From the IMG/VR virus record IMGVR_UViG_3300044630_006741: DNA of 64,000 nucleotides; one strand, 5' to 3'. The position numbers were made by a program, and so were the translations under genes. Source of the DNA: an uncultured virus (IMG/VR IMGVR_UViG_3300044630_006741). Its lineage: Duplodnaviria > Heunggongvirae > Uroviricota > Caudoviricetes. The notes under the pieces are model-generated. The model was given only the letters and a program-made list of their open reading frames with translations, made no database searches and was not told where the DNA came from. Each line of letters opens with the position of its first letter. Positions within the stretch are counted from its first letter, which is position 1. Shown piece by piece: positions 1 through 64,000 of this stretch.

Positions 1-128
1 CACAGGTGAAATGGCCTGTGACCTCATTCAGTTCTGAGCCCAAGGGATGTTGGACCGGGCTGAACCACAGGAGCAAAAGCTCTAGGAACCATCGGGCTCA
101 CTACGAGGATCTGGCTTATGTTTGCACC

Positions 129-563
129 ATGATCAACAAACTCATCACTCGCTTTGTCTACCTCACCTCCCTGAAGGTGGTTGTCTTGACACTCTCCCTC
201 CTGTTGGGAGTACCCTTCCTCCTGCTCACCCCAAAGGACCTGCACCTGGCACTTAGAGTTTTCTACTCCCTGGCATCTGGGCTCATGCTGTCTCTCCCAC
301 TCCTGGCCATCCTCTACAACATGAGGCAGGATAACAAGTTCTGGAGACTGCTGGGAGAGACCAGACACCTACTGTATGAAGCCCAGAACCTCTCGGACGT
401 CAACTGGATCCGCAATGGACACTTCACCGATCTACAGAAGCTGCTAGGTGAAGCCGGTACCAGAGAGGCCAACCTCATGCAGGTGGCAGAGCTACACCGA
501 CTACAGCTGGACATAGACTGGAGGAACAGGGAGCTCATGGGGTACTACGAGCCGGAGAAGTAA
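129..563 (+). CDS. hypothetical membrane protein (early cassette)
   Basis: ORF with two hydrophobic stretches; ATG at 129 preferred over the upstream GTG. Confidence 0.6.
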   Translation: MINKLITRFVYLTSLKVVVLTLSLLLGVPFLLLTPKDLHLALRVFYSLASGLMLSLPLLAILYNMRQDNKFWRLLGETRHLLYEAQNLSDVNWIRNGHFTDLQKLLGEAGTREANLMQVAELHRLQLDIDWRNRELMGYYEPEK

Positions 564-617
564 CGGAAGTTCCGCGGCACCAGGTTCTATATTTGCAACA
601 TAACCAATTAAGACACT

Positions 618-956
618 ATGAACCCATTCAATCAACTTTGCGTTTGGCCAGCAACTCTACTAGAAGAGAACCAGATCCAGGACTTCGTCAACTTCTTCCA
701 AGAGGACATGGGAGTAAGGGTGGAGTACAAGACCACACTGCTCACCAATCCAGACCTAGATGCCAAGGGCAACCCCAAGCCTGACACAGGAGGTCGTCAC
801 GACGTGTTCTTCTACATCCACGATGATGACGTCCAGAAGTTCGCTATGGTGAGATTCCCGCTGGGAATCCGCTGGTGGGAAGACGTGATCAAGTACAACG
901 ATAACTCTCATCTGTACCCGCAGGAGTTCATAGAGGCCAATCCTCCCAAGTGGTAG
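618..956 (+). CDS. hypothetical protein
   Basis: 112-aa ORF directly behind a promoter motif. Confidence 0.8.
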   Translation: MNPFNQLCVWPATLLEENQIQDFVNFFQEDMGVRVEYKTTLLTNPDLDAKGNPKPDTGGRHDVFFYIHDDDVQKFAMVRFPLGIRWWEDVIKYNDNSHLYPQEFIEANPPKW

Positions 957-1028
957 AATACCTTCTGGTAGAACCCTCGGGGTTGTCTCGGGGGTTCACT
1001 CTATATTTGCATCATAACAGCTAAGAGC

Positions 1029-1409
1029 ATGGAAAAAGAATTTATATCTTACGAGTTGGCTTTAGAGTTAAAGCAACTTGGATTTGCTGAACCCTGTTTA
1101 GCAGTATTTAATGACTCTAAACAATTTAGAATTAATTCGGAGTCAAGAAATTGGAATGATAATTTAGTAAATGGTGATACTACATCATCTCCAACCTACT
1201 CACAAGCATTTAGATGGTTTAGGGAGAAGTTTGGTATGTGCATAGTGATTAAACCCATTGATGACAAGAACCTTGAGCTAGGTTACAACCTGTTGAAGAA
1301 CGGTTTAATGATGGGTTCTCATCCCACCTACGAAGAGGCTGAATTAGCTTGCTTACAAAAGCTGATAGAAATTTTACAAAATCTGATAGTAATTGTTAAG
1401 TCTCGCTAG
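1029..1409 (+). CDS. hypothetical phage protein (MEKEFISYELALELKQLGF family)
   Basis: ORF behind promoter motif; N- and C-terminal motifs (TYEEAELACL) resemble small proteins of Bacteroidetes phages. Confidence 0.8.
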   Translation: MEKEFISYELALELKQLGFAEPCLAVFNDSKQFRINSESRNWNDNLVNGDTTSSPTYSQAFRWFREKFGMCIVIKPIDDKNLELGYNLLKNGLMMGSHPTYEEAELACLQKLIEILQNLIVIVKSR

Positions 1410-1476
1410 TGAATAACCTTCGGGGTTCTCCCGGCTCCGCACCCTATATTTGCTCTACAACCAATCAATAGAGCAA

Positions 1477-1641
1477 ATGGAACTAGCAATCACACTCACC
1501 GCACAAGAGCAAGCCCTCTACAGCGCACACTTCGACTTCTTCCGCTTTGTACACAAGCTATCAAAGGCAAAGGCAGAGGCTAGAGCCAAGGCAGAGGTGG
1601 TAGCCAAGAGACCCAAGAGGAGATGGGGCTTTCCGGCCTAA
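1477..1641 (+). CDS. small basic hypothetical protein
   Basis: ATG 25 nt after the TATATTTG element. Confidence 0.7.
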   Translation: MELAITLTAQEQALYSAHFDFFRFVHKLSKAKAEARAKAEVVAKRPKRRWGFPA

Positions 1642-1696
1642 CCCTCGGGATTCCCCCGGCCACACACCTTATATTTGTCTCATAATACTATAGCAT

Positions 1697-1837
1697 ATGA
1701 TCAGAAGAATCAAGAGATTGAGAAGAGAGTTCTCCCGCATGAGTAAAGCAGAGCAGGCAGACACCCTGGATATGATACTAGGAGTAGGTCTCGGAGTTGT
1801 CTCGGTAACGGCTGTATTGATCTGGACCATCTTTTAA
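1697..1837 (+). CDS. 46-aa single-pass membrane protein (not in ORF track)
   Basis: MIRRIKRLRREF...LGVGLGVVSVTAVLIWTIF*, behind promoter motif. Confidence 0.7.
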   Translation: MIRRIKRLRREFSRMSKAEQADTLDMILGVGLGVVSVTAVLIWTIF

Positions 1838-1917
1838 GGTCCTAGAAAAAGACAGGACTTTCGGGTTCTCTCCGGGACTAGTAGTTACATTTAGGTCAAA
1901 TCAAAAACTAAATAGCT

Positions 1918-2043
1918 ATGGAAAAGAATAAGTATGACGATTACTCAAAAACTCAAGAAGAACCATCCCTTGGGCTAGAATTATCTATTGTAGCAATAGT
2001 AATAACATTTCTAATTGTATTCTTTAAGATGTCAATATCATGA
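1918..2043 (+). CDS. 41-aa single-pass membrane protein (not in ORF track)
   Basis: MEKNKYDDYS...LSIVAIVITFLIVFFKMSIS*, behind promoter motif. Confidence 0.65.
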   Translation: MEKNKYDDYSKTQEEPSLGLELSIVAIVITFLIVFFKMSIS

Positions 2044-2108
2044 GTAAACCCTCGGGGTTATCCCGGGACTAGGAGTTACATTTGTCTCATAACTTAAAAA
2101 AAAGAGTC

Positions 2109-2390
2109 ATGTCAAAGCAACAAACTGCATTAGATTTTTTCATTAGTGAACTTGAATCAAAAGGAAATTCCTTTGAAAATGGAATGATTGGAAGAGTTCA
2201 AATTTCCATAAATGTACAAGACTATCAGAAATTAAAAGACCAGGCCAAGCAAATGGGGAAGGAGCAGATTGAACGAGCATACGTTCGCGGAGATGTAGAT
2301 TCGTTTGGTGGAATTCATCACTCTGAATACTACGGAAATAAGTCAGCCGAGCAATACTACAACGAAACATACGGAGGACAAGAAGAGTAA
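2109..2390 (+). CDS. hypothetical phage protein (KQQTA...AEQYYNETY family)
   Basis: ORF behind promoter motif. Confidence 0.75.
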   Translation: MSKQQTALDFFISELESKGNSFENGMIGRVQISINVQDYQKLKDQAKQMGKEQIERAYVRGDVDSFGGIHHSEYYGNKSAEQYYNETYGGQEE

Positions 2391-2450
2391 ACCCTCGGGG
2401 TCTTCTCGGGACTAGGAGTTACATTTAGGTCAAATCAAAAACTAAACATT

Positions 2451-2651
2451 ATGAAAAAAGTTTTAGAAGCTCTCATGAACCTCGTATTAAACCCGTTAGT
2501 ATACGGTGTTATCCTATTCATCATATTTGCGGTTGACCTTGAGTATGACCGCGATGTCTTTACCTGGTTCTGGTTATTGTATGCTCAGTTGAATCTAATG
2601 ATATGGGCTATTAGCGAAATCAAAAGAGTAAAACCCGTGCAGGAAGAATAG
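2451..2651 (+). CDS. small two-TM membrane protein
   Basis: hydrophobic 66-aa ORF behind promoter motif. Confidence 0.7.
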   Translation: MKKVLEALMNLVLNPLVYGVILFIIFAVDLEYDRDVFTWFWLLYAQLNLMIWAISEIKRVKPVQEE

Positions 2652-2723
2652 TAAGACAGGACCTTCGGGGTCTTCTCGGGACTAGGTCCTATATTTGCTT
2701 CATAACCAATCCACACAAAGCAC

Positions 2724-2837
2724 ATGAAAAAAGGATTTCCATTCATCTCAGTTTTAGAGGCAGTATGCTACAGCCTAGCCATCAGCTTCCTCTCACTAGT
2801 ACTCATAGGCACCATCATCATCAAGATCGTCCAATAA
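2724..2837 (+). CDS. 37-aa membrane peptide (not in ORF track)
   Basis: MKKGFPFISVLEAVCYSLAISFLSLVLIGTIIIKIVQ*, behind promoter motif. Confidence 0.6.
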   Translation: MKKGFPFISVLEAVCYSLAISFLSLVLIGTIIIKIVQ

Positions 2838-3060
2838 GGGTCCCCTAGGGGAAAGCCGGAGGGGGGCTAAATTGGGGTCCCTAAAATGGGGGTAAACCCC
2901 CCTCACGCGTATAGCCTAAATACAAGGGGGAATCCCCTTAGGGGTCCCCAGAAGGATCCCCTATAATTAGGGGGGTTTTGACGGTAAAAACGGGGGGTTT
3001 TTAGGGGACCCTAGAGAGGGGGCCAATACGCGGGGGGTAGAACTCGGCATGGGGTTCGCT
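2838..3060. repeat. non-coding GC-rich block of G/C runs and inverted repeats
   Basis: GGGTCCC x3, GGGGGTAAACCCCC, GGGGAATCCCC and inverted GGGTCCCTAAAA / TTTTAGGGGACCC in an otherwise AT-rich genome. Confidence 0.75.
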
Positions 3061-3089
3061 AAAGCAATTCCATATAGTAACCTTGGACA

Positions 3090-3164
3090 GAGTCAAAAGG
3101 CAGAGTCAATAAGGATCTATGACTAAGACCGAGTCAAGACTGAGTCAAAGGCAGAGTCAATAAG
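3090..3164 (+). repeat. five GAGTCAA direct repeats
   Basis: GAGTCAA at 3090, 3103, 3131, 3142, 3154; AAAGGCAGAGTCAATAAG occurs twice. Confidence 0.8.
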
Positions 3165-3321
3165 TAGTCTGTTCTGTAGTCAATTGGTCATCTCTGTCAC
3201 TCTCAGTCGTTAGTGTCTCCTCTCCAGCTAAACCTGGCCGCTTGTCTCGCACTTGATAGCTAGTGATGTTCCTTCCCCTGCAAGCTAGGTGTATAAACTG
3301 AGTGAAATGGATACATAAGAT

Positions 3322-4083
3322 ATGAAAGTAACAAAAGTAAACAATTACGAGAACTGGCTGTTGGAAAGAGAAATCCTTTCTCTTCTTATTAAACACCTGC
3401 ATGAAGGTTGCACTATGCTTCCTATAGCTCATGTCATCAATGAGGGCACTATGAGCAAGGCTGACTATGAGCTTGATAGATTATTAAAGAGAGCTGAGGC
3501 CAAGGGTGAGACACCTCTTGTTAAAGACTTCGTGCCTGAGATCAAGTCTCTGGTTCAGAAGTTTGCAGACTCTGGGCAGTCTGGTGCCTCTGCTCCCTAT
3601 ACATCCGGTGTCATAGTTAGTGTTATCCAGAAGCTTCTTAATCAGGAACCCTTGGGTGGCATAGAGGGCACTGAGGATGAGTGGGTTGATATAGGCAAGG
3701 AAGCAGGAGAGACTCCTGGCACCATGTTTCAGAACAACCGACTGAGCTCTGTGTTCAAGGATGCGGATGATAAACCCTACTATCTAGATGCCATTGTGTT
3801 CAAGGACGCTGATAAGGACTATAGCTTTACTAGTGGCTCTATTGACTTGCCTGGACTAGCTGATGATGCTGGGGGTGGCAAGGTAGGCTCTGCTCAGTAC
3901 ATCAAGACATTTCCTTTTGAACCCAAGACGTTTGTCATTGATGTCATTAGCACTGAGTACCATAAGAACGAAGACGGTACTCTAGTGCCTCAGGATGGAG
4001 GAGGCTGGTGGGAGAGTGTGGTGAAAGATCCCAAGCAGTTAGAGGAAGTGTGGCAGCACTACGATAGAAAGACTATGAAGTAA
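3322..4083 (+). CDS. hypothetical protein
   Basis: 253-aa ORF with a tag-like N-terminus (NYENWLLE). Confidence 0.8.
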   Translation: MKVTKVNNYENWLLEREILSLLIKHLHEGCTMLPIAHVINEGTMSKADYELDRLLKRAEAKGETPLVKDFVPEIKSLVQKFADSGQSGASAPYTSGVIVSVIQKLLNQEPLGGIEGTEDEWVDIGKEAGETPGTMFQNNRLSSVFKDADDKPYYLDAIVFKDADKDYSFTSGSIDLPGLADDAGGGKVGSAQYIKTFPFEPKTFVIDVISTEYHKNEDGTLVPQDGGGWWESVVKDPKQLEEVWQHYDRKTMK

Positions 4084-4202
4084 CTTTTATGATGCCGGGC
4101 CCCGGCCCTCCAAAATGGCACCTAGAGGGGATCCTAAAGCGCCTTTTCCCCATTGAGATATATAGAGCAACAAAAGAGAAACAGGGAAGCATCCAATTGA
4201 GA

Positions 4203-5006
4203 ATGAGACACATTAAACCATATAATCAACTATTTGAAAGCCAGCAAAGATTGACACAGGAGCAGAAAGACTGGCTGTATGAATGCACCACAGGAAGCTG
4301 GGAGATTAACACACAGACCGGTTTGGTTGATGTTGATGGGGATTTCTCTTGCACGGGTCAGGGTCTGTCTGATTTTAAGGGAGTGAGATTTGGAAACATT
4401 ATTGAGGATTTCGATTGTGACAACAACCTCCTAACCTCACTACGGGGAGCACCACATGTGGTGGGAGGGAGCTTCGATTGCTCCGACAACGAGCTCACCT
4501 CCCTGGAGGGAGCACCGCAGAGCGTGGGTGGTGCTTTCTTTTGCTCCTACAACGAGCTCACCTCCTTGGAGGGAACACCGCAGAAAGTGAGTGGGGATTT
4601 CTTTTGCTCCTATAACGAGCTCACCTCCCTGGAGGGAGCACCACTGGAAATCGAAGAGAATTTTGATTGTGGCAACAATCAGCTCACCTCACTAGAGGGA
4701 GCACCCCAGAGCGTGGGTGGTAGTTTCGATTGCAGCAGCAACTTCCTCGTTTCCTTAGAGGGAGCACCTCAGAGCGTGGGCTATAATTTCCTTTGCCACG
4801 ACAACCCAATATCCGAAAGAGTCATGAAGGGGGTGATTGAGAGGATGAGAGGCAAGAAGATCTCATTAGAGCAGGCTGTTGCCGAGTATTGGAAGCACAT
4901 CCCTCAGGAGGATAGGGTCTACTTGGCCAAACATCATCCAACTCTTCCAGAAGAAGAGAAGAGGGAATACGCGGCACTAGAGAGATTAAAGAAAAGAATC
5001 ATATGA
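4203..5006 (+). CDS. LRR-like 22-aa repeat protein, paralogue 1
   Basis: repeats FxCxxNxLTSLEGAPxxVxG; start moved to MRHIKPY by alignment with paralogues. Confidence 0.85.
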   Translation: MRHIKPYNQLFESQQRLTQEQKDWLYECTTGSWEINTQTGLVDVDGDFSCTGQGLSDFKGVRFGNIIEDFDCDNNLLTSLRGAPHVVGGSFDCSDNELTSLEGAPQSVGGAFFCSYNELTSLEGTPQKVSGDFFCSYNELTSLEGAPLEIEENFDCGNNQLTSLEGAPQSVGGSFDCSSNFLVSLEGAPQSVGYNFLCHDNPISERVMKGVIERMRGKKISLEQAVAEYWKHIPQEDRVYLAKHHPTLPEEEKREYAALERLKKRII

Positions 5007-5761
5007 GACACATTAAGAGATATAATCAGCTATTCGAGAACACCCAAGAGCTCACACAGGAGCAGAAAGACTGGCTCGATGAGTGCGTAGATGAGGACGT
5101 AAGGGGCAGAGGAGCTTGGAGCGTTAATCCGAAAACGGGACTAGTTGATATCAAGGGACTTTTTCAGTCCACAGATGAACAGCTAACCGATTTCAAGGGA
5201 GTGAGGTTTGGCAAAGTTAGCGGTGGCTTCTATTGTAATTACAATCAACTCACGTCACTAGAGGGAGCACCACAAGAAGTGGGTGGTGATTTCTACTGTC
5301 ACCATAATAGGCTCACTTCACTAGAGGGTGGTCCACGGAAAGTAGGGGGTTTTTACTATTGCAACAACAATTTGCTCACCTCCCTGGAGGGCGCACCAGA
5401 GGTAGTGCCAAGAATGTTCGTTTGCTCTCATAATAAGCTCACTTCTTTAAAGGGATGCCCTAAGAAGATCGGCTCACAATTTTTGGCCAATAACAACGAG
5501 CTCACCTCACTAGAGGGAGCACCACAGTATGTGGAAGGTCCGTTCTATCTAGGTGATAACCCAATATCTACCAGGGCTTCTGAAGGCGTGCTTAGAAGAA
5601 TGATCAGGGATAGGATCACTTTAGAACAGGCTGTGGCCGATTACTGGAAGAATATACCCAGAGCAGATAAACCATATCTGGCCAAGCACAATCCCGATCT
5701 CTCACCAGAGCAGAAGAGGGGATACGAGGCACTATATAGACTTAAGACAAGAGTTATATGA
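5003..5761 (+). CDS. LRR-like repeat protein, paralogue 2
   Basis: same repeats and caps; ATGA overlap. Confidence 0.85.
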   Translation: MRHIKRYNQLFENTQELTQEQKDWLDECVDEDVRGRGAWSVNPKTGLVDIKGLFQSTDEQLTDFKGVRFGKVSGGFYCNYNQLTSLEGAPQEVGGDFYCHHNRLTSLEGGPRKVGGFYYCNNNLLTSLEGAPEVVPRMFVCSHNKLTSLKGCPKKIGSQFLANNNELTSLEGAPQYVEGPFYLGDNPISTRASEGVLRRMIRDRITLEQAVADYWKNIPRADKPYLAKHNPDLSPEQKRGYEALYRLKTRVI

Positions 5762-6636
5762 GACACATTAAAGAATACCATCAACTATTCGAGAACACTC
5801 AGGAGTTGACGCAGGAGCAGAAGGATTGGCTTGACGAGTGTGTAAGTGGCACTTGGTGGGTTGATCCAAAAACAGGACTTGTTGATGTGGATGGAGAATT
5901 CGAATGCAAAGAGCAGGAGCTGACCGATCTTAAAGGTGTGAGATTTGGTAAAGTGAAATCGACCTTCAATTGCTCGGACAACTTTATCACTTCCCTAGAG
6001 GGAGCACCTCAGACAGTGGGTAGATATTTCAATTGCTCCAATAACCAGCTCACCTCCTTAGAGGGAGCACCTCAGACAGTGGGCTCTAGCTTCGATTGCT
6101 CCAACAACTCGCTCACATCACTCGAGGGACTTCCCAATGGGTTTGTCTTGGGCGGGAGTTTTTATTGCTCTGAAAACTCTCTCACTTCACTAGCTGGACT
6201 TCCTGATGGATTTAGTGCGGAGGGAAATTTCAATTGCTCCGACAACTCGCTCACTTCCCTAAAGGGAGCACCCCAGAATGTTAATGGGACTTTCAATTGC
6301 TCTGACAATCAGCTCACGTCTCTAAAGGGAGGACCGCAGAGTGTGAGAGCGGGCTTCTTTTGTGAAGACAATCAGCTCACCTCGCTCGAGGGAGCACCAC
6401 AGAGACTTGAGGGTGGTTCCATTTGTTTAGGCAACCCCATTTCTGAAGGAGTCATTAAGGGAGTTCTTAAAAGGATGAGCGGCAAGAATATTTCTTTAGA
6501 ACAGGCTGTGATTGCCGAATGGAGGCACGCTTCAGAGGATGATAGGGTATATCTTGCCAAGCATAATCCAGATCTCCCACCGGAGGAGAGGAAAGAATAT
6601 GCGGCACTAGAGAGATTAAAGAAAAGAATCATATGA
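5758..6636 (+). CDS. LRR-like repeat protein, paralogue 3
   Basis: same repeats and caps; ATGA overlap. Confidence 0.85.
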   Translation: MRHIKEYHQLFENTQELTQEQKDWLDECVSGTWWVDPKTGLVDVDGEFECKEQELTDLKGVRFGKVKSTFNCSDNFITSLEGAPQTVGRYFNCSNNQLTSLEGAPQTVGSSFDCSNNSLTSLEGLPNGFVLGGSFYCSENSLTSLAGLPDGFSAEGNFNCSDNSLTSLKGAPQNVNGTFNCSDNQLTSLKGGPQSVRAGFFCEDNQLTSLEGAPQRLEGGSICLGNPISEGVIKGVLKRMSGKNISLEQAVIAEWRHASEDDRVYLAKHNPDLPPEERKEYAALERLKKRII

Positions 6637-7433
6637 GACATATTAAGCCATACAATCAACTATTTGAAAGTCAGCAGAAGTTGACACAGGAGCAAATGGA
6701 TTGGCTTGACGTCTGTGTAAGTGGCAGATGGCAAATTAATCCACAGACAGGACTTGTTGACGTAGAAGGAGATTTCGACTACGATGCAGATGCTCCGAAT
6801 TTTAATGGTGTGAGATTTGGTGATATTGGTGGTGATTTCAAATGCTCTCGTAGCTCACTCACTTCCCTAGAAGGAGCACCACAGAGCGTGAGTGGCAATT
6901 TTTACTGCTCACATAACTTGCTCACATCGCTAAAGGGAGCACCTCAGTCGGTGGGTGGAAATTTCTCCTGCTCCAATAACTCTATCACCTCTCTAGAGGG
7001 TGGCCCACAGAGTGTGGGATACATTTACCAATGTGACCATAACTCTCTCACCTCACTCGAGGGAGCACCACAGAAGATTGGATGGAGTTTTGATTGTAGC
7101 CATAACCAGCTCACTTCTCTAGAGGGAGCACCTCTTAGTATTGGTGGTGATTTTGATTGCTCTCACAATAGCATCACCTCTCTAGAGGGAGCACCACAGG
7201 AAGTTGGCAGGACAACCTATTGTTACACAAATCCTATTGGACATAAGGTTTTTAAAGGAGTTATTTATAAAATGACCCAACAACAGATTCCGCTGGAGCA
7301 GGCAGTGGCAAAGGAATGGAGATACACTCCAGAGGAGGATAGGATATATCTTGCTAAGCATAATCCGAAGCTATCACCAGAGGAGAGGAAAGAATACGAG
7401 GCACTTGCCAGGTACAAGGAAAGAGTTATATAG
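6633..7433 (+). CDS. LRR-like repeat protein, paralogue 4
   Basis: same repeats and caps; ATGA overlap. Confidence 0.85.
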   Translation: MRHIKPYNQLFESQQKLTQEQMDWLDVCVSGRWQINPQTGLVDVEGDFDYDADAPNFNGVRFGDIGGDFKCSRSSLTSLEGAPQSVSGNFYCSHNLLTSLKGAPQSVGGNFSCSNNSITSLEGGPQSVGYIYQCDHNSLTSLEGAPQKIGWSFDCSHNQLTSLEGAPLSIGGDFDCSHNSITSLEGAPQEVGRTTYCYTNPIGHKVFKGVIYKMTQQQIPLEQAVAKEWRYTPEEDRIYLAKHNPKLSPEERKEYEALARYKERVI

Positions 7434-7454
7434 AACCGCTTAAAGGATAATACC

Positions 7455-7967
7455 TTAGATCAACTGAGATCCGCTTCCTTTTTTGGTTCCCTTTGGTACA
7501 TTTCCTGTTAGATCCCCCCATTCAAAAATCACGTCTCCGTCTGTTGTCATATAGACAGATTTAGACTCGCTAGGCGTGTTGTAGATTTCCATTGTGCACC
7601 ATTTATCTGGCTCTTGCCTGTAGCTTATAGAAACCCCCGACCCGTAGTATGGGTTATCAAAAGCTTTAATGGCTTTCTCTGGCAGAATGTAATGAATGGT
7701 TTGTAGTATGCCATCCGACCATTTCATGATCTGATATGCTTTACTGTCACCAGATTTAACCAGATCTAGAGCTTCACTTCTAAGGGCTCTTTCTTCTTCC
7801 TGATTTTCCGTTTCCTTCATCTTCAATTCAGTGCCGGTTTTTCCAATTAGGCTGGCTAATTGTTTTGCGGCTTCAACCATTCTAGGTGTTTTGTTTCTCA
7901 TCTTGTTATCCGTTGAGCTATCTGTGTCCATTTCAAATAGCTGCTTAAAGCTTTTTAGTGTTTTCAT
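7455..7967 (-). CDS. hypothetical protein with N-terminal tag
   Basis: MKTLKSFKQLFE; GATATATA upstream on the minus strand. Confidence 0.8.
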   Translation of the reverse strand: MKTLKSFKQLFEMDTDSSTDNKMRNKTPRMVEAAKQLASLIGKTGTELKMKETENQEEERALRSEALDLVKSGDSKAYQIMKWSDGILQTIHYILPEKAIKAFDNPYYGSGVSISYRQEPDKWCTMEIYNTPSESKSVYMTTDGDVIFEWGDLTGNVPKGTKKGSGSQLI

Positions 7968-8025
7968 GTCTTTATATATCAGTTCCGTCCAAAAATTAAG
8001 TCACTTGAGCGTGATATATAAAGAT

Positions 8026-9021
8026 ATGAAACATATTAGGATATTTGAATCCGCTTCAGAGAAACTATACCACGGTAACAGGAAAGGTGATTTCCCGCCG
8101 TCTAAGAAGAGATTCGCAGATGCTATATTCCTAACATCTAGTTTGGATTTTGCAAAGGATTTTGCAGGATTTAACGATGGCGATGAGTTTCCAGATGGTG
8201 CAGTGTGGGAGGTTGAATTAAAAGAGCTTCTGAATCTCTGCAATCCAATGGAAACCAAAACGATGATTGAGCTGAATCTAAAGGAAGTCATCCAAAAGAT
8301 GATCGACGATAAGTATGTTGATGAAGCAAGCGGGACAAAGTTTAATGAGGTCGGAGGATCTGGCTTTAAAGGATACGACCCAGATGAAGACAGAGAGTTT
8401 GATTTGAAAGATAAATCAGAGAGTGTCTATTTTTATCTATGGAGAATAAAGAACGGGGCTTGGAGAATAATCGAGTGCAACCCGGTTATTGAGAGGATCA
8501 AGGAATCTGGATTTGATGGGTTCTATATAGTGGAGAGAGGAGCTAAAAACGTGGCGATCTTTGACGAGAAGTCTATAAAAAGCTTTGAAAAAATTCTAGA
8601 TCATAAGGAATTAACACCAGACAAAATTAGCGAATCCCGTTTATACGTTGGTAGCAGATCAGGAAGCATGAGACACATTAAGAAATTTGAGTCTTTATTT
8701 CGAGGCAGCACAAACGAGAACGAGTCCTGGACAGGTGATCTATACGATGGCAATATAACATTCGAATTTAGTTATAAGGAACTAGGCTTGGATAAACTCA
8801 CAGAGGAGTTTTATAAGAAGAGCGGCATTCCCAGAGAGTACATCTTGAACGAGCTTATCTATTTTATAGAGATGGATGCGGAGGGGGATGATTTAACGGG
8901 CTATATAGCGGACTATCAAAAAGACAGACTGGGTCTAATAAGGTCCAATTGGGATTCATTGGACAGCGAGGAGCAGAGAGAGTTTACAGTCAAGGATAGA
9001 TTTAGAAGAAGATTAATATAA
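8026..9021 (+). CDS. ADP-ribosyltransferase-like (ART-PolyVal-like) protein fused to a second tagged module
   Basis: LYHG...IFLTS..FAKDFA...GFDG...VAIFD..IK motifs; start at MKHIRIFE behind GATATATA; second MRHIKKFE at 8668. Confidence 0.6.
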   Translation: MKHIRIFESASEKLYHGNRKGDFPPSKKRFADAIFLTSSLDFAKDFAGFNDGDEFPDGAVWEVELKELLNLCNPMETKTMIELNLKEVIQKMIDDKYVDEASGTKFNEVGGSGFKGYDPDEDREFDLKDKSESVYFYLWRIKNGAWRIIECNPVIERIKESGFDGFYIVERGAKNVAIFDEKSIKSFEKILDHKELTPDKISESRLYVGSRSGSMRHIKKFESLFRGSTNENESWTGDLYDGNITFEFSYKELGLDKLTEEFYKKSGIPREYILNELIYFIEMDAEGDDLTGYIADYQKDRLGLIRSNWDSLDSEEQREFTVKDRFRRRLI

Positions 9022-9030
9022 TACAATAGA

Positions 9031-10452
9031 ATGGAGTCAGCAAGAAGAATAAAGGATTATCCAGAATTCATTAAATCAATCAGAATAAACGAGGCACTCA
9101 GTGTGGGGTCTGGTGAATTCTCGACTTTCACAGTGATAATGCTAAACTGGTGTGGTTTTGAAAAAAATGGTTATGTAGATGCAAAATCTCCATTTGCAGA
9201 AACAGGAACATATGACCTGGTTTTTGACGCGAAAAACGCGATGACGAACGCGAATGGAAAATATGGTATTTACACTAGTGTCTCCCCTCAAGACGGAGAA
9301 TGTGTGTTTCAGGTCATAGTGCAAGGTGACTACCTAAAGGGTTTGATTACAGGATCACAGAAGAAGATATTTAGAGGACCAAAGGCTAAAATACTGGGCG
9401 ACATCTTATCGAAATTAAGAGAGAGGAGCGGGGGTAATTACCACGAAAGCCCTTTGTCGGGTGATAAAAAAGATGGATTTTACAAGTTCATCTATAAGAT
9501 TAGTATGGAAGACCTGATTGAGATTATTCCGATTTGGTCTGATTTTATGAGCTATATTGGATATGCTCCGAAGAGTGAGATGAAAGCTAACAAGTCGGAA
9601 GAAGGCAGTTATTTCGGTCCAGGTATCATGGAAAATTTCCTTGAGCAATACAGGATAAATAACCCAAAGCTAAAGAGGCTAGAAGTTATTTTTCCGAAAG
9701 ACTGGGACGAGTACGCTCTTCTTCAATGGGCTAAAGAAAATGGACTAGTCGCCCCGATCTTCACGTCAATAAAAGAGGGGATCGAGTATATGAAATCCCT
9801 TGAGGGTTTTAAATTCGATGAGGTTCTGGTGGGATCTCATGGTTACGATAGTGCGGCATATTCAGATATGCTAGGAGCAATAGTAGATCCAGGTAATTCA
9901 GATGCTGAAGTTCAGGAGGTCACGGGATTTCTAAAGCAACTGGCTAAAATAACAACGAAAGATAGCATTGTATATTTCACTTCTTGCCATGCCGGGAATA
10001 AAAAGGAAAGACTTGTTAGGGTAGCTGAAATTATAGGATGCACAGTTTATGGGTCAGAGGGGGTTAATTACCTAGGTTTTAATTCAGAGAAAGGTAAATT
10101 CTGGATGGCTAAAGCAGATGGCACTTTTGAGCTAACAGGAGATAAACCTCCTTTCGTTATGGAATTTGACGAGGGTTCTTTTTTAAGCGGTGTATCAATG
10201 GTTGCTCAATCCGTGACATATGAACAGATGAATAAAATCAGAGATTTTAGTAAATCCGTATCAAAAGAATGGGAAAAATTCGAAAAGAATCCATGGGGAT
10301 ATGTGGCAGACCCGTGTACTGAATACATAGAAAAAAAGGTGGAAGCATTCAAAAAAAATGCAGAGGGCTTATACAATCAGACCGGGAAGGCGATATCGGA
10401 CACGTACAACCAGGCAGGGAAGGCTTTATCTAACATGTGGAACTCCTGGTGA
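9031..10452 (+). CDS. hypothetical protein with His/Cys (DUF4347/caspase-like) domain
   Basis: VLVGSHG...VYFTSCHAG...VAEIIGCTVYG. Confidence 0.55.
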   Translation: MESARRIKDYPEFIKSIRINEALSVGSGEFSTFTVIMLNWCGFEKNGYVDAKSPFAETGTYDLVFDAKNAMTNANGKYGIYTSVSPQDGECVFQVIVQGDYLKGLITGSQKKIFRGPKAKILGDILSKLRERSGGNYHESPLSGDKKDGFYKFIYKISMEDLIEIIPIWSDFMSYIGYAPKSEMKANKSEEGSYFGPGIMENFLEQYRINNPKLKRLEVIFPKDWDEYALLQWAKENGLVAPIFTSIKEGIEYMKSLEGFKFDEVLVGSHGYDSAAYSDMLGAIVDPGNSDAEVQEVTGFLKQLAKITTKDSIVYFTSCHAGNKKERLVRVAEIIGCTVYGSEGVNYLGFNSEKGKFWMAKADGTFELTGDKPPFVMEFDEGSFLSGVSMVAQSVTYEQMNKIRDFSKSVSKEWEKFEKNPWGYVADPCTEYIEKKVEAFKKNAEGLYNQTGKAISDTYNQAGKALSNMWNSW

Positions 10453-10482
10453 TTGGTACCAATATATAAATAGAAACAATAA

Positions 10483-11904
10483 ATGTTAAATCCAAGAATA
10501 AAAGACTTCAGAAGTTGGAAATCCCTAAACGAGGGATATTCCTTTAATTTCGATCCCAATGCTAGCTACCCAGATCCAGATTTCGGTCTTCAGAGTGGCA
10601 GTATAGATAGTGGAAAGGTAAACTATGGGGGTGACGGTAATAACTGGGGTGGCTCCATGGAAAGAGCCCTAGCATTTGCTAAGATAGCAAATGACTTCTC
10701 GGGGAAGAATATAATATCGTCTCAGAAAAGATCCAGGGTTAAAACAGCTAAAGGAACTGTCTCAGATCACTACCAGGGTAAGAGTGATGCTTATGCTGTT
10801 GACCTAAGCTGTACAGGAACTAAGGGTGATCAATTACTAGCTCATCTAATGAGCTGGTTCGGTTATCCAAGCTACACAGGCGGATATTGGCTGAATGTTA
10901 ACAAGGGCGGATATAGATATCAGTTTGGCTGGAAGGTAAAGGATCACTTCGATCACATTCATATAGGTGTTAAAAAGACGAGATCCAAAGACACGCCAAC
11001 AAACAGTTCGGAGGTTGTTAACCCATATCCCGGCAAATCAACAGAAATGCAGGACGGAACTGTTGTTTATAAAGAGGAGAGAGGCGATCCATACGAGTAT
11101 AAATTGATAGATGGCATATGGTGGACTAAAGGTCCAAGAATCCCGGAGTGGAAATCACTGGAGGACAATAAAGAGGCCAACGATATACTAGATTCTAGGT
11201 ATGGGGTGAGGACAGAAGAGCAGATCAGAAAGAATAACGAGTTCTATAAAAGAGATCCTGAGAAATATGGTATTTTAGGTGGTCTTTTTAATAAGGAAAA
11301 AAGAGAAAATTATATTCCAGGAAAGGATTCCACAATAAGTGTTCCTAAGAATATAAACGGACCAGTTTCAGTCTTGGTTTTTTATCCCGGTATAAAAGTA
11401 AACGGGCAAACGGGTAAATCTTATATGCCTCCTCTTATAAAAGAGGCAGTTCCGGATTGGTATGACAAATATGTTATAGTTATCCCAAATGAACACACAA
11501 CAAAGTGGAAGGATGTTATTAGCGATGTGTCAGACGCTCTATTGGATAACAATATGTTTAGTAAAAGCACATCGATAGGCATATTCTCAGGAAGCGGAAA
11601 CAACAGGAGTTCTGGTGTTGTTGATGAGCTGATTGATATAAATCCAGAAAATCTGCTGCTAATGGATCCCACACCAGGGTCTGATTTAACTGAAGCTGTT
11701 GAAAGACTAGGCAGCAAGACACAAACTCTAATGATGTACAATCCATCTGCTTGGACTGGCTATAAATGGTATCCTAAGTCAATAGAGAAGCTAAAAGACG
11801 CAGTTACTGCAGTCGGTGTGTGTGAAAAGACATCCACCCCACATATGGAGATACCTGTTGAATTTCTTAAAAAATTCAGGACCCAGATAGAGAAGAACAT
11901 ATGA
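10483..11904 (+). CDS. Zn peptidase (M15/LAS-like) domain plus C-terminal alpha/beta-hydrolase-like domain
   Basis: SDH-x7-AVD...HFDHIHIG; GIFSGSG and late His. Confidence 0.55.
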   Translation: MLNPRIKDFRSWKSLNEGYSFNFDPNASYPDPDFGLQSGSIDSGKVNYGGDGNNWGGSMERALAFAKIANDFSGKNIISSQKRSRVKTAKGTVSDHYQGKSDAYAVDLSCTGTKGDQLLAHLMSWFGYPSYTGGYWLNVNKGGYRYQFGWKVKDHFDHIHIGVKKTRSKDTPTNSSEVVNPYPGKSTEMQDGTVVYKEERGDPYEYKLIDGIWWTKGPRIPEWKSLEDNKEANDILDSRYGVRTEEQIRKNNEFYKRDPEKYGILGGLFNKEKRENYIPGKDSTISVPKNINGPVSVLVFYPGIKVNGQTGKSYMPPLIKEAVPDWYDKYVIVIPNEHTTKWKDVISDVSDALLDNNMFSKSTSIGIFSGSGNNRSSGVVDELIDINPENLLLMDPTPGSDLTEAVERLGSKTQTLMMYNPSAWTGYKWYPKSIEKLKDAVTAVGVCEKTSTPHMEIPVEFLKKFRTQIEKNI

Positions 11905-12830
11905 TGCACATAAAGGGATTCCACCAACTTTTTGAGGACTCCGGAAAGCTTACACAGGAGCAGATAACCTGGCTTGATGAGTGCACTCAGGGGAATTGGA
12001 CCCTTAATGAAGAGACAGGCGAGGTTGATATAAAGGGAGATTTTAATTGTCAAGGGCAGGACTTATCTGACTTTAAGGGAGTAATATTCGGCTATGTGAC
12101 TGGTAGTTTCAACTGTTCCTTTAATGAACTAACATCACTGGAGGGAGCACCCTATAGAGTAAATTCTTATTTCGACTGTAAGAAAAACCGGCTCACCTCA
12201 TTGGAAGGTCTTCCCGAGGGGTTTCAAGTTGGTGGTTTTAGTTGCCGCCATAACTGGATAACCACACTCAAGGGTGCTCCACAGGAGGTGTTCCTGAACT
12301 TTGATTGTGCTGGCAATGATCTGAGATCTTTAGAATATGCTCCACAGAAGGTTCAATCTTTTAACTGCCACGGAAATGAGCTCACCTCTCTAAAGGGAGC
12401 ACCACAGAGCATGAGCGGTAATTTCACATGCTTCAGCAATAGGTTAACCTCTTTAGAGGGTGCACCTAAAAAAGTGGGCGGTGAATTCGATTGCTTCAAT
12501 AACAAGCTAACCTCATTAAAGGGAGCACCGCAGGAAATTGGCTGGGATTTCAATTGCTCTGATAATGATATCTCGTCTCTAGAGGGAGCACCACTAAGTA
12601 TAGGGGGTGATATTGATTCAGGTGGTAACGTGATCTCTGAAGAGATCATGGAGTTTGTTCTTTCTAAAATTGGAAAGGAAGGAGCTAGTCTAGGGCAGGC
12701 CGTGAGCAAATGCTGGGAATCTATGAGTGAAGAAGATAGAATTTATCTAGCTAAAGACAACCCAGATCTGTCACCAGAGGAAAGAAGAGGCTACGAGGCA
12801 CTGAGCAGGTACAAGACAAGAGTCATATAG
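11901..12830 (+). CDS. LRR-like repeat protein, paralogue 5
   Basis: same repeats and caps as 4203-7433. Confidence 0.85.
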   Translation: MMHIKGFHQLFEDSGKLTQEQITWLDECTQGNWTLNEETGEVDIKGDFNCQGQDLSDFKGVIFGYVTGSFNCSFNELTSLEGAPYRVNSYFDCKKNRLTSLEGLPEGFQVGGFSCRHNWITTLKGAPQEVFLNFDCAGNDLRSLEYAPQKVQSFNCHGNELTSLKGAPQSMSGNFTCFSNRLTSLEGAPKKVGGEFDCFNNKLTSLKGAPQEIGWDFNCSDNDISSLEGAPLSIGGDIDSGGNVISEEIMEFVLSKIGKEGASLGQAVSKCWESMSEEDRIYLAKDNPDLSPEERRGYEALSRYKTRVI

Positions 12831-12866
12831 TGTTTAAGTAAGCACAGAAATATAATTGGGTGATAA

Positions 12867-13301
12867 TTAAATAACCCTTCTGTTGTGTCTAGCTTTCACT
12901 AGATAAAGATTGACCATATCCTCTATGTCCTCATTTGTTATGACATCAGGGTCCATGTGAAAAATTATCCTATAGGGATTTCTTGAAAATCTCCACCCGT
13001 CAAGATTATCAGAGAATATCTCGGTGGCTAGATCCGTGTATATGTTCATCATAACCTATAATATGTTATTCGGCAAATGACCACCGTAAGAGTCTACCTT
13101 ATATTCAATCTCAAAATCATCAGGATCTGTAGCTGTTTCTTCAACGACCAAGTTATACTTCCGGAATATTGCCTTGATATCCGCTTCTGCTTTTTCTAGA
13201 AGATAGCTTACAGCCTCCTCCAGAGCTATGAAGGACTTATTAGGATCTATCTTATAGGTCTCTTCTTTCCCTGCTTCGTCTATTCTTCTAATGTACTTCA
13301 T
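12867..13301 (-). pseudogene. tagged hypothetical protein split by a single in-frame TAG (13056-13058)
   Basis: ORFs 13301-13056 and 13052-12867 are in frame (TAG GTT ATG); the joined protein has both the N-terminal tag and the C-terminal RRVI motif. Confidence 0.55.
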
Positions 13302-13302
13302 A

Positions 13303-14244
13303 TTAAAGTATTCTTGATTTTTGTCTCGTTAGAGCTTTAAATATTTTGAATGTTTCAGGATCTATATCCACTTCCATAGAATCTATTATCCCCGGAACAA
13401 TATCAGTTCTATAGAAAATAGACTTATCGTTTCCTCTTTCTAAAAAAAGTCTGGTATAAGCTTCAGGTATCGATATCGATTCAGCCCTTGCTAACTCTGT
13501 CATGGCTTTCTCACCCTCCTGAGAGACTGTTCCTGCAATAGCCATGTTGTTCTCCATCCCCCTATATTCATTATAGTAATTAGGCCCCAGTCTTTTAAGC
13601 TCATTTAGGAAAGCCTGATATTTGTCCTTATATACGTCTAAGATTTTTTTGACCCCGTAACCGATCAAATTTCTTATGGAAATCCACCAGAGTCTGGGGT
13701 ATGAAGAATCTGGCTCTTCCTTGTAAAGATTTGCGAAAACAGAAGCAAATGCCTCGTTAGTACCTACAATACCAAAATTACTGAAAACTTGATCTTTTGA
13801 TGATTCTCCCCATTCGTTTTCTTTCCATCTATAATCTACGAATCTAGCATATTCCCTAATAAATCTTCTGATGTCGTCTGTGCTTTTTATTTCTCTCATC
13901 TTGAATGTTATGCCCTTAAAGTCTTCAGAATTAAAAAATGCATCCTCCCCTTCATTCTCAACTTCTCCTAGACCCATTAGATCTTTAGCAAGATTTTTGT
14001 TGATATCTTCTTCAGAAATATAATCCAAAAAACCAGGAAATACTGACGAGACGTCTGCATTTGTAAGTCCCCCTCCTATCTCTGAATCTATTAGCTTCAG
14101 AGCTTGGTGAAAATTCTTTGCAGCAACAAGATAAGAGTCCATAAAGTCACCATGTACACTTTCTACGTCCAGATTCACCTCCCATAGTTTATATCCACCC
14201 GGAGATGCAGATTCAAATAATTTCCATTCAGTAATATACTTCAT
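13303..14244 (-). CDS. hypothetical protein with N- and C-terminal tags
   Basis: MKYITEWKLFE...KALTRQKSRIL*. Confidence 0.8.
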   Translation of the reverse strand: MKYITEWKLFESASPGGYKLWEVNLDVESVHGDFMDSYLVAAKNFHQALKLIDSEIGGGLTNADVSSVFPGFLDYISEEDINKNLAKDLMGLGEVENEGEDAFFNSEDFKGITFKMREIKSTDDIRRFIREYARFVDYRWKENEWGESSKDQVFSNFGIVGTNEAFASVFANLYKEEPDSSYPRLWWISIRNLIGYGVKKILDVYKDKYQAFLNELKRLGPNYYNEYRGMENNMAIAGTVSQEGEKAMTELARAESISIPEAYTRLFLERGNDKSIFYRTDIVPGIIDSMEVDIDPETFKIFKALTRQKSRIL

Positions 14245-14322
14245 GCCCATATATATCCGGAGGGGGATTAAAACAGGGTCTTTTCGGGGGATTAACCCCT
14301 ATATAAAGATATATAGATTCAT

Positions 14323-15219
14323 ATGGCACTAAATAATATATTAAGCTTCTCTGATTTAATTTTAGAATCCGATGGCACAAATAAAGGATTGAATCGGATA
14401 AGAGAACAAATTCTAAATATGCCATTATTCCTTGTAATACTATCAAGCAGTAATCGAAAAATACTTCCCAAAATTTCAGGGATAAAAAGGGATGCAAATG
14501 GCGATTACTATTTAAGATTCGAGGACATGATGAATCTGATAAACAGCGACGAATTTAAAGACATAATAGAGGAATTATATGGGCCTATCACAGCAGACAA
14601 AGGAAAAAATTTATCTGCTGCGGATTACATCTCCCTTAACTTCGACGGACAAACTGTTATACCTGTTTCTGATAACGGGCCATATCTTCTAGTTCAAATA
14701 TCCGGACAGCTTAACGCAGCAAGCAGATATCCAATGGGACACAAAATTAAGGTTCGAATTCAGGTATCACCGGACGGGGAAGACTCAAAGTGGAATAAAA
14801 TAAAAACTGAGGGATTTCACAAATTACGACAGGGCATTGATGGCCCAAAGTTTTTAGATCCTGAAGTGATCGTAGATTACATATCGGAGGAGTACTTAAA
14901 AAATAGGATAAAAAATATTGTTTTCGAATCTAGCAGATACGAGAGAGACGTAGTGTTAACTTCGAGACAAGGTAGGGATATTCTAGTTAAGGTGCTGGAC
15001 GGAAAGATTGCATCAGTCGAAAACAACTCAGGTATTCGATTTCCGTATAACATAGGACAGCACTGGAATAGAAGTATAGAGACATGGGCTTGCACCAATA
15101 AATTTAAAATAGACGGTGAGGATCCTTGCCCGGAAGAAAAGATATTTGGAATCAGAAAAAAAGACATTCCTATGGGCCACGAGCTTAGAATGATGTATCC
15201 TAGCAAATTCAGAAAATAA
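14323..15219 (+). CDS. hypothetical protein
   Basis: 298-aa ORF behind GATATATA. Confidence 0.8.
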   Translation: MALNNILSFSDLILESDGTNKGLNRIREQILNMPLFLVILSSSNRKILPKISGIKRDANGDYYLRFEDMMNLINSDEFKDIIEELYGPITADKGKNLSAADYISLNFDGQTVIPVSDNGPYLLVQISGQLNAASRYPMGHKIKVRIQVSPDGEDSKWNKIKTEGFHKLRQGIDGPKFLDPEVIVDYISEEYLKNRIKNIVFESSRYERDVVLTSRQGRDILVKVLDGKIASVENNSGIRFPYNIGQHWNRSIETWACTNKFKIDGEDPCPEEKIFGIRKKDIPMGHELRMMYPSKFRK

Positions 15220-15227
15220 AAAAAGGA

Positions 15228-15821
15228 ATGAGAAATAGAATATTAAAATTTTCGGAATTATTTGAGAATTCCAATACATCCGACATACCCGGTGAAATAT
15301 CTGTTTATGACTTCTGCTCAAAGATAGGATTCCAGAATGAGGATTGTGGGATTATCTCTGAATGGTGGAGCAGAATGAGACCTAATATAAGACTTCATTA
15401 TTTTCCGTTTAGGAGTCCACATCCCATAGCTGGAGTTTTTCTTAGTGGTGATGATGTTGCTATAAATTCTAAACTAAACATGCCAAAAGAGATGAAATTG
15501 TTTCTCTCTCTTCACGAGAGCAAGCATGCAGATCAGCATAAGGAGGGAGATTTTGATGAGGTGTACTTCAAACCTGTACTAGATGGAGACATGGATTCCT
15601 TCGTTAGAGGGTACAACGAGACAGAAAGGGAAGCTAACGATTTTGCAATTGCATGTATGGTAGATCTTGGGTTTGAAAGATTTATAGAAATGCAGGAGAG
15701 GAATCTAAGAGGAAATGAATTAGCTGGGAGACAAGTCTATAAGATGATGCAAGACGATATAGCCGAGCATAAATCTGATTCTTTTGTGGATCTAATCAGA
15801 TCCCAGATCCTACCTGATTAA
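15228..15821 (+). CDS. putative zincin metallopeptidase
   Basis: LHESKH...EREANDFA (HExxH plus downstream E). Confidence 0.6.
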   Translation: MRNRILKFSELFENSNTSDIPGEISVYDFCSKIGFQNEDCGIISEWWSRMRPNIRLHYFPFRSPHPIAGVFLSGDDVAINSKLNMPKEMKLFLSLHESKHADQHKEGDFDEVYFKPVLDGDMDSFVRGYNETEREANDFAIACMVDLGFERFIEMQERNLRGNELAGRQVYKMMQDDIAEHKSDSFVDLIRSQILPD

Positions 15822-15857
15822 AGGAAACAAAACCGATCACTTTCTCTATTATTGGTG

Positions 15858-16178
15858 ATGAGTAATCAAATTATCACACTAGAATCTGTAGATTTTCATC
15901 CAAGAAAACTAAACAGTAGATTTATCGTAAACGATGACGGAAAGGTGGAGAATCCTCTTGGTATGGATGTCGATAAGGTTGTAATTTTAGAATCAGCCGA
16001 ATCTGATATATGCATTAAGGGGTCCTGCTATAAGATAATCAGATGGGATATAAAAGAAGACGTGAGCATAAAGGGATTCCCTGTATTTGATATCATGGAA
16101 GCAGGTGAACTTTATGTTGATCTAACGGAGGAAGAAATGAACGAATGGCTAATTAAAAAACAACTTCCTGTTTTCTAG
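15858..16178 (+). CDS. hypothetical protein
   Basis: ORF track; start approximate. Confidence 0.7.
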   Translation: MSNQIITLESVDFHPRKLNSRFIVNDDGKVENPLGMDVDKVVILESAESDICIKGSCYKIIRWDIKEDVSIKGFPVFDIMEAGELYVDLTEEEMNEWLIKKQLPVF

Positions 16179-16214
16179 TAAGATCTTAGATATAGTATAA
16201 ATGTACTTTATAAT
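16153..16214 (+). repeat. imperfect direct repeat, left copy
   Basis: CAACTTCCTGTTTTCTAGTAAGATCTTAGATATAGTATAAATGTACTTTATAAT, repeated at 17957-18020. Confidence 0.85.
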
Positions 16215-16234
16215 AGATTAAAAAGGAATAAAGA

Positions 16235-16858
16235 ATGATTAAAAAGAAAGTAGTAATATCAAGATTTAGTGAGTCCCCCGATTGGGTAAAAAAAATCGAT
16301 TGTGATTACATTATATTCAATAAAGGTGATAAAATAGAGGATCCTGAAATATCACCGGAGAAAATAATAAATGTACCAAATCAAGGAAGGGAAGCTGAGA
16401 CTTTCCTTAGATACATCTGTGAAAATTATTCGGATCTTTCTGATTTTACTATATTCGTCCAAGGCAATCCATTTGACCATTGGCCAAGAACTTTAGAGTA
16501 TATTAACAGTGACTCTTTTTTAGATCCAACCGATATAGTTTCTCTAGGATACGAAACAACAACAGATCGTACGGGTGGGATTTCTTATCCTGGCTTACCA
16601 ATCGGAGATTTCCAAAAAATGCTAGTGCCTTCTGGTGAACCAGACGAAATCCATTTCACAGCGGGTGCTCAATTTATTGTTCCTAAAAAATTAATCATGA
16701 ACAAATCACTATCTTACTGGAAATCCCTAAGAAATTCTTTTGAGCACTATTGGTATAGCAATATACCTTCAGGATACGGTATACCCCCGGGCCATTTTAT
16801 AGCTCATGTTTTTGAAAGATTATGGCCAATGATTTATAGGTATTCAGATGATGTATAA
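16235..16858 (+). CDS. DUF3431-like protein
   Basis: VISRF.E..DW...PNQGREAETFLRYI..NY..L.DFTIFVQGNPFDH; GAQFIV; FERLW. Confidence 0.75.
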   Translation: MIKKKVVISRFSESPDWVKKIDCDYIIFNKGDKIEDPEISPEKIINVPNQGREAETFLRYICENYSDLSDFTIFVQGNPFDHWPRTLEYINSDSFLDPTDIVSLGYETTTDRTGGISYPGLPIGDFQKMLVPSGEPDEIHFTAGAQFIVPKKLIMNKSLSYWKSLRNSFEHYWYSNIPSGYGIPPGHFIAHVFERLWPMIYRYSDDV

Positions 16859-17960
16859 AAAATACGATTATGTTATAGCTGGCTCCGGTCTCTTTGGTGC
16901 TGTTTTTGCTAGAGAGATGACCGACCGCGGAAAGACCTGCCTGATTATAGAGAAAAGAAATCACATAGGCGGAAATTGTTATACTGAGAATAGGGATGGC
17001 ATAAATGTTCACGTATATGGACCGCACATTTTTCACACTAATGATAAAGATATATGGGATTGGATATCTAGATTTTGTGACTTCCTACCCTATAAGCACT
17101 CGCCCAAAGTGAGATATGGCGATAGGACGTTTTCATTTCCCATAAATCTAATGACGCTCCACCAACTATGGGGGGTAAATACACCAGAAGAGGCAAAAGA
17201 AAGAATCGAAAGGGAGAAAGTAATTTTTGATAATCCAAAAAATCTAGAGGAATGGGCTCTTTCCCAAATTGGAACAGATTTATACGAAATATTCATAAAA
17301 GGATACACCGAGAAACAATGGGGTAGGGATCCAAAGGATCTACCGGCTTCTATCATAAAAAGACTACCAATACGGACAAACTTTGATGACAACTATTTTT
17401 TTGACAAATACCAAGGTATACCAGAGGGGGGATACACTGGGATTTTCGACAAGATCCTGGATGGTATAGAGGTGATAACGGGAGTTGATTATTTTGAGGA
17501 TAGAAACAAATGGGATTCATTGGGATCAAAAATCGTTTACACCGGTAAGATAGATGAATTTTTTAATTATAAATTTGGTGAGCTTGAATATAGGACTCTG
17601 GAATTCAAACATCAGAGAATTGACAAGGTTGATTTTCAGGGATGCCCAATAGTTAATTATACGTCATCTACTATCGAGTGGACTAGAATAACAGAGCACA
17701 AGCACTTCGAAAATTCCAAGAGTGAAAAAACTTGGATCACAATGGAATTCCCTAAAGAGTATAAAAATGGGGACCTTCCACTTTATCCGATTGGTGACGA
17801 TCAGAACATGGATAGATTTGGGAAGTATAAAAAGATGACAGCGGACATGGGTAAATTTATATTTGGAGGAAGACTTGCTGAATATAGGTATTATGATATG
17901 CACCAGATCATAGCATCGGCTTTAACTAAAGCTGCGAAAGAATTAGCTCTTCAATCTTAA
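16848..17960 (+). CDS. glf: UDP-galactopyranose mutase
   Basis: GSGLFG FAD motif, HVYGPHIFHT, GRLAEYRYYDMHQ. Confidence 0.95.
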   Translation: MMYKKYDYVIAGSGLFGAVFAREMTDRGKTCLIIEKRNHIGGNCYTENRDGINVHVYGPHIFHTNDKDIWDWISRFCDFLPYKHSPKVRYGDRTFSFPINLMTLHQLWGVNTPEEAKERIEREKVIFDNPKNLEEWALSQIGTDLYEIFIKGYTEKQWGRDPKDLPASIIKRLPIRTNFDDNYFFDKYQGIPEGGYTGIFDKILDGIEVITGVDYFEDRNKWDSLGSKIVYTGKIDEFFNYKFGELEYRTLEFKHQRIDKVDFQGCPIVNYTSSTIEWTRITEHKHFENSKSEKTWITMEFPKEYKNGDLPLYPIGDDQNMDRFGKYKKMTADMGKFIFGGRLAEYRYYDMHQIIASALTKAAKELALQS

Positions 17961-18020
17961 AAAGCAACTACCTGTTTTCTAGTAAGATCTTAGATATATA
18001 GTATAAATATACTTTATAAT
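17957..18020 (+). repeat. imperfect direct repeat, right copy
   Basis: matches 16153-16214. Confidence 0.85.
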
Positions 18021-18357
18021 GAATCAGATCTCAAATTTTTTATCAAAGCTATTCTCTAATGGCGACGAGGTGTCATCTAAAAGATTCAGTGCTTTTTTCA
18101 CACTTCTGAATATAATTATTTTAGCCTATATTGCTACCATCATGTCAGAGGATAAGGCAACCCCTGAATTTATGTTCGATGCTTTAGCACTAATAGCAGG
18201 CGGTGGACTTGGCCTAACCGTAATAGAGAAGATATTCACCAAGAAGGATAAAACTGCAGAGGTTACCACCGATAATGCAGAAAAAGACCAAACTAACCAG
18301 CTGTGCGCATGTGGATCTAATCCTGGAGAATGTACAAATTGCGCACCAAAAAAATAA
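18019..18357 (+). CDS. two-TM membrane protein, holin-like
   Basis: SSKRF followed by two TM segments; Cys-rich tail. Confidence 0.55.
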   Translation: MNQISNFLSKLFSNGDEVSSKRFSAFFTLLNIIILAYIATIMSEDKATPEFMFDALALIAGGGLGLTVIEKIFTKKDKTAEVTTDNAEKDQTNQLCACGSNPGECTNCAPKK

Positions 18358-18366
18358 ATAACATAA

Positions 18367-18702
18367 ATGAAAAACATTAAAGCTTACGATGAATTATCGA
18401 GTGGCTCATCCGGAATAAATGAATCAATAGATCTTGATAAGGTACAAGAGTGTATAGAACTATTAGAAGATGCAAAATCCCAGATGGACGATGCATTAGC
18501 AAATCTAAATTCGGTTTATAGAATGTTGCAGGGAACTGAACTTTCAACTACAGCTGAAAGGCTCAAGGGGTATATCATAGGACATCTAGAGCCAATGATA
18601 TCTTCAGATCACGGATGGATGACAAGATCAGTTTCTATAGATGAGATCATAAAAGACCTTGAGGAGTCTGGATTTGATAATGACTCACTAGAGGAGGAAT
18701 AA
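18367..18702 (+). CDS. hypothetical protein with N-terminal tag
   Basis: MKNIKAYDEL...INE. Confidence 0.75.
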   Translation: MKNIKAYDELSSGSSGINESIDLDKVQECIELLEDAKSQMDDALANLNSVYRMLQGTELSTTAERLKGYIIGHLEPMISSDHGWMTRSVSIDEIIKDLEESGFDNDSLEEE

Positions 18703-18720
18703 TTAAGCTAAGCTAACTTT

Positions 18721-18745
18721 AAAGAGACCCAATGGGTCTTTTTTT
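18721..18745 (+). terminator. intrinsic terminator
   Basis: AAAGAGACCC-AAT-GGGTCTTTTTTT. Confidence 0.75.
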
Positions 18746-18784
18746 ATATGAAATATTTTTACGTAGTTTGATATAATCTAAACA

Positions 18785-19000
18785 ATGGCAGGAAAAGAAA
18801 AGATAACATTAAAAGAGGGCGAGACCTATCTTATAGAGGGTACGCCCATGATTTACGAATTCACTGAGGCGTCAAAGCACTATTTCCAAAAGATAGACAA
18901 GGACGGTAATCCCAAAGGAAGACTTAGAGTTATTATGGGCGATCCGGATCAAGTTGCATCCATGCTTATTAAGAGAGCAGCTAGATACATTACCCAATAA
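18785..19000 (+). CDS. hypothetical protein
   Basis: 71-aa ORF behind TATAAT, followed by a hairpin terminator. Confidence 0.7.
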   Translation: MAGKEKITLKEGETYLIEGTPMIYEFTEASKHYFQKIDKDGNPKGRLRVIMGDPDQVASMLIKRAARYITQ

Positions 19001-19096
19001 TTTAAAATTATAACCAAGATACACTAGTCCCTTCTTTAAGGGACTTTTTAATTCCGGCAGTACCGATATATAGAAGTAAATACAATCTTACTTAAG

Positions 19097-19858
19097 ATGA
19101 AACACTTATTCGAATACGACAAATATGTCATGCCGTCAGCCCCAGTAAACGAGGGATTTGTAACCGACATATTCCCGGCATTCCTAAAATGGCTAAGAGA
19201 GTGGTTTAGCAAAAAAATGAACGATAGAAGTGCGATCTTCCAGCTCCCAACTGGATTATTACCCCAAGAGATAGAGGGAGACCACATGCTATATGTACCA
19301 CATCAGCAAGGTGGTAGAGGTGCAGCAAAACTATTTCTAGCAGCAAAGGGACAGTATAAGTTGGAGGAGAAGGATATCGACAAACTTAAAGCCAACATGC
19401 CAGCGTCAGATCCGAATTATAAAATAGTAGTGGATCCTAAGAAAACCTCTAAGGAAAGAGCTTTAGCATATTTTAAATACTGGAAAAAGACATGGGAAAA
19501 TTACAAGAGAGATGCTAAAGCTAATATAGCTAGCCACCCGGAGGTGCAGAAAGGTATCGCTAAAGTAGATGGTAATCATCCTAAGTTTTTCTCTAATGAT
19601 TTTCTAACTACAGTTGCTTGGATTGAATCAAGGTTTGACCCAAAAGCTGGAAAGACCAGGCCATATAAGGGCTTATTCCAGATAGGAAGCGATGCATTTA
19701 GTGATCTAAAGAAAACATACAAGAATAGGATCTATTCCAATAGCTCAGTTATACCTATGGATACTGTAGAAAATCCACAAATGGGAAACGATTACCTTAA
19801 ATGGGCATATGACAGATTCCAGAATAATTTAGCTGAGCTAGAAAAAACCAAAGCTTAA
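19097..19858 (+). CDS. lytic transglycosylase (SLT-like) domain protein
   Basis: AWIESRFDPKA...KGLFQIG...N...G.DYL. Confidence 0.7.
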   Translation: MKHLFEYDKYVMPSAPVNEGFVTDIFPAFLKWLREWFSKKMNDRSAIFQLPTGLLPQEIEGDHMLYVPHQQGGRGAAKLFLAAKGQYKLEEKDIDKLKANMPASDPNYKIVVDPKKTSKERALAYFKYWKKTWENYKRDAKANIASHPEVQKGIAKVDGNHPKFFSNDFLTTVAWIESRFDPKAGKTRPYKGLFQIGSDAFSDLKKTYKNRIYSNSSVIPMDTVENPQMGNDYLKWAYDRFQNNLAELEKTKA

Positions 19859-19859
19859 A

Positions 19860-20465
19860 ATGAGACACATAAAGGAATATAATTCAGCATCTAAAGGGAT
19901 TAGTAATCTAAGTGAAGGAATGGTATATCACGTTGAGCGTAATATACCGCTAATGGAAAGCGTCTATAGAATAGAATCTGAATCCTGGATTTCTCTTGTT
20001 AATGAAGCAAGGGAACTATGGGAAAGAAATGTGGTAGATCTGAACGAGGACGATCTTTTTTTAATATCCACAGATGCCGGAAAGTATGGGATATACGAGA
20101 AAAATCTAGTGCTTCTCGACGTTCCTTTTTGGGAAGGGGAATTTGATTACGATTGGGAAGAATATGATGCTTTAGAAGAAGCCGAGTATAGAGGTAGAAA
20201 TGTTAAATTAAACAAGCCATTTAGAACTCCCGGGGGACCTAGAAAATTCTCGGTTTACACAAAGAACGATTCCGGAAATATCGTTAAGGTAAGTTTCGGA
20301 CAACCTGGAATGAGAGTTAATAATGCAGACCCAAAAAAGGCAAGATCATTTAGAAAAAGAATGAGATGCGATCAGCCAGGTCCCAGATGGAAAGCAAAAT
20401 GGTGGTCGTGTAACGTGGCAAGATATAGAAAATTATTAGGTATTAAAAGTTCTAACCCGTGGTAA
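19860..20465 (+). CDS. conserved myovirus hypothetical protein
   Basis: EAEYRGRNVKLNKPFRTPGGPRKFSVY...ARSFRKRMRCD...WWSC. Confidence 0.75.
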   Translation: MRHIKEYNSASKGISNLSEGMVYHVERNIPLMESVYRIESESWISLVNEARELWERNVVDLNEDDLFLISTDAGKYGIYEKNLVLLDVPFWEGEFDYDWEEYDALEEAEYRGRNVKLNKPFRTPGGPRKFSVYTKNDSGNIVKVSFGQPGMRVNNADPKKARSFRKRMRCDQPGPRWKAKWWSCNVARYRKLLGIKSSNPW

Positions 20466-20749
20466 ATCTACCATTCGAAGAGCTCACTGGGTCGGATAAA
20501 AGAATAAGAATCTTTAAATCCGATACCGTAAGCGAGGAACTTAAATGGCATTGGGACGACGAGGATAGGTACGTCGAGCTTATAGAAGAGAGCGACTGGG
20601 AATTCCAATTTGACGACGACCTGCCGGTAAAATTTCCTAAAAGACTAATAATACCAAGAATGATGTGGCACAGGGTTATTAAAGGAAAGGGCGATCTTAA
20701 GATAGCTATATCCAGAATAGATCTAAACAGATTCAGCTTGAGTCAGTAA
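20459..20749 (+). CDS. small cupin-like protein
   Basis: LKWHWDDEDR...WEFQFD...IPRMMWHRVIKG. Confidence 0.65.
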   Translation: MVNLPFEELTGSDKRIRIFKSDTVSEELKWHWDDEDRYVELIEESDWEFQFDDDLPVKFPKRLIIPRMMWHRVIKGKGDLKIAISRIDLNRFSLSQ

Positions 20750-21652
20750 GTCCGTCCAATCTCTATCACTCAGCTCTTTTTTGAGTCTTTCTCTTGGACC
20801 TATGTCTATCTTTGAAGTTATATCGAATTGTGTTCTTTTTAGATTTTTTATTCCCTCTATAGAAGAATAAAGAGCACTGGAAAGTCTTTTGATGAATTTA
20901 GGATTCTTCTTAGCGAATCTCTCCATGTAACCGCCGCCACCTACGAACTCTTCGGTCCATTCTATGTCGCCGCTTCGCATCCTATCCAATATAGATTCTA
21001 TCACCCTTTCCTTTTCGTCTTCATCTAAATTTAAAATGTACTGCTCCACACCAAAGCAAAGTTCTGATATCCATGCGTCATATTCCGTTGGCGAAGCTGC
21101 ATAAAGATCGTCACTTTCAATTTCATTAGCTATAAGATGTTCTACAAATTTTTCCAGACCCTCTTTTCTCATCATTCCCTTAAGGGATATGCCCATATTT
21201 TTAGCTTTCTGCAGAATTTCCAGAGATAACTCCCCACTTTTTTTGCCTCCTTGCGGATTTGATTTTGGATCTATAGCGTGAACTAACTCGTGGTACAATA
21301 TCGACAGTTTAGAAAGCCAGTTACGATTGTCATGAAAATATCTCGGTGAAAGAACTATTCTATCCTGTCCAGGTAGCATTGAGCCGTTCCATTCGCCAAC
21401 ACTTCCTTTAGAAAGCTTGATCCAAGGTCCAAAGCTCACGTAAACTTTCTGTGGCTTCCCTTTATATTTGAATTCCAGATAATATCTGATAGATTTTAGA
21501 TCCTCTCTTCTATCGGGATATTTCTCTACCATTTTTTTCAGAAACTCGTATCTTTCTTCTATGAACATTATTATTTCGTAGAAGTTTGAGAATTCCCCAT
21601 GGAGATATCTTTTCGATTCTAAAACAAAAGAAGAGAATTTTTTAATTATCAT
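20723..21652 (-). CDS. putative zincin metallopeptidase with N-terminal tag
   Basis: LYHELVHAID...SPTEYDAW; MIIKKFSSFVLE. Confidence 0.65.
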   Translation of the reverse strand: MIIKKFSSFVLESKRYLHGEFSNFYEIIMFIEERYEFLKKMVEKYPDRREDLKSIRYYLEFKYKGKPQKVYVSFGPWIKLSKGSVGEWNGSMLPGQDRIVLSPRYFHDNRNWLSKLSILYHELVHAIDPKSNPQGGKKSGELSLEILQKAKNMGISLKGMMRKEGLEKFVEHLIANEIESDDLYAASPTEYDAWISELCFGVEQYILNLDEDEKERVIESILDRMRSGDIEWTEEFVGGGGYMERFAKKNPKFIKRLSSALYSSIEGIKNLKRTQFDITSKIDIGPRERLKKELSDRDWTDLLTQAESV

Positions 21653-21708
21653 ATCTTTTTTATATATCTTTAGAGGTCAATCCAATATATAAAAAAATAG
21701 AATAAGCA

Positions 21709-22440
21709 ATGATTTTAAATTTAGATTTTACTAAAGAGGAACCCAATATGAAAACACATTGGAGAAGCGGAAATCCATGGGGTGTTATACATCCAGCATT
21801 TCCTTACCAGTACAATGCGGAATATTGTGTGAGACATAAGAAGGGTATTGGTCTTTCACTTAAGTGCGAAAGTGTGGATTCAGTTGAGGTCATAGGACCG
21901 AATGGAGTCATTTATTATCCGGATTGTGCAATGGGATTGGTTAGTAGTAAGTTCCACTTTAAATACGGAAGGCTGGATGTTGAAGCAATATTACCTAAGG
22001 GTAAAGGTCTTTGGCCGGCTATATGGACAACAGCCTATGATTCATGGCCACCCGAGATCGATATAGTTGAAGGATATTCGGAGGATAGAGACAACTATGG
22101 TAATTTAGTAATTCCTGGGATCAGACTGCAATCGAATGTTCATTACAAAGAAGGTGAAAACAATCGCAATATCGGGGGAAGAAACCATTGGATGTGGAAG
22201 AATCCAACTAAGCACAAAATAAAATATTCTCTGTTATGGACCCCAGAAAAAATAGAAATATTCTACAACGATTGCAAAGTTAGAAGCGTAGACGACCCAA
22301 AAATACTAGAGGGATTCAATAATTCAGCTGGACAATACATAGTTCTTAACAATGCAATACAGCCAGAAAAATGGGACGGTGGTACCTCTGAATTTATCGT
22401 AAGCAGCTTAACTCTGGAAACTGAAAGACTGATTTGGTGA
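21709..22440 (+). CDS. glycoside hydrolase family 16
   Basis: FKYGRLDV...GLWPAIW...PEIDIVE (EIDxxE catalytic motif). Confidence 0.9.
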   Translation: MILNLDFTKEEPNMKTHWRSGNPWGVIHPAFPYQYNAEYCVRHKKGIGLSLKCESVDSVEVIGPNGVIYYPDCAMGLVSSKFHFKYGRLDVEAILPKGKGLWPAIWTTAYDSWPPEIDIVEGYSEDRDNYGNLVIPGIRLQSNVHYKEGENNRNIGGRNHWMWKNPTKHKIKYSLLWTPEKIEIFYNDCKVRSVDDPKILEGFNNSAGQYIVLNNAIQPEKWDGGTSEFIVSSLTLETERLIW

Positions 22441-22647
22441 TTAATAGTTCGGGTGCCAGGAATCCCAAGAACATACCTGCTCCTCTCTTACTACAGTCTT
22501 AACGTGTAGATCCTGATTTTCATAGAGATCATATCCGATTTCTTTGAAATAATCCAGAGCTTTTTCTACACATGATGCTGTAGTTTCTAAAATCTTTTCA
22601 TTCTCATCGTATAGAGCATAGATTGTCATTTGTGGATAATTGGACAT
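22441..22647 (-). CDS. hypothetical protein
   Basis: 68-aa ORF filling the gap. Confidence 0.55.
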   Translation of the reverse strand: MSNYPQMTIYALYDENEKILETTASCVEKALDYFKEIGYDLYENQDLHVKTVVREEQVCSWDSWHPNY

Positions 22648-22705
22648 GGTAGGGATCTTTTTAGATATATAACTATAACCACAAAAAATTTCACATTTTT
22701 AATAA

Positions 22706-23533
22706 ATGATACAAGTAAAATACGGACCCGAAATAGCGGATGTAACCAACTTCCTTAATGTTTTATCTAAGCATAAGAAAGTTACATTTGTTACAACCAG
22801 CAATAGATCACCCTTTGTTGAAAAGAAATACGGAGAGAGTCCAAAGTCAACACAGCTAGCCAATCACTTGGCTGAATCCCTAAGAAGAAGGGGGGTTAAA
22901 GTTTCTGTTATGGACGGGGCTAAGTTAAAGATCTATAATTCTCTAGGATGTGTGAGCGAATTGAAAGGAAGTTTTTGTGGAGTTAAAGCTTCCATGGTTA
23001 AGGATAAAGAAAAGAATCCGCACGGACATCTTAGATGCTGGGCTAGTCACGATTTCAAAGATGATGAACTATGGAAGATAGTTAACGAAATGTACGAAAG
23101 CCAAGCTATTATATTCTTCGGTTCACAAAGATGGGGCAACGTTAATGCTGTCTATCAAAAGATCATAGAAAGACTAGACTGGATAGAAAGTAGATGGGCA
23201 ACACTAGACGGTGAAAATACCGTAAAAGATATCCAAGCAGGACTAATTCTTCTCGGTCAAAATTGGAGAGTTCAAGAAAGCTTAGAAGTTCAGAGGGATG
23301 TTCTTAAATTCTATGGATTTAAAATAGAAGATCCACTCTTTATAGGATGGCAATACACTCGTGACGTTAAAGACGAAACGGAGGAATCATATAAACAAGC
23401 CCCAGTCACATTCCAGGATTCTTGGAATATGAAGTTGATGGTTAAAAAACAGCAGGAAGAGTTTGAGCTATATGAAGACGATGTCAAGGAAGAGGGCTTC
23501 CCTACATTTCTACAGTATATTAAGACCTTATAA
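22706..23533 (+). CDS. flavodoxin-fold (NADPH-dependent FMN reductase-like) protein
   Basis: TTSNR...PKSTQLA...DDELWKI...AIIFFGSQRWG...KIIERLD. Confidence 0.65.
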   Translation: MIQVKYGPEIADVTNFLNVLSKHKKVTFVTTSNRSPFVEKKYGESPKSTQLANHLAESLRRRGVKVSVMDGAKLKIYNSLGCVSELKGSFCGVKASMVKDKEKNPHGHLRCWASHDFKDDELWKIVNEMYESQAIIFFGSQRWGNVNAVYQKIIERLDWIESRWATLDGENTVKDIQAGLILLGQNWRVQESLEVQRDVLKFYGFKIEDPLFIGWQYTRDVKDETEESYKQAPVTFQDSWNMKLMVKKQQEEFELYEDDVKEEGFPTFLQYIKTL

Positions 23534-23584
23534 CTGATTCACTGCGGACATTTCTCATATTTTTGTAACTATAAAACAAAGAGA

Positions 23585-24301
23585 ATGAGAAATTTAATTC
23601 TAGCATTTACACTTTCCCTGTTAGGTTCAGTAAATTTACTTTCACAGATAAATGTAACAGAGAGGGAAATTTTAAAATTGCAACCAACCCAATCCGTTCT
23701 AAATTCCGATTGGTGCAACCATCTTGAATACTATCGGGATTCTACAGGAATCACATCCACAAGAAGTGGCATTCTAGATACTTATGCTCTTGAGAGAGCG
23801 ATGTATTTCGCAACTGTTCTAGATCACACAGCAAGCGATAAAAGAATGAAAGATTGTATCCATAGAATTCCCGGTGACAACTCTGCACACAATAAGCTAT
23901 TTGGTAATTCGATATTCTTTAGCGCACCGGATACACTCAAATACGTCTCAGCTTATCCCTCCTTTAAAGAGGACAGATATTGGATCACACCAGGTGGAGA
24001 GATCATGCAGGAATACGTGTACCTGATAAAAGGAAAGGATAAGTTAAGAAGAGAAGATTTGATATCGAAAATGATAGGGTACCACCACAAAAACAGAGGG
24101 CATAAAGGTATTATTAATGCGTATCTTAGATCCTATTCACACAAGAACATTATAGATACAAAAATAAACGATACCTACGGAAGTTCGATAGTTTATGTTG
24201 TTCACTCTTGGTTTGATAAAGAGCAATCACTATGGTACCAGGAAGTAACGATTTTAAACGTTACAGCATTTGGTAGAAAATCATATAGCTTAAGAAGCTA
24301 A
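23585..24301 (+). CDS. signal-peptide protein, CAP/SCP-like
   Basis: N-terminal signal peptide; YLRSYSHKNII motif. Confidence 0.5.
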   Translation: MRNLILAFTLSLLGSVNLLSQINVTEREILKLQPTQSVLNSDWCNHLEYYRDSTGITSTRSGILDTYALERAMYFATVLDHTASDKRMKDCIHRIPGDNSAHNKLFGNSIFFSAPDTLKYVSAYPSFKEDRYWITPGGEIMQEYVYLIKGKDKLRREDLISKMIGYHHKNRGHKGIINAYLRSYSHKNIIDTKINDTYGSSIVYVVHSWFDKEQSLWYQEVTILNVTAFGRKSYSLRS

Positions 24302-24838
24302 TTACTTAAGAGAAAGTAAATATCTGTTCTGGTCTATTAGAGCGACGATCTCATCTAGAATATTGATTAGCTCACCGTCTTTTTCTTCCGAGAAGTACGA
24401 TCTGCAGTCCTTATCATAGCATTCATAGAGATGTGCTAAGAATTCATTAAGATCTGCATTCTCCGGGTTCTTGTAGTTGGATATCTTTAAATCACCATCG
24501 GTATCGCTTAATGTTGGCTTACCGTATTTACCCATTATGGATTCTGCTAACTTGTCTGTTACCTCGTTGAATTCATGCTGGAAAGCATCTAAAGCCTTAT
24601 GTTGACCGTAGAAGTTAGTTTGCCAGTGTAGAAGTTTAATCTGTGCTGAATTCCTAAGAATCTTAGCGAAGATAGGTGCAAAGCTTTTCTTGTCCTCAGC
24701 CTCTGGCTCGTTACCACTTGGAGCTTGAACCATATTACTCCTCATTTGATCAAAAGTTATAAATTCATTCCCGCCCTCTTCTTTTTTAGGCTTCTCTATA
24801 ATATCGCCAAAAGCGCTCAAATTAACTACGTTTTCCAT
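24302..24838 (-). CDS. ferritin/Dps-like phage protein (DUF5856-like)
   Basis: KLLHWQT..YGQHKALD...DKLAES..GKYG...LINILDEI...YLLSL. Confidence 0.7.
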   Translation of the reverse strand: MENVVNLSAFGDIIEKPKKEEGGNEFITFDQMRSNMVQAPSGNEPEAEDKKSFAPIFAKILRNSAQIKLLHWQTNFYGQHKALDAFQHEFNEVTDKLAESIMGKYGKPTLSDTDGDLKISNYKNPENADLNEFLAHLYECYDKDCRSYFSEEKDGELINILDEIVALIDQNRYLLSLK

Positions 24839-24940
24839 CTAGTCTTTATTTTTGTTTATATATCAAATTAGCCACAGGTTTATCTTTTTTCCTACGGGGG
24901 TTTCGTTTACTTTTACTCTATAACAATAAAGGAACAAGAT

Positions 24941-25678
24941 ATGAAAAAGCTAACAATCTTCTTACTGCTAAGTCTAACCCTAACGAATGCTTTCACCCAA
25001 GATCTCGATTCTATCAGAATGGAATTCAACAAATTGATGAAAGACTATATCGACAAGAACAACGGAAACACAATCCGTGACATCGTTAGAGCTGAAGATG
25101 ATGTTTGGGTAAAGAAGGGGTTTTGGATTTTCAGACATAACGAGAAAGTTCACATTGATGCTATCTACGGTCCCAACCATGGTAAATTAGACGAAGCTAA
25201 AGAGGTTCAGCATCTTACAGAATGGTCAGCTGATCAGGCTAGATACTTAAAGGAGGTTTCTGTTTATTTGCAAAAGACAAACCCAGGAATGATAGCTTAC
25301 TTGTCCCACGGACAGAAGGCAGAATTAGATAGCGTACCCGATTCTGCATTAAGTAAACCGAGAGAGAGCCTATTGAAAATGGAGGTTTTAGTTATGAAGC
25401 AGGGTTTCAGAACTGAAGAAGGTATACCGGATGAATCAGCTAAAGAATTTGCCAAAGAGGCTTTCGATAACCTTTTAAAGTCAAAGCAACACAAGAAAAT
25501 TATTGATGATGCATCTAGCAAATTCGGGACTGGAATTACACTAATACCAGTAGCTCCCGAACAAATCGTAAGATACAGCGAAACTAGCAACGGTATAAAA
25601 AATGAGGGGATACGTATAGAGAAAGCAAGCGACTTTCATAAAAGAGGTTATACGGTAATAATTGTCTGTAACTTCTAA
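24941..25678 (+). CDS. signal-peptide protein, CAP/SCP-like
   Basis: signal peptide; LSHG...LLKSKQHKKII...FGTG. Confidence 0.5.
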   Translation: MKKLTIFLLLSLTLTNAFTQDLDSIRMEFNKLMKDYIDKNNGNTIRDIVRAEDDVWVKKGFWIFRHNEKVHIDAIYGPNHGKLDEAKEVQHLTEWSADQARYLKEVSVYLQKTNPGMIAYLSHGQKAELDSVPDSALSKPRESLLKMEVLVMKQGFRTEEGIPDESAKEFAKEAFDNLLKSKQHKKIIDDASSKFGTGITLIPVAPEQIVRYSETSNGIKNEGIRIEKASDFHKRGYTVIIVCNF

Positions 25679-25693
25679 CAATTAACCAGAAAT

Positions 25694-25719
25694 AAAAAAG
25701 AGCCCTTAGGCTCTTTTTT
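25694..25719. terminator. bidirectional intrinsic terminator
   Basis: AAAAAAGAGCC-CTTA-GGCTCTTTTTT between convergent genes. Confidence 0.8.
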
Positions 25720-25735
25720 ATTATAAGAAATGATT

Positions 25736-27226
25736 CTATGATGTTTTAAAATAAGAACCCCCGGGACGCCAATCTCTACCTCCACCGCCTTTTCTTTTCT
25801 TTAACCACCAAGGCAATCCACTGGGATCTAGGCTAGGACCAAAATCAATATTTTTAAATGGTCCCTTTCTGGTGTATTTAGGTCTTGAGAAGTCCCAGCC
25901 ATCGATGCTAATGAAATCCTCACCGCCGCCTCCGATAGAAAAGCTAGCACCTAACTCTATTGTTGTATATTTCAGATATGCGCTCAATTGACCGGGTTCT
26001 GATTTCACACCTTTTGCTTCAATGTTCATTCTTACCTCTACAAATTGACCCGCTGGTTTACCCGTTTTGTTGTCTATATTATACTGGTCCGTCTTTCCCC
26101 CTGTATCAGTTACTTTCCATTTTTTAACAAACTCAGCATCTTTACCCAGCACTTTTTTCTCTTTGAGAATATTGACTATAGCCTCCTCAAACGAGTCCGC
26201 TCTTTTCTTAGCAAGGTCGTCGTTCTTTTCTGTGTTTCCGGTGGTTGTTCTAGATGGATCATCAAAATCCATTTCTTCGGTTGGCTCTAATGTTTCATTA
26301 CCCCAAACGTTACTAGCAGAGGAAAGAACTTCAAGCTTCGATATTTCCATATTGAATTCCGCATCTGGCCCTAGCTTTTTTATAGCTTCTTTTTTGGCAT
26401 TCTCTATTTTAGACTCAATTTCTTTGGCAACTTCCTCAGCGAATCCAGATTCTAGTTCAGCAGATTCGGTTTTAAATTTGGAATCTCTTTTAACCGAATC
26501 TGTGGTCTCAAATGGTACCTCAGTGCCTGAGGTTCCTGAAGCTTCAATATATGGTGCTTTAGCTGCTAGTTTAGCACCTGCACCAATTCCATCCACTGGT
26601 GGTATTATAATCACCGCAGTCATCGGGTTAGTGGAACCATTCACCTCTCCTAAAACGAATTTATTCTTGACATTTTTTATTGCATTTATTTGCTTTACCT
26701 GAAATTTACCATCCTCGACACCAGCAATTAAATCCTCCGTGTTTTTCTCCGTTACCTTAATTAGGAATTCAGATGCCTCCATTGCTCCAGCCTCTCCTGG
26801 AACATTCACAATTTTAAATTGATCGTTTGGTATGATCTGCTCATCCTCTGTTAATTTAACATCTGATGTGTACATCTCATCCTTCTTGAGAAATGTTCTT
26901 CTATTATCAGATCTAGTTTTAACTGCTAACTTTATCTTAGGCATAACCCCGCCTTCTTTTAAATTCTTAAGCTCTGATTTTTCCATAGTGGATAATAGAG
27001 TAGCTGCAACGCTATATAGAATAACATCTGCGTAGCCGTCCATCTCCATTAGTTCATTAATAACTGCACCGTATTTCTTTGGCGTATCCCCGTTACAATA
27101 ATCATCTATAGCTTTATCAGCTACAAGTAATAGAGCTTCGAGAGATGCTTTGAATTTTTTATTGGTCAAGTTTATTTTCAATTCCTCCTTCAGGTATTCT
27201 GCGAAGTTTAGTAATCTTTTATTCAT
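25736..27226 (-). CDS. tagged hypothetical protein with OmpA-C-like motif
   Basis: LEVLSSAS...NDDLAKKRA resembles the N..LS..RA peptidoglycan-binding motif. Confidence 0.6.
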   Translation of the reverse strand: MNKRLLNFAEYLKEELKINLTNKKFKASLEALLLVADKAIDDYCNGDTPKKYGAVINELMEMDGYADVILYSVAATLLSTMEKSELKNLKEGGVMPKIKLAVKTRSDNRRTFLKKDEMYTSDVKLTEDEQIIPNDQFKIVNVPGEAGAMEASEFLIKVTEKNTEDLIAGVEDGKFQVKQINAIKNVKNKFVLGEVNGSTNPMTAVIIIPPVDGIGAGAKLAAKAPYIEASGTSGTEVPFETTDSVKRDSKFKTESAELESGFAEEVAKEIESKIENAKKEAIKKLGPDAEFNMEISKLEVLSSASNVWGNETLEPTEEMDFDDPSRTTTGNTEKNDDLAKKRADSFEEAIVNILKEKKVLGKDAEFVKKWKVTDTGGKTDQYNIDNKTGKPAGQFVEVRMNIEAKGVKSEPGQLSAYLKYTTIELGASFSIGGGGEDFISIDGWDFSRPKYTRKGPFKNIDFGPSLDPSGLPWWLKKRKGGGGRDWRPGGSYFKTS

Positions 27227-27245
27227 AATTTTATTGCGATGCTGG

Positions 27246-28325
27246 TTAAGCTAGGTCGGTGATGCCTGCTTTAGGGAATTTCTTGTTTAGTGTGTCCTGT
27301 GCTGCTTTATTACCCGTTAGAGAACGCCAATCTGAATCTGACTTCCATCCTTTTTTAGCAGCAAACCAAACACCATCTCTAATTTTATAATCCCACGATT
27401 TATCCCCTGGTAAATTGTAAATTTTATCCGGGATACCTAGTTGGTCAGACTTTTCTTTAGCTAGATTTTTTTGGTCTCCCGCGATCTCGTTAAAATATTT
27501 ATCGACTGCACCAGTGTCTCTCTTAATTGATGCTATAAAATCAGGATCGTCTATATAGGGAAAGAATTGGCCAAGAGTATATCCTCCCTCTATAATATAA
27601 TTCCAAGTTTCTTTGATGTTCTTAGAACAATATGCTGAAGAATCGTTTCTCGATGGCGATAAATCTTTCTCCTTTGCAATTTGAGGAAAGTGATCATTAA
27701 CGAATTTTCTGAATTTATTAGATGCATCCATCTTACTTTTTTCAGTCTTGTAATATCTTGTATCCAGGAAAGGATTTGCATCAATCCAATAGCAAGCTGA
27801 TTTATTCCACCCTGACTCCATTTTGGGGTTGTAGTTAAAAGCAAGCCCTCCCCCTCCGGTATATTCTTTATTGACTACAAAATCAAGAGTTACTACGCTA
27901 CCTTTTATTAAGACTTTATACTGACCTGTTTGAATGATATTTTCATCGGAAACTGTTAAATTTCTTAATAGATTTGATTTATCATACTGAGCTGCCTCTC
28001 CAACTCTTGCCATAGAGAAATTTCCATATGCATCAAAAAGTGTTACTGTTGATGCGTCTTGTCCTGTTTCTCCGTTGTATGCCAAATCAAATCTTGCATA
28101 GCAAGCGTACGTCCCCTCGTAATTTCCTTTAACACCAAGGGAAGACAGTGTTTTAAATTTAATAGCGGAGGATCTATAAGCATCTTCCATATAGAGAAAA
28201 ACATTTTCAAATTTTTCCATCGGTTTACCTTTCCATAAGTAACTAACTCCCGGTTTATAGAGTATAGCTTCATCTATGTGGGACATTCCGACGAAGTCTT
28301 TGAATCCTAATAGTCTTTTATTCAT
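27246..28325 (-). CDS. tagged hypothetical protein
   Basis: MNKRLLGFKDF...IDE; GATATATA upstream. Confidence 0.8.
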   Translation of the reverse strand: MNKRLLGFKDFVGMSHIDEAILYKPGVSYLWKGKPMEKFENVFLYMEDAYRSSAIKFKTLSSLGVKGNYEGTYACYARFDLAYNGETGQDASTVTLFDAYGNFSMARVGEAAQYDKSNLLRNLTVSDENIIQTGQYKVLIKGSVVTLDFVVNKEYTGGGGLAFNYNPKMESGWNKSACYWIDANPFLDTRYYKTEKSKMDASNKFRKFVNDHFPQIAKEKDLSPSRNDSSAYCSKNIKETWNYIIEGGYTLGQFFPYIDDPDFIASIKRDTGAVDKYFNEIAGDQKNLAKEKSDQLGIPDKIYNLPGDKSWDYKIRDGVWFAAKKGWKSDSDWRSLTGNKAAQDTLNKKFPKAGITDLA

Positions 28326-28358
28326 TATGCTTTATTTTTTGTTTATATATCCTATTAA

Positions 28359-28652
28359 TTAATAGTTGTTAGGTAATTGTCCAGACTCGTATCTGGACTT
28401 GCCATTCTTTAAAAGAAACTCTAGTTCTAGCCACTGTCTCTTAGTTAACTCCTTTTTAGTTTTAACCTTGTCCCACATATTAGAGAAAAACTTATTGTTA
28501 TGATGTCTGACGTTTAGCCAGTTCCATAATTTCTCGTAATATTGTACCTCCGCGTCTGTGAACTGTTTCTTTCCTGCGAGATCCCCTGTGTTTCTATTTT
28601 GAGCGCCATAATTAGGATGGCTATAGCTCTCAAAAGTTTTGATGTTTTTCAT
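28359..28652 (-). CDS. small tagged hypothetical protein
   Basis: MKNIKTFESY; GATATATA upstream. Confidence 0.7.
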   Translation of the reverse strand: MKNIKTFESYSHPNYGAQNRNTGDLAGKKQFTDAEVQYYEKLWNWLNVRHHNNKFFSNMWDKVKTKKELTKRQWLELEFLLKNGKSRYESGQLPNNY

Positions 28653-28741
28653 TTTACTATATATCAAAATTACATCCACAACTGTCTTTGTGACACTACT
28701 GGATCGGAATAATATTCCGGTTCACCAATATAAATAGAAAC

Positions 28742-28869
28742 GGTCAGGTGGCGGAAAGGGAGATTTATCCTAGGTAAGTCCCCGCGGTAGACGTGCCTCA
28801 ATACCCTGGGGTGCTCACAGAAGAGGGTTAACAAAGGTGAGCGTACAGGTTCAATCCCTGGACTGACTA
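28742..28869 (+). ncRNA. tRNA-scaffold RNA, copy A (extra hairpin in the D-loop)
   Basis: GGTCAGGTGGCGGAA...GGTAGACG...TACAGGTTCAATCCCTGGACTGACTA; no canonical anticodon arm. Confidence 0.65.
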
Positions 28870-29011
28870 CAAGAGATATTGGAACTTTTTTTAGAACCAA
28901 TATATAATCATAGTAACTGTTCGCCAGTTCTGTGTCCAGCAATCTTGAGTTGCTGTTGAGATTTAGAAATGAATCGATGATACAGGAAGAACAAAAAAAG
29001 AATAGTAAAAT

Positions 29012-29986
29012 ATGAAAACAAAACAAAAAAGCGGAGCTAGCCTACCGGCTGCCTGGATCGTAAATCCAAAAGACAAAGGTAGGAAGTCAATCAAAGGAGA
29101 TAAGATCTATCTCGATAACGGACAGGAATTTGAAATTGAAATCTTCAATCCTCTCACTGAATCAGTTCTAGCTGATATCCGTTTAAATGGCAACTCAATT
29201 TCTAAAACTGGATTGGTTATAAAACCGGGACAGAGAGTCTATCTGGATTGCTTCGTAGATGACAGAAAGAAATTCATCTTCCAAACCTATGAGGTTGACG
29301 GAAGTCAGGAGTCAATAGAAGCAATTGCTGATAATGGTCTTATGGAGGTCTTCTTCTATAAGGAGCAAGCAGTGGCACTTCAGGACTGGAGCAATAGATT
29401 CCATAAGGTAATCGTTCACGAGTATCGTCCCTATTATTATCCAGTGTACCCTGCAATTTATCATAGACCATACTACTACGACGGTACTGTTATATGCTCA
29501 GGTTTATTGACAACGACATCTAACCTTACCTTCACAAATGGAACGTATAACACCATAAATGCAACGAATAGCTACCTGGTGAATAATAGCGTTACTACTG
29601 GAGCTATTAATACCAACACTTCTAGCTTCCTAGGATCCACATTATCGGGGGATGCATCATACTACTCATCTCCTGTTAGTGTGCCTATTGAAACCGGCAG
29701 GGTCGAGAAGGGAGAAAAATCAGATCAGCAATTCTCCTCGATCGATATGGAATTTGAAAAAAATTACATACACCACTTAGTATTTCAATTGCTACCAAGT
29801 TCTAGAAAGCCTAAGTATGTTAAAGAGATGCAGAAGGCTAAGAAGGCAGAGGATAAGAATAGAGTCTTAGATGGAAATGATGAAATAATAGATCTCATTA
29901 AAAAGCTAAGCGATCTGCACTCATCTGGGATTTTAACCGACGAGGAATTCTCAAATAAGAAGTCAGATCTATTGTCAAAAATTTAA
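29012..29986 (+). CDS. hypothetical protein with C-terminal SHOCT domain
   Basis: IKKLSDLHSSGILTDEEFSNKKSDLL. Confidence 0.8.
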   Translation: MKTKQKSGASLPAAWIVNPKDKGRKSIKGDKIYLDNGQEFEIEIFNPLTESVLADIRLNGNSISKTGLVIKPGQRVYLDCFVDDRKKFIFQTYEVDGSQESIEAIADNGLMEVFFYKEQAVALQDWSNRFHKVIVHEYRPYYYPVYPAIYHRPYYYDGTVICSGLLTTTSNLTFTNGTYNTINATNSYLVNNSVTTGAINTNTSSFLGSTLSGDASYYSSPVSVPIETGRVEKGEKSDQQFSSIDMEFEKNYIHHLVFQLLPSSRKPKYVKEMQKAKKAEDKNRVLDGNDEIIDLIKKLSDLHSSGILTDEEFSNKKSDLLSKI

Positions 29987-30008
29987 AAAAATAGCGAACA
30001 GTTACACT

Positions 30009-30034
30009 AAAAGGAACCTCGGGTTCCTTTTTTT
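30009..30034 (+). terminator. intrinsic terminator
   Basis: AAAAGGAACC-TCG-GGTTCCTTTTTTT. Confidence 0.8.
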
Positions 30035-30098
30035 ATTTGATCCTCCGTGTTTCTACGGAATCTTTATTTACTTTTGGCTAAAGAATAAAACATGAAGA

Positions 30099-30617
30099 AT
30101 GGCTATAAAAGACATGGTAATATCAAAAGGTAGAAAAAAAGGTATAATACACACACGGGATATCACATTGGATGATATACGTGAAGTGTTCTTTCCTAAA
30201 GACTTTAATGAAAAATATGGTTACCTGGGATACATTTACACCTCAGACGATGGCGATGTATGTAAAGTAATACGACCACTCGTACTTGCTATGGACAAGA
30301 AAGCCAAACCAAAATGGTGTCCGAGATGGTTTCTACGATTATTAGATTTGGTTGGTAACGATAAGTCTATTGTTCGTGTGCGTAACTATAAAGTGAGTAA
30401 GCTATTCCAAAGAATAACCAAGGGAATGAGATTCATGGACTGGAAGACAAAATGGGAATGGTATGACTTACGCATCAGTATTGTAGCAGACCAAGAACTA
30501 CAAGACATGGCTTCTAGGATTGAGAGAGATTATTACAAGAAGGGCAAACAAAAAGATGCTCTTATTGAATTAATGAAAGAAGATGAGAGAAATGGATTAT
30601 ATGATGATGTTCTATAA
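30099..30617 (+). CDS. hypothetical protein (early-type promoter)
   Basis: CGG-N10-TACTTTTG at 30056. Confidence 0.8.
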   Translation: MAIKDMVISKGRKKGIIHTRDITLDDIREVFFPKDFNEKYGYLGYIYTSDDGDVCKVIRPLVLAMDKKAKPKWCPRWFLRLLDLVGNDKSIVRVRNYKVSKLFQRITKGMRFMDWKTKWEWYDLRISIVADQELQDMASRIERDYYKKGKQKDALIELMKEDERNGLYDDVL

Positions 30618-30629
30618 AATTAAAAAACT

Positions 30630-31451
30630 ATGAAAAACGTACATTTGTTACCAACAGACAAACCAAGCAGGTTATATAACAATAATGGTCAATTGCATTT
30701 AGATAGTGTTTCAACAACTTCTAATGGACATACGATTAACCAAAACATCTACATCACTAATGATGAGGAGATTAAATTTGATGATTATTATTTAGGTGAA
30801 GATAATAATCTTTATTGTTTAGTATCTAAAGTTAATTCTAATGGTAAAAAAATCATTTTAACAACAGACCAAGAATTAATAGATGAGGGTATTCAACCTA
30901 TAGATGATGAGTTCTTAGAATGGTTTGTTAAGAATCCAAATTGTGAGGAAGTTTTTCTTACTTATGAGTATGTGCAAGTCAATCAAGGCAATCCAATATT
31001 AAGAGGTAGTACTAATGTATCACATAGGTACGAAATCATCATTCCACAAGAAGAACCTAAACAAGAAACACTCTCAACTAAATTGCATATAGGTGAAGTA
31101 GTTGATGAATCATACCCAGAAGCATTTAGAAAACAAGAAACACTTGAAGAACCTAAACAAGAAACACTCTCAACTAAATTGCATATAGGTGAAGTAGTTG
31201 ATGAATCATACCCAGAAGCATTTAGAAAACAAGAAACACTTGAAGAAGCTGCTATTTTAAACTGCCAAAGTATAACTCATCCTTATTGTGATAGAGAAAA
31301 ATTAATGTTTATTAAAGGTGCTAAATGGCAAGAGGAGAGAATGTATAATGAGGAAGAAGTATTAGAAATCATAAGACAATATGCTCTTGAAGAACATTTA
31401 ATAACATCAAGTAAACCTGATATATGGTTTGAACAATTTAAAAAGAAATAG
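30630..31451 (+). CDS. hypothetical phage protein with internal 96-bp tandem duplication
   Basis: MKNVHLLPTDKPSRL...KQETLEE; 31050-31145 equals 31146-31241. Confidence 0.8.
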   Translation: MKNVHLLPTDKPSRLYNNNGQLHLDSVSTTSNGHTINQNIYITNDEEIKFDDYYLGEDNNLYCLVSKVNSNGKKIILTTDQELIDEGIQPIDDEFLEWFVKNPNCEEVFLTYEYVQVNQGNPILRGSTNVSHRYEIIIPQEEPKQETLSTKLHIGEVVDESYPEAFRKQETLEEPKQETLSTKLHIGEVVDESYPEAFRKQETLEEAAILNCQSITHPYCDREKLMFIKGAKWQEERMYNEEEVLEIIRQYALEEHLITSSKPDIWFEQFKKK

Positions 31452-31454
31452 GTT

Positions 31455-31832
31455 ATGATACAGGACAAAGAAAATCAAACACCACCAATAGCTGCAGCTA
31501 TCGTAGTAATGGCAATATTAATTGGAATCTCATTTGCTATTTTTAAAGCGGGGGAACGTGGAGCCTCCGATAAACAACATTATGAGCAACCCGCTATCTC
31601 AGACTCGGTAAAACCAGCTCCAGAACAACCCCATGAATCAAAGGAGGATAGTTTAATAAAACAGCTATATCCTATTTGTGTGGTTGAAGTAAATAAATCT
31701 ACTCATAAAGAGTATAAGTGGGAAGTGGTAGCAGAGAATGGTTTGATGTATTATACCAATAAGAAACCAAAAATTGGTGATCCTGCTTTTTATATCGGCA
31801 GTGACAGCGAAACGTTATATTGGACTAAATAA
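31455..31832 (+). CDS. membrane-anchored hypothetical protein
   Basis: N-terminal TM segment. Confidence 0.7.
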   Translation: MIQDKENQTPPIAAAIVVMAILIGISFAIFKAGERGASDKQHYEQPAISDSVKPAPEQPHESKEDSLIKQLYPICVVEVNKSTHKEYKWEVVAENGLMYYTNKKPKIGDPAFYIGSDSETLYWTK

Positions 31833-31853
31833 GTTACGGATAAAGAAGAAAAA

Positions 31854-31979
31854 ATGGATCGAATAGAAATACACTGGATGACACTTATAGTAAGTACAGT
31901 CTTATTAGCGCTACTGTTAGCCCGTCTTATAAAGGAACACATACAGGAAAAGCGCTGGGAAAATAGAAATCGTAAATAG
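31854..31979 (+). CDS. 41-aa membrane peptide
   Basis: MDRIEIHWMTLIVSTVLLALLLARLIKE... Confidence 0.5.
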   Translation: MDRIEIHWMTLIVSTVLLALLLARLIKEHIQEKRWENRNRK

Positions 31980-32007
31980 AAAGTTACGGTACAAAGATAA
32001 AACAACT

Positions 32008-32193
32008 ATGGAGAAGTTAATAACGAAATTAAAGACCTTGCAAGACAGGCAAAAGGAATTAATGTCTATGATGGCAGAAGAAAAGTATGACAATTTTATT
32101 TCCGTTTTAAGGGCTAAAGGATATGCTGATAGCATTATAGAATTAGAGGCAAAAATAGAAGTTTTAATGGATGCTATATCCATATTAAGATAG
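32008..32193 (+). CDS. small coiled-coil protein
   Basis: ORF track. Confidence 0.6.
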   Translation: MEKLITKLKTLQDRQKELMSMMAEEKYDNFISVLRAKGYADSIIELEAKIEVLMDAISILR

Positions 32194-32211
32194 CAGTAAA
32201 ACAATATACAT

Positions 32212-32303
32212 CGGTGTTACTGCGGGAATCACACATATATTTGCAAAATAAATTAAAAAAGGATCTGAAAAAGACCGAAACAAAAAAGAGAATCTGATAT
32301 ATA
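32212..32303 (+). promoter_or_regulatory. tandem promoters of tRNA operon 1 (early-type and GAAAC...GATATATA type)
   Basis: CGG-N8-CGG-N10-TATATTTG at 32212-32243; GAAACAAAAAAGAGAATCTGATATATA at 32277-32303, similar to 35795-35820. Confidence 0.7.
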
Positions 32304-32314
32304 AAAACCAAACA

Positions 32315-32464
32315 ATGAGAAACACTCAGAAAAATATGGCAATTATTAACCCGGCGAATCCGAAAGGATTTATCGCAGAGGCAGTGAAGCAGCAAGGCTT
32401 TTTTGCGTGGGAGAAAGGGATATGCCCAGGTCTGGAGTTTCGATTTAGTTTACAGGAAAGATAA
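32315..32464 (+). CDS. 49-aa attenuator leader peptide of tRNA operon 1 (not in ORF track)
   Basis: MRNTQKNMAIINPANPKGFIAEAVKQQGFFAWEKGICPGLEFRFSLQER*; residues 5-36 use only the 12 amino acids of the downstream tRNAs. Confidence 0.8.
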   Translation: MRNTQKNMAIINPANPKGFIAEAVKQQGFFAWEKGICPGLEFRFSLQER

Positions 32465-32521
32465 GATTTAAACTAAATATCACATTGAAACTCCAGATCG
32501 AAAGTCTGGAGTTTTTTTTTT
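32429..32521 (+). terminator. antiterminator/terminator pair (attenuator 1)
   Basis: terminator AAACTCCAGA..TCTGGAGTTTTTTTTTT 32488-32521; competing helices 32429-32441/32487-32499 and 32443-32452/32469-32478. Confidence 0.85.
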
Positions 32522-32525
32522 ACAT

Positions 32526-32599
32526 GGGGTTATAGCTTAAATCGGTGAGAGCGACGGTCTGAAAAACCGTAGATCCGGACTCGAGGCCCGGTATCCCCA
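32526..32599 (+). tRNA. tRNA-Phe(GAA)
   Basis: ACGGT-CTGAAAA-ACCGT anticodon arm; atypical T-loop. Confidence 0.85.
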
Positions 32600-32640
32600 C
32601 AAAAGAATCTGATCAACGGATTAGATGCAGAAGATTAAAT

Positions 32641-32714
32641 ACATCATTGGTGAAATTGGCTAATCATCTTGGACTCCAAATCCAAGGTTCTGGGTTCGAA
32701 TCCTAGATGGTGTG
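32641..32714 (+). tRNA. tRNA-Trp(CCA)
   Basis: TTGGA-CTCCAAA-TCCAA; GGTTCGAATCC. Confidence 0.9.
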
Positions 32715-32747
32715 CAGAAATAAGTTCTTTGACATATTGGAAACCAT

Positions 32748-32820
32748 AATTCCTTAGCTCAGTTGGTAGAGCGCCTCCCTTACATGGAGGAGGCCGCAGG
32801 TTCGAGCCCTGCAGGGATTA
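32748..32820 (+). tRNA. tRNA-Val(TAC)
   Basis: CCTCC-CTTACAT-GGAGG. Confidence 0.9.
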
Positions 32821-32829
32821 CTTAATTAT

Positions 32830-32902
32830 GCTCGGTTCGTCTAGAGGCCTAGGACATCCCCCTTTCACGGGGAAAACATGGATTCGAATTCCATACCGAG
32901 TA
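32830..32902 (+). tRNA. tRNA-Glu(TTC)
   Basis: TCCCC-CTTTCAC-GGGGA. Confidence 0.9.
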
Positions 32903-32975
32903 CAAACATATTAAACAAGAAATTGCCTCGCTAAACTAACCAGGTTTAGCAAGACAAAAACAGGTTTAGCATAAT

Positions 32976-33063
32976 GACCTCGTGGCGCAATTGGTAGCGC
33001 AACTGACTTTTAATCAGTAGGGAAGCTGTATAGCCGTTGTGGGTTCGAGCCCCACCGGGGTCA
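32976..33063 (+). tRNA. tRNA-Lys(TTT) with unusually long variable region
   Basis: ACTGA-CTTTTAA-TCAGT then about 20 nt of variable region. Confidence 0.85.
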
Positions 33064-33065
33064 CT

Positions 33066-33181
33066 TTAGCGATGGTGGTAACGCGCTTTGAGGAGAAAGT
33101 AGCTTTGGACCTGCAAGTCCAGTCAAGCGAAGAGTATCCAATTAGGAGGATAATTCCACTCGTCACTTGCAGGTGACGTAA
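33066..33181 (+). ncRNA. putative structured RNA inside tRNA operon 1
   Basis: non-coding GC-richer spacer with hairpins GGAC-CTGCAA-GTCC and CGTCACTT-GC-AGGTGACG. Confidence 0.4.
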
Positions 33182-33183
33182 AT

Positions 33184-33257
33184 GGGGTAGTAGCTCAGCT
33201 GGTTAGAGCACATGACTGTTAATCATGTGGTCATAGGTTCGAATCCTATCTACCCCG
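33184..33257 (+). tRNA. tRNA-Asn(GTT)
   Basis: CATGA-CTGTTAA-TCATG. Confidence 0.9.
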
Positions 33258-33264
33258 CTAAAAA

Positions 33265-33337
33265 GCGGAAGTAGCTCAATTGGTAGAGCGCGGCCTTGCC
33301 AAGGCCGAGGTTGCCGGATCATTCCCGGTCTTCCGCT
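33265..33337 (+). tRNA. tRNA-Gly(GCC)
   Basis: CGGCC-TTGCCAA-GGCCG; atypical T-loop ATCATTC. Confidence 0.9.
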
Positions 33338-33345
33338 CAAAAAAT

Positions 33346-33418
33346 GCGATAGTAGCTCAATTGGTAGAGCACCGTCCTTCCAAGTCGGGGGTCGCAGGTT
33401 CGAGCCCTGTCTATCGCT
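33346..33418 (+). tRNA. tRNA-Gly(TCC)
   Basis: CCGTC-CTTCCAA-GTCGG. Confidence 0.9.
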
Positions 33419-33429
33419 CACCCAAAGAT

Positions 33430-33501
33430 AGCGAGGTAGCTCAGAGGCAGAGCAACCGACTCATATTCGGTAGGTCAGGATCTCGGAATTCCTCCTCGCT
33501 A
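33430..33501 (+). tRNA. tRNA-Met(CAT)
   Basis: ACCGA-CTCATAT-TCGGT; atypical T-arm; Ile2 identity not excluded. Confidence 0.8.
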
Positions 33502-33507
33502 CTATAT

Positions 33508-33578
33508 TGTCCCTTCGTCTAAGGGCAGGACAGCTGATTTTGATTCAGCTAATGGTGGTTCGAATCCATCAGGGACAA
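33508..33578 (+). tRNA. tRNA-Gln(TTG)
   Basis: GCTGA-TTTTGAT-TCAGC. Confidence 0.9.
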
Positions 33579-33589
33579 CAATTTAAAAT

Positions 33590-33664
33590 ACTCAGGTAGC
33601 TCAATTGGTTAGAGCACCTCGCTGATACCGAGGAGGCCTGAAGGTTCGAGTCCTTCTCTGAGTA
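33590..33664 (+). tRNA. tRNA-Ile(GAT)
   Basis: CCTCG-CTGATAC-CGAGG. Confidence 0.9.
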
Positions 33665-33671
33665 CTTAATT

Positions 33672-33746
33672 CGGGATGTAGATCAGTTGGATTAGATCGC
33701 CTGGTTTGGGACCAGGAGGCCGCAGGTTCGAGTCCTGCTATCCCGA
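33672..33746 (+). tRNA. tRNA-Pro(TGG)
   Basis: CCTGG-TTTGGGA-CCAGG. Confidence 0.9.
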
Positions 33747-33753
33747 CTAAAAT

Positions 33754-33826
33754 GGGCCGGTAGCTTAAGAGGCTAAAGCGCTGCACTTGCAATGCAGAAT
33801 ATTGGGTTCGAGTCCCACCGTGTCCA
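33754..33826 (+). tRNA. tRNA-Ala(TGC)
   Basis: CTGCA-CTTGCAA-TGCAG; G3:U70 pair. Confidence 0.85.
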
Positions 33827-33834
33827 CTAAATTT

Positions 33835-33907
33835 GCTCTCATAGCTCAATGGTCAGAGTCGGACGCTTATATCGTCAAGGTTGCAGGTTCGAGTCCTGTT
33901 GGGAGTA
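33835..33907 (+). tRNA. tRNA-Ile(TAT)
   Basis: GACG-CTTATAT-CGTC; canonical T-arm. Confidence 0.8.
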
Positions 33908-34034
33908 CAAGTTTCCAATATAAAATTAAAAGTTCATCTGGTTTTCTGCGGAATCCTGTTCTATATTTGTAAAGTAATTAAAAACTTAGGCATGAAGGAA
34001 GGAAAGGAGTTTAAACTAAAAAAGGGTAACTAGA

Positions 34035-34133
34035 ATGGATCAAATCGGACACGTCGTTCTCTTTACAATAATAGGATTGCTAATAGCAATGTTAGTATAT
34101 CTAGCGGCATGGCAACCTAAAAAATGGAAATAA
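34035..34133 (+). CDS. 32-aa membrane peptide
   Basis: MDQIGHVVLFTIIGLLIAMLVYLAAWQPKKWK*, downstream of CGG-N10-TATATTTG at 33949. Confidence 0.5.
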   Translation: MDQIGHVVLFTIIGLLIAMLVYLAAWQPKKWK

Positions 34134-34355
34134 TGGGATACTGGCTCTGGGCAGATTGAAAACACACAGGTTAAAATCCTGTACTGATTACAAAAATAAA
34201 ACCTCAACAAATAAAGTTGTGAGTTGTATTGAAATAGCCAATTATAAGCCAACATAAAGCTGTTGGGTGCAGATGGAGTAATTAACCAGGAGCGCAGGCA
34301 CTGATTGTGACGGTACAACAAATACCCCTCTGAGTTTGGGTTTTATTTTAAATAT

Positions 34356-34453
34356 AGTTAGGTGGCGGAATGGTAGACGCACAAGACGGGCGATGCATTT
34401 AAAACAGAAATAAGCCTGGTCGGTTTTTACAGGTTCGAATCCTGTCCTGACTG
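34356..34453 (+). ncRNA. tRNA-scaffold RNA, copy B
   Basis: AGTTAGGTGGCGGAATGGTAGACGC-[insert]-TACAGGTTCGAATCCTGTCCTGACTG. Confidence 0.75.
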
Positions 34454-34466
34454 CTAAAAGAAAGTT

Positions 34467-34709
34467 ATGAATAAAATAGAGAATTACAATTTTGACAAAA
34501 ATGATTGGGCACATTTCCATGATGTTATTTTAGATGTGACTTGGAATGATGGTAAAGTGAATCTAAATCAAAAAGAAATGGAACAATTATTTTGGGAGTT
34601 ACCAGAAGATATGAGAATTGATGCTCAAAAATATGGTATGAATGATACACCTTGGAGAGATAGTCTGCGGGTATGGTATGAACGAAATAAAATGGGTAAG
34701 ACTGTTTAA
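34467..34709 (+). CDS. hypothetical protein
   Basis: 80-aa ORF between scaffold RNAs. Confidence 0.7.
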   Translation: MNKIENYNFDKNDWAHFHDVILDVTWNDGKVNLNQKEMEQLFWELPEDMRIDAQKYGMNDTPWRDSLRVWYERNKMGKTV

Positions 34710-34724
34710 TTGGTTATAAAACAT

Positions 34725-34843
34725 AGTCAGGTGGCGGAATTGGTAGACGCTGCTGTGGGGCGACACCACTCTTTTAAAAACAGCATAAGCTCTTGCAATG
34801 ATGTACACATTGCAAGGTACAGGTTCAAGTCCTGTCCTGACTA
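34725..34843 (+). ncRNA. tRNA-scaffold RNA, copy C
   Basis: AGTCAGGTGGCGGAATTGGTAGACGC-[insert with TGCTG/CAGCA and CTTGCAATG/CATTGCAAG stems]-TACAGGTTCAAGTCCTGTCCTGACTA. Confidence 0.75.
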
Positions 34844-34924
34844 CTCTGGGCTCAGTAAAGCCTCTTATCGTAAGATAACGTAACTGAAGTGGATAACCTA
34901 GAAATAGGTGACGCTCCACTATGG

Positions 34925-35004
34925 AGTCAGGTGGCGCAATTGGAAAACGCAACTCGCGGTGTACACAGAGGAGTGAATTACAGGTTCGAGTCCTGTCCTG
35001 ACTA
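34925..35004 (+). ncRNA. tRNA-scaffold RNA, copy D
   Basis: AGTCAGGTGGCGCAATTGGAAAACGC-[short insert]-TACAGGTTCGAGTCCTGTCCTGACTA. Confidence 0.7.
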
Positions 35005-35219
35005 CACGTTCCGACTAATCATCGGATAGTATGCCTCATACGATGAGAAGTGGTGTGATAGCCACAGAGGAGAGTTGAAGGTTCGTATATACAAACCTTC
35101 CAGTTGACTACTGACGTCGGTAAAACCCTTCACGAGGGGAGCAAGACAGTCTATTCCTAACTCAGCAATGAGGACAGCCATATCACCTGTAAGTTGGATA
35201 AATTAGGGTGTTTTTATAT

Positions 35220-35382
35220 AGTCAGGTGGCGGAATTGGTAGACGCTATCGTACTCAAGTAAGGCAAAGCAATGTAGATGAAACGTCGTCGCATGGTGAGT
35301 TAACACCTAAAAGTCTTTGGACTTGAAATCCAAAAAACCTTGAGTATGTTCTACGATACAGGTTCGAATCCTGTCCTGACTA
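35220..35382 (+). ncRNA. tRNA-scaffold RNA, copy E
   Basis: same ends; about 110-nt insert closed by TACTCAAG/CTTGAGTA. Confidence 0.75.
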
Positions 35383-35407
35383 CAAAAATTAAAATCTAAG
35401 GTAATAA

Positions 35408-35689
35408 ATGAAATGCTACGAATGTAAACACAGAGGAAATGTAATAGGCTCAGCTCATAGCAGCTGTGGTGTTATCAGAAGCACAGGTAGTGAGAAGGGA
35501 CAGGAGTTAGAATTCATGCTGGCGATGGGGCAGGTCGAAATGAAAGATCAAGATGGTAACCCTATTGTTGATATAGACCCTCATGGTATTCAAAACGGAT
35601 GGGCTGCTTGGCCTATAGATTTCGATCCAGTTTGGATAAGATCCTGTAAATTCTATACAGAAAAAGAGAAAACAGGTGAATTGAAATAA
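35408..35689 (+). CDS. small Cys-containing hypothetical protein
   Basis: CYECKHR...AHSSC...GWAAWPIDFDPVWIRSC. Confidence 0.75.
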   Translation: MKCYECKHRGNVIGSAHSSCGVIRSTGSEKGQELEFMLAMGQVEMKDQDGNPIVDIDPHGIQNGWAAWPIDFDPVWIRSCKFYTEKEKTGELK

Positions 35690-35698
35690 ATAACATAT

Positions 35699-35772
35699 GC
35701 TACCGTGGTGTAACTGAATAACACGTCTAACTACGGATTAGAAGAGCGAGGGTTTGAATCCTTCCGGTAGTA
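35699..35772 (+). tRNA. tRNA-Arg(ACG)
   Basis: TCTAA-CTACGGA-TTAGA. Confidence 0.85.
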
Positions 35773-35830
35773 CAAAAAATAATCGAAATTAGAAGAAACA
35801 AAAAGATGTTCTGATATATAATAACATAAT

Positions 35831-35923
35831 ATGAAAAACTTGATCCATACATCCTTACATTTATCCACCACGAGTACCACTTGTGATTCGGATTTATTGT
35901 GGAGGAGGCTAATGGATCAATAA
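35831..35923 (+). CDS. 30-aa attenuator leader peptide of tRNA operon 2 (not in ORF track)
   Basis: MKNLIHTSLHLSTTSTTCDSDLLWRRLMDQ*; residues 6-23 use only H,T,S,L,C,D, the amino acids of the downstream tRNAs. Confidence 0.8.
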   Translation: MKNLIHTSLHLSTTSTTCDSDLLWRRLMDQ

Positions 35924-35975
35924 TAATATTGAATTTTGATTCTGAAAAAGCCTCCCCTAAAAAGGAGGCTTTTTT
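35904..35975 (+). terminator. antiterminator/terminator pair (attenuator 2)
   Basis: terminator AAAAAGCCTCC-CCTAAAAA-GGAGGCTTTTTT 35945-35975; competing GGAGGCT at 35904-35910 inside the leader ORF. Confidence 0.8.
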
Positions 35976-36005
35976 ATTGGCTCTTTGATTTATTAGATTT
36001 AACAC

Positions 36006-36089
36006 GGAAGAGGAATCACAGCGGCCTGTGAGCTAGTCTTGAAAACTATGCGTACCTCCGGGTATTGGGATCGACACCTACCTCTTCCG
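36006..36089 (+). tRNA. tRNA-Ser(TGA)
   Basis: TAGT-CTTGAAA-ACTA, long variable arm, G73. Confidence 0.8.
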
Positions 36090-36097
36090 CTTTTTCC

Positions 36098-36173
36098 GGG
36101 GCCTGTGGTGTAATGGCTTGCATAACACACTGTCACTGTGTAGGTCGGGGTTCGAATCCCCCAGGTCCCGCCA
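36098..36173 (+). tRNA. tRNA-Asp(GTC)
   Basis: ACACA-CTGTCAC-TGTGT; encoded CCA. Confidence 0.9.
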
Positions 36174-36175
36174 AT

Positions 36176-36263
36176 GGAAGATGATCCTAAACGGAGATAG
36201 GATCCGCCTGCTAAGCGAGATGTTCGGGTAAAACCGGATGAGGTTCGATCCCTCCGTCTTCCG
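36176..36263 (+). tRNA. tRNA-Ser(GCT)
   Basis: CGC-CTGCTAA-GCG, long variable arm. Confidence 0.8.
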
Positions 36264-36268
36264 CAAAC

Positions 36269-36341
36269 TCCAGAGTAGCTCAATTGGTAGAGCCCTTGTT
36301 TTGTAAACAAGTGGTTGTCGGTTCGATTCCGTCCTCTGGAT
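36269..36341 (+). tRNA. tRNA-Thr(TGT)
   Basis: CTTGT-TTTGTAA-ACAAG. Confidence 0.9.
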
Positions 36342-36346
36342 CTAAT

Positions 36347-36419
36347 GACACCGTGTCTGAATGGTTTAGGTCCAGGTCTGCAAAACCTTGGTACGTGGGT
36401 TCGAATCCCTCCGGTGTCT
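36347..36419 (+). tRNA. tRNA-Cys(GCA)
   Basis: AGGT-CTGCAAA-ACCT; U73. Confidence 0.9.
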
Positions 36420-36425
36420 CTATAT

Positions 36426-36500
36426 GGTGTCTATAGTGTCAGCGGTATAGCACGACGGGTTGTGGTTCCGTTAGCACCAGTTCGAATCTGGTTAGACACA
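36426..36500 (+). tRNA. tRNA-His(GTG)
   Basis: ACGGG-TTGTGGT-TCCGT; G-1 present. Confidence 0.85.
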
Positions 36501-36507
36501 CTAATAA

Positions 36508-36592
36508 GCCCCGGTGGCGAAACAGGCTATACGCACCAGACTTAAGATCTGGCGATCAGTGAATCGTGTGGGTTCGAATCCCACCCGGGGTA
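36508..36592 (+). tRNA. tRNA-Leu(TAA)
   Basis: CCAGA-CTTAAGA-TCTGG, variable arm. Confidence 0.9.
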
Positions 36593-36624
36593 CATAATTT
36601 TTTGTACTTTGATATATAGGTATT

Positions 36625-37224
36625 ATGATTGAAGGATACAAAAAATACCAAAACGGATTTGTCAAAGACCCAGCTTCTTACTTGTTAAAAGAAGAAGAAA
36701 ACGTTACTGCCAGCACAAGCCTGGTAACACCGAAAACTCTTAATGATTTTTCGGAATCAATATCATCCTCCCTGAATGAGAGAATCGGTGACGAGTATGC
36801 TGCTCACTATTTCTATAGAAATGCTGCCAATTGGTGTAAAAATGTCAATTATAAAAATGCCACAGCATATTTTGAAGCTGAGGCTGCCAGCGAATTAGAT
36901 CACGCTAAGGGATTACAAGACTACCTGACACAGTGGAACCTAATGCCTGCTATTCCTGCTGCTCCAACGCAGCATTCTTTTGAAAATCTAGCAGATATTA
37001 TCAATAAGGCTTACGAGATAGAGTATGAGTTAATGCTTAAATACTCCGACAATCAAAAAGAGTTCTTAAATGATCACCCAGCAACTTTCAATTTTATTCA
37101 GAAATATGTTGATATACAGAATGAAGCTGTTGCTGAATACTCGGATCTTTTAAATGCTCTTAATCTAGTGGACATCAACAATAGATTGGATGTCCTTTAC
37201 TTCGAGAACAATTACTTCGGATAG
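36625..37224 (+). CDS. ferritin-like protein with N-terminal extension
   Basis: LNERIGDEYAAHYFY...EAASELDHA...AYEIE...QNEAVAE ferroxidase pattern. Confidence 0.85.
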   Translation: MIEGYKKYQNGFVKDPASYLLKEEENVTASTSLVTPKTLNDFSESISSSLNERIGDEYAAHYFYRNAANWCKNVNYKNATAYFEAEAASELDHAKGLQDYLTQWNLMPAIPAAPTQHSFENLADIINKAYEIEYELMLKYSDNQKEFLNDHPATFNFIQKYVDIQNEAVAEYSDLLNALNLVDINNRLDVLYFENNYFG

Positions 37225-37238
37225 TAATTAGTTACCCG

Positions 37239-37658
37239 TTACAATTCTTTAGAAAAGGTTAGACCCGCATATCCTCTCGAGAAATCGAAAGAGAAGTTCG
37301 TGTTTGGTATGTAAACTGATGCTCCTAAATATTTACTATTTCCAGTTTCATCCTGCCAATCGTCTACGTATATCTCAATTCCCTTGTTTGCCAATAAGTC
37401 TGAAGCTTTGGATATGAAATCTGGATCATCTGGCTTAAACTTTATGATCTGCGATTTTATTGACGAGTCCATTGATATCTTAGGTACGTTCAGCAGAGAT
37501 TTTTTAAAATCAGAATTCATCTTTAGATAGTCGACTTTACCAAATTTTGGAGCCTCTATCTTAAAATTAGTTAGAGACATTTTTGGATCTGGTTTAACTG
37601 TGGTAGACTGCCCACCCTCATTTATAAAATCTTCGAAAAGTTTTATGTTTTTCATCAC
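37239..37658 (-). CDS. tagged hypothetical protein
   Basis: MKNIKLFEDFINE; GATATATA upstream. Confidence 0.8.
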   Translation of the reverse strand: MMKNIKLFEDFINEGGQSTTVKPDPKMSLTNFKIEAPKFGKVDYLKMNSDFKKSLLNVPKISMDSSIKSQIIKFKPDDPDFISKASDLLANKGIEIYVDDWQDETGNSKYLGASVYIPNTNFSFDFSRGYAGLTFSKEL

Positions 37659-37757
37659 TGATTTTTTATTTTATATATCGAGAGAATCCCTTTGTAAATG
37701 AATAAATAAAGGAGGACCCGGATTTTTAAGGGTTCTTTTCAGTATAATAAAAGAACT

Positions 37758-38267
37758 ATGGAAAATCGACTTGACGGTAACTGGAGAAGACTAACAGATT
37801 CACAAGAAATTGAATTGCTGTCTTATATTAAATCCTGGATGGACGAAAATCCAGGACACAAGATCTATATTGGATGTGACTCCCAAAACAAGGGCAGATC
37901 TACAACTTATGCAACTGTCATAGTTCTACACTATCCTAGCGGTGGTGGACACGTCTTGTACAAAAAAGAGAAAATCGAAAAGGTGTCATCCAGTTTCGAG
38001 AGGCTCTGGAAAGAAGTAGAGCTTAGTGTGGAAATTGCTAATCTTTTAATAGATTCAGGTCTAGGTAAACCCGATTGCATAGACGTCGATCTAAATCCAG
38101 ATCCGAGATACAACTCAAATCAATTACTAAGAGCAGCTGTTGGTCTTATAGAATCCATGGGGATTCAGGCTAGATATAAATCGAAATCGCCATGGGCTAT
38201 TAGTATAGCTGACACTATGTGTAAAAGTAAGACGGGTAAGAAACCAAGAAAAAAACCAGTTAGATAA
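37758..38267 (+). CDS. RNase H-like YkuK (DUF458) family protein
   Basis: IYIGCDSQ...YATVIV...RLWKEVELS...IDVDLN...IAD. Confidence 0.8.
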   Translation: MENRLDGNWRRLTDSQEIELLSYIKSWMDENPGHKIYIGCDSQNKGRSTTYATVIVLHYPSGGGHVLYKKEKIEKVSSSFERLWKEVELSVEIANLLIDSGLGKPDCIDVDLNPDPRYNSNQLLRAAVGLIESMGIQARYKSKSPWAISIADTMCKSKTGKKPRKKPVR

Positions 38268-38560
38268 TGCCTTGCAAAGTAGTACATTTTAAAAAGGATC
38301 CATATGATGTTTATGTAGGAAGAGGATCTAAATGGGGAAATCCATTTTCTCATAAGGACGGGACAACGGCCCAATTTAAAGTTTCAAGTAGACAGGAAGC
38401 TATAGAAAGCTACAGAACATGGATAAAAACTCAGCCACGTCTGATGGAAAGCTTACATGAGCTAAAGGACAAAACACTGGGTTGCTGGTGTAAGCCACAG
38501 GGCTGTCACGGTGATGTTCTAAAAGAATTAGCCGACTCGTTGGGTCGTAATTTATTCTAG
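38267..38560 (+). CDS. DUF4326 family protein
   Basis: YVGRGSKWGNPF...LGCWCKPQGCHGDVL. Confidence 0.85.
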   Translation: MPCKVVHFKKDPYDVYVGRGSKWGNPFSHKDGTTAQFKVSSRQEAIESYRTWIKTQPRLMESLHELKDKTLGCWCKPQGCHGDVLKELADSLGRNLF

Positions 38561-38610
38561 TTACGAAATGATAATTTCTAGCGATATATAGATAAAATCA
38601 CTAGATTATA

Positions 38611-39369
38611 ATGGCATATAGAATTCTTTTTCGTAGAGACACAGCAGCTAACTGGGCGACTAATAACCCTGTTTTATCTGCAGGTGAACCTGGATTTACA
38701 ACAGACACAAACATATTTAAAATAGGAGATGGCGTTACCGCTTGGTCTTCCCTTCAGGATATAAATCCTGCAGGAGTAACCGGTCCAACTGGTGATGTTA
38801 ATTTCGATAATATAGCATCCGACGTTATTGCTTCTGCCGATGCTACTTATAATCTAGGAACTCAAACCTATCAATGGAATAACCTTTACGTTGCGGGCAG
38901 CATGTATCTTGGGGATTCCACTGTTACAGTATCTGGTTCTGGAACTAATTTTATATTAGCAGGTGGAACAGGAAATCAGATAACTGGAAATCTTGAAATA
39001 TCTGGTAATCTTACCGTAAACGGGACTACTAATATTAGACCGTATAAGGTATATTCCGCTCTGGTTTCTCAGACGTCCTCTCTAGATCCAACAGATTTAG
39101 TTTTAGAAAGCACTTTCAATAGCACATTAACTTGGAACAGAGATTACACGGGTAGATACACAGTTTCTTCTTCTACGGAGTTTACGATGGATAAGGTATT
39201 TGTGATGTTCTCACAGAATGCTGCTCTAGCCACTTCAACGACACCTTGTCATTATAATTGGCAGTGGTACGATTCAAGCACGCTGTATGTTGAATCTTTA
39301 AATGTTACGGGGGCTACAGCGGATAACCTTTTCTCTGCTACTTCGGTTGAGATTCGAGTTTATAATTAA
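38611..39369 (+). CDS. tail-fibre-like structural protein (Mtd/hyaluronidase N-terminal-like domain)
   Basis: RRDTAANWATNNPVLSAGEPGFTTDTNIFKIGDGVTAW. Confidence 0.75.
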   Translation: MAYRILFRRDTAANWATNNPVLSAGEPGFTTDTNIFKIGDGVTAWSSLQDINPAGVTGPTGDVNFDNIASDVIASADATYNLGTQTYQWNNLYVAGSMYLGDSTVTVSGSGTNFILAGGTGNQITGNLEISGNLTVNGTTNIRPYKVYSALVSQTSSLDPTDLVLESTFNSTLTWNRDYTGRYTVSSSTEFTMDKVFVMFSQNAALATSTTPCHYNWQWYDSSTLYVESLNVTGATADNLFSATSVEIRVYN

Positions 39370-39429
39370 TTTCTCCGAAATTAACTTATTTGCTACGGAA
39401 TTTTTATGTATTATTGCGATAAGATTTTA

Positions 39430-41556
39430 ATGGAGAAAGAATATATGGAAAATTACGAGGAAGACTATGATCTAAACCTTTCGCCCTCTAACAAATACGG
39501 GGACGACGAAGACGATGACACACCAACAGGTGGTTTCAAATCATCGCAGAATAAATCATCAAAAACACCTGCACTAGACACCTATTCGAGGGATCTGACA
39601 GCTATGGCTGCTAGGGGTGAACTCGATCCTATTATAGGAAGAGATCACGAGATCGAAAGGGTGTCCCAGATTCTATGTAGAAGAAAAAAGAACAATCCGG
39701 TTCTAATAGGAGAACCCGGTGTTGGTAAATCAGCAATTGCAGAAGGTATCGCCATCCGAATAGTTCAGAGAAAGGTTTCGAGGAATCTTCTTAATAAAAG
39801 GATCATTAGTCTGGACATTGCCTCGATTGTGGCCGGTACTAAATACAGGGGTCAGTTTGAGGAAAGAATGAAGGCTATCATCGAGGAGCTAAGAGACGAT
39901 CCTAGTGTGATCATCTTCATTGATGAAATCCACACTATGGTTGGAGCAGGTGGAGCATCCGGATCCCTTGACGCTTCGAATATGTTTAAGCCTCCTCTTG
40001 CTAGGGGTGAACTCCAATGCATAGGTGCCACAACCCTAAACGAATATAGACAGCATATTGAGAAGGATGGAGCTTTGGAAAGAAGATTCCAGAAAATCAT
40101 CGTGGAAGCTCCAGATGCTGATACGACAATCAAGATCCTCAATAACATCAAGTCTAAATACGAGGACCACCACAACGTTACTTACACAGAGGATGCTATT
40201 CTAAATTGTGTTAAGCTAACAGAGAGATACATCACCGATAGAAATTTTCCAGATAAGGCACTAGATGCTTTAGACGAGGCAGGATCAAGAACACAGCTAA
40301 CAGAAGTTAAAGTTCCTGATGCAATCAAGAACCTAGAGAAGAATCTTGATAATATTCACATTGATAAAAAAGACGCAGTCACTAAACAAGACTACGAAGC
40401 TGCTGCTAAATTCAGGGACTTAGAAAGAAAGATCAGAGTTAATTTGGAGCTGGAACAGAAAAACTGGGAGAGTAAACTTAAGGAAGATCGAAAAGTGGTT
40501 GATGGAGATAAGGTAGCCGAGGTAGTTTCGATGATGAGTGGGGTTCCTTTGAAAAAAGTAACACAGGAGGAGAATGAAAAACTTGCTAATCTTGGTCCGG
40601 ATCTTAAATCTAAAGTGATAGGGCAGGATCCAGCTATCGAGAAAATAGCAAAGGCTATTCTTCGTAATAGAATGGGACTAAAAGATCCTAATAAACCAAT
40701 TGGCTCCTTTATATTCCTAGGTCCTACAGGGGTTGGAAAGACTCAACTTGCCAAAGAATTGGCAAAACAATTATTCGGGGATGCCGATGCTTTAATTAGA
40801 GTCGATATGAGTGAGTATATGGAGAAGTTTAACTCAACTAAACTCATTGGCGCACCTCCGGGCTATGTTGGTCACGAAGAAGGTGGGCAACTGACAGAAA
40901 AGGTTAGAAGAAAGCCATACTCGATAGTTCTTTTCGATGAGATTGAAAAAGCACACCCGGATATCTTTAATTCTTTGCTTCAAATTCTGGACGAAGGTTT
41001 AATAACCGACGGTCTCGGCAGAAAGATTAACTTCAAGAACACCTTGATTATTCTGACATCCAACGTGGGGCAGAGAAAACTAAATGAGTTTGGATCTAGC
41101 ATTGGATTCTCTAAGGACAAGGCGGAGAAGGCAAAAATAGAAGGCGAGATCCTACTTAAGAAAGAGCTGGAAAAAACATTTTCTCCGGAGTTCTTAAACA
41201 GACTTGACGAGATCATCTACTTTGATCCGCTGGCTAAGGAAAACATTATTAAGATCCTTGATGTCGAATTGGATATAATGAAACCTAGGTTTGAATCAAT
41301 TGGTATTAAAATCAAGATAACTGACACATTAAAAGAGAAGATAGCTGAGGTTGGCTACGATCCTAAATTCGGTGCTAGACCACTAAAAAGAGTTCTTCAG
41401 AAATACGTAGAAGACACTGTTGCTGAAACAATGATCAATAATAAGATCAATCCAGGCGATACCTTTACCCTTGACTTTGATCCTAAGAAGGAGGGAACGA
41501 CTTCTACTCCGGTAAAAGTTAAAATAACCGCCAAAAAACAGAAACCAACTGAGTAA
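39430..41556 (+). CDS. clpC: ClpC/ClpB-family AAA+ chaperone lacking the Clp-N domain
   Basis: two Walker A motifs (GEPGVGKS, GPTGVGKT), KYRG pore loop, UVR-like middle domain. Confidence 0.9.
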   Translation: MEKEYMENYEEDYDLNLSPSNKYGDDEDDDTPTGGFKSSQNKSSKTPALDTYSRDLTAMAARGELDPIIGRDHEIERVSQILCRRKKNNPVLIGEPGVGKSAIAEGIAIRIVQRKVSRNLLNKRIISLDIASIVAGTKYRGQFEERMKAIIEELRDDPSVIIFIDEIHTMVGAGGASGSLDASNMFKPPLARGELQCIGATTLNEYRQHIEKDGALERRFQKIIVEAPDADTTIKILNNIKSKYEDHHNVTYTEDAILNCVKLTERYITDRNFPDKALDALDEAGSRTQLTEVKVPDAIKNLEKNLDNIHIDKKDAVTKQDYEAAAKFRDLERKIRVNLELEQKNWESKLKEDRKVVDGDKVAEVVSMMSGVPLKKVTQEENEKLANLGPDLKSKVIGQDPAIEKIAKAILRNRMGLKDPNKPIGSFIFLGPTGVGKTQLAKELAKQLFGDADALIRVDMSEYMEKFNSTKLIGAPPGYVGHEEGGQLTEKVRRKPYSIVLFDEIEKAHPDIFNSLLQILDEGLITDGLGRKINFKNTLIILTSNVGQRKLNEFGSSIGFSKDKAEKAKIEGEILLKKELEKTFSPEFLNRLDEIIYFDPLAKENIIKILDVELDIMKPRFESIGIKIKITDTLKEKIAEVGYDPKFGARPLKRVLQKYVEDTVAETMINNKINPGDTFTLDFDPKKEGTTSTPVKVKITAKKQKPTE

Positions 41557-41565
41557 ATATAGATT

Positions 41566-41763
41566 ATGATCAATATTAAACTAGAAGGTAAAATGTCAAT
41601 AGAGCAAGCTCTAAAGAAGTACAAGATGAAATTCTCTAAGCACAAGGTAATTGAAGAACTAAGAGAAAGAACGCATTACGTAAAAGATAGTGTGAAGAGG
41701 AGGGATGAATTAAAAAGAGCCGAATATCGGGAAACAAAGAGAAGAGAAGAAAACGGAGAATAA
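41566..41763 (+). CDS. rpsU: ribosomal protein bS21
   Basis: IEQALKKYKMK...EELRERTHYVKDSVKRR. Confidence 0.85.
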   Translation: MINIKLEGKMSIEQALKKYKMKFSKHKVIEELRERTHYVKDSVKRRDELKRAEYRETKRREENGE

Positions 41764-41765
41764 CG

Positions 41766-41791
41766 AAAAAGCCTGCTTAAGCAGGCTTTTT
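41766..41791. terminator. bidirectional intrinsic terminator
   Basis: AAAAAGCCTGC-TTAA-GCAGGCTTTTT. Confidence 0.85.
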
Positions 41792-41807
41792 CTTTGGTGT
41801 AGTATTT

Positions 41808-42323
41808 TTATTCAGGGAGTACCTTCGACATAACTACCTTTAAGGTATATGGAGGATTGTTACCGTCGGTACCGGTTAATTTTCTTTTTCCCGTTTCATA
41901 AGGATATTTATCAGCAATAGCTTTGTTTTTGATCTTCTTCTTAATTATTTCCCTATCATTTCCTGTTTCAGCATAAAGTTTTTCATTAGGTCCATCTGCT
42001 TGAGGGTCATCGGCTATAACAACTTCAGCTTCACCTATATTTCTAACAGCTTTTAAAGCTTTATCTACAACACTATTCTTACCATCAGATGGCCAGTTAG
42101 CAGCAAAGGCAAGCATAGATGCAGCTTTTTTCTTAACGTCTTTCCTTGGAACAATCTTAGATCTTTCCAGTGCACTAACAAGATCATCCGCTAATTTTTT
42201 ACCGCTTGAATATTTAGATGATATCTTGTCCTCATCCGGAACATTTAACAATTTGTGCATTAAACCCTTTTCTGCCTCGTCTATATTTTGGACAAAGTTT
42301 TCAAAAACCATTAAATTTTTCAT
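41808..42323 (-). CDS. tagged hypothetical protein
   Basis: MKNLMVFENFVQNIDE. Confidence 0.75.
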   Translation of the reverse strand: MKNLMVFENFVQNIDEAEKGLMHKLLNVPDEDKISSKYSSGKKLADDLVSALERSKIVPRKDVKKKAASMLAFAANWPSDGKNSVVDKALKAVRNIGEAEVVIADDPQADGPNEKLYAETGNDREIIKKKIKNKAIADKYPYETGKRKLTGTDGNNPPYTLKVVMSKVLPE

Positions 42324-42363
42324 CTATAACCTTTTTAGTTATATATTCTATAACAATAATAAA

Positions 42364-42555
42364 ATGGAAGCACTGAAAGAGAAAAGCCTAGAAAAAGAAA
42401 TTGCTCACCTAAAAGCAGCTCTTGCTTTAGCAGTAGGTTCTTTAGAATCTATGAAATGGCTTGTAAACTCAAAAGAGGATAGTGAAGAAAAGATGGACCA
42501 CATCAATTCTATTCTTGAAAGAGTTCTGACTGATATAGAAAAACTGGTAGATTAA
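42364..42555 (+). CDS. small helical hypothetical protein
   Basis: MEALKEKSLEKE; internal ATG with A-rich leader. Confidence 0.55.
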   Translation: MEALKEKSLEKEIAHLKAALALAVGSLESMKWLVNSKEDSEEKMDHINSILERVLTDIEKLVD

Positions 42556-43223
42556 AGTTTGACTGTTATCTTCCTGGTAATGTCACCGAGCTTAGATTCG
42601 CCGGTTTTCTCGTAGACAAGTGTAGAAAGACCGTCCTTTAATATCCTCTCAGGAGAGGACTTTATTAGAAATAGGTTAAGTTTGTCTAGATTTTTTTCGT
42701 ATAATGGGGTTTCTATTAATCTCTCGTGTGGTAAAGAACGGTATCTCCCTGGTTTTCTGAAAGTCTCTATTTCCATAATATTGCAACGGGTTAATATATC
42801 ATCATCCTCTGCTCCCCATCCCCAATATCCGTTAGCATATCCATTTATTTTTTCAAAAGATTCTTTATCGAACATTGTAACACCGCCGAAGTATCCCACG
42901 TATGGTAGCTTCCATCCGAATTGTTCGGCTTCTGTCGCCATATGAGTCGGTGCTTTGACCGATGAGTAATCCGAATTAACTGGAAGCATGTCGACATCAT
43001 GGAAGCAGAAATAGTCGCAATCTTTAGATTCATTAAACCCAACATTTAAAAGTTTACCTCTATTGAATGGCTTATCGTCTTCCTGCTCAACGATCAATAT
43101 CCGGGTCTCGAATTCATTTTCATCTTTAGGAAGACTCTTCAGATATTCTTCCATGAACGGTACAAATTGAGCTAGATGTTGTTCCCTGTTTCTATAAGGT
43201 ACGACTATTGATAACTTCTTCAT
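42552..43223 (-). CDS. GT7 beta-1,4-galactosyltransferase-like
   Basis: VPYRNR, FNRGKLLNVG, FHDVD, WGWGAEDDD. Confidence 0.9.
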   Translation of the reverse strand: MKKLSIVVPYRNREQHLAQFVPFMEEYLKSLPKDENEFETRILIVEQEDDKPFNRGKLLNVGFNESKDCDYFCFHDVDMLPVNSDYSSVKAPTHMATEAEQFGWKLPYVGYFGGVTMFDKESFEKINGYANGYWGWGAEDDDILTRCNIMEIETFRKPGRYRSLPHERLIETPLYEKNLDKLNLFLIKSSPERILKDGLSTLVYEKTGESKLGDITRKITVKL

Positions 43224-43290
43224 ATCTATAAATACTATCTAATGGCTCTTTTGTTTCGAAACACCAGTAAAAATTACAGTATAATGTATC

Positions 43291-44076
43291 ATGAAAGACA
43301 GCGATATAATTTTTATTACGCCGACCCTACATACTAAGTGGCTTGGCTATCAAAGTGAGATAATAAAAAATTTTTTCCCAGGAAGCACCCACATTATAGT
43401 GGACGGAAGACAAAATTGGCCGTATGCTTGGTTCTATTGGATGGACGAGATAAAAAACATTCCCGGAAAATGGTTCGTACATATAGACGAGGATTGCTTT
43501 TTAGAAAGCAAGGAACAATTACTAAGACTAATTCAAAAAATGGAGGATGAAGACTATTCTTTATCCGCGGTTTCTGATGGATTTCACCACTACAGGGGCG
43601 CAAACGGGACGGCGATAAATTCATTTTTTATGGTGGGGAAAAAAGATGATTTTTTAGAATCTGATTTTAATCATAGCGATATGGAATTTAACTTTGACGG
43701 TAGGGGCTGGAGGAATAATAAAAATATCAGTTTTGACCCAGCAAAGCATTTACACAGCTTCCCATATCCTCATGAAAAAATGGAAAATGGTGAAGACACA
43801 AGTTACGAACAGGAGCCATATTATTCATTACTTTGGAAATTGAGAGAGGAGGGTAAAAAATTCTATTACCTGTATCCCCAATTTGACGAAAGGTTCAAGT
43901 CAACAAACCCAAGGATAGATTCTAATTCCGGAGACATTGCTATACACATGTGGTATGCAAGGACTTGGGAAAGTCCGATGGACGTACACGGTATGCCTAA
44001 TGTGGAAAGATACAGGAGGCTGGAAGAGTATCTCTTAAAAAATAAATCAGTCAGTTCAAAAAATACTAATGACTAA
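43291..44076 (+). CDS. putative glycosyltransferase (GT-A, DxD)
   Basis: FVHIDEDCF; gene context. Confidence 0.6.
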   Translation: MKDSDIIFITPTLHTKWLGYQSEIIKNFFPGSTHIIVDGRQNWPYAWFYWMDEIKNIPGKWFVHIDEDCFLESKEQLLRLIQKMEDEDYSLSAVSDGFHHYRGANGTAINSFFMVGKKDDFLESDFNHSDMEFNFDGRGWRNNKNISFDPAKHLHSFPYPHEKMENGEDTSYEQEPYYSLLWKLREEGKKFYYLYPQFDERFKSTNPRIDSNSGDIAIHMWYARTWESPMDVHGMPNVERYRRLEEYLLKNKSVSSKNTND

Positions 44077-44836
44077 TATGAAAAAAGAAATAACGTATTT
44101 AACCTCTTCCAATTACGGATATATTAGGTTTTGCATTTCATCTGTTAAGAATTTTCATAACATATTTGGAAAACAAAATAAGCTAATTGTCCAGTGCTTA
44201 GATGAAAAAACTTTTGATACTGTAGAGGAATTATTAAAAAGTTTGGGATCTAGTAATATATTCCTAGAGAAGGAATACGGAGGTCCCGCAGAATTTCAAA
44301 GTTTTTATAGTAATGGATTCATTCAGACCGTATATAAGAAATTTATACTAGTGTATAACAAGCTAAAAGAAAATGAATTTGTTTATTTTTTTGATTCCGA
44401 TGTGCATTTCTTCAGCGATCCAACTGACTACGTTTTAGGGATGTTAGAAAAAAACGATCTCGTATTTCAACAGGATGCGCCCTTAACGGACAACCACGAA
44501 ATAGGGGAGACGTATGTGTGCTCTGGGAACTTCGCAGCAAAGTGTTCCCCTGAATCCTTGAAGTTTATGGAGACAGTTATATCAAAATTTGACGGTCTAA
44601 AAAACGATCAGGAGGTCGCTTATGAATATCTATATAGCTCCTGTCCTAATAACGATGTTAGAAATTATCCAAACGCAAAAATGGACATAATGGATCCTTA
44701 TAAATATCAAAATGGATTCGATGCATTTAGATCCGGCTGGTATAAAAAACCTGATGTGGTGTGTGTTCATGCAAATCACATGGTTGGTATAGAAAATAAA
44801 ATAAATGCTTTTAAGACATTGGGGGTTGATCTATGA
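44069..44836 (+). CDS. nucleotide-diphospho-sugar transferase (GT77-like)
   Basis: FFDSDV, CSGNF, NDQ, VHANH. Confidence 0.75.
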   Translation: MTNMKKEITYLTSSNYGYIRFCISSVKNFHNIFGKQNKLIVQCLDEKTFDTVEELLKSLGSSNIFLEKEYGGPAEFQSFYSNGFIQTVYKKFILVYNKLKENEFVYFFDSDVHFFSDPTDYVLGMLEKNDLVFQQDAPLTDNHEIGETYVCSGNFAAKCSPESLKFMETVISKFDGLKNDQEVAYEYLYSSCPNNDVRNYPNAKMDIMDPYKYQNGFDAFRSGWYKKPDVVCVHANHMVGIENKINAFKTLGVDL

Positions 44837-45627
44837 TAACGTGTTCTTCAATAGGGTACATGGGTAGATTAGCAAACCAAATGTTCCAATTTGCATCCAC
44901 TGTTGGGATAGCTAGAAAACTTGGATATGATGTGAAATTTCCTGGTGAAAATTTCATATCAGGAAATCCTCACGATTATAACGGAGGAAAACTGAGAGAG
45001 TGTTTTAATATAGACGATAAGTATTTTGCTCCCTCCCATTTAATATCGAAAGAAATTTTGTACTCTTATAAAGAATCTTCATTTAATTTCAATCCGGATA
45101 CTTTAGGGCTTCCTGATAGAACAGATCTTCATGGGTATTTTCAAAACGAGAGGTATTTCTCTCATTGCTCAGAAGAGGTCCTAGAATGCTTTACCTTTAA
45201 AAAGAATACGATAGAAAACACACCGCACGTGGAGCCAAATTCAGTCTCTGTTCATGTCAGAAGAGGCGACTATTTGAATTCACCTGGTCACCACCCGACT
45301 CAAACTCCTGAGTATTATAATAAAGCAATCGAAATATCCGGAAAGAAAAACATTTACATTTTTTCGGAAGATCTCAATTGGTGCAGGGATAATATAAATA
45401 AAAATGACAATAATTTATTTTTTGTTAATGAAAATGATCCCTTTGTATCTATGAGAATGATGAGTTTATGCGAGGATAATATAATATCAAATAGCTCATA
45501 CGGCTGGTGGGGGGCTTGGCTTAATCTTAATCCCCATAAAAAAGTAATCGGACCGATTTCATGGTTTGGCCCGCTGCTACCTAATGACACAAGCGATGTT
45601 CTACCTCCCAACTGGATAAAAATATAA
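44833..45627 (+). CDS. GT11 alpha-1,2-fucosyltransferase
   Basis: GRLANQMFQ, GYFQNERYF, HVRRGDY, NSSYGWWGAWL. Confidence 0.9.
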   Translation: MITCSSIGYMGRLANQMFQFASTVGIARKLGYDVKFPGENFISGNPHDYNGGKLRECFNIDDKYFAPSHLISKEILYSYKESSFNFNPDTLGLPDRTDLHGYFQNERYFSHCSEEVLECFTFKKNTIENTPHVEPNSVSVHVRRGDYLNSPGHHPTQTPEYYNKAIEISGKKNIYIFSEDLNWCRDNINKNDNNLFFVNENDPFVSMRMMSLCEDNIISNSSYGWWGAWLNLNPHKKVIGPISWFGPLLPNDTSDVLPPNWIKI

Positions 45628-45629
45628 GT

Positions 45630-46325
45630 ATGAATATTAACATAGATGTGCTACTCCCCGTTTATAACGATGAAAAATATATAGGATTTTGTTTGGATAG
45701 CATAAAGGGCCAGACATATCGCAATTTCAGATGTCTCATAGGATTTAATGGAACCTATGATAAAAGCAAAGATATAGCTAGAGAAAAAATAGGGAACGAT
45801 CCAAGGTTTATTATTTTTGATTACGGTCACGTTAGTGGGAAATCTATAACGCTAAATAAACTTTTGAAAGAAGCTGAATCTGAATATATCTGTCTAATCG
45901 ACGGGGATGACTGCTGGGCTCCGAATAAATTAGAAAGACAGATTCCTCATATTAATAAATATGATGTAATAGGATCATTATGTAATTACGTGGACGAACA
46001 CAATAACATAACATCGACCATAAGGCTACCTGAATTTGACATGGGTATAAAGATTTGGATAGAATCAATAAAAAACCCAATAGTGAATCAGTCTTGCCTG
46101 TTTAAAAAGAATGACATAATTGAAGCAGGCGGGTGGAGATCTGATAAAGAAACTATAGAAGATTTTGATATGTGGATAAGGCTATCGAGAAGCGGAAAAA
46201 CCTTCTATAATATACAGGAACCCTTAGTTTATCATAGGATACATAATAATAGTAATTTTAATGCAAATCCAGAGCAAGGAACTATACTAAAGGAAGCTAT
46301 AATAAGAACACACTTTAAAAATTAA
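45630..46325 (+). CDS. GT2 glycosyltransferase
   Basis: LLPVYN, IDGDD, EDFDMW. Confidence 0.85.
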   Translation: MNINIDVLLPVYNDEKYIGFCLDSIKGQTYRNFRCLIGFNGTYDKSKDIAREKIGNDPRFIIFDYGHVSGKSITLNKLLKEAESEYICLIDGDDCWAPNKLERQIPHINKYDVIGSLCNYVDEHNNITSTIRLPEFDMGIKIWIESIKNPIVNQSCLFKKNDIIEAGGWRSDKETIEDFDMWIRLSRSGKTFYNIQEPLVYHRIHNNSNFNANPEQGTILKEAIIRTHFKN

Positions 46326-46338
46326 ATATAATAAAAAT

Positions 46339-46974
46339 ATGTTAATAAAATTTGAAAATCTAGTAAAAAAATACGGAACACCAAGAGGTATAATACACTT
46401 AGGCGCTCATTTAGCTGAAGAACTGGGGGATTATATTCAGCACAACCAAAGAAATGTAGTATGGATAGAGGCAAATCCAGATTTATTCGAGGATCTTGAT
46501 AAAATAGCGAAAGATGCAGGACACCTAGCTTTTTGCGAACTTCTATCGGACGAAGATGGTACTGAGATGAAATTCAATATAGCCAAGAATAATTATAACG
46601 GAAATTACCAGTCTTCTTCTGTTTTAGATTTCGGAACACACGCTATCCACCACCCGAATGTAGTAATGGAGAGGAGTATAAATCTTAGATCTAAAAGAAT
46701 AAGCACTATCTTCAATGAAAACGATCTTAATTTCGACGACTATAATTTCGTAAATATAGATTTACAGGGATACGAGCTCCCGGCTATAAAAGGTTTTGGG
46801 AATTCCATATCCAAAATGGATTACATATACACGGAGGTGAACACTGGTGAGGTTTATAAGGGATGTACAAAAATAGATGAACTTGATGCTTATCTAGGTG
46901 AGTATGGTTTTACAAGAGTGGAAATTGAAATGACCGATGCTGAATGGGGTGATGCTTTTTATATAAAAAAGTAA
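46339..46974 (+). CDS. FkbM-family methyltransferase
   Basis: HLGAH, IEANP, NIDLQGYEL, YTEV. Confidence 0.85.
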   Translation: MLIKFENLVKKYGTPRGIIHLGAHLAEELGDYIQHNQRNVVWIEANPDLFEDLDKIAKDAGHLAFCELLSDEDGTEMKFNIAKNNYNGNYQSSSVLDFGTHAIHHPNVVMERSINLRSKRISTIFNENDLNFDDYNFVNIDLQGYELPAIKGFGNSISKMDYIYTEVNTGEVYKGCTKIDELDAYLGEYGFTRVEIEMTDAEWGDAFYIKK

Positions 46975-46985
46975 ATGCTAAACAT

Positions 46986-47819
46986 ATGAAGTTTTTTTTT
47001 GAGGGTCCATGTCACCATAAAAATACGATAGGATTAAACCTTATGATAAACGAGGGAATGGATGTAGACCTATCCTATTCGGCAAGTAAAGAATATGACT
47101 GGATAGTTAATTTTAGCGAATTTAAAACTTACAGCGGACATAAGGGAGGAGTCATTTACGGTCCTCAAATTATGTTTCCCACTATACCAGCATCATCCAT
47201 ACCTAACGTTCACGGTAAAACGTACTGTAACCTTCTTTCTGATTGGCTAGTAAATCTAAATTCTGACATAAATCCAGATATAAAATCCATAGCTTTACCC
47301 TTTGCAGTTGAGGTAAACAAATTCGTACCCTCTGAGAAAAAGGGAAACCCCGTGATATATTTTAAACACGTAAAAGAGGATAGACTTCAATCAGTGATAA
47401 GTAAATTGGGTAACGAATTTATAGTAATTAGGTACGGGAGCTATTCCGAGGATCACTATTTAAAATCGATAGCTGAAGCACCATATGTCATATGGATCGG
47501 ATGCCACGAAAGCCAGGGATTTGCATTCCAGGAGGCATTAAGTTGTAACACGCCTATATTTGTTATAAACGTAAGATCTCTGAGAGATGAAATTGGCTCA
47601 GGTTGGCTTAATTTTATGCCCGATCGTGAATTAAGAGCTACGTCTGCTTCTTATTTTGACGAAAGATGCGGTCTCATATCTTACTTTGAAACATGGGAGA
47701 ATGACATCGATAATTTTTTATCCAATATTCATAACTATTCGCCAAGGAAATTCATTATGGAAACCCTTTCCCCCCGTGCATGCCTCGATACATGGGTTAA
47801 TAAATTAAGTAAGCTGTAA
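46986..47819 (+). CDS. putative GT-B glycosyltransferase
   Basis: ESQGFAFQEALSCNTP. Confidence 0.65.
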   Translation: MKFFFEGPCHHKNTIGLNLMINEGMDVDLSYSASKEYDWIVNFSEFKTYSGHKGGVIYGPQIMFPTIPASSIPNVHGKTYCNLLSDWLVNLNSDINPDIKSIALPFAVEVNKFVPSEKKGNPVIYFKHVKEDRLQSVISKLGNEFIVIRYGSYSEDHYLKSIAEAPYVIWIGCHESQGFAFQEALSCNTPIFVINVRSLRDEIGSGWLNFMPDRELRATSASYFDERCGLISYFETWENDIDNFLSNIHNYSPRKFIMETLSPRACLDTWVNKLSKL

Positions 47820-47833
47820 AAATAAAACATAAA

Positions 47834-48112
47834 ATGAAAACTCTAGACGAAATAGGACTTAATTATTATACGGATAAAGCTTCGTATCATCATAAATATC
47901 TGGATTATTACGACACTAATCTTTCCGCCAAAAGGAACAATGAAAATAACATACTAGAAATAGGTATACTTTTTGGACAATCTACCAAAATGTTCAAGGA
48001 ATATTTCACCAATAGCAAGATTTATTCTTTCGATATCGAGGATAAAAGAAATCTCGCGGAAGATAGAATAGAAATTTTATACTCGAAACACTATCTCCTA
48101 GAGCTTGTATAA
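47834..48112 (+). pseudogene. truncated class I SAM methyltransferase
   Basis: TDK...H.YLDYY...ILEIGI...FDI, then ends at 92 aa before the rest of the fold. Confidence 0.55.
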
Positions 48113-48116
48113 ATAA

Positions 48117-48794
48117 ATGGATAAAAACATTAGAATGATTTTGGTAGAACTTAGATCCTCTATATTTCCTCCTGAATCTGTTGATTTCCCTATAAATTCA
48201 CACGGGGATAGAATAGATCAGATTGAATCTGGAATAATTAATTTTGTTGAAAAATTAGGGGAAATATCTAAAAAAGATAATATAGATCTATATTTTTCGG
48301 ATAATACGATAATTGATGATTTTCATATACCGGAAAAAATATCAAAATTGCTAAAGCTAAATTTTATAAACACTTCGTGTAAAATAAAAAATGATTTTGG
48401 GCCAAAAAATAAAGGGGCAGGATTAATTGAAATGTGGTTATCCAATATAGAAATAATAGAAAAATATAAATGGATAATCTATTTTGAGCCTAGAACTTTA
48501 TTGAAGGATAAATTCTTTATAGAAGAATGTTTAGAATTTCCGGATAATCGTTTTAAAGTTTTAAATGAAAATGGAAATCTTCATTTTTACACTGGATTAT
48601 TTATGATAGAATCTAAAATACTAATAGAATTCTGTAGATCAGTAGATATCAATGATATGATAAATAAAAAAATTTGCATAGAAAACTCTCTTAAAGATTT
48701 TATGGATACTAGATATCCTAACTATTCAAAATACGAAAATAAATTAAATATAATTTGGCATGACGTTACACAAAATAGATTTATCGAATTTTGA
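48117..48794 (+). CDS. hypothetical protein (glycan island)
   Basis: NKGAG motif; gene context. Confidence 0.7.
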   Translation: MDKNIRMILVELRSSIFPPESVDFPINSHGDRIDQIESGIINFVEKLGEISKKDNIDLYFSDNTIIDDFHIPEKISKLLKLNFINTSCKIKNDFGPKNKGAGLIEMWLSNIEIIEKYKWIIYFEPRTLLKDKFFIEECLEFPDNRFKVLNENGNLHFYTGLFMIESKILIEFCRSVDINDMINKKICIENSLKDFMDTRYPNYSKYENKLNIIWHDVTQNRFIEF

Positions 48795-49347
48795 TAATAA
48801 TTTTAAAGGAAGAAGCTCCTATATAAATGAAAAATTTTCTAAAGTACTACGAACAATATGTCTGATGAAGAGGCCAAAAAAAATAGTAGAGTTTGGTATA
48901 CTCGATGGGTACTCACTGGATTGTTTTCTAGAATCCACGGATGACGATTGCGAAATACTGGCATATGACCTCTTTGAGGAATTTCCTTATAATTCTGCAA
49001 AGTTTGATTCAATGGAAAAAAAGTATGACCAAACAAGAGCTTCGATAAGGAGAGGCAATCTATTCGAAGCACATAATATATTTGAGAGCGAATCGGTAGA
49101 TATAATACATATAGATATAGCTAATGATGGAGATGTTTATGATTATTGTATCAATAATCTAATGTCCAAAATTAGCGATTCAGGCGTTATGATACTAGAG
49201 GGAGGAAGTAAGGAGAGAGATGATATAGAATGGATGATAAAATATAATAAACCCAAAATTAGGGAAGTTTTATATAGATACGAAACTGAATATAGAATAA
49301 ATGTTTTTACCGAATTTCCATCATTAACAATAATCACTAAAAAATAA
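48760..49347 (+). CDS. class I SAM methyltransferase
   Basis: IVEFGILDGYS, AYDLF, IIHIDI. Confidence 0.75.
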   Translation: MTLHKIDLSNFDNNFKGRSSYINEKFSKVLRTICLMKRPKKIVEFGILDGYSLDCFLESTDDDCEILAYDLFEEFPYNSAKFDSMEKKYDQTRASIRRGNLFEAHNIFESESVDIIHIDIANDGDVYDYCINNLMSKISDSGVMILEGGSKERDDIEWMIKYNKPKIREVLYRYETEYRINVFTEFPSLTIITKK

Positions 49348-49350
49348 AAT

Positions 49351-50547
49351 ATGGAAAAACCAAACAATATGATACCACTATTTAAGGTATTTATGGACAA
49401 CAAAGCGGGAGAAGAGGTTAATAAAATTTTAAATTCCGGATTTATCGGCCAAGGTAAAAAGGTAGAAGAATTTGAGGCTTTACTTAAAAATTATTTCAGA
49501 AACTATCTAGTACTAACAACTAATGCTGCGACCTCAGCAGAGCATTTAGCTCTACATATGCTAAGAAATCCATCAACTAATAACGTTTCGGTTGATGGTG
49601 TTGCACATTATCAATCAAGCTGGCCAGGAATAAACCCAGGAGATGAGATATTAACTACCCCCTTGACATGCACAGCAACCAATTGGCCAATCCTTGCTAA
49701 TGGATTTAAGATAAAATGGGTGGATGTAGATCCTAATACATGTAACATGGATTTAGATGACTTAGCAAGAAAGATAACACCAAAGACTAAAGCTATAATG
49801 GTAGTTCACTGGGGAGGATATCCGGTAGATCTTGATAAATTGAAAGATATACAAAATAAAGCTAGCAAAATAATAGGGTTTAAACCGGCTATAATAGAGG
49901 ACTGTGCACACGCATTTGGAAGCTCGTATAAGGGTAAAAAAATAGGTAACCATGGTAACATATGTACATTCAGTTTTCAAGCAATTAAACATCTTACAAC
50001 AGGAGACGGCGGAGCTTTAGTGGTTCCCCATAAAGACCTGTATGACAGAGGAAAACTACTAAGATGGTATGGAATTGACAGGGAAACCAATAGTAAAGAT
50101 TTCAGATGTGAGGATGACATTAAGGAATGGGGCTATAAATTTCATATGAATGATATAAATGCAACCATAGGGATTAATAATTTCAACAAGGTGACGGAGG
50201 AGCTGATAAACATAAATATAGAAAATGCTAATTTCTATAATGATAAACTATCGGGCTTAAAAGACGTCGAACTTATGGAGGTATCGGAGGATAAAAAATC
50301 ATCGTATTGGATATACACGATCAAAGTAAAAAATAGGGACAGATTCATGGACCATATGAGGGATTGCAACATAATGGTCAGCAGAGTTCATGAGAGAAAT
50401 GACAAGCATACGTGCGTGGCAGAATATAAATCAATTCTTCCGAATTTAGAAAAACTAACCGAAGAAATGATCTGCATTCCCTGCGGATGGTGGGTATCTA
50501 AGGAGGACAGAGAATATATCGTAGAATGCATAAAAAAAGGATGGTAA
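49351..50547 (+). CDS. DegT/DnrJ/EryC1/StrS aminotransferase
   Basis: VHWGG, IEDCAHA, SFQAIKHLTTGDGG. Confidence 0.9.
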   Translation: MEKPNNMIPLFKVFMDNKAGEEVNKILNSGFIGQGKKVEEFEALLKNYFRNYLVLTTNAATSAEHLALHMLRNPSTNNVSVDGVAHYQSSWPGINPGDEILTTPLTCTATNWPILANGFKIKWVDVDPNTCNMDLDDLARKITPKTKAIMVVHWGGYPVDLDKLKDIQNKASKIIGFKPAIIEDCAHAFGSSYKGKKIGNHGNICTFSFQAIKHLTTGDGGALVVPHKDLYDRGKLLRWYGIDRETNSKDFRCEDDIKEWGYKFHMNDINATIGINNFNKVTEELININIENANFYNDKLSGLKDVELMEVSEDKKSSYWIYTIKVKNRDRFMDHMRDCNIMVSRVHERNDKHTCVAEYKSILPNLEKLTEEMICIPCGWWVSKEDREYIVECIKKGW

Positions 50548-51308
50548 TGGAAAGAAACTGTAAAGTTATAGCTACATACTTTGGTCCAAGAAGATATTTC
50601 CCTAGGGATGCCAAAGATACGATCAATCTAATCAGAGAGGTTGTAGATACAGAGATCAATGTAGATCCGGGTGTTGATCTGGACGTAATTCTAGTTAATC
50701 ATGATTTCGGAAATAGCGAGGTTACTAATTTTTTAGATTCACTAAACGGGACTAAATTAAATAGGGGTAACCTAATTATAATAAACAGGCCATGGGAGAA
50801 TGGCACAGGAATGAGCTATTCATCTTATAATTATGCATTTGAAAAATACAGAAACGAGTATGATTATTGGTTTTTTACTGAGGATGATGTGATAACAATC
50901 CTACCCGATTATTATAAAATAGCAAAAGATCAGTTATTATCGGATGCGATGAATGCTTTTATAGGATGTCATCGATGCATATCGGAGGATTCAGTACCCG
51001 TGCATGCTCATTCGGGATGTGGTTTAACTAGCAAGGAGTTCATAGAAAAGGCTATAATAAATAACAATGGTACCCTTCCATATTCTAAGCTACCTATGCC
51101 ATCTGAGGTTTCAGATCTTGTTGTAAATATGGATAGGGATAGATTTTTAGCATCAATAGCTCTAAAAGAATGGTATAGATCGGCAGAAATTGAAGGTGAA
51201 GTTGCATTCACAAACATCTATAATAGAATGGGATTCAATATAAAAAATATAGAAACAGATAACCCAGTGGTAAAGGTTTATCAACAAGACAATCCATATT
51301 ATTTATAA
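50547..51308 (+). CDS. putative glycosyltransferase
   Basis: YWFFTEDD; gene context. Confidence 0.55.
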   Translation: MERNCKVIATYFGPRRYFPRDAKDTINLIREVVDTEINVDPGVDLDVILVNHDFGNSEVTNFLDSLNGTKLNRGNLIIINRPWENGTGMSYSSYNYAFEKYRNEYDYWFFTEDDVITILPDYYKIAKDQLLSDAMNAFIGCHRCISEDSVPVHAHSGCGLTSKEFIEKAIINNNGTLPYSKLPMPSEVSDLVVNMDRDRFLASIALKEWYRSAEIEGEVAFTNIYNRMGFNIKNIETDNPVVKVYQQDNPYYL

Positions 51309-51928
51309 TGGGAACTGCCAAATATAATTCAGGATTAAAAAAATATAAAGATCTCCATAGAGGTTCCGAATTTGTATTAATCGCTACTGGTCCAACTTTA
51401 AATAAATTTCATAAATTCGATGAATATGAAAAAACAATAAAAGTTGGTGTTAATAAGATTTATGACAATCCAATAATAAATGATCTTGATTACTATTTCT
51501 TCGGTAGCGACTATTATCTTAATAGTGAGCATCGAGAAAAAATAGAAAAATTAAGTCCCGATATTAACAAGTTTTCATCAGTCTACAGAGACGGCAGTGA
51601 AACCGGTCTTGGAAATATAAATAGAAGCGATTCGGATAGATTAAATTGTACACCCTTTGAATGCTGCTTGGATAGATTTCCCGACGATCAGGCAGATGAC
51701 AAATTACTAGGTCATAGCATAATATTCCCAGCTATTCAAATTATTCTATATATGGGAGCATCCAAAGTATACCTAGTTGGATGTGATCTAAACGAGCATG
51801 CATCAGAATTACCACATTGGTGGAATGAATTCAAAAAATGGAAAGATTATAAATATCCGCATGTGGGGATATCAGTAATAAACGCTATTGGATTAAGCGG
51901 AATATTTGATGGGTATACAGAAATATAA
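51308..51928 (+). CDS. DUF115/Maf-like (nonulosonate transferase-like) protein
   Basis: LIATGPTL, GVN, YMGASKVYLVGCD. Confidence 0.65.
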   Translation: MGTAKYNSGLKKYKDLHRGSEFVLIATGPTLNKFHKFDEYEKTIKVGVNKIYDNPIINDLDYYFFGSDYYLNSEHREKIEKLSPDINKFSSVYRDGSETGLGNINRSDSDRLNCTPFECCLDRFPDDQADDKLLGHSIIFPAIQIILYMGASKVYLVGCDLNEHASELPHWWNEFKKWKDYKYPHVGISVINAIGLSGIFDGYTEI

Positions 51929-53177
51929 AAAAATACTATCCGATCTTTTTTTAATGGATAGAAATATAGTTTCCGATGGGAATTTAGAAGCTCTCAACTA
52001 TATTAAGAATTATTATAAAGATCTAGAAATATATAAATTCAAATCAGGATCTGAATTCTATGATTGGAAGGTTCCTAAATCATGGAAACTAAATAGTGCC
52101 TCTATAAAAAATTCCAACGGGCAAACCATACTAACTCATAACACATCGCCAATGTCGGTGGTCTTTTGTTCGTCACCAATAAAGTCTACTATAAGCGGAA
52201 TAGATCTTATTGAAAGTCTGCATACAAACGAATTCATTCCCGAAGCTGTACCATATAGACAAAGCACATATGATAATAAATGGGGATTTTGTGTAGATCA
52301 CGAATTTAAAAAATCCATATTGCCAGACGAAATATATTCGGTTGAAATAGACTCAGAATTTTCAGACGGAGAGCTACTTGCTGGCGAGTTAAAAATAAAG
52401 GGTGAATCCGATAGAGAAATAATACTAACATCCTATATGTGTCATCCCAGACAAGCACACGATGGACTTTCTGGAGTAGTTATGTTATTAAGATTATACG
52501 ATTTTCTAAATACAAGAAATAATAAATTCACTTACAGATTCCTGATGTTTCCTGAAACGATAGGAAGCATATGCCTTCTTGGCAGCAAAAAAATAATACC
52601 AGATAATATTGAATATACCCTGGTATCCACCTGCTTAGGTAAGATTTCAAATCGACCAGTATATAAAAGTACATTCTTAAATAACCATTCCATAGATAAT
52701 CTAATCAATCATTTATTCGGAAATTCTGTTGACATAAGAAAATATTATCCCTTCGGAAGCGACGAAAGACAATTAAGCAGTCCGGGGATAGAAATACCAT
52801 CCGCTATTATAATGGGTAATCCTTTTGGTGAATTTAATGAATATCACACAGATAAGGATAATCTTGAATTTATGGATTGGGATGATTTTGAAGTCCTCTT
52901 TAATATCTATGCGTCCACTATAACAGAATATGAAAAATACAAAAAGCCAATATATCTATTAAACGGGTGCGAGCCAATGTTGGGTAAAAGAAATCTATAT
53001 TCAGTAATAGGTAACTCTAAGCACACTAGCGAATCGATAATAAGGAATTGGATATTACATCTAGCAAACGGTAAGAATAATACAATGGACATCTCGATAA
53101 AATCCGGATTTGAAATAGATCTAATAGATCAATATTGTGACGAATTGGTTGAACATGGAATAATAAAGCTCATATAG
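51906..53177 (+). CDS. DUF4910 aminopeptidase-like polysaccharide biosynthesis protein
   Basis: DWKVP..W, VPYR...WGFC, YMCHP, PETIGS, GSDERQ, EYHT..D, C-terminal HTH. Confidence 0.85.
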   Translation: MMGIQKYKKILSDLFLMDRNIVSDGNLEALNYIKNYYKDLEIYKFKSGSEFYDWKVPKSWKLNSASIKNSNGQTILTHNTSPMSVVFCSSPIKSTISGIDLIESLHTNEFIPEAVPYRQSTYDNKWGFCVDHEFKKSILPDEIYSVEIDSEFSDGELLAGELKIKGESDREIILTSYMCHPRQAHDGLSGVVMLLRLYDFLNTRNNKFTYRFLMFPETIGSICLLGSKKIIPDNIEYTLVSTCLGKISNRPVYKSTFLNNHSIDNLINHLFGNSVDIRKYYPFGSDERQLSSPGIEIPSAIIMGNPFGEFNEYHTDKDNLEFMDWDDFEVLFNIYASTITEYEKYKKPIYLLNGCEPMLGKRNLYSVIGNSKHTSESIIRNWILHLANGKNNTMDISIKSGFEIDLIDQYCDELVEHGIIKLI

Positions 53178-53927
53178 ATGAAACTGGGAATAATAATACA
53201 GGCAAGACTTGGATCTACAAGATTGCCAGATAAAATAATATTGGATTTCGATAAAGGTGAATCCGTAATGGATATAATAATAGGAAAAATAAAGTCCAGA
53301 TTTTCACAATATCCCATAATATTAGCAACGGGAGATTCTCCGAAAAATTCCAAGTTAATCGAATTTTCATCCAAGCATAATATACATTTTTTCATGGGGA
53401 GTGAGAATAATGTACTGTCCAGATTTATAGAAGCAGCTGAGCTTTATGATTTAACTCATGTGATTAGAATATGTTCAGATAACCCATTTATAGACATGGA
53501 TCTATTGGATGAACTATTATCAATTCCGGATAAATTTTCATATGATTATATAAGTTTCAAAAATGATGACGGGGTACCAGTAATAAAATCACACTTCGGA
53601 TTATTTGCTGAATTTGTATCAGTATCGGGACTAAGGAAAGCGATGTCTACGGAAGGAAATAATTCACATTACATAGAACACGTTACGAATTATCTATACG
53701 AGAACCCTGCCGAATTCGGATTAAAACTAATCGATCTACCTAAAGTAATTTCGGGTAGACATGACATTAGATTGACCCTCGATACACAGCGAGATTTTAA
53801 TATATTATCGGATCTTTACACGAAAACTAAAAATATGAATCTAGATTACATTATTGGTTTTATCGACGAAAATAATGATCAATATATAGATGAGATGCTT
53901 ATTAACATTAAAAATAATAGCAAATGA
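53178..53927 (+). CDS. SpsF-like cytidylyltransferase
   Basis: IQARLGSTRLPDK, GSENNVLSRF, RICSDNP, EHVT, RLTLDT. Confidence 0.85.
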   Translation: MKLGIIIQARLGSTRLPDKIILDFDKGESVMDIIIGKIKSRFSQYPIILATGDSPKNSKLIEFSSKHNIHFFMGSENNVLSRFIEAAELYDLTHVIRICSDNPFIDMDLLDELLSIPDKFSYDYISFKNDDGVPVIKSHFGLFAEFVSVSGLRKAMSTEGNNSHYIEHVTNYLYENPAEFGLKLIDLPKVISGRHDIRLTLDTQRDFNILSDLYTKTKNMNLDYIIGFIDENNDQYIDEMLINIKNNSK

Positions 53928-54964
53928 CATACATCATAGGAGAAATTGGACAGAACCACAATGGATCAGTGGATATTGCAAAATTGATAGTTGATGCAGC
54001 AATAAGACCGGTAAAGGAGATAGATTTTAATTTAGATCTAAAACCATTTAATGCTATAAAATTAACAAAGAGGGATCTTGATTTTGAATTATCCAAGGAT
54101 CAGATGGAGCTACCATATATTGGAGTAAATTCTTTCGGTAGAACCTACAGAGAACATCGGGAATTTCTGGAGCTAAATGACGAGGAGCATTTTGAGATTT
54201 ATAAATATGCAAAAGAGAAAGGACTTGATTTTATAGAAACCTTATGCTCACCAACTTGTCTATCCCTATTAAATCTCTTCATCCCAGATAAACTTAAGGT
54301 TGCAAGCAGGGATCTGACAAATATACCTTTGCTCGAGAGATTAGCAGAAACTAAAATACCCATCATATTATCCACGGGTATGGCTGGACAATCTGAGCTT
54401 GATTCCGCATTGGATGTAATATCGAAGCATCATGAAAATGTGTCAATACTACATTGTGTTTCTCAATACCCTACGCATCCGGATAATGCCAATCTGAATA
54501 CTATAAGATATTTGATTAAAAAATATCCACAATTCGATATTGGGTATTCCGATCATACCATAGGTATTTCTGCACCGGTAATTGCTGTTGGTATGGGTGC
54601 TAAAATAATAGAAAAACATATCACCCTAGATAGAAGCATGAAGGGTACTGATCAAGCGGGATCCCTTGGGATAGATGGTATGAATAGAATGGTTAGAGAT
54701 ATAAGAATAGCGGAAAAATTTCTTGGCAAAGAAAGCATATTCGTGGACGATTCGACACAATCCGCTAAAATAAAACTGGAAAGATCCATAGCAGCAAAAC
54801 ATGACATAAAAGCTGGTAATATTATATTTGAATCAGATATAATTATGTTAAGTCCAGGTGATGGACTTAAATGGAAGGACCGGGATCTTATTGTAGGTAA
54901 AATTGCTAAATCTGATATAGATGAACATCAAATAATATATTCTAATCTATTGGAAAATGCTTAA
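53924..54964 (+). CDS. neuB: N-acetylneuraminate/nonulosonate synthase family
   Basis: IGEIGQNHNG, KVASRD, STGM, HCVSQYP, GYSDH, EKHITLD, SAF domain. Confidence 0.9.
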   Translation: MTYIIGEIGQNHNGSVDIAKLIVDAAIRPVKEIDFNLDLKPFNAIKLTKRDLDFELSKDQMELPYIGVNSFGRTYREHREFLELNDEEHFEIYKYAKEKGLDFIETLCSPTCLSLLNLFIPDKLKVASRDLTNIPLLERLAETKIPIILSTGMAGQSELDSALDVISKHHENVSILHCVSQYPTHPDNANLNTIRYLIKKYPQFDIGYSDHTIGISAPVIAVGMGAKIIEKHITLDRSMKGTDQAGSLGIDGMNRMVRDIRIAEKFLGKESIFVDDSTQSAKIKLERSIAAKHDIKAGNIIFESDIIMLSPGDGLKWKDRDLIVGKIAKSDIDEHQIIYSNLLENA

Positions 54965-55050
54965 TATAAAAATTAGTAATTACAGATATAGACGGAGTAT
55001 GGACGGACGGCGGAATGTATTATGATAATACAGGAAATGAATCCAATTAA
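54957..55050 (+). pseudogene. remnant of a KdsC/KDN-9-phosphate phosphatase-like HAD gene
   Basis: MLNIK, then a +1 frameshift, then [25 protein letters not shown]. Confidence 0.7.
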
Positions 55051-55912
55051 ATCGGCGGAAAAAATTAAAGTGATCTTTAACTGCTCAATATTCGAATTCC
55101 ATAAGGACTACTGTTATAACATAGCAAAAGAATTAACTAACAGAGGACATATAGCAATCATAGAGGAGGATAGAAATGCATTTCATGCTGATGCAGACTT
55201 TACAATACAACCCGATGAAGCATGCTTAAGAATGGGTGGTAAGGGTATCTGGATAAATCACGCATTTCCTTTCGTGCCGCAGAATGAATTTTATTCATCA
55301 ACAGAATTTATGGATGAGCTAAATAGAAACTCTGATTACATATTTACTTTTTCCGACGAATGGGTCGAAAATCAAAAACATTACGGACTTCCGATATTTA
55401 ATGTGGGAATGCCAAAATTGGACAATTTCTCCAGGATTCAAACCGATGTGTTTAATATTCTGTATGTTCCTACGTGGAACGAAGAGCTTACAAGTTCAAG
55501 AGTAATAGATATCGAAATGCTAAAGACCAAAGGTAACCTCATTTATAGGGGTCACCCAGCATTTAACACCAGTGAAATTCCACTAATGGAAGCTTTATCA
55601 ATAGCTGATGTTGTGATAACAGATTATTCTTCGGTTGGATTAGAATCGATAGTGCTGGATATACCAACAATATTTTACACTAATGAAAGATATGGTTCAG
55701 TTGGTGATCATATATCAAATAAAGCGATGGAAGCTGGTATCTGCGTTAGTGACGATGTTGCATTGGAAGTAGCAATAGAAACATACCGAAACAATCCATC
55801 ATTTTTATCTATAGAAAGAGAGAAGTATTCAAAAATACTAGCATCAAATTTGGGGGAATCATCAATATGCTTTGTCAATACCCTAGAAAAAATAAAATCA
55901 GAATGCATATGA
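55037..55912 (+). CDS. CDP-glycerol:glycerophosphotransferase (TagF-like)
   Basis: [26 protein letters not shown]. Confidence 0.75.
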
Positions 55913-57198
55913 AAAAAGTCTATATAGCAATGAGTGCCGATTTAGTCCACCATGGTCACTTAAACATAATCGAGGAAGGTAGAAAATTAGGCGATGTTAT
56001 TGTCGGAGTATTAACAGATAAAGCTATAGCATCATATAAGAGACTTCCGTATTTAGATTTTGAAGCAAGAAGTAGAATAATAGAAAATATAAAAGGTGTA
56101 AATCTAGTTGTTCCCCAGGAGACCCTTGATTATGTAGAAAATCTTAGAAAATACAAACCTGATTACGTTATACATGGTGACGATTGGCAAACGGGAAGAC
56201 AAAAACAAGTAAGAGAAAGAGTTATAGAAACCATAGGCGAATGGGGAGGTGAATTGGTAGAGATTCCGTACACCGAAGGAATATCTTCAACACAGTTGAA
56301 CTATATACAAAAAAGTATAGGTACTTCTCCCGCTATCAGACAATCTAAGTTAAGAAGGCTACTTGATTCCAAAGAAATAGTTAGAGGCATGGAAGCACAT
56401 ACTGGATTGAGCGGAATAATAGTAGAAAAAGCTTTTGTTGTTAAAGATGATAAAACCGAAGAATTTGATTGCATATGGATGTCAAGTTTAACAGATTCTA
56501 CATCAAAAGGGAAACCCGATATTGAGTTGGTTGATAGACTTGATACATTAAATCAGGTGCTAGAGGTAACAACTAAGCCTATTATAGTAGATGGTGATAC
56601 TGGAGGTGTAGAAGAACATTTCTGTTATACAGTAAGGACTTTGGAAAGACTAGGGGTTTCGGCTATAATTATAGAGGATAAAATCGGTCTTAAGAAAAAT
56701 TCACTATTCGGAACTGACGTCGACCAAGAGCAAGACACGGTCGATAACTTTTGCTCCAAGATAGCAGCAGGTAAAAAATCTCAGGTATCAAATGAATTCA
56801 TGATCATTGCCAGAATAGAGAGCCTTATATTAGGTAATGGTCTTGATGATGCTATATTAAGAGCTGAAAAATATATAGCCGCTGGTGCTGATGGTATTAT
56901 GATACATAGCAAAAAAACAGATCCGAATGAAATATTCGAATTCTGTAAAATGTATCAGAAGCTAAATAATAAAGCACCTCTTTTTGCTGTTCCTTCAACG
57001 TATGATTCAGTAACAGAGAAAGAACTAATAGACAATAATATAGATTTAGTAATCTATGCAAATCATCTAATAAGAAGCGCATACCCCGCAATGCTTAAAA
57101 CCGCTGAAAGCATACTGCTTCACGAGAGGGGCAAGGAGGCATCGGAAAATTGTTTAAGCATAAAGGAAATATTAGATCTAATACCAGGGACAAGATAA
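55909..57198 (+). CDS. pepM: cytidylyltransferase-phosphoenolpyruvate mutase fusion
   Basis: N-terminal DLVHHGH NTase; PEP mutase motif [10 protein letters not shown] (EDK-x5-NS). Confidence 0.92.
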
Positions 57199-57776
57199 TG
57201 ACAAGAATCTCAAGTATAAAGAATTTATATATTGGGTATCATAATTTCTACAGGAAATACTATGGCATGGATAGAGAAATTTTCTCCTTTAGAGATCCAG
57301 TAGAACAAATAATAAAAACGGAGAAAAATATAGGATCCAAGGAAGCTTTCATATTGGAATATGGATGCGGAACAGGATTTAATCTGGAATATCTTTATAA
57401 TATTGGTTATACAAATCTATTTGGCATAGAACAGAATACGGAGGTATACTCAGGTATTGATACGAATAAAAAAATAAAAATTATAAACGGTAATCTATCA
57501 GAAGATATTCAATTAACCGGAAATAATAAATTTGATTTTATATTCACAAGATCTGTTCTTCAACAAAGGATAGGCATAGGAAAAATACAAGGTGATTTTA
57601 ATACTGACGATGATATTGTTAAAATACTTTCAGTATTTTCAAGAATATTAAATACCGATGGTGTAGTTTTTCTTAATGAAGGCACACAGACAAGAGATTG
57701 GGGAGAGATAATAATAAAAAGCGGATTCAAGTTAATAGACAGCGGTAATAATTTTTTCAAATTAAAAATAAAATAA
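57198..57776 (+). CDS. class I SAM methyltransferase
   Basis: ILEYGCGTG, FDFIFT. Confidence 0.8.
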   Translation: MTRISSIKNLYIGYHNFYRKYYGMDREIFSFRDPVEQIIKTEKNIGSKEAFILEYGCGTGFNLEYLYNIGYTNLFGIEQNTEVYSGIDTNKKIKIINGNLSEDIQLTGNNKFDFIFTRSVLQQRIGIGKIQGDFNTDDDIVKILSVFSRILNTDGVVFLNEGTQTRDWGEIIIKSGFKLIDSGNNFFKLKIK

Positions 57777-57780
57777 AAAT

Positions 57781-58170
57781 ATGATAACTTTAGAAGAACT
57801 TAAAAATCAAGGTTATTCCTTTTTCACAGGCGTTCCTGATAGCTTGTTATCTCCGCTAATAAGAGAAATAGAAAAATCAACAGAAACACATATCATAGCA
57901 CCCAACGAAGGGTTAGCATTAGGATTAGCTGTTGGCGCAGAACTTGCGGGAAAGAAAAGCTGTGTATATTTACAAAATTCAGGTCTTGGTAATTTAATAA
58001 ATCCTCTAACAAGTCTATGCATTCCCTTTGATATTCACCCTCTCCTCATAATAGGTCATAGGCATACTCTGGAGCAACATAAAGTGATGGGGAATACCGA
58101 TAGAGAGATATTAGAATTATTGGGATATGAGAACTTCATAATAGTGGAGGGATCGAATAACGAATCATAA
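57781..58170 (+). CDS. phosphonopyruvate decarboxylase, N-terminal subunit
   Basis: FTGVPDSLL, NEG.A, YLQNSGLGN, QH..MG. Confidence 0.85.
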   Translation: MITLEELKNQGYSFFTGVPDSLLSPLIREIEKSTETHIIAPNEGLALGLAVGAELAGKKSCVYLQNSGLGNLINPLTSLCIPFDIHPLLIIGHRHTLEQHKVMGNTDREILELLGYENFIIVEGSNNES

Positions 58171-58171
58171 T

Positions 58172-58636
58172 ATGACAAGCAGAAAACAAGCGATATTGGA
58201 AATATTTAAGAATCATCCTGATTCTTTTTTTATAGCTAGCACGGGATACATTTCGAGGGCTGTATTTGAATTATTTCCTGATAATAAAAATATATTCTAT
58301 ATGCAAGGAAGCATGGGTATGGCTCCTGCTATAGGTTTAGGTTTAGCATCACAAACAGACAAGAACGTAGTGGTAATATCCGGTGATGGTTCATTGCTTA
58401 TGCATCTGGGGATTACCCACACGATAAGAGATCTGAATCTTCCAAATTTATTCAATTATGTTCTAGATAATGGTACGCACGAGTCAGTGGGTGCATATCC
58501 TGTAAGCGATCTTGAAATGGAATATCCGGGAATAGATAGGATATTTAAAATTACAAATGATGGTAAGCCACCTAGAGTGGGTATGGATTTTAAAACCAAT
58601 AAGGAATGCTTCATAAAAGAATTAAAAGGACTATAG
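58172..58636 (+). CDS. phosphonopyruvate decarboxylase, TPP-binding subunit
   Basis: STGYISR, FYMQGSMG, GDGSLLM, DNGTHESVG. Confidence 0.85.
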   Translation: MTSRKQAILEIFKNHPDSFFIASTGYISRAVFELFPDNKNIFYMQGSMGMAPAIGLGLASQTDKNVVVISGDGSLLMHLGITHTIRDLNLPNLFNYVLDNGTHESVGAYPVSDLEMEYPGIDRIFKITNDGKPPRVGMDFKTNKECFIKELKGL

Positions 58637-59394
58637 TTTGTTCACAGTCAACAAAAAAATTCATAGAGGGTAATGCAGGTGACGAATATATCATAGTAAC
58701 AGGACCTCCTGATGAAAAAATATTAGACCTTGTCGATAGTATAGAAAATGTAATATGTATCGGCGGAGGCGCGGTTATAGATTATGCTAAGATAATTTCT
58801 AAGGGTCCAATAGAAATATGCTATCCAACTACCGCATCAGGATCATCAGAAACTTCACATGCAGTTTATTGGATCGGTAACAATAAAATGGGGATTAAAA
58901 GATTTATTCCGAAAGAGGTTAGAATAATCGAAGAATCACTAGTTGGTCTTTCCGATGATATGATTCTATGGACCAAATGCGATATGATAGCTCATTGCTT
59001 AGATGTTAAATGGTCATCCGGAGCAACAATAGATAGCATAGGATTAGCAGATGGAGCATTAGATTTAATAGGATCATCAGACTCCAATCTATCACTGGTG
59101 AATGCTGGTATAATTGCTGGGAGAGCAATAGAAATTACCCCGACGACGATACTGCATTCCTTATCATATCCACTTACAGGTTTTTATAATATATCTCACG
59201 GAAAAGCTCTGTCATATCTTATACCAAAATTAGCAAACCATCTGAATCAAAAAATACCTAATATCAAATATGTTGAGTATATTGGAGAAATAGATTGGGA
59301 TTTGGTTGTAGATAAGGCTTATGAGTATGATAAAATTTCTAATGTAAACTTCAATATCAATAAAGAAGATTTGATAAAAATATTAAGCCGATGA
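58606..59394 (+). CDS. iron-containing alcohol dehydrogenase (phosphonoacetaldehyde reductase-like)
   Basis: GGGAVID.AK, PTTASGS, D..AH, HSLSYP, HG. Confidence 0.75.
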   Translation: MLHKRIKRTIVCSQSTKKFIEGNAGDEYIIVTGPPDEKILDLVDSIENVICIGGGAVIDYAKIISKGPIEICYPTTASGSSETSHAVYWIGNNKMGIKRFIPKEVRIIEESLVGLSDDMILWTKCDMIAHCLDVKWSSGATIDSIGLADGALDLIGSSDSNLSLVNAGIIAGRAIEITPTTILHSLSYPLTGFYNISHGKALSYLIPKLANHLNQKIPNIKYVEYIGEIDWDLVVDKAYEYDKISNVNFNINKEDLIKILSR

Positions 59395-59473
59395 AAATAG
59401 CAATTTATTGGAATAATTTAGGATCAACGTAGTACAAGTACTAACGGAAAGTTACTAATTTTTTAAATGACGT

Positions 59474-60160
59474 ATGAATATTTGCATAAATTTAATAGCT
59501 ACAGGTAAATACGTAGATTTTTTAGACGGGATAATAGAAAGCTCCGAGAAAAATTTTTTTCCTAATGATTCAGTTTATTATATTATCCACACAGATTGCA
59601 CGGACCGGGTATTTCCAAAAAATTCAATAATTAATAGAATAGATTTTGAGGAGTGGCCAAATCCAACTCTTAAAAGATTCCATTATTTTTTAATGGCTGA
59701 GGATGATATATTGAAGTCCGATTTTTCTTTTTATGTTGATGTAGATAGTTTATTTGTTAACCTTATAGATTTTGAATTAGAACCAATAAAGGGTATAATA
59801 TCAACTTTGCATCCTGGATTTTACGGTACCTCCGGAACTCCGGAAAGAAATCCTAATTCTAAATCATATTTACCAATTGGTTCCCAAAATTTATATTTCT
59901 GCGGTGGATTTTTTGGAGGTGATTCTGTATCCTTTGTCAAGATGTCAAGGAGGATAAAAGAAAATATAGATGATGATCTAAAGAATGGTATTATAGCAAT
60001 ATGGCACGACGAATCCCATCTAAATCACTACCTTTTCTACAATCCTCCTGCAAATATATTAGGGAACTATTTCGCTATATCGCAAAATCAAATTAACCAG
60101 CACCCTGATTCTAGGATAGTTTTTCTAGATAAGAACCACAAACATTTAAGAAAAAAATAA
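59474..60160 (+). CDS. GT6 (ABO-like) glycosyltransferase
   Basis: IATGKY, DVD, GGFFGG, WHDESHLN. Confidence 0.9.
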   Translation: MNICINLIATGKYVDFLDGIIESSEKNFFPNDSVYYIIHTDCTDRVFPKNSIINRIDFEEWPNPTLKRFHYFLMAEDDILKSDFSFYVDVDSLFVNLIDFELEPIKGIISTLHPGFYGTSGTPERNPNSKSYLPIGSQNLYFCGGFFGGDSVSFVKMSRRIKENIDDDLKNGIIAIWHDESHLNHYLFYNPPANILGNYFAISQNQINQHPDSRIVFLDKNHKHLRKK

Positions 60161-60167
60161 AATAAAA

Positions 60168-61007
60168 ATGATAGATTTAAGAAAATGCACGTTCATAATT
60201 CCTATAAAGGTAGAACACGAGGATAGACTTAAAAATCTAAGGACAACATTAGGTTATCTTAACCATCACTTTATAACAAATGTAATACTCTACGAAATAG
60301 AGGATCCCGTTTCTCTGGAAATAAAAAATAAAAATATAGACCTCTATAATCTTAGTTTATTACCCAATCTAAATCTACATCACATTTTAAAAAAATTAGA
60401 ATCTATTGATTTTTTTCATAGGACAATGTATCTAAACGAAATGCTAGAAATGGTTGAAACGGAGGTAGTTTGTAACTATGATATAGATGTCGTTCTACCG
60501 GTTGAATCCTACGTTGAAGCAGTAGATAAAATATCTGGCGGTGAATTGGACGTGGTCTATCCATTTTCATTCGGGGCTAGTCAATTTCAAGTTTTTCAAA
60601 ATCTAGACCGAGACGGATTTGAAAAAAATTGGGATCTTTCTGAAATAATATCGCAGGATGAGAAGATAAATCGGTATTATTCTGAATATGGTCACTGTAT
60701 ATTTTTTAATACTGGTGTTTATAGAGAGCTAGGTGGTGAAAATGAAAATTTTAAATCATACGGTCCCGAAGATAAAGAAAGAGGAACTAGGTTCATAAAA
60801 TTAGATAAAAAAGTAGAATGGCTAAAGGGTGACGTTTTCCATTTTGAGCATTACCGCAGCAACGATAGCTCACCATCAAATCCCAATATAGATTTCAACA
60901 ACTATCTATTTTCGAAATTATCAAATAAAACAAAAGAGGAGCTTTTTGACTATTACGCTAATGTGGAATATAGAAAGAAATATAGCAAGATGTCCAGTCA
61001 CAATTAA
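60168..61007 (+). CDS. GT2/GT7C-like glycosyltransferase
   Basis: NYDIDV, GGENENFKSYGPED.ER. Confidence 0.75.
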   Translation: MIDLRKCTFIIPIKVEHEDRLKNLRTTLGYLNHHFITNVILYEIEDPVSLEIKNKNIDLYNLSLLPNLNLHHILKKLESIDFFHRTMYLNEMLEMVETEVVCNYDIDVVLPVESYVEAVDKISGGELDVVYPFSFGASQFQVFQNLDRDGFEKNWDLSEIISQDEKINRYYSEYGHCIFFNTGVYRELGGENENFKSYGPEDKERGTRFIKLDKKVEWLKGDVFHFEHYRSNDSSPSNPNIDFNNYLFSKLSNKTKEELFDYYANVEYRKKYSKMSSHN

Positions 61008-61019
61008 CTAGATCAAATA

Positions 61020-61754
61020 ATGAAGACAGGCGTTATTTTCTATCATAAAAACTCCAGTATCTTATATGAAAAAAGATGGATTGATAAATGCATAGATACT
61101 ATATTGAATCAATCCTATCCTGATTTTAATATCTATGAACTGAATTATGGCGGAGATGATTTTTCTATATTTTCCGGAATTAATCACAATAGGGATTTAA
61201 ATTTTTACAGCAAAAAATTTGAAAATCATGCGGAGGCAATGAACTTTATAATAGATACTGCCTTTTGTGAAGGATGTGATGTAGTTTTTAATACTAATGT
61301 GGATGACTTCTATTCATTGGATAGGTTTAAGGAGCAATTAGAAATACTATCAAAGGGGTATGATCTAGTTTCCTCTGATTTTTACTATGTAAAAGATTTT
61401 AACGAGAAAGAGTTGGACGTCGTAACTAATGGTCTTTGTGTTTCTAATGAAGGCTCAATAGAAGATGCATTGGAAAAAAACAATAACGTGATAGCTCATC
61501 CGTGTGTTGCTTTTAGCAAAAAATTCTGGGGTAGCAATAGATACAATCCTGAAGAAATACCGGAGGAGGATCTTCTGCTCTGGAAAAGAGGAATTGAATC
61601 CGGTATGAAATTTTACATAATACCGGAAAAGCTACTTTTTTATAGAATACACCAAAATCAGATATCATCTTCCCCTGTTCTATTGGAGGAAAAGAAAGTA
61701 GATAATTCAAGTAAAAGCGGGGGAAGTGTGTGGTTTAATGATTATAATATTTAA
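61020..61754 (+). CDS. GT2-like glycosyltransferase
   Basis: NVDD, IAHP, EDLLLW, YRIH. Confidence 0.7.
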   Translation: MKTGVIFYHKNSSILYEKRWIDKCIDTILNQSYPDFNIYELNYGGDDFSIFSGINHNRDLNFYSKKFENHAEAMNFIIDTAFCEGCDVVFNTNVDDFYSLDRFKEQLEILSKGYDLVSSDFYYVKDFNEKELDVVTNGLCVSNEGSIEDALEKNNNVIAHPCVAFSKKFWGSNRYNPEEIPEEDLLLWKRGIESGMKFYIIPEKLLFYRIHQNQISSSPVLLEEKKVDNSSKSGGSVWFNDYNI

Positions 61755-61759
61755 AAACA

Positions 61760-62743
61760 ATGAATAAAAGAGCTCTTATAACGGGTATTAACGGACAGGA
61801 TGGATCTTATCTTGCAGAATTTCTAATCGACAAGGGGTATGATGTATTTGGTACAGTTAAAAGAAATTCAGTAGCAGAGAACCAAACTGCCAGGCTTGAT
61901 TCAGTTTATGATAAGATCGGAAAGAATCTAATTTATGCAGATCTTACTGATATGTCTTCCCTGCTGAATGCTTTGAGAATCTCTAACCCGGATGAGGTTT
62001 ATAATCTAGCTGCACAGTCTCACGTTAGAATATCTTTTGACCAGCCAATCTATACAGCTAATGCTACAGGTTTAGGAACTCTTAATCTTCTAGAAGCAGT
62101 TAGATCTTTCAATCCAAAGATAAAGATCTACCAAGCATCATCTTCTGAGATGTTTGGTAACTCCATAGACTCCGATGGATTCCAAAGAGAATCCACGCCT
62201 TTGAATCCAGTTTCACCCTATGGCTGTGCAAAAGTTTTCTCCTATAATATCTGCAGAAACTACAGAAACTCGTACGGGATGTATATTTCAAACGGTATTC
62301 TATTCAATCACGAGTCACCCAGAAGAGGAACTAATTTTGTAACCAATAAGGTATGCAAAGAAGCGGTAAAGATCAAATTAGGTCTATCTAACAAACTAGC
62401 TCTTGGAAATCTAGATGCTACAAGAGACTGGGGACACGCTAAAGACTACGTGGAGGCGATGTGGCTCATACTTCAGCAGGAATCTCCGGAGGACTATGTT
62501 TGCTCTACCGGTGTATCGCATTCTGTGGAGGATCTAGTTGAGTATGTGTTTAGTAAACTGGGTCTTGATTGGAAAGGCTATGTGGTACAGGATGAAAAAT
62601 TCCTTCGTCCAGAGGAGCTTGATGATTTAAAAGGAGACAGCAGAAAGCTTCGGTCTTTAACGGGATGGTCCCCTAAATACACATTCGAAACTATGCTCGA
62701 CGAGATGATAGAGCATTGGCTAAGTTACTACTCCGGTAAATAG
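61760..62743 (+). CDS. gmd: GDP-mannose 4,6-dehydratase
   Basis: GINGQDGSYL, NLAAQSHV, SPYGCAK, FNHESPRRG, RDWGHA. Confidence 0.95.
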   Translation: MNKRALITGINGQDGSYLAEFLIDKGYDVFGTVKRNSVAENQTARLDSVYDKIGKNLIYADLTDMSSLLNALRISNPDEVYNLAAQSHVRISFDQPIYTANATGLGTLNLLEAVRSFNPKIKIYQASSSEMFGNSIDSDGFQRESTPLNPVSPYGCAKVFSYNICRNYRNSYGMYISNGILFNHESPRRGTNFVTNKVCKEAVKIKLGLSNKLALGNLDATRDWGHAKDYVEAMWLILQQESPEDYVCSTGVSHSVEDLVEYVFSKLGLDWKGYVVQDEKFLRPEELDDLKGDSRKLRSLTGWSPKYTFETMLDEMIEHWLSYYSGK

Positions 62744-62798
62744 AGACAAAGAGGATTGAAAATGGTTGGATATATAATATTGCAAAAAAATCCAATCA

Positions 62799-64000
62799 AT
62801 GAGAAAAATAGTCTCCTTTTCACTTTTTAATAAAATATTAGAAGGCGAGCAAACATACGAGGAACTCGTTCCGGAGTTCTCTGAGTACAACTCCATACTA
62901 TCCACATTTCTTAATACCACAACTTCCATTCTTACGAGAACTAAGGGTATTGACAGGGAAGAGTTAGCAAATCTAGTTGATGATATAAAAACAGTTCCTT
63001 TAGCAGGCAAGGCTAATGCACTAACGAAAGTCTTTGACGGCGTCATAAAATACGAAAATCCAGATTTAGATCCCGCTGTAAAGAGTAAGTTAAATGAGAT
63101 TCAAGCGGAGATTAAAAAGATAGAGCCTCTCCTATCTGAACTCATTGCACAGGAGGAAGATGTAGAGGTTAAGGAAAAATTACTAGACTTTATATCTAAA
63201 TGGTGCGATAAGAGCAGGGATGTGATTCTAAAACCAGAAGACGTAAAGGAGTCTTTAAGAATTTTCGAATCGATTAAGCTCGATCCTAGAAACATGTTCA
63301 ATGTTTTCAGCTCAGATGTTTCTAATCTTTTAACACAGGCCAATGCAGTAAAAACTGACATTGATGCACTCTACAATAATCCAACCAGTGCTAGATTAAA
63401 GAGAAGTATAGATCCCTATAAAAGAAAAATAGATTTGTTAGTAGACGAGCTTCAAACCGGAAATGGGCAGGGCGTAAATTGGTCTATACTCAATAGACCG
63501 CAGGCAAAAGAAAGAATATCTTTTATTCAAAATGCAATAAGGGATATAGTTAACGACTACACGGAGATAAGCTTCAAGGAAACTGCTTATGATGGTAGGA
63601 TTAAACCTATAATGGCTAAATTAAGCTCCGTAACAGACAGAATAAACGTTCTGTTTTCAGATCTATTAAAAATAGAAAAGGAGATAGAGGAAGAAAAAGC
63701 TATATCTGCATCAACGAAGGAGGCTAATCTTGACTGGAGCATGAAAACCGACTTTAATGAAATAATTGGGCAGAGAAAGGGGAAATGGTACGTGCCAGGT
63801 TCTATAGGAGGGAATTTTACATTACAAGAATCATCAATAAGCTTTGGTCCAGATGATCTTTTAAAAGGGGACACATCCTCTTACAAATTAGAAAATAGCA
63901 AATGGTATACAGTCAAAGGCGAACTCGTAGATTTCGATTCAAAAGAATGGACTGAAATAACAGACCCTGAGTCTATTAAGATTTTAAATAATGCATACGC
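62799..64000 (+). CDS. tagged hypothetical protein, runs off the window end
   Basis: MRKIVSFSLFNKILE behind GATATATA at 62769; last codons in this frame read ...ESIKILNNAY. Confidence 0.75.
   Translation, partial: MRKIVSFSLFNKILEGEQTYEELVPEFSEYNSILSTFLNTTTSILTRTKGIDREELANLVDDIKTVPLAGKANALTKVFDGVIKYENPDLDPAVKSKLNEIQAEIKKIEPLLSELIAQEEDVEVKEKLLDFISKWCDKSRDVILKPEDVKESLRIFESIKLDPRNMFNVFSSDVSNLLTQANAVKTDIDALYNNPTSARLKRSIDPYKRKIDLLVDELQTGNGQGVNWSILNRPQAKERISFIQNAIRDIVNDYTEISFKETAYDGRIKPIMAKLSSVTDRINVLFSDLLKIEKEIEEEKAISASTKEANLDWSMKTDFNEIIGQRKGKWYVPGSIGGNFTLQESSISFGPDDLLKGDTSSYKLENSKWYTVKGELVDFDSKEWTEITDPESIKILNNAY

Follow-up and report, generated by a model that had tools for sequence, protein, structure and literature searches.

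Leader-peptide attenuators are well established in enterobacteria, where the multivalent ones include those of ilvGMEDA, ilvBN and thr, alongside the attenuators of trp, his, leu and pheA; in the pheST leader attenuator of E. coli, which precedes the gene for phenylalanyl-tRNA synthetase, a single amino acid is read and the product is a protein. The role of the tRNA genes that phages carry has been debated for decades, and among the explanations offered are codon compensation, evasion of defences that cleave tRNAs, and tRNA replacement during host shut-off. Phage tRNA arrays are treated as counter-defence, as clusters able to replace host tRNAs, in two papers (PMC10264068, PMC11555353), in whose text neither 'leader' nor 'attenuat' occurs; the second names a strong constitutive phage promoter as the source of the effect, as opposed to control that senses demand. 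In the literature searched, we found no published account of leader-peptide attenuation gating phage tRNA arrays.

Here we describe two tRNA arrays in phage DNA present in lake-water metagenomes, lying in a 64,000-nucleotide stretch of an uncultured virus (IMG/VR IMGVR_UViG_3300044630_006741), hereafter the window. We consider it likely that transcription of each array is controlled by a multiplexed, ribosome-mediated leader-peptide attenuator of the trp/ilv type. The direct support for this is the anatomy of the two sites, the match between each leader and its array, and the co-variation of peptide composition and antiterminator pairing among related phages. The features run as follows:

32277-32304, + strand: upstream motif, copy 1, common to both leaders; possible promoter
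32315-32464, + strand: leader ORF 1, 49 codons (49 aa), stop TAA at 32462-32464
32327-32422, + strand: predicted sensor stretch of leader 1, codons 5-36, all 32 of them for array-1 amino acids
32429-32452, + strand: antiterminator 1, 5' strand, within the final 12 codons of leader 1; partner 32469-32499
32469-32499, + strand: antiterminator 1, 3' strand, its 3' part being the terminator 1 5' arm
32487-32525, + strand: intrinsic terminator 1, 12-bp stem, 5-base loop (hairpin 32487-32515), ten T; abuts tRNA-Phe
32526-33908, + strand: tRNA array 1, Phe Trp Val Glu Lys Asn Gly Gly (CAT) Gln Ile Pro Ala Ile(TAT), from ARAGORN and Rfam
35795-35821, + strand: upstream motif, copy 2, common to both leaders; possible promoter
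35831-35923, + strand: leader ORF 2, 30 codons (30 aa), stop TAA at 35921-35923
35840-35899, + strand: predicted sensor stretch of leader 2, codons 4-23, 19/20 codons for array-2 amino acids
35904-35910, + strand: antiterminator 2 strand in the leader 2 tail, pairing with the terminator 2 5' arm at 35949-35955
35943-35976, + strand: intrinsic terminator 2, seen by the hairpin scan as an 8-bp core with a T run and by minimum-free-energy folding as a 13-bp stem
36006-36593, + strand: tRNA array 2, Ser(TGA) Asp Ser(GCT) Thr Cys His Leu(TAA), from ARAGORN

The sequence-only reading from which this work started had placed a promoter, a short ORF, an intrinsic terminator and the first tRNA in that order at both arrays. 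ORF, terminator and tRNA stand at each; the promoter is only putative. A sigma-70 scan made no call at either copy of the upstream motif, whose 12-base core, TCTGATATATAA, has exact matches in the window only at 32293 and 35810. Searching the viral contigs with the leader 1 peptide and with the promoter-like pattern returned no match, and neither leader ATG is preceded by a Shine-Dalgarno sequence, an element absent from other genes of the phage too. Metatranscriptome contigs from two runs cover neither leader and have no bearing on expression. Array 1 totals 14 genes for 12 amino acids, 13 of which are called by ARAGORN, the CAT-anticodon tRNA (33430-33501) being seen by Rfam only; array 2 totals seven genes for six amino acids, and its Ser(TGA) (36006-36090) is an ARAGORN call only at a relaxed threshold (-ps85). 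A tRNA-Arg(ACG) at 35699 is counted with the array 1 set under an unbiased 'up to the next unit' rule.

All 12 array-1 amino acids occur in leader 1 and all six array-2 amino acids in leader 2 (coverage 13/13, with Arg(ACG) included, and 6/6). After Met1, 40 of the 48 residues of leader 1 belong to the array 1 set, with 5 in the array 2 set and 3 in neither; in leader 2 the array 2 set claims 21 of 29, the array 1 set 6, and 2 fall in neither. The match in the window is an enrichment and not exclusive use, with 8/48 and 8/29 residues out of set, so the initial claim that leader 1 uses the 12 amino acids of the first operon and leader 2 the six of the second survives in that all are named and the set is enriched, but not as exclusive use. 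Of the 765 ORFs of 20 aa or more that the six frames of the window contain, the longest unbroken run of set-1 residues, 32, is that of leader 1 (next best 19), and the longest of set-2 residues, 18, that of leader 2 (next best 10). Leader 2 has five Leu codons, all TTA or TTG, which fits the tRNA-Leu(TAA) of array 2. Because each amino acid has only one to five codons, scattered along the leader with no run of the his/pheA type, it is uncertain how strongly a leader would respond to losing any one tRNA.

Folding recovered competing hairpins at both arrays, bearing out the proposed pairing between the ORF's 3' part and the terminator's 5' arm, with the stop codon in the loop. Terminator 1 has a dG of -15.2 and a T run at 32512-32521. 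In the minimum-free-energy fold of leader 1, 32429-32452 is paired with 32469-32499 and the stop codon lies in the loop; with the 3' arm withheld, 12/12 bases of the terminator 1 5' arm pair upstream. Under the same treatment, 7/8 bases of the terminator 2 5' arm pair with the leader 2 tail, whose duplex with its own terminator arm ranks first of 16. The full-length minimum-free-energy fold of leader 1 retains the antiterminator while other units fold to the terminator, so that read-through of leader 1 may be the default without translation; a trp-type region 1:2 protector hairpin is not apparent in the leader 1 folds.

From this geometry we infer leader translation, ribosome stalling and regulated read-through. 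Transcription would begin upstream of a short ORF whose codons list the amino acids of the downstream tRNAs, one to five times each. A fast ribosome arriving at the stop codon would cover the ORF tail, so that the terminator 20-33 nt further on could form and the polymerase would halt before the first tRNA; such masking of the antiterminator is suggested by the spacing. Where a matching charged tRNA is scarce, the ribosome would instead be slowed in the sensor stretch, leaving the ORF tail free to pair with the terminator 5' arm, and the antiterminator so formed would block the terminator hairpin and allow the array to be transcribed. A build-up of phage tRNAs would then speed leader translation and turn the array off again, a negative feedback. 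On this reading, production of a tRNA block is probably confined to times when the matching codons are read slowly. The original interpretation of the locus is supported in part: the attenuator anatomy at both arrays, the mirrored composition and the co-variation in relatives speak for it, exclusive amino-acid use has been given up, and the promoter stays putative and the host-nuclease trigger speculative.

The survey of related phages yielded 22 leader-terminator units at 14 loci (the window plus 13 viral-contig stretches); the 20 units beyond the window's two precede tRNA arrays in related viral contigs, where the amino acids are partitioned differently. Sixteen units are non-redundant, and 11 non-redundant informative units entered the permutations. 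L121 and L128 (two units) were left out as near-duplicates of L118 and L127. L116, L123, L124, L125, L130 and L132 give z of about 0 and are uninformative because their arrays span nearly all 20 amino acids. Unit boundaries are partly hand-curated, and of the 24 rows from a strict hairpin scan three were removed before the counts: L119 3877 has no free ORF, its candidate ORFs overlapping called tRNAs; L123 2869 sits in a tRNA-like T arm; and L124 5690 is a 5-bp stem after a signal-peptide-like ORF. Six weak hairpins were also left out, having no convincing leader on checking.

Other routes to relatives were unproductive. A blastn search of 32000-37000 against GenBank phages returned tRNA-gene matches only, with no record at 80% query cover; no tRNA turned up at 14 loci surrounding relatives of the 199-aa gene that lies downstream of array 2, nor at the single locus found via a 93-aa gene. 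Nucleotide matches of 82-93% to the 80-aa gene (34467-34709) occur in four contigs, in unrelated surroundings that carry no tRNA. Five distant relatives (G001-G005) were excluded; they have 0-6 scattered tRNA matches each, G003 none, some of them odd.

Across the surveyed units, leader composition follows the array downstream. In the seven genomes with at least two units, a leader's own array gave the best score in 15/15 rows. The summed z of the 11 non-redundant informative units came to 30.18, whereas permutations averaged 1.88 (sd 5.4) and none of 200,000 reached the observed value. The units are not fully independent, as they come from phages related to one another, and an N-terminal motif recurs in several of the leaders. 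With default ARAGORN calls the sum was 25.7 against 0.91 (sd 5.16), again with 0/200,000 permutations reaching it, and with the window's own units excluded 7/200,000 reached the observed value. Co-variation of upstream ORFs with the downstream anticodon set in relatives was the check that the sequence-only reading had put forward, and its outcome is positive. The correspondence is also seen at the level of codons: in L127, leader 1 has AGA and AGA with a tRNA-Arg(TCT) and leader 2 has CGT and CGG with a tRNA-Arg(ACG), and TTR:CTN is 13:2 in units with Leu(TAA) only versus 7:9 in those with Leu(TAG) only (Fisher p 0.023). A uniformly relaxed ARAGORN threshold added tRNAs in L126 (Ser, Ser, Met, Ala), L125 (Gln, Phe, Lys) and L129 (Thr, His), for amino acids present in the leaders and missing from the default calls; the leaders, having anticipated tRNA genes that default settings missed, are thus an aid to annotation.

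Antiterminator pairing co-varies as well. An ORF tail and its own terminator 5' arm form a duplex of -12.6 kcal/mol on average, while mismatched pairs average -7.2 (sd 2.6); for 14/16 tails the own arm ranked first or second, and the matched sum was reached by 0/100,000 permutations. L126-1 and L127-1 show no preferential tail-to-arm pairing (own-arm ranks 10 and 7, of 16 units). Terminator dG lies between -11.6 and -19.0 kcal/mol in the units surveyed, and the stop codon stands 20-33 nt ahead of the terminator stem in 22/22 units, within a search range of -8 to 110 nt. Two points favour a rival reading, in which a translated, codon-matched leader acts post-transcriptionally, through precursor processing or decay, or sets a fixed partial level of termination instead of a regulated read-through: anatomy alone does not distinguish regulated from constitutive termination, and leader 1 folds more stably into its antiterminator. 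We regard this reading as improbable, because the tail-arm co-variation and the fixed stop-to-terminator spacing are needs of a kinetic switch between ribosome and polymerase, and not of processing.

A switch of this kind could in principle dispense with the ribosome, if in-frame triplets paired directly with the anticodons of uncharged or charged tRNAs, in the style of T-box specifiers, and so shifted the balance between terminator and antiterminator. Such direct RNA sensing accords with the complementarity of leader triplets to the anticodons of the downstream tRNAs and with the existence of an antiterminator/terminator pair, but it does not account for an ATG-initiated open frame, with its stop codon 20-33 nt ahead of the terminator, in all 22 units, nor for a signal specific to one frame, in which 260/355 residues (0.73) are in set against 176/326 and 175/324 (0.54, 0.54) in the other frames. 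Given also that no T-box appears among the Rfam covariance-model matches at E <=1 in 31500-37500, and that a row of a dozen specifiers has no precedent known to us, we think it very unlikely. That the small ORFs have nothing to do with the arrays, or are leftovers of other sequence, with the terminators simply closing upstream genes, is scarcely credible: short ORFs are common in AT-rich DNA, and shuffles give one at about a quarter of sites, but an ATG ORF of at least 21 aa is found in 16/16 non-redundant units where 4.14 were expected, no permutation reached the composition match (0/200,000) or the pairing match (0/100,000), and the window's leaders are extreme ORFs among 765.

What a leader-peptide attenuator of this kind would answer to is a more tentative matter. 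The leaders may conceivably be multiplexed counter-defence sensors, in which the loss of any one host tRNA of the set would stall the ribosome and derepress the block carrying its replacement, although we lean against this reading. The trigger would be an anticodon nuclease, another tRNA-directed defence or host shut-off; with decoding restored, feedback would silence the block; and the leader would be a 'table of contents' of its tRNA block, widespread in freshwater phages. To name host anticodon nucleases such as PrrC or PARIS as the trigger is speculation, which the sequence does not separate from plain supply-and-demand feedback.

Read as attenuators, these conserved control elements, which would read the array's own codons, suggest that the phage responds to slow decoding by making these tRNAs as they are needed. 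They would carry classical attenuation beyond amino-acid supply to the supply of tRNAs, with a dozen or more amino acids sensed where the classical leaders sense one to three. Through a reporter, leader plus terminator offers a direct experimental handle.

Like the arrays of PMC10264068 and PMC11555353, these are phage tRNA clusters with the potential to replace host tRNAs. With T-box riboswitches they share a terminator/antiterminator switch and a putative sensing of tRNA status; a T-box, however, binds one tRNA directly without a ribosome, whereas here an ORF is conserved. There is a likeness in layout to the enterobacterial amino-acid attenuators (ilvGMEDA, ilvBN, thr, trp, his, leu and pheA): a short leader ORF rich in regulatory codons, whose translation is predicted here, an intrinsic terminator ahead of the first gene, a mutually exclusive antiterminator with its 5' strand at the end of the ORF, and, as we read the logic, hungry codons leading to read-through. 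Among the Rfam leader families for Trp, His, Leu, Thr and Phe no match reached the gathering score; the only hit was Phe_leader at 35915-35978 (27.7 bits versus 55; E 0.17). Unlike those attenuators, which govern biosynthetic enzymes, sense one to three amino acids and have their regulatory codons in runs, the present ones precede tRNAs, would sense up to 12-17 amino acids at once, and have scattered codons with no clear region 1:2 protector hairpin. As in pheST of E. coli, a component of the decoding machinery would be controlled by the reading speed of its own codon; unlike in pheST, with its protein product, the product here is the tRNA itself, which would make the feedback direct.

The tRNA genes of the window fall into two blocks, array 1 and array 2, each directly preceded by a short ORF (leader 1 and leader 2) and then by an intrinsic terminator, the same order of elements that had been proposed at both arrays from the sequence alone. 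ARAGORN called 20 tRNA genes in the window, all on the plus strand, from 32526 to 36593. Rfam confirmed the other tRNAs and added one with anticodon CAT at 33430-33501, so that array 1 counts 14 genes that serve 12 amino acids, and a Ser(TGA) tRNA at 36006-36090, which appears at a relaxed ARAGORN threshold, brings array 2 to seven genes for six amino acids.

Features of the tRNA region of the window
32236-32243: TATATTTG element, about 70 nt before leader 1
32315-32464, plus strand: leader 1, an ORF reading MRNTQKNMAIINPANPKGFIAEAVKQQGFFAWEKGICPGLEFRFSLQER
32487-32515 plus ten T, plus strand: terminator 1, ahead of array 1
32526-33908, plus strand: array 1, 14 genes covering F W V E K N G M Q I P A
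33962-33969: TATATTTG element, 3' of array 1
34356-34453, 34725-34843, 34925-35004 and 35222-35382: four tRNA-like genes
35831-35923, plus strand: leader 2, an ORF reading MKNLIHTSLHLSTTSTTCDSDLLWRRLMDQ
35943-35976, plus strand: terminator 2, ahead of array 2
36006-36593, plus strand: array 2, seven genes covering S D T C H L

The sequence-only reading had each leader using the amino acids of its own array. Past the initial methionine, 40 of 48 residues of leader 1 belong to the set served by array 1, 5 to that of array 2 and 3 to neither; in leader 2, 21 of 29 residues belong to the array 2 set, 6 to that of array 1 and 2 to neither. Every amino acid of its own array is present in each leader, and the claim holds as enrichment with full coverage, but not as exclusive use. 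Ranked against every six-frame ORF of 20 aa or more in the window (765 in all), leader 1 stands first for uninterrupted set 1 residues (a run of 32; next best 19) and leader 2 for uninterrupted set 2 residues (18; next best 10). Given background residue frequencies of 0.61 for set 1 and 0.31 for set 2, the per-site probability is near 6e-7 for the former, computed for a run of 29 where 32 was observed, and near 6e-10 for the latter.

Within array 1, tRNA-Lys(TTT) (32976-33064) measures 89 nt and carries additional bases 3' of the anticodon arm; a structured 119-nt spacer separates it from tRNA-Asn. The stretch between the arrays holds small ORFs, a tRNA-Arg(ACG) at 35699 and the four tRNA-like genes, whose acceptor, D and T arms are near-identical while their middle parts are unrelated and enlarged (about 80-160 nt overall; three score 37-43 bits as tRNA in Rfam, the fourth 25 bits). 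Similar over-long matches occur in relatives, and these genes could be introns, decoys or a modular tRNA family. ARAGORN also called four-base anticodons (8-base anticodon loops), at 34925-35005 in the window at the relaxed threshold and in related contigs (L117, reverse complement, 5031-5123 and 2505-2600; L044; L111). An 80-aa ORF at 34467-34709 has 82-93% nucleotide identity to four viral contigs whose flanks neither match nor contain tRNAs, and is possibly a small mobile gene.

The window's DNA is present in lake-water metagenomes, and neither leader is covered by the contigs of the RNA sequencing runs; no close relative was found among GenBank phages, and several neighbouring genes gave no useful relatives as search starting points. 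A 273-aa protein encoded at 30630-31451, in which about 32 residues are exactly duplicated in tandem, has 353 relatives among viral contigs, from which 80 loci were kept; the tRNA search covered 37 of these records, and array regions were taken from 15. The order of the tRNAs varies among their arrays, as does the division of the amino acids into blocks. A strict scan for hairpin-plus-T-run terminators at most 150 nt upstream of a tRNA returned 24 rows. Three hairpins (L119 3877, L123 2869, L124 5690) were dropped for overlap with tRNA-like sequence or a 5-bp stem, three near-duplicate rows (L121, L128) were removed and four units, each a leader ORF with its terminator, were added from a fold-based scan, for a final count of 22 units in 14 loci; six further weak hairpins were set aside for lack of a convincing ORF.

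The surveyed tRNA regions carry other elements as well. A strong terminator-like hairpin without a leader ORF lies within the L119 array (reverse complement, 3877-3901), 12 nt before tRNA-His. Between Asn and Tyr, the L118 array contains a 179-aa ORF (reverse complement, 2363-2902) that has an HNH-like Cys/His motif and looks like a homing-endonuclease insertion; the homologous L122 array is uninterrupted. Rfam further identified a 'freshwater-1' RNA (L126 1986-2047, minus strand, 85 bits) and a tmRNA (L124 8110-8604, minus strand, 68.6 bits).

With each unit's set taken blindly to be every tRNA before the next unit, the composition of the upstream ORF co-varies with the downstream anticodon set across the relatives, as the sequence-only reading had proposed checking. 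Seven genomes have two or three units, and in all 15 of their rows the top score of the leader is with its own array; the three leaders of L129, for example, match their own sets at 11/25, 18/25 and 10/21 residues, against 2-8 of 21-25 for the other sets. Summed over the 11 units that are non-redundant and informative, z comes to 30.18, where permutations average 1.88 (sd 5.4) and 0 of 200,000 reach the observed sum; when the window's own units are excluded, 7 of 200,000 reach the observed value. The relaxed tRNA threshold was applied uniformly, its false-positive level being gauged by 11 minus-strand calls across the loci, and added tRNAs for amino acids present in leaders and absent from default calls; with the default ARAGORN calls the summed z is 25.7 against 0.91 (sd 5.16; 0 of 200,000). 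Leader coverage of the array's amino acids is complete or one short in 19 of 22 units; the remaining three, including the first units of L116 (16/18) and L125 (17/20), include one informative unit and none of the permutation's 11. The six units with arrays for nearly every amino acid carry no information (z about 0). The composition signal is specific to the ORF frame, with 260 of 355 residues in set against 176/326 and 175/324 in the other two frames.

Codon-level evidence for the match is supportive but modest. The two leaders of L127 use different Arg codon families, each fitting the Arg anticodon of its own array, and TTR:CTN is 13:2 in leaders before Leu(TAA)-only arrays versus 7:9 before Leu(TAG)-only arrays (p 0.023). 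Many leaders, among them the window's first and those of the first units of L125 and L126, begin similarly (M-K/R-N/T-T-N/Q-K-H/N-M, or in most units M-K-N/Q/T) and differ in their sensor parts; the similar starts may reflect common ancestry or an initiation requirement.

The competing hairpin postulated between the 3' part of the ORF and the 5' arm of the terminator was found in the folds of both leaders. In the minimum-free-energy fold of leader 1, 32429-32452, within the ORF's last 12 codons, pairs with 32469-32499, which contains the 5' arm of terminator 1, and the stop codon (32462-32464) lies in the loop; in leader 2, with the 3' arm of the terminator withheld, the ORF tail pairs through 35904-35910 with the 5' arm (35949-35955). 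This pairing, the antiterminator, is the more stable fold in leader 1, so that an untranslated leader 1 may default to read-through. Across units, the ORF's last 16 codons form a mean duplex of -12.6 kcal/mol with their own terminator 5' arm and of -7.2 kcal/mol (sd 2.6) with those of other units; for 14 of 16 ORF tails the own arm is among the two best (exceptions, the first units of L126 and L127), and the matched sum is reached by 0 of 100,000 permutations. In all 22 units the stop codon lies 20-33 nt upstream of the terminator stem (search range -8 to 110 nt), and all 16 non-redundant units have an ATG ORF of 21 aa or more, with 4.14 expected from shuffles. Upstream of many relatives' units lie TTG...TAnnTTTG-like elements, which resemble the Bacteroidota promoter consensus, as TATATTTG resembles the Bacteroidota -7 promoter motif; these promoter-like elements hint at a Bacteroidota host.

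The original observation is confirmed, and comparative evidence strongly supports reading the leaders as attenuators, which we regard as quite probable. We infer translation of the leader and steps of masking, stalling and regulated termination: a ribosome at the stop codon would mask the ORF tail, so that the terminator forms, and a ribosome delayed in the sensor stretch, the codons for the array's amino acids, would leave the tail free to sequester the terminator 5' arm, so that the array is transcribed. Since the amino acids in the sensor are those of the array, such a circuit would be a direct negative feedback on decoding capacity, and anticodon nucleases are an attractive possibility as the trigger of these putative attenuators. 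Leader-peptide attenuation of tRNA genes was not found in the titles and abstract openings returned by a full-text search of openly accessible literature, and the words 'leader' and 'attenuat' are absent from two publications dealing with phage tRNAs and defence (PMC10264068, PMC11555353). Classical ribosome-mediated attenuation is known from trp, his, ilv and pheST, and the anatomy of the units fits it. Unlike in trp, no region 1:2 hairpin was seen in these leaders, and many amino acids would be sensed, each by a few scattered codons.

Follow-up and report, generated by a model that had tools for sequence, protein, structure and literature searches.

In the window analysed here, a 64-kb stretch of DNA from an uncultured virus, a short leader ORF ahead of a 14-gene tRNA operon probably acts as a ribosome-mediated leader-peptide transcription attenuator that gates the phage tRNA operon. 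We give this reading, which draws on the sequence and on folding models, a probability of roughly 70%. An earlier note on this DNA, made without database searches, had proposed it, and it was supported here by the anatomy of the leader, the register of the switch, the choice of codons, a complementary second leader, and the covariation of both the leader alphabet and the RNA arms.

By its sequence, the window comes from a large phage genome. Its genes include tail-fibre-like, ATP-dependent protease-like, and sugar-nucleotide genes (PHROG families), and many of its ORFs are without any PHROG family. No close cultured relative of positions 29000-32520 was found by megablast against cultured phages. 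In a distant blastn search of operon 1 against cultured phages, only scattered single-tRNA matches were returned, the best of which covers 17% of the query, and none of the 817 records covers at least 80% of the operon. Two compact tRNA operons lie on the + strand between 32200 and 36600, the second preceded by an atypical tRNA-like gene.

32526-33908, + strand: tRNA operon 1, 14 genes (ARAGORN and Rfam)
36005-36093, + strand: atypical tRNA-like gene preceding operon 2, a cloverleaf with the anticodon loop UGA (Ser, UCN)
36098-36593, + strand: tRNA operon 2, with Asp, Ser(GCU), Thr, Cys, His, and Leu(UAA) (ARAGORN and Rfam)

The genes of operon 1 are, in order, Phe, Trp, Val, Glu, Lys, Asn, Gly(GCC), Gly(UCC), Met-type, Gln, Ile(GAU), Pro, Ala, and Ile(UAU). 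The downstream tRNA set named in the earlier note was matched by the ARAGORN calls together with one Met-type tRNA from Rfam. This gene, at 33430-33501, was found by Rfam only (50.3 bits) and is missed by ARAGORN; its loop reads CAT, which makes it Met-type, with an initiator or a lysidine-Ile tRNA as possible alternatives. The tRNA-like gene at 36005-36093 has a long acceptor stem, a 6-bp D stem, and a long variable arm. Neither ARAGORN nor Rfam called it, and it is conserved in 12 viral loci with compensatory changes in its stems. Among the protein-coding frames nearby, a 93-aa ORF within the tRNA region has one weak related locus. A ferritin-like ORF at 36625-37224 had tRNAs near its relatives in 0 of 14 loci, and few tRNAs occur in the whole records of those relatives.

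The leader ORF of operon 1 begins some 200 nt ahead of the first tRNA gene and contains a long stretch of restricted composition.

32315-32464, + strand: leader ORF 1 (L1), 49 codons and a stop (32462-32464)
32327-32422, + strand: regulatory run of L1, codons 5-36, restricted to the 12 amino acids of operon 1, each of which occurs

The L1 peptide reads MRNTQKNMAIINPANPKGFIAEAVKQQGFFAWEKGICPGLEFRFSLQER. As first described in the earlier note, the 32-residue run from 5 to 36 holds only Q, K, N, M, A, I, P, G, F, E, V, and W and has all 12 of them (32 of 32 codons). The sampling of isoacceptors was likewise found as described, with GGA, GGC, and GGG as well as ATT, ATC, and ATA all in use. The 12 residues make up 0.614 of the long ORFs of the window, and 0.614^32 = 1.7e-7 agrees with the chance of about 1e-7 that had been claimed. 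The chance of covering all 12 amino acids is 0.157, which brings the joint figure to 2.7e-8. It could be argued that L1 is a spurious ORF beside a terminator, given that the boundaries of the run were picked after the sequence had been seen. We used a six-frame scan of the 64-kb window as the control for this post hoc choice, and the run proved to be the longest for its set, at 32 residues with the next longest at 19. The composition of L1 is confirmed as an observation far beyond chance. With no equal run in the other frames, and with run-length, shuffle, and coverage statistics, an independent second leader, and homologous leaders all standing against it, a chance origin is hardly credible.

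At the level of codons, the leaders partly fit the anticodons of their tRNAs. Operon 1 anticodons can read each of the 32 codons in the L1 run under strict wobble, a test that is informative for Ala, Pro, and Val only, whose tRNAs carry U34. For these three amino acids, 8 of 8 codons in the run end in A or G, compared with 46-58% in phage genes (p = 0.0034). The residues of L1 that fall outside the set are R2 and T4 ahead of the predicted switch and C37, L40, R43, S45, L46, and R49 past it, at positions where a stalled ribosome is predicted to favour termination.

Upstream of both leaders, candidate signals for transcription or translation were recognized.

32239-32246, + strand: Bacteroidota-type -7 promoter box (TAnnTTTG form), read from the sequence
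32293-32304, + strand: 12-nt motif, copy 1, ending 10 nt before the L1 ATG
35810-35821, + strand: 12-nt motif, copy 2, ending 9 nt before leader 2

The box at 32239-32246 is possibly a host-type promoter for the leader transcript, an assignment made against what we take to be the Bacteroidota -7 consensus. The same box, with TTG about 19 nt upstream, stands ahead of homologous leaders in related loci. The 12-nt motif has only two exact copies in the window, starting at 32293 and 35810, one for each leader. Its 9-nt core lies at most 33 nt before an ATG ORF in 17 of the 25 occurrences in the window, and because this core precedes ATG ORFs, both leaders look like ordinary gene starts of the phage. 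From its placement, the 12-nt motif appears to be a phage promoter-like or start-context element.

The 3' part of L1 and the region that follows it hold the arms of two competing hairpins.

32429-32452, + strand: antiterminator 5' arm (A) of L1, within codons 39-46
32469-32499, + strand: antiterminator 3' arm (B) of L1, the last 11-13 nt of which (32487-32499) are the terminator 5' arm
32487-32521, + strand: intrinsic terminator of L1, stem 32487-32497 with 32505-32515, U-run 32512-32521 (ten U)

The antiterminator pairing of 32429-32441 with 32487-32499 that had been claimed is present in both the sequence and the predicted fold, and the second pairing, placed around the stop codon at 32462-32464, was located at 32443-32452 with 32469-32478. 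The antiterminator and the terminator are mutually exclusive, since 32487-32499 is common to both. The U-run ends at 32521 and tRNA-Phe starts at 32526, which leaves the 4 nt given in the earlier note. Comparing the folding energies, as that note had suggested, the antiterminator (32429-32499) reaches -24.7 kcal/mol and the terminator -15.2 kcal/mol. The A:B duplex is stronger than in 1000 of 1000 shuffles of the A region, and the leader region as a whole has a folding z of -4.5.

The ribosome was modelled as a 30-nt block placed at each codon. When no pairs were allowed to span the ribosome, the probability of the antiterminator was at least 0.92 with the A site at codons 1-34, and that of the terminator was 0.97 from codon 36 to the stop. 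The modelled switch at codon 35/36 thus coincides with the end of the cognate run (I36). When helices were allowed to close around the ribosome, the antiterminator returned at codons 48 to the stop, implying that, for L1 to be off, helices must be sterically excluded or the terminating ribosome must linger, which is likewise assumed for classical attenuators. The free L1 RNA folds into the antiterminator with a probability of 0.996, and a 1:2 protector pairing is absent. Having no protector helix, untranslated RNA is predicted to read through.

Operon 2 has a leader of its own, with the complementary set of amino acids.

35831-35923, + strand: leader ORF 2 (L2), 30 codons and a stop
35901-35920, + strand: L2 antiterminator 5' arm, which pairs also with codons 4-11 in untranslated RNA (1:2-type protector)
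35936-35955, + strand: L2 antiterminator 3' arm (antiterminator, -18.7 kcal/mol)
35944-35975, + strand: L2 terminator, U-run 35970-35975 (-17.2 kcal/mol)

The L2 peptide reads MKNLIHTSLHLSTTSTTCDSDLLWRRLMDQ. Residues 6-23, 18 in a row, are all H, T, S, L, C, or D, which is exactly the set of operon 2. This run is the longest for its set in the six frames of the window (18, with the next longest at 10), and its chance is 3.9e-10, or 1.3e-10 when coverage of the set is included. Neither run has a residue from the other's set: 0 of the 6 amino acids of operon 2 are present in the run of L1 and 0 of the 12 of operon 1 in that of L2. The five Leu codons of L2 before the switch are all TTA or TTG, which fits tRNA-Leu(UAA) (p = 0.0067), and the one past the switch is CTA. 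Its Ser codons sample both TCN and AGY, which fits two Ser-type genes. The Ser codon TCC, used twice, and the Thr codons ACC and ACT lie beyond the tRNAs of operon 2 under strict wobble and need relaxed U34 wobble. Residues K2, N3, and I5 come before the switch and lie outside the set.

The layout of L2 is the classical four-segment one, with codons 4-11 pairing with the A arm in free RNA. Its A:B duplex is better than 997 of 1000 shuffles. At equilibrium, the terminator wins throughout. In a co-transcriptional model, in which the RNA ends ahead of the terminator's 3' arm, the antiterminator is present with the ribosome at codons 1-20 and disappears at codon 21/22, shortly before codon 23, the last of the run.

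When a conserved segment of the atypical Ser-like gene was used as the query, 13 viral loci were retrieved, and 12 of these are related. All 11 related loci that reach the array head have a leader ORF and a terminator before the tRNA array, and all 11 share a common order: Bacteroidota-type promoter, leader ORF (35-44 codons), terminator, tRNA-Thr, a 16-nt motif, and further tRNAs. Past the motif, the array in these 11 loci comprises Gln, Ser-like, Pro, Lys, Val, Tyr, Asn, Ile, His, Arg, Trp, Phe, Cys, and Leu. Overall, the homologous leader ORFs span 34-44 codons, and in 19 related loci the frame has stayed open. L1 is a homologue of these family leaders and shares its start with them; 29 of the first 39 bases, counted by eye, are those of the L155 leader.

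Comparing the alphabets of these leaders, it becomes clear that composition tends to follow the array. The family leaders use T, Q, S, P, K, V, Y, N, I, H, R, W, F, C, L, and M and avoid A, D, E, and G, the tRNAs for which lie kilobases downstream, past protein genes and a terminator, or outside view. Relative to the family, L1 has H, C, S, T, Y, R, and L replaced by A, G, E, N, and I, a direction expected from its own tRNA set. Nucleotide bias cannot explain the L1 alphabet because, in the same phage, L1 is rich in GNN codons and L2 has only GAT. In L154 and L162, tRNAs for Gly, Ala, Asp, and Glu lie within 214 nt, and the leader contains A, E, D, and G. Further arrays were reached through the 16-nt motif, which in 11 of them follows a tRNA within 60 nt. 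Eight of these have a leader and a terminator, L197 and L223 are without them, and one is cut by the locus end. Other leader alphabets were found among the arrays retrieved by the motif, in L195, L241, and L244.

With tRNA sets that are limited by locus ends, ARAGORN misses, and a 1300-nt gap rule, every amino acid of the array in view is present in 16 of 19 distinct leaders, a count from which the near-duplicates L156 and L161 were left out. Random phage-protein windows of equal length cover the array set with a probability of 0.002-0.33. Pooling 21 leaders, 544 of 729 residues belong to the leader's own set against 435 expected, in counts that are not independent since the family leaders are related. 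A matrix of 10 leaders, which left out the near-duplicates L153, L154, L155, L156, L161, L164, L204, L216, L222, L237, and L243, gave a mean own-set z of 1.78 compared with -0.03 for other sets, and this mean was reached by 8 of 100000 label permutations. Two leaders run against the trend: L195 covers 10 of the 15 amino acids of its set, and L162 has an own-set z of -1.4. By inspection, no set-matched leader was seen in the internal gaps of the arrays L038, L101, and L076, which had been reached through a tRNA-Leu-like 26-mer. The head of the L038 array has an ORF and a terminator, and this array spans nearly all amino acids, which makes it uninformative.

These comparisons bear on the possibility that the switch senses general capacity, such as ribosome supply, shut-off, or the overall elongation rate, with any slowing or absence of translation opening the operon. 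Ribosome-free L1 would indeed read through by default, the early out-of-set codons (R2 and T4, and K2, N3, and I5) would trigger the switch too, and the matching of Ser and Thr codons is imperfect. However, such a sensor leaves unexplained that each leader is restricted to, and covers, its own array, that the two leaders of the window share none of each other's sets, that composition follows the array across lineages, and that Ala, Pro, and Val codons end in A or G and Leu codons are TTR. We therefore regard a general-capacity switch as unlikely.

The RNA arms of the attenuator were compared across the same lineages. Among the homologues, the terminator is conserved, and 6 of its 10 pairs have changed in a compensatory manner. 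The leader's own A:B duplex has an energy of -16.5 to -21.9 kcal/mol in 8 of 11 leaders, across three different arm sequences, whereas arm A of L1 with arm B of other lineages gives only -8.8 to -13.8 kcal/mol. At the level of sequence, the antiterminator and terminator arms co-vary between lineages. When nine family leaders were put through the ribosome-mask model, five switched from antiterminator to terminator along the ORF and one was mixed. L155, L159, and L164 always terminate in the model and have no convincing antiterminator (3 of the 9 modelled and 3 of the 11 leaders).

The covariation of arms also weighs on the idea that the leaders encode functional or arrest peptides, in which case the hairpins would be an ordinary terminator and a stabilising stem and the match to the tRNA set a by-product. 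The N-terminus, M-K/R-x-T/Q-x-K-x-M ... N-P, is conserved across the leader homologues, as would be expected of a functional peptide. Yet the identity of the homologous peptides to L1 is only 11-32% while the constraint on composition is retained, the leader ORFs match no PHROG or Rfam family, the A:B arms co-vary, and the out-of-set residues are placed behind the modelled switch. A peptide search found no relative of the L1 peptide in viral contigs. Taken on its merits, a peptide function is very unlikely to account for the leaders.

Behind the leader terminators, both operons of the window and the related arrays hold a further element, of which the window has one clear and one degenerate copy.

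32724-32740, + strand: conserved motif between tRNA-Trp and tRNA-Val (16-nt core, 32725-32740)
35980-35996, + strand: degenerate copy of the 16-nt motif, directly behind the L2 terminator (12 of 16 positions, by eye)

The copy at 35980-35996 was not recovered by a motif scan at up to three mismatches. The motif occurs as a single copy per array, 7-13 nt before the next tRNA, and in every case its position is after the first tRNA or tRNAs behind the attenuator. It is present in at least 118 viral loci, with at least three tRNAs on its strand in 53 of 118, and it often stands directly behind a terminator and rarely before an ORF (58 of 80 loci are without an ORF start within 200 nt). At least 122 bacterial genome stretches have it as well, and most of their listed titles, without an exact count, name Bacteroidota genera. 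Among 20 bacterial loci examined, the motif is in the 16S-23S spacer in 13, with no such flank hit in the other 7; a tRNA precedes it in 12, and in 7 the 5' end of 23S follows at a distance of 51-95 nt.

The 16-nt motif is probably a boxA-type antitermination site, a reading we base on its location, which is the place of the spacer boxA in rRNA operons; we also take it to resemble the E. coli boxA core. Its presence in rRNA spacers fits one putative transcript that would run from the leader through the array. According to PMC4807359, the boxA of rRNA protects a long non-coding leader against Rho-dependent termination. A reading of the motif as a sigma-70 or Bacteroidota promoter is less likely, with a spacing to the tRNA 5' ends that does not fit and an occurrence in rRNA spacers.

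If the motif were a promoter, the genes from tRNA-Val on would also be transcribed without passing the attenuator, whose control would then be limited to the first tRNA or tRNAs, Phe and Trp in the window and Thr in the relatives. The distance of 7-13 nt to tRNA starts and the frequent position directly behind terminators are what such a division of the operon would predict. We consider it quite unlikely, however, as the motif lies inside Bacteroidota rRNA operons, between the spacer tRNA and the start of 23S, where a promoter is not expected, and as the leaders cover whole arrays with no enrichment for F and W or for T alone.

Under the attenuator reading, transcription would start upstream of 32315, and a ribosome would translate the 49-codon leader while the polymerase proceeds. 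With fast decoding, the ribosome would come to stand at codons 36-49 or at the stop, covering or unwinding arm A (32429-32452); B would then pair with 32505-32515, the terminator would form, and the transcript would end at 32521. If the ribosome instead had to wait anywhere within codons 5-35 until a charged tRNA for one of the 12 amino acids arrived, arm A would be left free. Free arm A and B would form the more stable antiterminator, and the polymerase would enter the 14 tRNA genes. Past this decision point, the boxA-like site would probably load host Nus factors, with which the long untranslated array could be transcribed without Rho termination. L2 would work likewise for the Ser, Asp, Thr, Cys, His, and Leu set. 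The outcome would be a feedback in which slow decoding of its own codons turns on each tRNA set, and possible triggers include a mismatch of codon usage with the host, loss or cleavage of host tRNAs, and a shortage of amino acids. We infer the translation of the leader, the termination, the switch, the role of Nus factors, and the physiological trigger from sequence and models.

The proposed mechanism resembles the attenuators of amino acid operons. The trp, his, phe, and leu leaders respond to a single amino acid, and multivalent attenuators are known from the enterobacterial thr leader (Thr and Ile) and the ilvGMEDA leader (Ile, Leu, and Val). In both those systems and the phage leaders, a short ORF rich in regulatory codons is followed by a terminator with a competing antiterminator, the position of the ribosome decides (in the phage, as predicted), and L2 even has the 1:2 protector pairing. 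However, the phage leaders precede tRNA genes rather than biosynthesis or transport genes, they sample 6-19 amino acids about once to a few times each rather than in runs of 1-3 amino acids, L1 has no protector and is predicted to be open by default, and they are encoded by a phage with Bacteroidota-type signals. None of the Rfam leader families (Thr, His, Trp, Leu, and Phe) is present in the window at the gathering threshold; the Phe_leader model scores 19.7 bits at L1 and 27.7 bits at L2 against a threshold of 55.

Leader-peptide attenuation of the translation apparatus has a precedent in the pheM leader, whose attenuator controls pheST, the genes for phenylalanyl-tRNA synthetase. There, too, a gene of the translation apparatus is tuned by the supply of charged tRNA, but the target is a synthetase, a single amino acid is sensed, and the genome is cellular. 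T-box riboswitches likewise control translation-related genes through a terminator and an antiterminator according to tRNA charging, but they work without an ORF, through direct binding of uncharged tRNA. At Rfam gathering thresholds, the window has no T-box match. With the boxA of rRNA operons, the 16-nt motif shares its presence in Bacteroidota 16S-23S spacers and, in the phages, its place before untranslated RNA genes, whereas in the phages it sits in tRNA arrays behind the proposed attenuator, where it would bind NusB-NusE as a putative boxA.

Phage tRNA arrays are usually treated as constitutively expressed cargo. Searching the full-text literature outside subscription journals, and judging from listings and the starts of abstracts, we came across no account of tRNA genes or phage tRNA arrays being controlled by a leader peptide. 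To our knowledge, the mechanism would be the first regulatory logic proposed for such arrays. A leader that samples the whole amino acid set of its operon to control tRNA genes would, if true, be a new use of textbook attenuation. It bears on the long-standing question of what a phage gains from its particular set of tRNAs and at what point it draws on them, for which codon compensation and rescue from host tRNA loss are candidate answers. The leaders would then be natural, modular sensors, each responding to how well a single codon set can be decoded. The rule of one alphabet for leader and array could help to search metagenomic phages for such elements and to delimit their tRNA transcription units.

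A broader reading, which we offer tentatively and at somewhat short of even odds, is that large Bacteroidota-infecting phages carry codon-set sensors, in which a mini-gene samples all amino acids of its tRNA block, the phage gauges decoding in the infected cell one set at a time and tops up only the missing tRNAs, a host-type boxA stands behind the decision point and takes the polymerase through the untranslated array, and the leader is re-tuned when an array splits or reshuffles. One trigger of such sensors would be the depletion or cleavage of host tRNAs by anticodon-nuclease defences. The two complementary operons of the window would exemplify, in their sequence, the evolutionary re-tuning of a leader.

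The stretch is present in lake and freshwater metagenomes, with 14 public runs holding at least half of the sampled words. RNA runs among the public runs hold only small shares of it, as assembled contigs. The contig X14 has 13 differences from the window over 32200-32903, at positions that are mostly unlisted, and the contigs X7, X9, and X11 are identical to the window over the leader.

A 16-nt motif lies between the tRNA-Trp and tRNA-Val genes of operon 1.

32724-32740, +, 16-nt motif, also present in viral loci L168-L285 and in bacterial genome loci from L286 onward

The motif is found both in the tRNA arrays of phages, with hits in at least 118 viral loci, and in the 16S-23S spacers of Bacteroidota. 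It probably represents a boxA-type antitermination signal, which phages would have borrowed for their untranslated tRNA arrays.

Within operon 1 itself, the 89-nt tRNA-Lys (32976-33064, +) holds a 19-nt insert in its variable region, and the CAU-anticodon tRNA (33430-33501, +) has an unusual T arm and receives no ARAGORN call. The two longer gaps at 33065-33183 (119 nt) and 32904-32975 (72 nt), both on the + strand, contain hairpins and a repeated 10-mer, and further unrecognised small RNAs may lie inside them.

Four further tRNA-like genes, between 34356 and about 35385, are built on a shared acceptor stem, Leu-type D arm, and T arm, and in each of them the normal anticodon arm is replaced by an insert.

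34356-34453, +, copy 1, 15-nt insert, Rfam tRNA 43.5 bits
34725-34843, +, copy 2, 58-nt insert, Rfam tRNA 39.3 bits
34925-35004, +, copy 3, 40-nt insert, Rfam tRNA 37.3 bits
about 35222-35385, +, copy 4, >80-nt insert, Rfam tRNA 25.1 bits

ARAGORN called none of the four. This family of insert-bearing genes is frequent and multi-copy in viral contigs, and copy 4 has 98.8% identity across 168 nt to the viral contig loci L105 and L058. The four genes might represent introns, decoys, or scaffolded RNAs.

An atypical tRNA-like gene, detected by neither ARAGORN nor Rfam, lies directly upstream of operon 2.

36005-36093, +, atypical tRNA-like gene, anticodon UGA (Ser)

Its acceptor stem has 9 bp, its D stem 6 bp closed by a loop of 4 nt, its variable arm is long, and its T stem is short, an architecture resembling that of selenocysteine-type or "allo" tRNAs. 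The gene is kept in 12 viral loci, with compensatory changes in its stems.

The window has 25 sites with a 9-nt motif that reads GATATATA(A/G).

8013, 14308, 21668(-), 28351(-), and 36611, example sites of the 9-nt motif

In the window, 17 ATG ORF starts have the motif 3-33 nt upstream. The motif may serve as a phage promoter or start-context element, and it implies very short 5' untranslated regions.

Among the neighboring protein genes, a conserved phrog_11311 ORF of unknown function (~150-170 aa) adjoins or lies within tRNA arrays in the phage and its relatives, including viral contig loci L165-L167.

window 37758-38267, +, phrog_11311 ORF
L165 2896-3351, phrog_11311 ORF
L166 2716-3171, phrog_11311 ORF
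L167 (reverse complement) 7468-7923, phrog_11311 ORF

The phage gene at 39406-41556 (+, 716 aa) is ATP-dependent protease- or AAA+ chaperone-like (phrog_4871, E 3e-241), and the 273-aa ORF at 30630-31451 (+) carries an exact tandem duplication of ~32 residues.

Follow-up and report, generated by a model that had tools for sequence, protein, structure and literature searches.

What role can be assigned to a short open reading frame (ORF) that stands directly ahead of a group of phage tRNA genes and carries a long stretch of codons only for the amino acids of those same tRNAs? The 64,000 nucleotides of an uncultured virus of the Caudoviricetes (IMG/VR record IMGVR_UViG_3300044630_006741), all of which we analyzed and call the window, contain two such arrangements, leader 1 and leader 2, each with its own tRNA cluster (Table 1). 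To our knowledge, the control of phage tRNA genes has been little studied, and our literature search found no published case of a phage tRNA operon controlled by a leader of this kind. Why phages carry tRNAs at all is a question of current work, with compensation for codon usage and evasion of host defences that cleave tRNAs as the reasons considered (PMC10264068, PMC11555353). The terms "attenuat", "leader", "terminator" and "promoter" are absent from the main text of the first of these. An initial annotation had interpreted leader 2 as a transcription attenuator, and we have examined the anatomy, the composition and the predicted RNA folds of the region with this reading in mind.

Table 1. 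Coordinates of the two leaders, their predicted RNA elements and the tRNA genes that follow them.
Feature	Position	Strand	Details
Promoter-like element, leader 1	32277-32304	+	Two-part type as at leader 2
Leader ORF 1	32315-32464	+	49 codons; codons 5-36 only cluster 1 amino acids
Antiterminator, leader 1	32428-32499	+	Helix of ~24 pairs, ORF codons 39-47 with terminator 5' arm
Intrinsic terminator, leader 1	32487-32520	+	Ends 5-9 nt upstream of tRNA-Phe
tRNA cluster 1	32526-33908	+	Phe, Trp, Val, Glu, Lys, Asn, Gly, Gly, Met(CAT), Gln, Ile, Pro, Ala, Ile(TAT)
Promoter-like element, leader 2	35795-35821	+	A-rich box 35795-35804, 8-9-nt core 35813-35821
Leader ORF 2	35831-35923	+	30 codons and stop; starts at first ATG past the promoter core
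Sensing run, leader 2	35846-35899	+	18 codons (residues 6-23), only Asp/Ser/Thr/Cys/His/Leu
In-ORF hairpin, leader 2	35869-35885	+	7 pairs, then U-rich sequence; minimum free energy (MFE) structure
Antiterminator 5' strand, leader 2	35901-35920	+	In codons 24-30
Antiterminator 3' strand, leader 2	35936-35957	+	Overlaps terminator 5' arm
Intrinsic terminator, leader 2	35944-35975	+	Stem of 11-12 pairs, 8-nt loop, six-T run
Conserved pre-tRNA element, degenerate copy	35981-36005	+	~20 nt
tRNA-Ser(UGA)-like gene	36006-36089	+	Cloverleaf with 8/4 acceptor/T stems, long variable arm; by fold
tRNA genes, cluster 2	36098-36593	+	Asp(GTC), Ser(GCT), Thr(TGT), Cys(GCA), His(GTG), Leu(TAA); ARAGORN, Rfam

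The tRNA clusters and their surroundings

The initial annotation had counted seven tRNAs downstream of leader 2. Six of them are called by ARAGORN and Rfam, but the first one, its Ser(TGA), is called by neither program, with four option sets of ARAGORN and with Rfam at E values up to 10. Folded alone, this stretch gives a class-II cloverleaf in which the acceptor stem has 8 pairs, the T stem has 4 pairs and the anticodon loop carries UGA. With -31 kcal/mol (z -3.2), the MFE fold of 36006-36094 takes the form of an (8/4) tRNA-Ser: its acceptor branch of 12 pairs is split 8/4, the variable arm is long and the anticodon is one for serine. Besides, the anticodon-loop stretch is the same as that of the canonical Ser(tga) genes heading clusters in two other contigs (L123 and L128). 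The gene resembles the phage (8/4) tRNA-Ser (PMC5389517) in its 8/4 stems, variable arm, serine anticodon and location in a phage cluster, and departs from it in an unusual D arm, which in the MFE fold has a 6-pair stem and a 4-nt loop. By its predicted fold it appears to be an (8/4) tRNA-Ser, with putative serylation and use in translation.

Upstream of leader 2 are a 93-codon gene and a tRNA-Arg (35408-35773). We looked for tRNAs near relatives of the neighbouring genes and found none, either at the 14 IMG/VR loci with relatives of a ferritin-like neighbour gene or at the sole locus found with the 93-codon gene (L001). Four relatives of the neighbour genes had between 0 and 5 tRNAs over their whole contigs, and blastn against the phages of GenBank returned only short tRNA matches. 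Contigs from four sequencing runs provided only near-identical copies of the window DNA and, among the differences listed, the leader 2 region was affected in one run, by the deletion of a single base at 35934. For leader 2, neither the metagenome loci that carry leader 1 nor a profile-free protein search provided a diverged homologue.

Composition of the leader ORFs

The six amino acids that make up the sensing run of leader 2 are precisely those of the tRNA genes located at 36006-36593. This restriction of residues 6-23 had been pointed out in the initial annotation, and we recovered the ORF, the run and the associated motifs where it had placed them. It was also right about the codons. Leu has four in the run, all from the TTR box (TTA or TTG), and both Ser boxes are used, with three TCN codons and one AGT. 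The 18 codons are the longest run of this set in the six-frame translation of the window (the runner-up has 10). Asp, Ser, Thr, Cys, His and Leu together amount to 30.3% of the residues in the long ORFs of the window, and the naive probability of the run, previously put near 4e-10, came to 4.6e-10 when recomputed. Mononucleotide shuffling of the 54 bases never gave 18 of 18 in 200,000 trials, the best value being 16, so that base composition does not explain the run. The other five frames across it contain only 2 to 6 cognate codons per 17-18.

Leader 2 had been taken as an independent second instance of the design seen in leader 1, and leader 1 does mirror it with a different set. The cognate run of leader 1 extends over 32 codons with all 12 amino acids of cluster 1 present (runner-up 19), a value reached by none of 200,000 shuffles, and within this one genome the set of 12 in leader 1 complements the set of 6 in leader 2. 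Leader 1 was not found in IMG/VR. Seven metagenome loci carry it, and leader 2 and cluster 2 are absent from all of them. Over the run, the seven relatives have 5, 5 and 15 variable sites at codon positions 1, 2 and 3, which speaks for a coding constraint. They show 17 distinct residue replacements, four of which (Thr9, Ser12, Thr12 and Cys20) fall outside the cluster 1 set, a pattern that in this alignment does not appear clearly better than the 61% background.

Leaders in other phages

A scan of IMG/VR with the promoter pattern gave 101 places, 22 of them with tRNAs on the same strand within 1.5 kb, and out of these we took up four leader families (10 loci). The resulting set of ten leaders, from this single scan, consists of the two in the window and eight in five IMG/VR contigs (G005 to G009). 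Their ORFs have 19-49 codons, and their terminators (-10.3 to -20.8 kcal/mol) start 19-34 nt past the stop codon. Twelve scan loci were left out (L026, L029, L030, L034, L037, L055, L059, L062, L076, L083, L087 and L102). In six of these (L026, L030, L034, L037, L059 and L076) a tRNA-Ala is preceded by an ORF that has 57-60 codons, begins with hydrophobic residues and lacks the look of a leader. Three further units that we inspected for short ORFs also lie outside the ten. At L127 (from 8378) a promoter and a 20-codon ORF precede a lone tRNA-Ile, with no Ile enrichment evident by inspection only, and at L126 (from 1330) a promoter precedes Ala-Leu tRNAs with no ORF; these two do not fit the attenuator design. 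At L123 (from 2580) there is an 11-codon ORF and the nearest tRNA follows about 760 nt away.

Each of the ten leaders was compared with its own cluster. The z-scores sum to 27.7, a total that none of 200,000 permutations of the pairing reached. All the amino acids of the cluster were found in the leader in eight of the ten cases, the extreme being 16 of 16, and in a random-peptide simulation P(both) for the ten leaders ranged between 0.039 and none in 400,000. The statistics depend on how a cluster is delimited: under a strict rule that allows gaps up to 300 nt, four of the ten leaders lose significance, with P from 0.066 to 0.56, and leader A of G008 is weak under both rules (P 0.07 and 0.3). 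The cluster of this last leader includes an extra tRNA-like gene with an irregular anticodon arm (L127, 3552-3625). The initial annotation had proposed that homologous operons with no ORF, or with one of unrelated composition, would speak against its reading. The outcome was favourable to it, the leaders of the five contigs following their clusters in composition.

The match reaches the level of the anticodon. Specifically, 54 of the 67 Leu, Ser, Arg and Ile codons are in a box read by an anticodon of the cluster, against 38.6 expected from codon usage (P 6e-5). The two leaders of G009 illustrate it well. Leader A uses TCN, mostly AGA, and ATA once the first codons are passed, ahead of Ser(tga), Arg(tct) and Ile(tat), and leader B uses AGY, CGN and ATY, ahead of Ser(gct), Arg(acg) and Ile(gat). 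An additional candidate appears in GenBank, where in LR756502.1 a 24-codon ORF with Ser or Arg at 10 of 23 residues, followed by a terminator-like hairpin, precedes an Arg-Ser-Arg tRNA group (P 1e-4).

These comparisons also bear on the idea that the ORFs are genes for small proteins with an independent function, their likeness to the tRNA sets being incidental. The peptide of leader 1 would fit this idea, as it shows good conservation (75-100% identity in six database proteins), varies mostly at third codon positions and has in two of the six proteins a two-residue insertion that keeps the frame. However, chance is excluded by the simulation and the permutations, and the ten peptides, those of G006 and G007 excepted, are dissimilar to each other and have in common the rule by which each one is linked to its own cluster. 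A profile-free search of 1.84 billion cluster representatives found no relative of the leader 2 peptide, the only match (E 8e-5), to a protein of 356 residues, having been rejected as unrelated. We regard small proteins as a very improbable explanation.

Promoters, terminators and the predicted RNA switch

The promoter of leader 2 had been described as resembling that of leader 1. The likeness holds, the extended two-part motif occurring in the window only at these two places. Each of the two ORFs begins at the first ATG past its promoter. Its core, located in leader 2 at 9 nt before the ATG, has 18 occurrences in the window, most of them a short way upstream of an ATG. The terminator of leader 2 (-15.6 kcal/mol) is missing from the plus-strand list of a simple consensus scan. 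Two segments that the initial annotation had singled out are found as described: 35904-35910, proposed to sequester the terminator, has the sequence of the start of its 3' arm and is complementary to 35949-35955, and a 7-nt pair (35914-35920 with 35936-35942) brackets the stop codon at 35921-35923. The 5' strand of the antiterminator has an outer segment copying the 3' arm of the terminator and an inner one of 7 nt that pairs across the stop.

The competition between terminator and antiterminator was modelled by folding transcripts cut before the 3' arm of the terminator, with a mask of 28 nt for the ribosome. In leader 2 the antiterminator is formed with A-site codons 1-21, the fraction of region 3 that pairs with region 2 being 0.55-0.80; this fraction drops to 0.15 at codon 22 and is 0 from codon 23 onward. 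In leader 1 the pairing stays near 1.0 as far as codon 35 and is close to 0 at codons 40-45, and a fall near the ORF end is seen in all ten leaders. In these masked folds, the antiterminator is abolished at a ribosome position that matches the end of the cognate run, in agreement with the competition previously suggested. The model shows that the antiterminator would be kept by a stall within the run and that the terminator would be freed once the ORF is read to its end. The core of the leader 1 antiterminator is invariant in all eight aligned sequences, and so is the counterpart in leader 1 (codons 23-30) of the hairpin inside leader ORF 2, together with its U run; the leader 2 hairpin may be a pause site for RNA polymerase.

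We have defined the sensing zone as the codons from position 8 on at which a stall keeps the antiterminator, and in it 161 of 176 codons (91%) are cognate, versus 50 of 82 (61%) behind it (Fisher P 1.6e-8). Two observations count against an attenuator. A stall in codons 2-7 would also give read-through, and in these codons the cognate fraction (38 of 60, 63%) is no higher than in background-like regions. Besides, each sampled amino acid is represented by only 1-5 codons.

The leader could also be a general sensor of translation capacity, responding to any slowing of the ribosome as the antibiotic-responsive leader ORFs do. Any stall in the zone would indeed keep the antiterminator, and the leaders of large clusters, with 15-16 amino acids, are nearly pan-amino-acid. 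Such a sensor, however, would have no need to shun non-cognate amino acids or to track codon boxes, and yet the two leaders of one genome do partition the amino acids, as the G009 pair does the Ser, Arg and Ile boxes. This makes a purely general sensor decidedly unlikely.

In the full-length fold of leader 2, the terminator is present at all ribosome positions and the outer antiterminator helix has only 7-9 pairs. Since the terminator outweighs the antiterminator at equilibrium, the switch of leader 2 would have to be kinetic. The same property would be expected if the terminator were a plain insulator against upstream transcription, the tRNAs were expressed from the conserved element of ~20 nt and the small ORF were irrelevant to them. 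This element is found after the terminator, 22-28 nt before the first tRNA, in five of the ten units and also inside clusters, with a copy at 32726 in cluster 1, and may serve as a second promoter or for processing; as a promoter, it would let some of the tRNA transcription escape the attenuator. The A tract before and the T tract after the leader 2 terminator are also like those of a two-way terminator. An insulator, however, leaves unexplained the composition and anticodon match of the ten leaders, provides no reason for the cognate run to stop where the antiterminator starts, and does not account for each ORF being directly preceded by its own promoter. Leader 1, G005-B, G006 and G007 lack the element, with only 4-11 nt from terminator to first tRNA, and in leader 1 the gap to tRNA-Phe is too small for a promoter. 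We consider the insulator unlikely.

Ribosome-blocked terminators are a known design, as in the pyrBI leader, and the logic might be reversed here too, with translation of the leader being required for read-through, for example by a ribosome near the stop codon blocking the terminator. Nothing specific favours this. The terminator's 5' arm begins 19-34 nt past the stop in each of the ten leaders, out of reach of a ribosome at the stop codon, and there is an explicit antiterminator that a ribosome near the ORF end would destroy, so we give reversed logic next to no credence.

Proposed mechanism

Leader-peptide attenuators have a short ORF between promoter and terminator on the strand of the genes controlled, a terminator and a mutually exclusive antiterminator with the ribosome position deciding between them, and regulatory codons cognate to the regulated function. 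Here the ORFs lie between promoter and terminator ahead of tRNA genes on the same strand, the ribosome-dependent choice is found in silico, and the codons are cognate, as seen in both runs, the ten-leader permutation and the codon boxes. The departure is in the genes regulated, usually those of amino-acid biosynthesis or related ones. After leader 2 there are only tRNAs until a promoter at 36611. All the in silico tests came out as predicted and the attenuation reading is therefore supported. We estimate at about 0.72 the probability that leader 2 is a multivalent, ribosome-mediated transcription attenuator of a phage tRNA operon, with leader 1 a second one for the other cluster. This freshwater phage would thus probably make the cluster tRNAs only when ribosomes run short of them.

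We infer that the leader ORFs are translated and that translation is coupled to transcription. The phage promoter a few bases ahead of the ATG would start transcription, and a ribosome would translate the 30-codon ORF while RNA polymerase advances, sampling in codons 6-23 Asp, Ser from both boxes, Thr, Cys, His and Leu-UUR. When one of these aminoacyl-tRNAs is scarce, the ribosome would stall in the run, leaving the last codons of the ORF free for pairing to the terminator's 5' arm; the antiterminator would then block termination and the polymerase would continue into the tRNA genes. With fast decoding, the ribosome would cover the 5' strand of the antiterminator up to the stop codon, the antiterminator would be lost, and the terminator hairpin would form 21 nt downstream and stop transcription. 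The presumed direction of the response is negative feedback, by which the phage would replenish just the limiting tRNA species of the infected cell, scarcity of tRNA being the likely physiological trigger.

A wider and quite tentative reading, which we hold to be possible rather than probable, is that large freshwater phages express their tRNA genes on demand by means of anticodon-matched "pangram" leaders that act as sensors of tRNA-targeting immunity. A mini-gene would gate each cluster, gauging decoding capacity species by species, and loss of host tRNAs, either by decay during infection or by anticodon-nuclease defence systems, would switch on the replacement tRNAs. A leader with codons that mirror the anticodons of the tRNAs after it would connect decoding capacity directly to tRNA supply in a feedback loop, and would extend the principle of attenuation from amino-acid synthesis to the tRNA pool. 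The leader sequence would predict which tRNAs share one transcription unit, and its match would be an argument that odd tRNAs, among them the 8/4 Ser-like gene, are functional. Such leaders would also be simple, testable sensors of codon-specific translation stress.

Comparison with known systems

The upstream ORFs of erm, cat and whiB7 are antibiotic- or stress-responsive leader attenuators. They share with the phage leaders the principle that a ribosome stalling on a tiny ORF flips an RNA structure controlling the downstream genes; they respond, however, to drugs or to translation stress in general, and the codons they contain bear no relation to the downstream product. T-box riboswitches are similar in that the state of a specific tRNA sets genes for translation supply through the choice between terminator and antiterminator. 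The T-box binds the uncharged tRNA directly and has no ORF, whereas in the phage leaders the ribosome would be the sensor; no T-box match was found by Rfam in 31000-38000 at E up to 1.

The closest parallel is with the attenuators of amino-acid operons, especially with multivalent ones such as the thr leader (Thr and Ile) and the ilv leaders (Leu, Val and Ile). None of the Rfam amino-acid leader families (Thr, His, Leu, Trp, Phe) was above its gathering score, the best match being Phe_leader over the terminator with 27.7 bits (threshold 55, E 0.2). The phage leaders have in common with these attenuators the short ORF between promoter and intrinsic terminator with codons cognate to what the operon supplies, and the logic by which a stalled ribosome preserves the antiterminator and full reading destroys it, which needs coupling of transcription and translation. 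They differ in that the element is borne by a phage and the regulated genes are tRNA genes and not enzymes, and in the codons themselves, since the phage leaders sample 5-16 amino acids 1-5 times each and the amino-acid attenuators have runs for one to three amino acids. As the match of the phage leaders reaches the anticodon box, the signal is likely to be the decoding capacity of individual tRNA species rather than amino-acid supply.

Composition of the leader peptides

Two tRNA clusters were found in the window, both on the plus strand, and each one is preceded by a leader with a promoter-like element, a short ORF and a terminator (leader 1 and leader 2, see table). We call cognate those amino acids that are carried by the tRNAs of the cluster downstream of the leader in question. 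As stated in the initial annotation, codons 6-23 of the leader 2 ORF (35846-35899) code exclusively for His, Thr, Ser, Leu, Cys and Asp, which together account for 30.3% of residues in the long ORFs of the window and give the run a naive probability of 4.6e-10, in agreement with the earlier estimate of about 4e-10. With the whole 64 kb translated in six frames, no run of this set was longer than these 18 codons, and the runner-up had 10. When its 54 bases were shuffled 200,000 times, 18 out of 18 was never reached (maximum 16), and the other five frames of the same stretch contained only 2-6 cognate codons of 17-18. Therefore, base composition does not explain the run.

The initial annotation had also claimed a second instance of the same design, and indeed leader 1 obeys the same rule with a complementary amino acid set. 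Its codons 5-36 use exclusively the 12 amino acids of cluster 1, all of them represented. This run of 32 is the longest in the window for its set (the next one is 19) and none of 200,000 shuffles reached it. Together, both sets amount to 18 amino acids without overlap.

Features of the two leaders and their tRNA clusters (window coordinates, except in the last row, where L-numbers are fetched regions of other phages)
Feature	Coordinates	Strand	Content or evidence
Leader 1 ORF	32315-32464	+	49 codons
Terminator 1, hairpin and T run	32487-32520	+	Predicted fold, -15.6 kcal/mol
tRNA cluster 1	32526-33908	+	ARAGORN: Phe, Trp, Val, Glu, Lys, Asn, Gly, Gly, Gln, Ile, Pro, Ala, Ile(TAT)
Additional cluster 1 tRNA, Met (anticodon loop CAU)	33430-33501	+	Rfam
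Conserved ~20-nt element, inside cluster 1	32726-32747		
Leader 2 ORF	35831-35923	+	30 codons
Terminator 2, hairpin and T run	35944-35975	+	Predicted fold, -15.6 kcal/mol
Conserved ~20-nt element, degenerate copy	35981-36005		
tRNA cluster 2	36098-36593	+	ARAGORN: Asp, Ser(GCT), Thr, Cys, His, Leu(TAA)
Conserved ~20-nt element, other phages	L123 1565, 8481; L127 1980, 4014, 4367; L128 1713, 2173, 3067, 11974; L017 and L019 6413		

The tRNA clusters and their surroundings

The window originates from lake water and belongs to a large phage-like genome, of which it is a GC-poor part (38% GC); metagenome runs from lakes and freshwater contain near-identical DNA. Many ORFs of the window have PHROG matches, mostly to families of unknown function, among them a tail-fibre-like N-terminus and an ATP-dependent protease. 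The Ser(TGA) tRNA gene that the initial annotation placed at the head of cluster 2 (36006-36089) was not called by ARAGORN with four option sets or by Rfam at E values up to 10; the sequence alone, however, folds as a class-II cloverleaf with a UGA anticodon, a predicted acceptor stem of 8 pairs and a T stem of 4 pairs. Its anticodon-loop stretch is the same as that of the canonical Ser(tga) genes heading the clusters of two related phage contigs. Phage tRNA-Ser with this 8/4 shape has been published (PMC5389517).

At 34356-35382, Rfam detected four over-long or irregular tRNA-like genes (98, 119, 80 and 89 nt), for which ARAGORN gave a 4-base anticodon in one and predicted long introns in two. 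Units of this region are repeated inside it and in relatives. Between these genes, 110-975 nt are missing from contigs of other runs, suggesting inserts or mobile pieces in tRNA genes. Close relatives also carry inserts of ca. 700-800 nt between tRNA-Glu and tRNA-Lys (L017 6619-7415, L018 2432-3228 and L019 6590-7270) that are absent from the window (32903-32976). Inserted DNA interrupts the tRNA clusters of this phage group, splitting otherwise identical clusters, and the insertions are mobile. Other unusual tRNAs were an ARAGORN prediction with anticodon TTA, reading the UAA stop, in contig G009 (L128 6463-6534), and a CTA-type ("Pyl") tRNA in another huge-phage contig (L029 2184-2259); both may be suppressor tRNAs. 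In contig G008, Rfam found a tRNA (L127 3552-3625, 36.5 bits) with an anticodon arm of 18 nt instead of 17 and no normal 7-nt loop.

Promoter, terminator and antiterminator

We counted 18 copies of the 8-nt core of the promoter-like element in the window, most of them a short distance 5' of an ATG, protein gene starts included. Both leader ORFs therefore occupy the position where this phage places translated genes. The similarity between the two leader promoters, already pointed out in the initial annotation, goes further, as the extended form (the core plus an A-rich box 8-9 nt upstream) appears in the window only before these two leaders. Among the 18 sites the core is often 6-20 nt before an ATG that has no Shine-Dalgarno sequence, e.g. 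at 8013, 28665 (minus strand), 36611 and 37679 (minus strand). With the core so near the ATG, the 5' leaders of the mRNAs would be very short or absent.

The end of terminator 1 is 5-9 nt away from tRNA-Phe, so that read-through is the sole way into cluster 1. In both leaders, the segment of the last ORF codons copies the 3' arm of the terminator and can pair with its 5' arm as an antiterminator. For leader 2 this pairing is 35901-35910 with 35949-35957, stacked on a 7-pair helix (35914-35920 with 35936-35942) that, as originally described, encloses the stop codon. The antiterminator helix of leader 1 has about 24 pairs and is the minimum-energy fold of the whole transcript.

We folded the transcript as it is before the 3' arm of the terminator exists, masking 28 nt around each A-site codon. 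In leader 2, the 5' arm of the terminator was predicted to be held by the antiterminator at 0.55-0.80 with the A site at codons 1-21; the value dropped to 0.15 with codon 22 and was 0 for every later codon. In leader 1, the values were close to 1.0 through codon 35 and about 0 at codons 40-45. In the predicted folds of both, the end of the cognate run is the limit beyond which a stalled ribosome could no longer cause read-through, and the non-cognate residues 3' of the run are encoded where RNA pairing fixes the sequence. Once terminator 2 is complete, it forms at equilibrium whatever the ribosome position, the antiterminator being weaker. The leader 2 antiterminator would therefore need a kinetic mode of action, which is the accepted one for classical attenuators.

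Relatives of leader 1

Six database proteins were 75-100% identical to leader 1, which is present in seven metagenome contigs, with the same tRNAs behind it in all five that extend far enough. In the DNA alignment, promoter, ORF and terminator are kept even in three contigs whose sequence 5' of the promoter is unrelated. Within the run, the variable sites were distributed over codon positions 1, 2 and 3 as 5, 5 and 15, the signature of a coding sequence. The antiterminator core (codons 40-45) showed zero variation. A small hairpin followed by a six-U run inside the ORF (32381-32404, codons 23-30) was invariant in all eight aligned sequences, third positions included, and may be a polymerase pause site synchronising ribosome and polymerase. 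The run has 17 distinct residue replacements, 13 inside the cluster 1 set and four outside it (Thr9, Ser12, Thr12 and Cys20), a proportion not clearly above background, with the tRNA sets of the contigs partly visible.

The same design in other phages

Since no diverged homologue of leader 2 was found by a protein search of cluster representatives or in the metagenome loci carrying leader 1, we searched IMG/VR with the shared promoter pattern. There were 101 instances at 100 loci, 22 of them with same-strand tRNAs within 1.5 kb. The tRNA regions were taken from five contigs (G005-G009, 18-32 tRNA matches each), and the leader was uniformly defined by the first ATG 3' of a promoter core preceding a tRNA cluster. 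This rule gave eight further leaders; those of G006 and G007 are mutually homologous and the others dissimilar in sequence. The resulting set of ten leaders includes the two of the window. The analysis covered ten of the 22 instances; among the other 12, six have an ORF of 57-60 codons that seems unlike a leader.

The ten ORFs have 19-49 codons and the predicted terminators (-10.3 to -20.8 kcal/mol) begin 19-34 nt past the stop. In all of them the predicted antiterminator is lost as the ribosome approaches the ORF end. The binomial P of the cognate fraction went from 3.6e-6 to 0.07, although the outcome depends on cluster delimitation, and four of the ten leaders were non-significant under a strict rule that limits gaps to 300 nt. 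The mobile 700-800-nt insertions of the relatives do, however, divide clusters that are otherwise identical. When every peptide was compared with every cluster, the own-cluster z-scores totalled 27.7, a value reached by none of 200,000 permutations. Eight of the ten peptides represent all the amino acids of their cluster. The second leader of G009 (leader B) has a 27-residue cognate run after the initiator Met, with which it covers 16 of 16 cluster amino acids, and the first three amino acids that break the run are ones absent from its cluster. Pooling the ten leaders, cognate codons were 161 of 176 (91%) from codon 8 onward within the zone where a stalled ribosome would keep the antiterminator, compared to 50 of 82 (61%) behind it and 38 of 60 (63%) at codons 2-7 (Fisher P = 1.6e-8). 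These early codons are unmatched to the cluster.

By inspection, Ile enrichment was not evident in a short-ORF unit before a lone tRNA-Ile, and in the fetched regions a promoter before Ala-Leu tRNAs had no ORF. In the unannotated GenBank record LR756502.1 (uncultured phage, 642 kb; region 372709-378791, L129, ORF from 2712 in it), a 24-codon ORF has Ser or Arg at 10 of 23 residues (P 1e-4) and is followed by a terminator-like hairpin, tRNA-Arg, an 8/4 Ser-like element, tRNA-Ser and tRNA-Arg.

Match at the anticodon level

For the split families (Leu, Ser, Arg, and Ile ATA vs ATY), 54 of 67 leader codons are in the box read by an anticodon of their own cluster, when 38.6 were expected from the codon usage of the window (P 6e-5). 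There are few codons per amino acid in the leaders, and the 13 mismatches are found mainly among the first six codons or behind the zone. The leader-cluster match extends to the anticodon level. The bias towards UUR Leu codons noted in leader 2 was borne out, with five of six Leu codons compared to a TTR share of 0.37 in the long ORFs of the window (100 aa or more); the exception, codon 27, is within the antiterminator. In G009, codon boxes are divided between the two leaders. Leader A has Ser only as TCN, Arg as AGA in two of three and Ile past codon 6 as ATA (two codons), ahead of a cluster with Ser(tga), Arg(tct) and Ile(tat). In leader B these amino acids are encoded only by AGY, CGN and ATY, ahead of Ser(gct), Arg(acg) and Ile(gat). 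CGN is rare in the window (55 codons vs 523 AGR).

Proposed mechanism and comparison with known systems

The best-supported reading of these sequences is a multivalent ribosome-mediated attenuation. Slow decoding of any codon read by the cluster tRNAs would keep the antiterminator and let the polymerase enter the tRNA genes, while fast decoding would end transcription. The outcome would be a negative feedback of tRNA supply on tRNA synthesis. The sequence anatomy, the statistics, the competing predicted structures and their recurrence are shown by the analysis, and we infer from them translation of the ORFs, its coupling to transcription in the host, which way the response goes and what triggers it. 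The trigger may be tRNA-cleaving defence systems or the decay of host tRNAs in infected cells, both current explanations for phage-carried tRNAs (PMC10264068, PMC11555353).

A conserved element of about 20 nt is located 22-28 nt 5' of some tRNA genes in several distinct phages. It appears after five of the ten leader terminators and also inside clusters, there 8-14 nt after the preceding tRNA. Candidate functions are a phage-polymerase promoter, in which case some tRNA transcription would bypass the attenuator, and a processing signal.

A full-text search, confined to the searchable literature collection, found no paper describing phage or bacterial tRNA genes as controlled by a leader peptide or an attenuator, and the terms "attenuat", "leader", "terminator" and "promoter" are all absent from the main text of PMC10264068, on phage tRNAs. 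The leaders of the window did not match the leader families of Rfam (the best was Phe_leader, 27.7 bits vs 55), nor was there any Rfam match to the T-box, so they are not T-boxes. Structurally, they have the features of the leader-peptide attenuators of amino acid operons. However, those attenuators regulate enzyme genes, whereas the genes downstream of the phage leaders are tRNAs.
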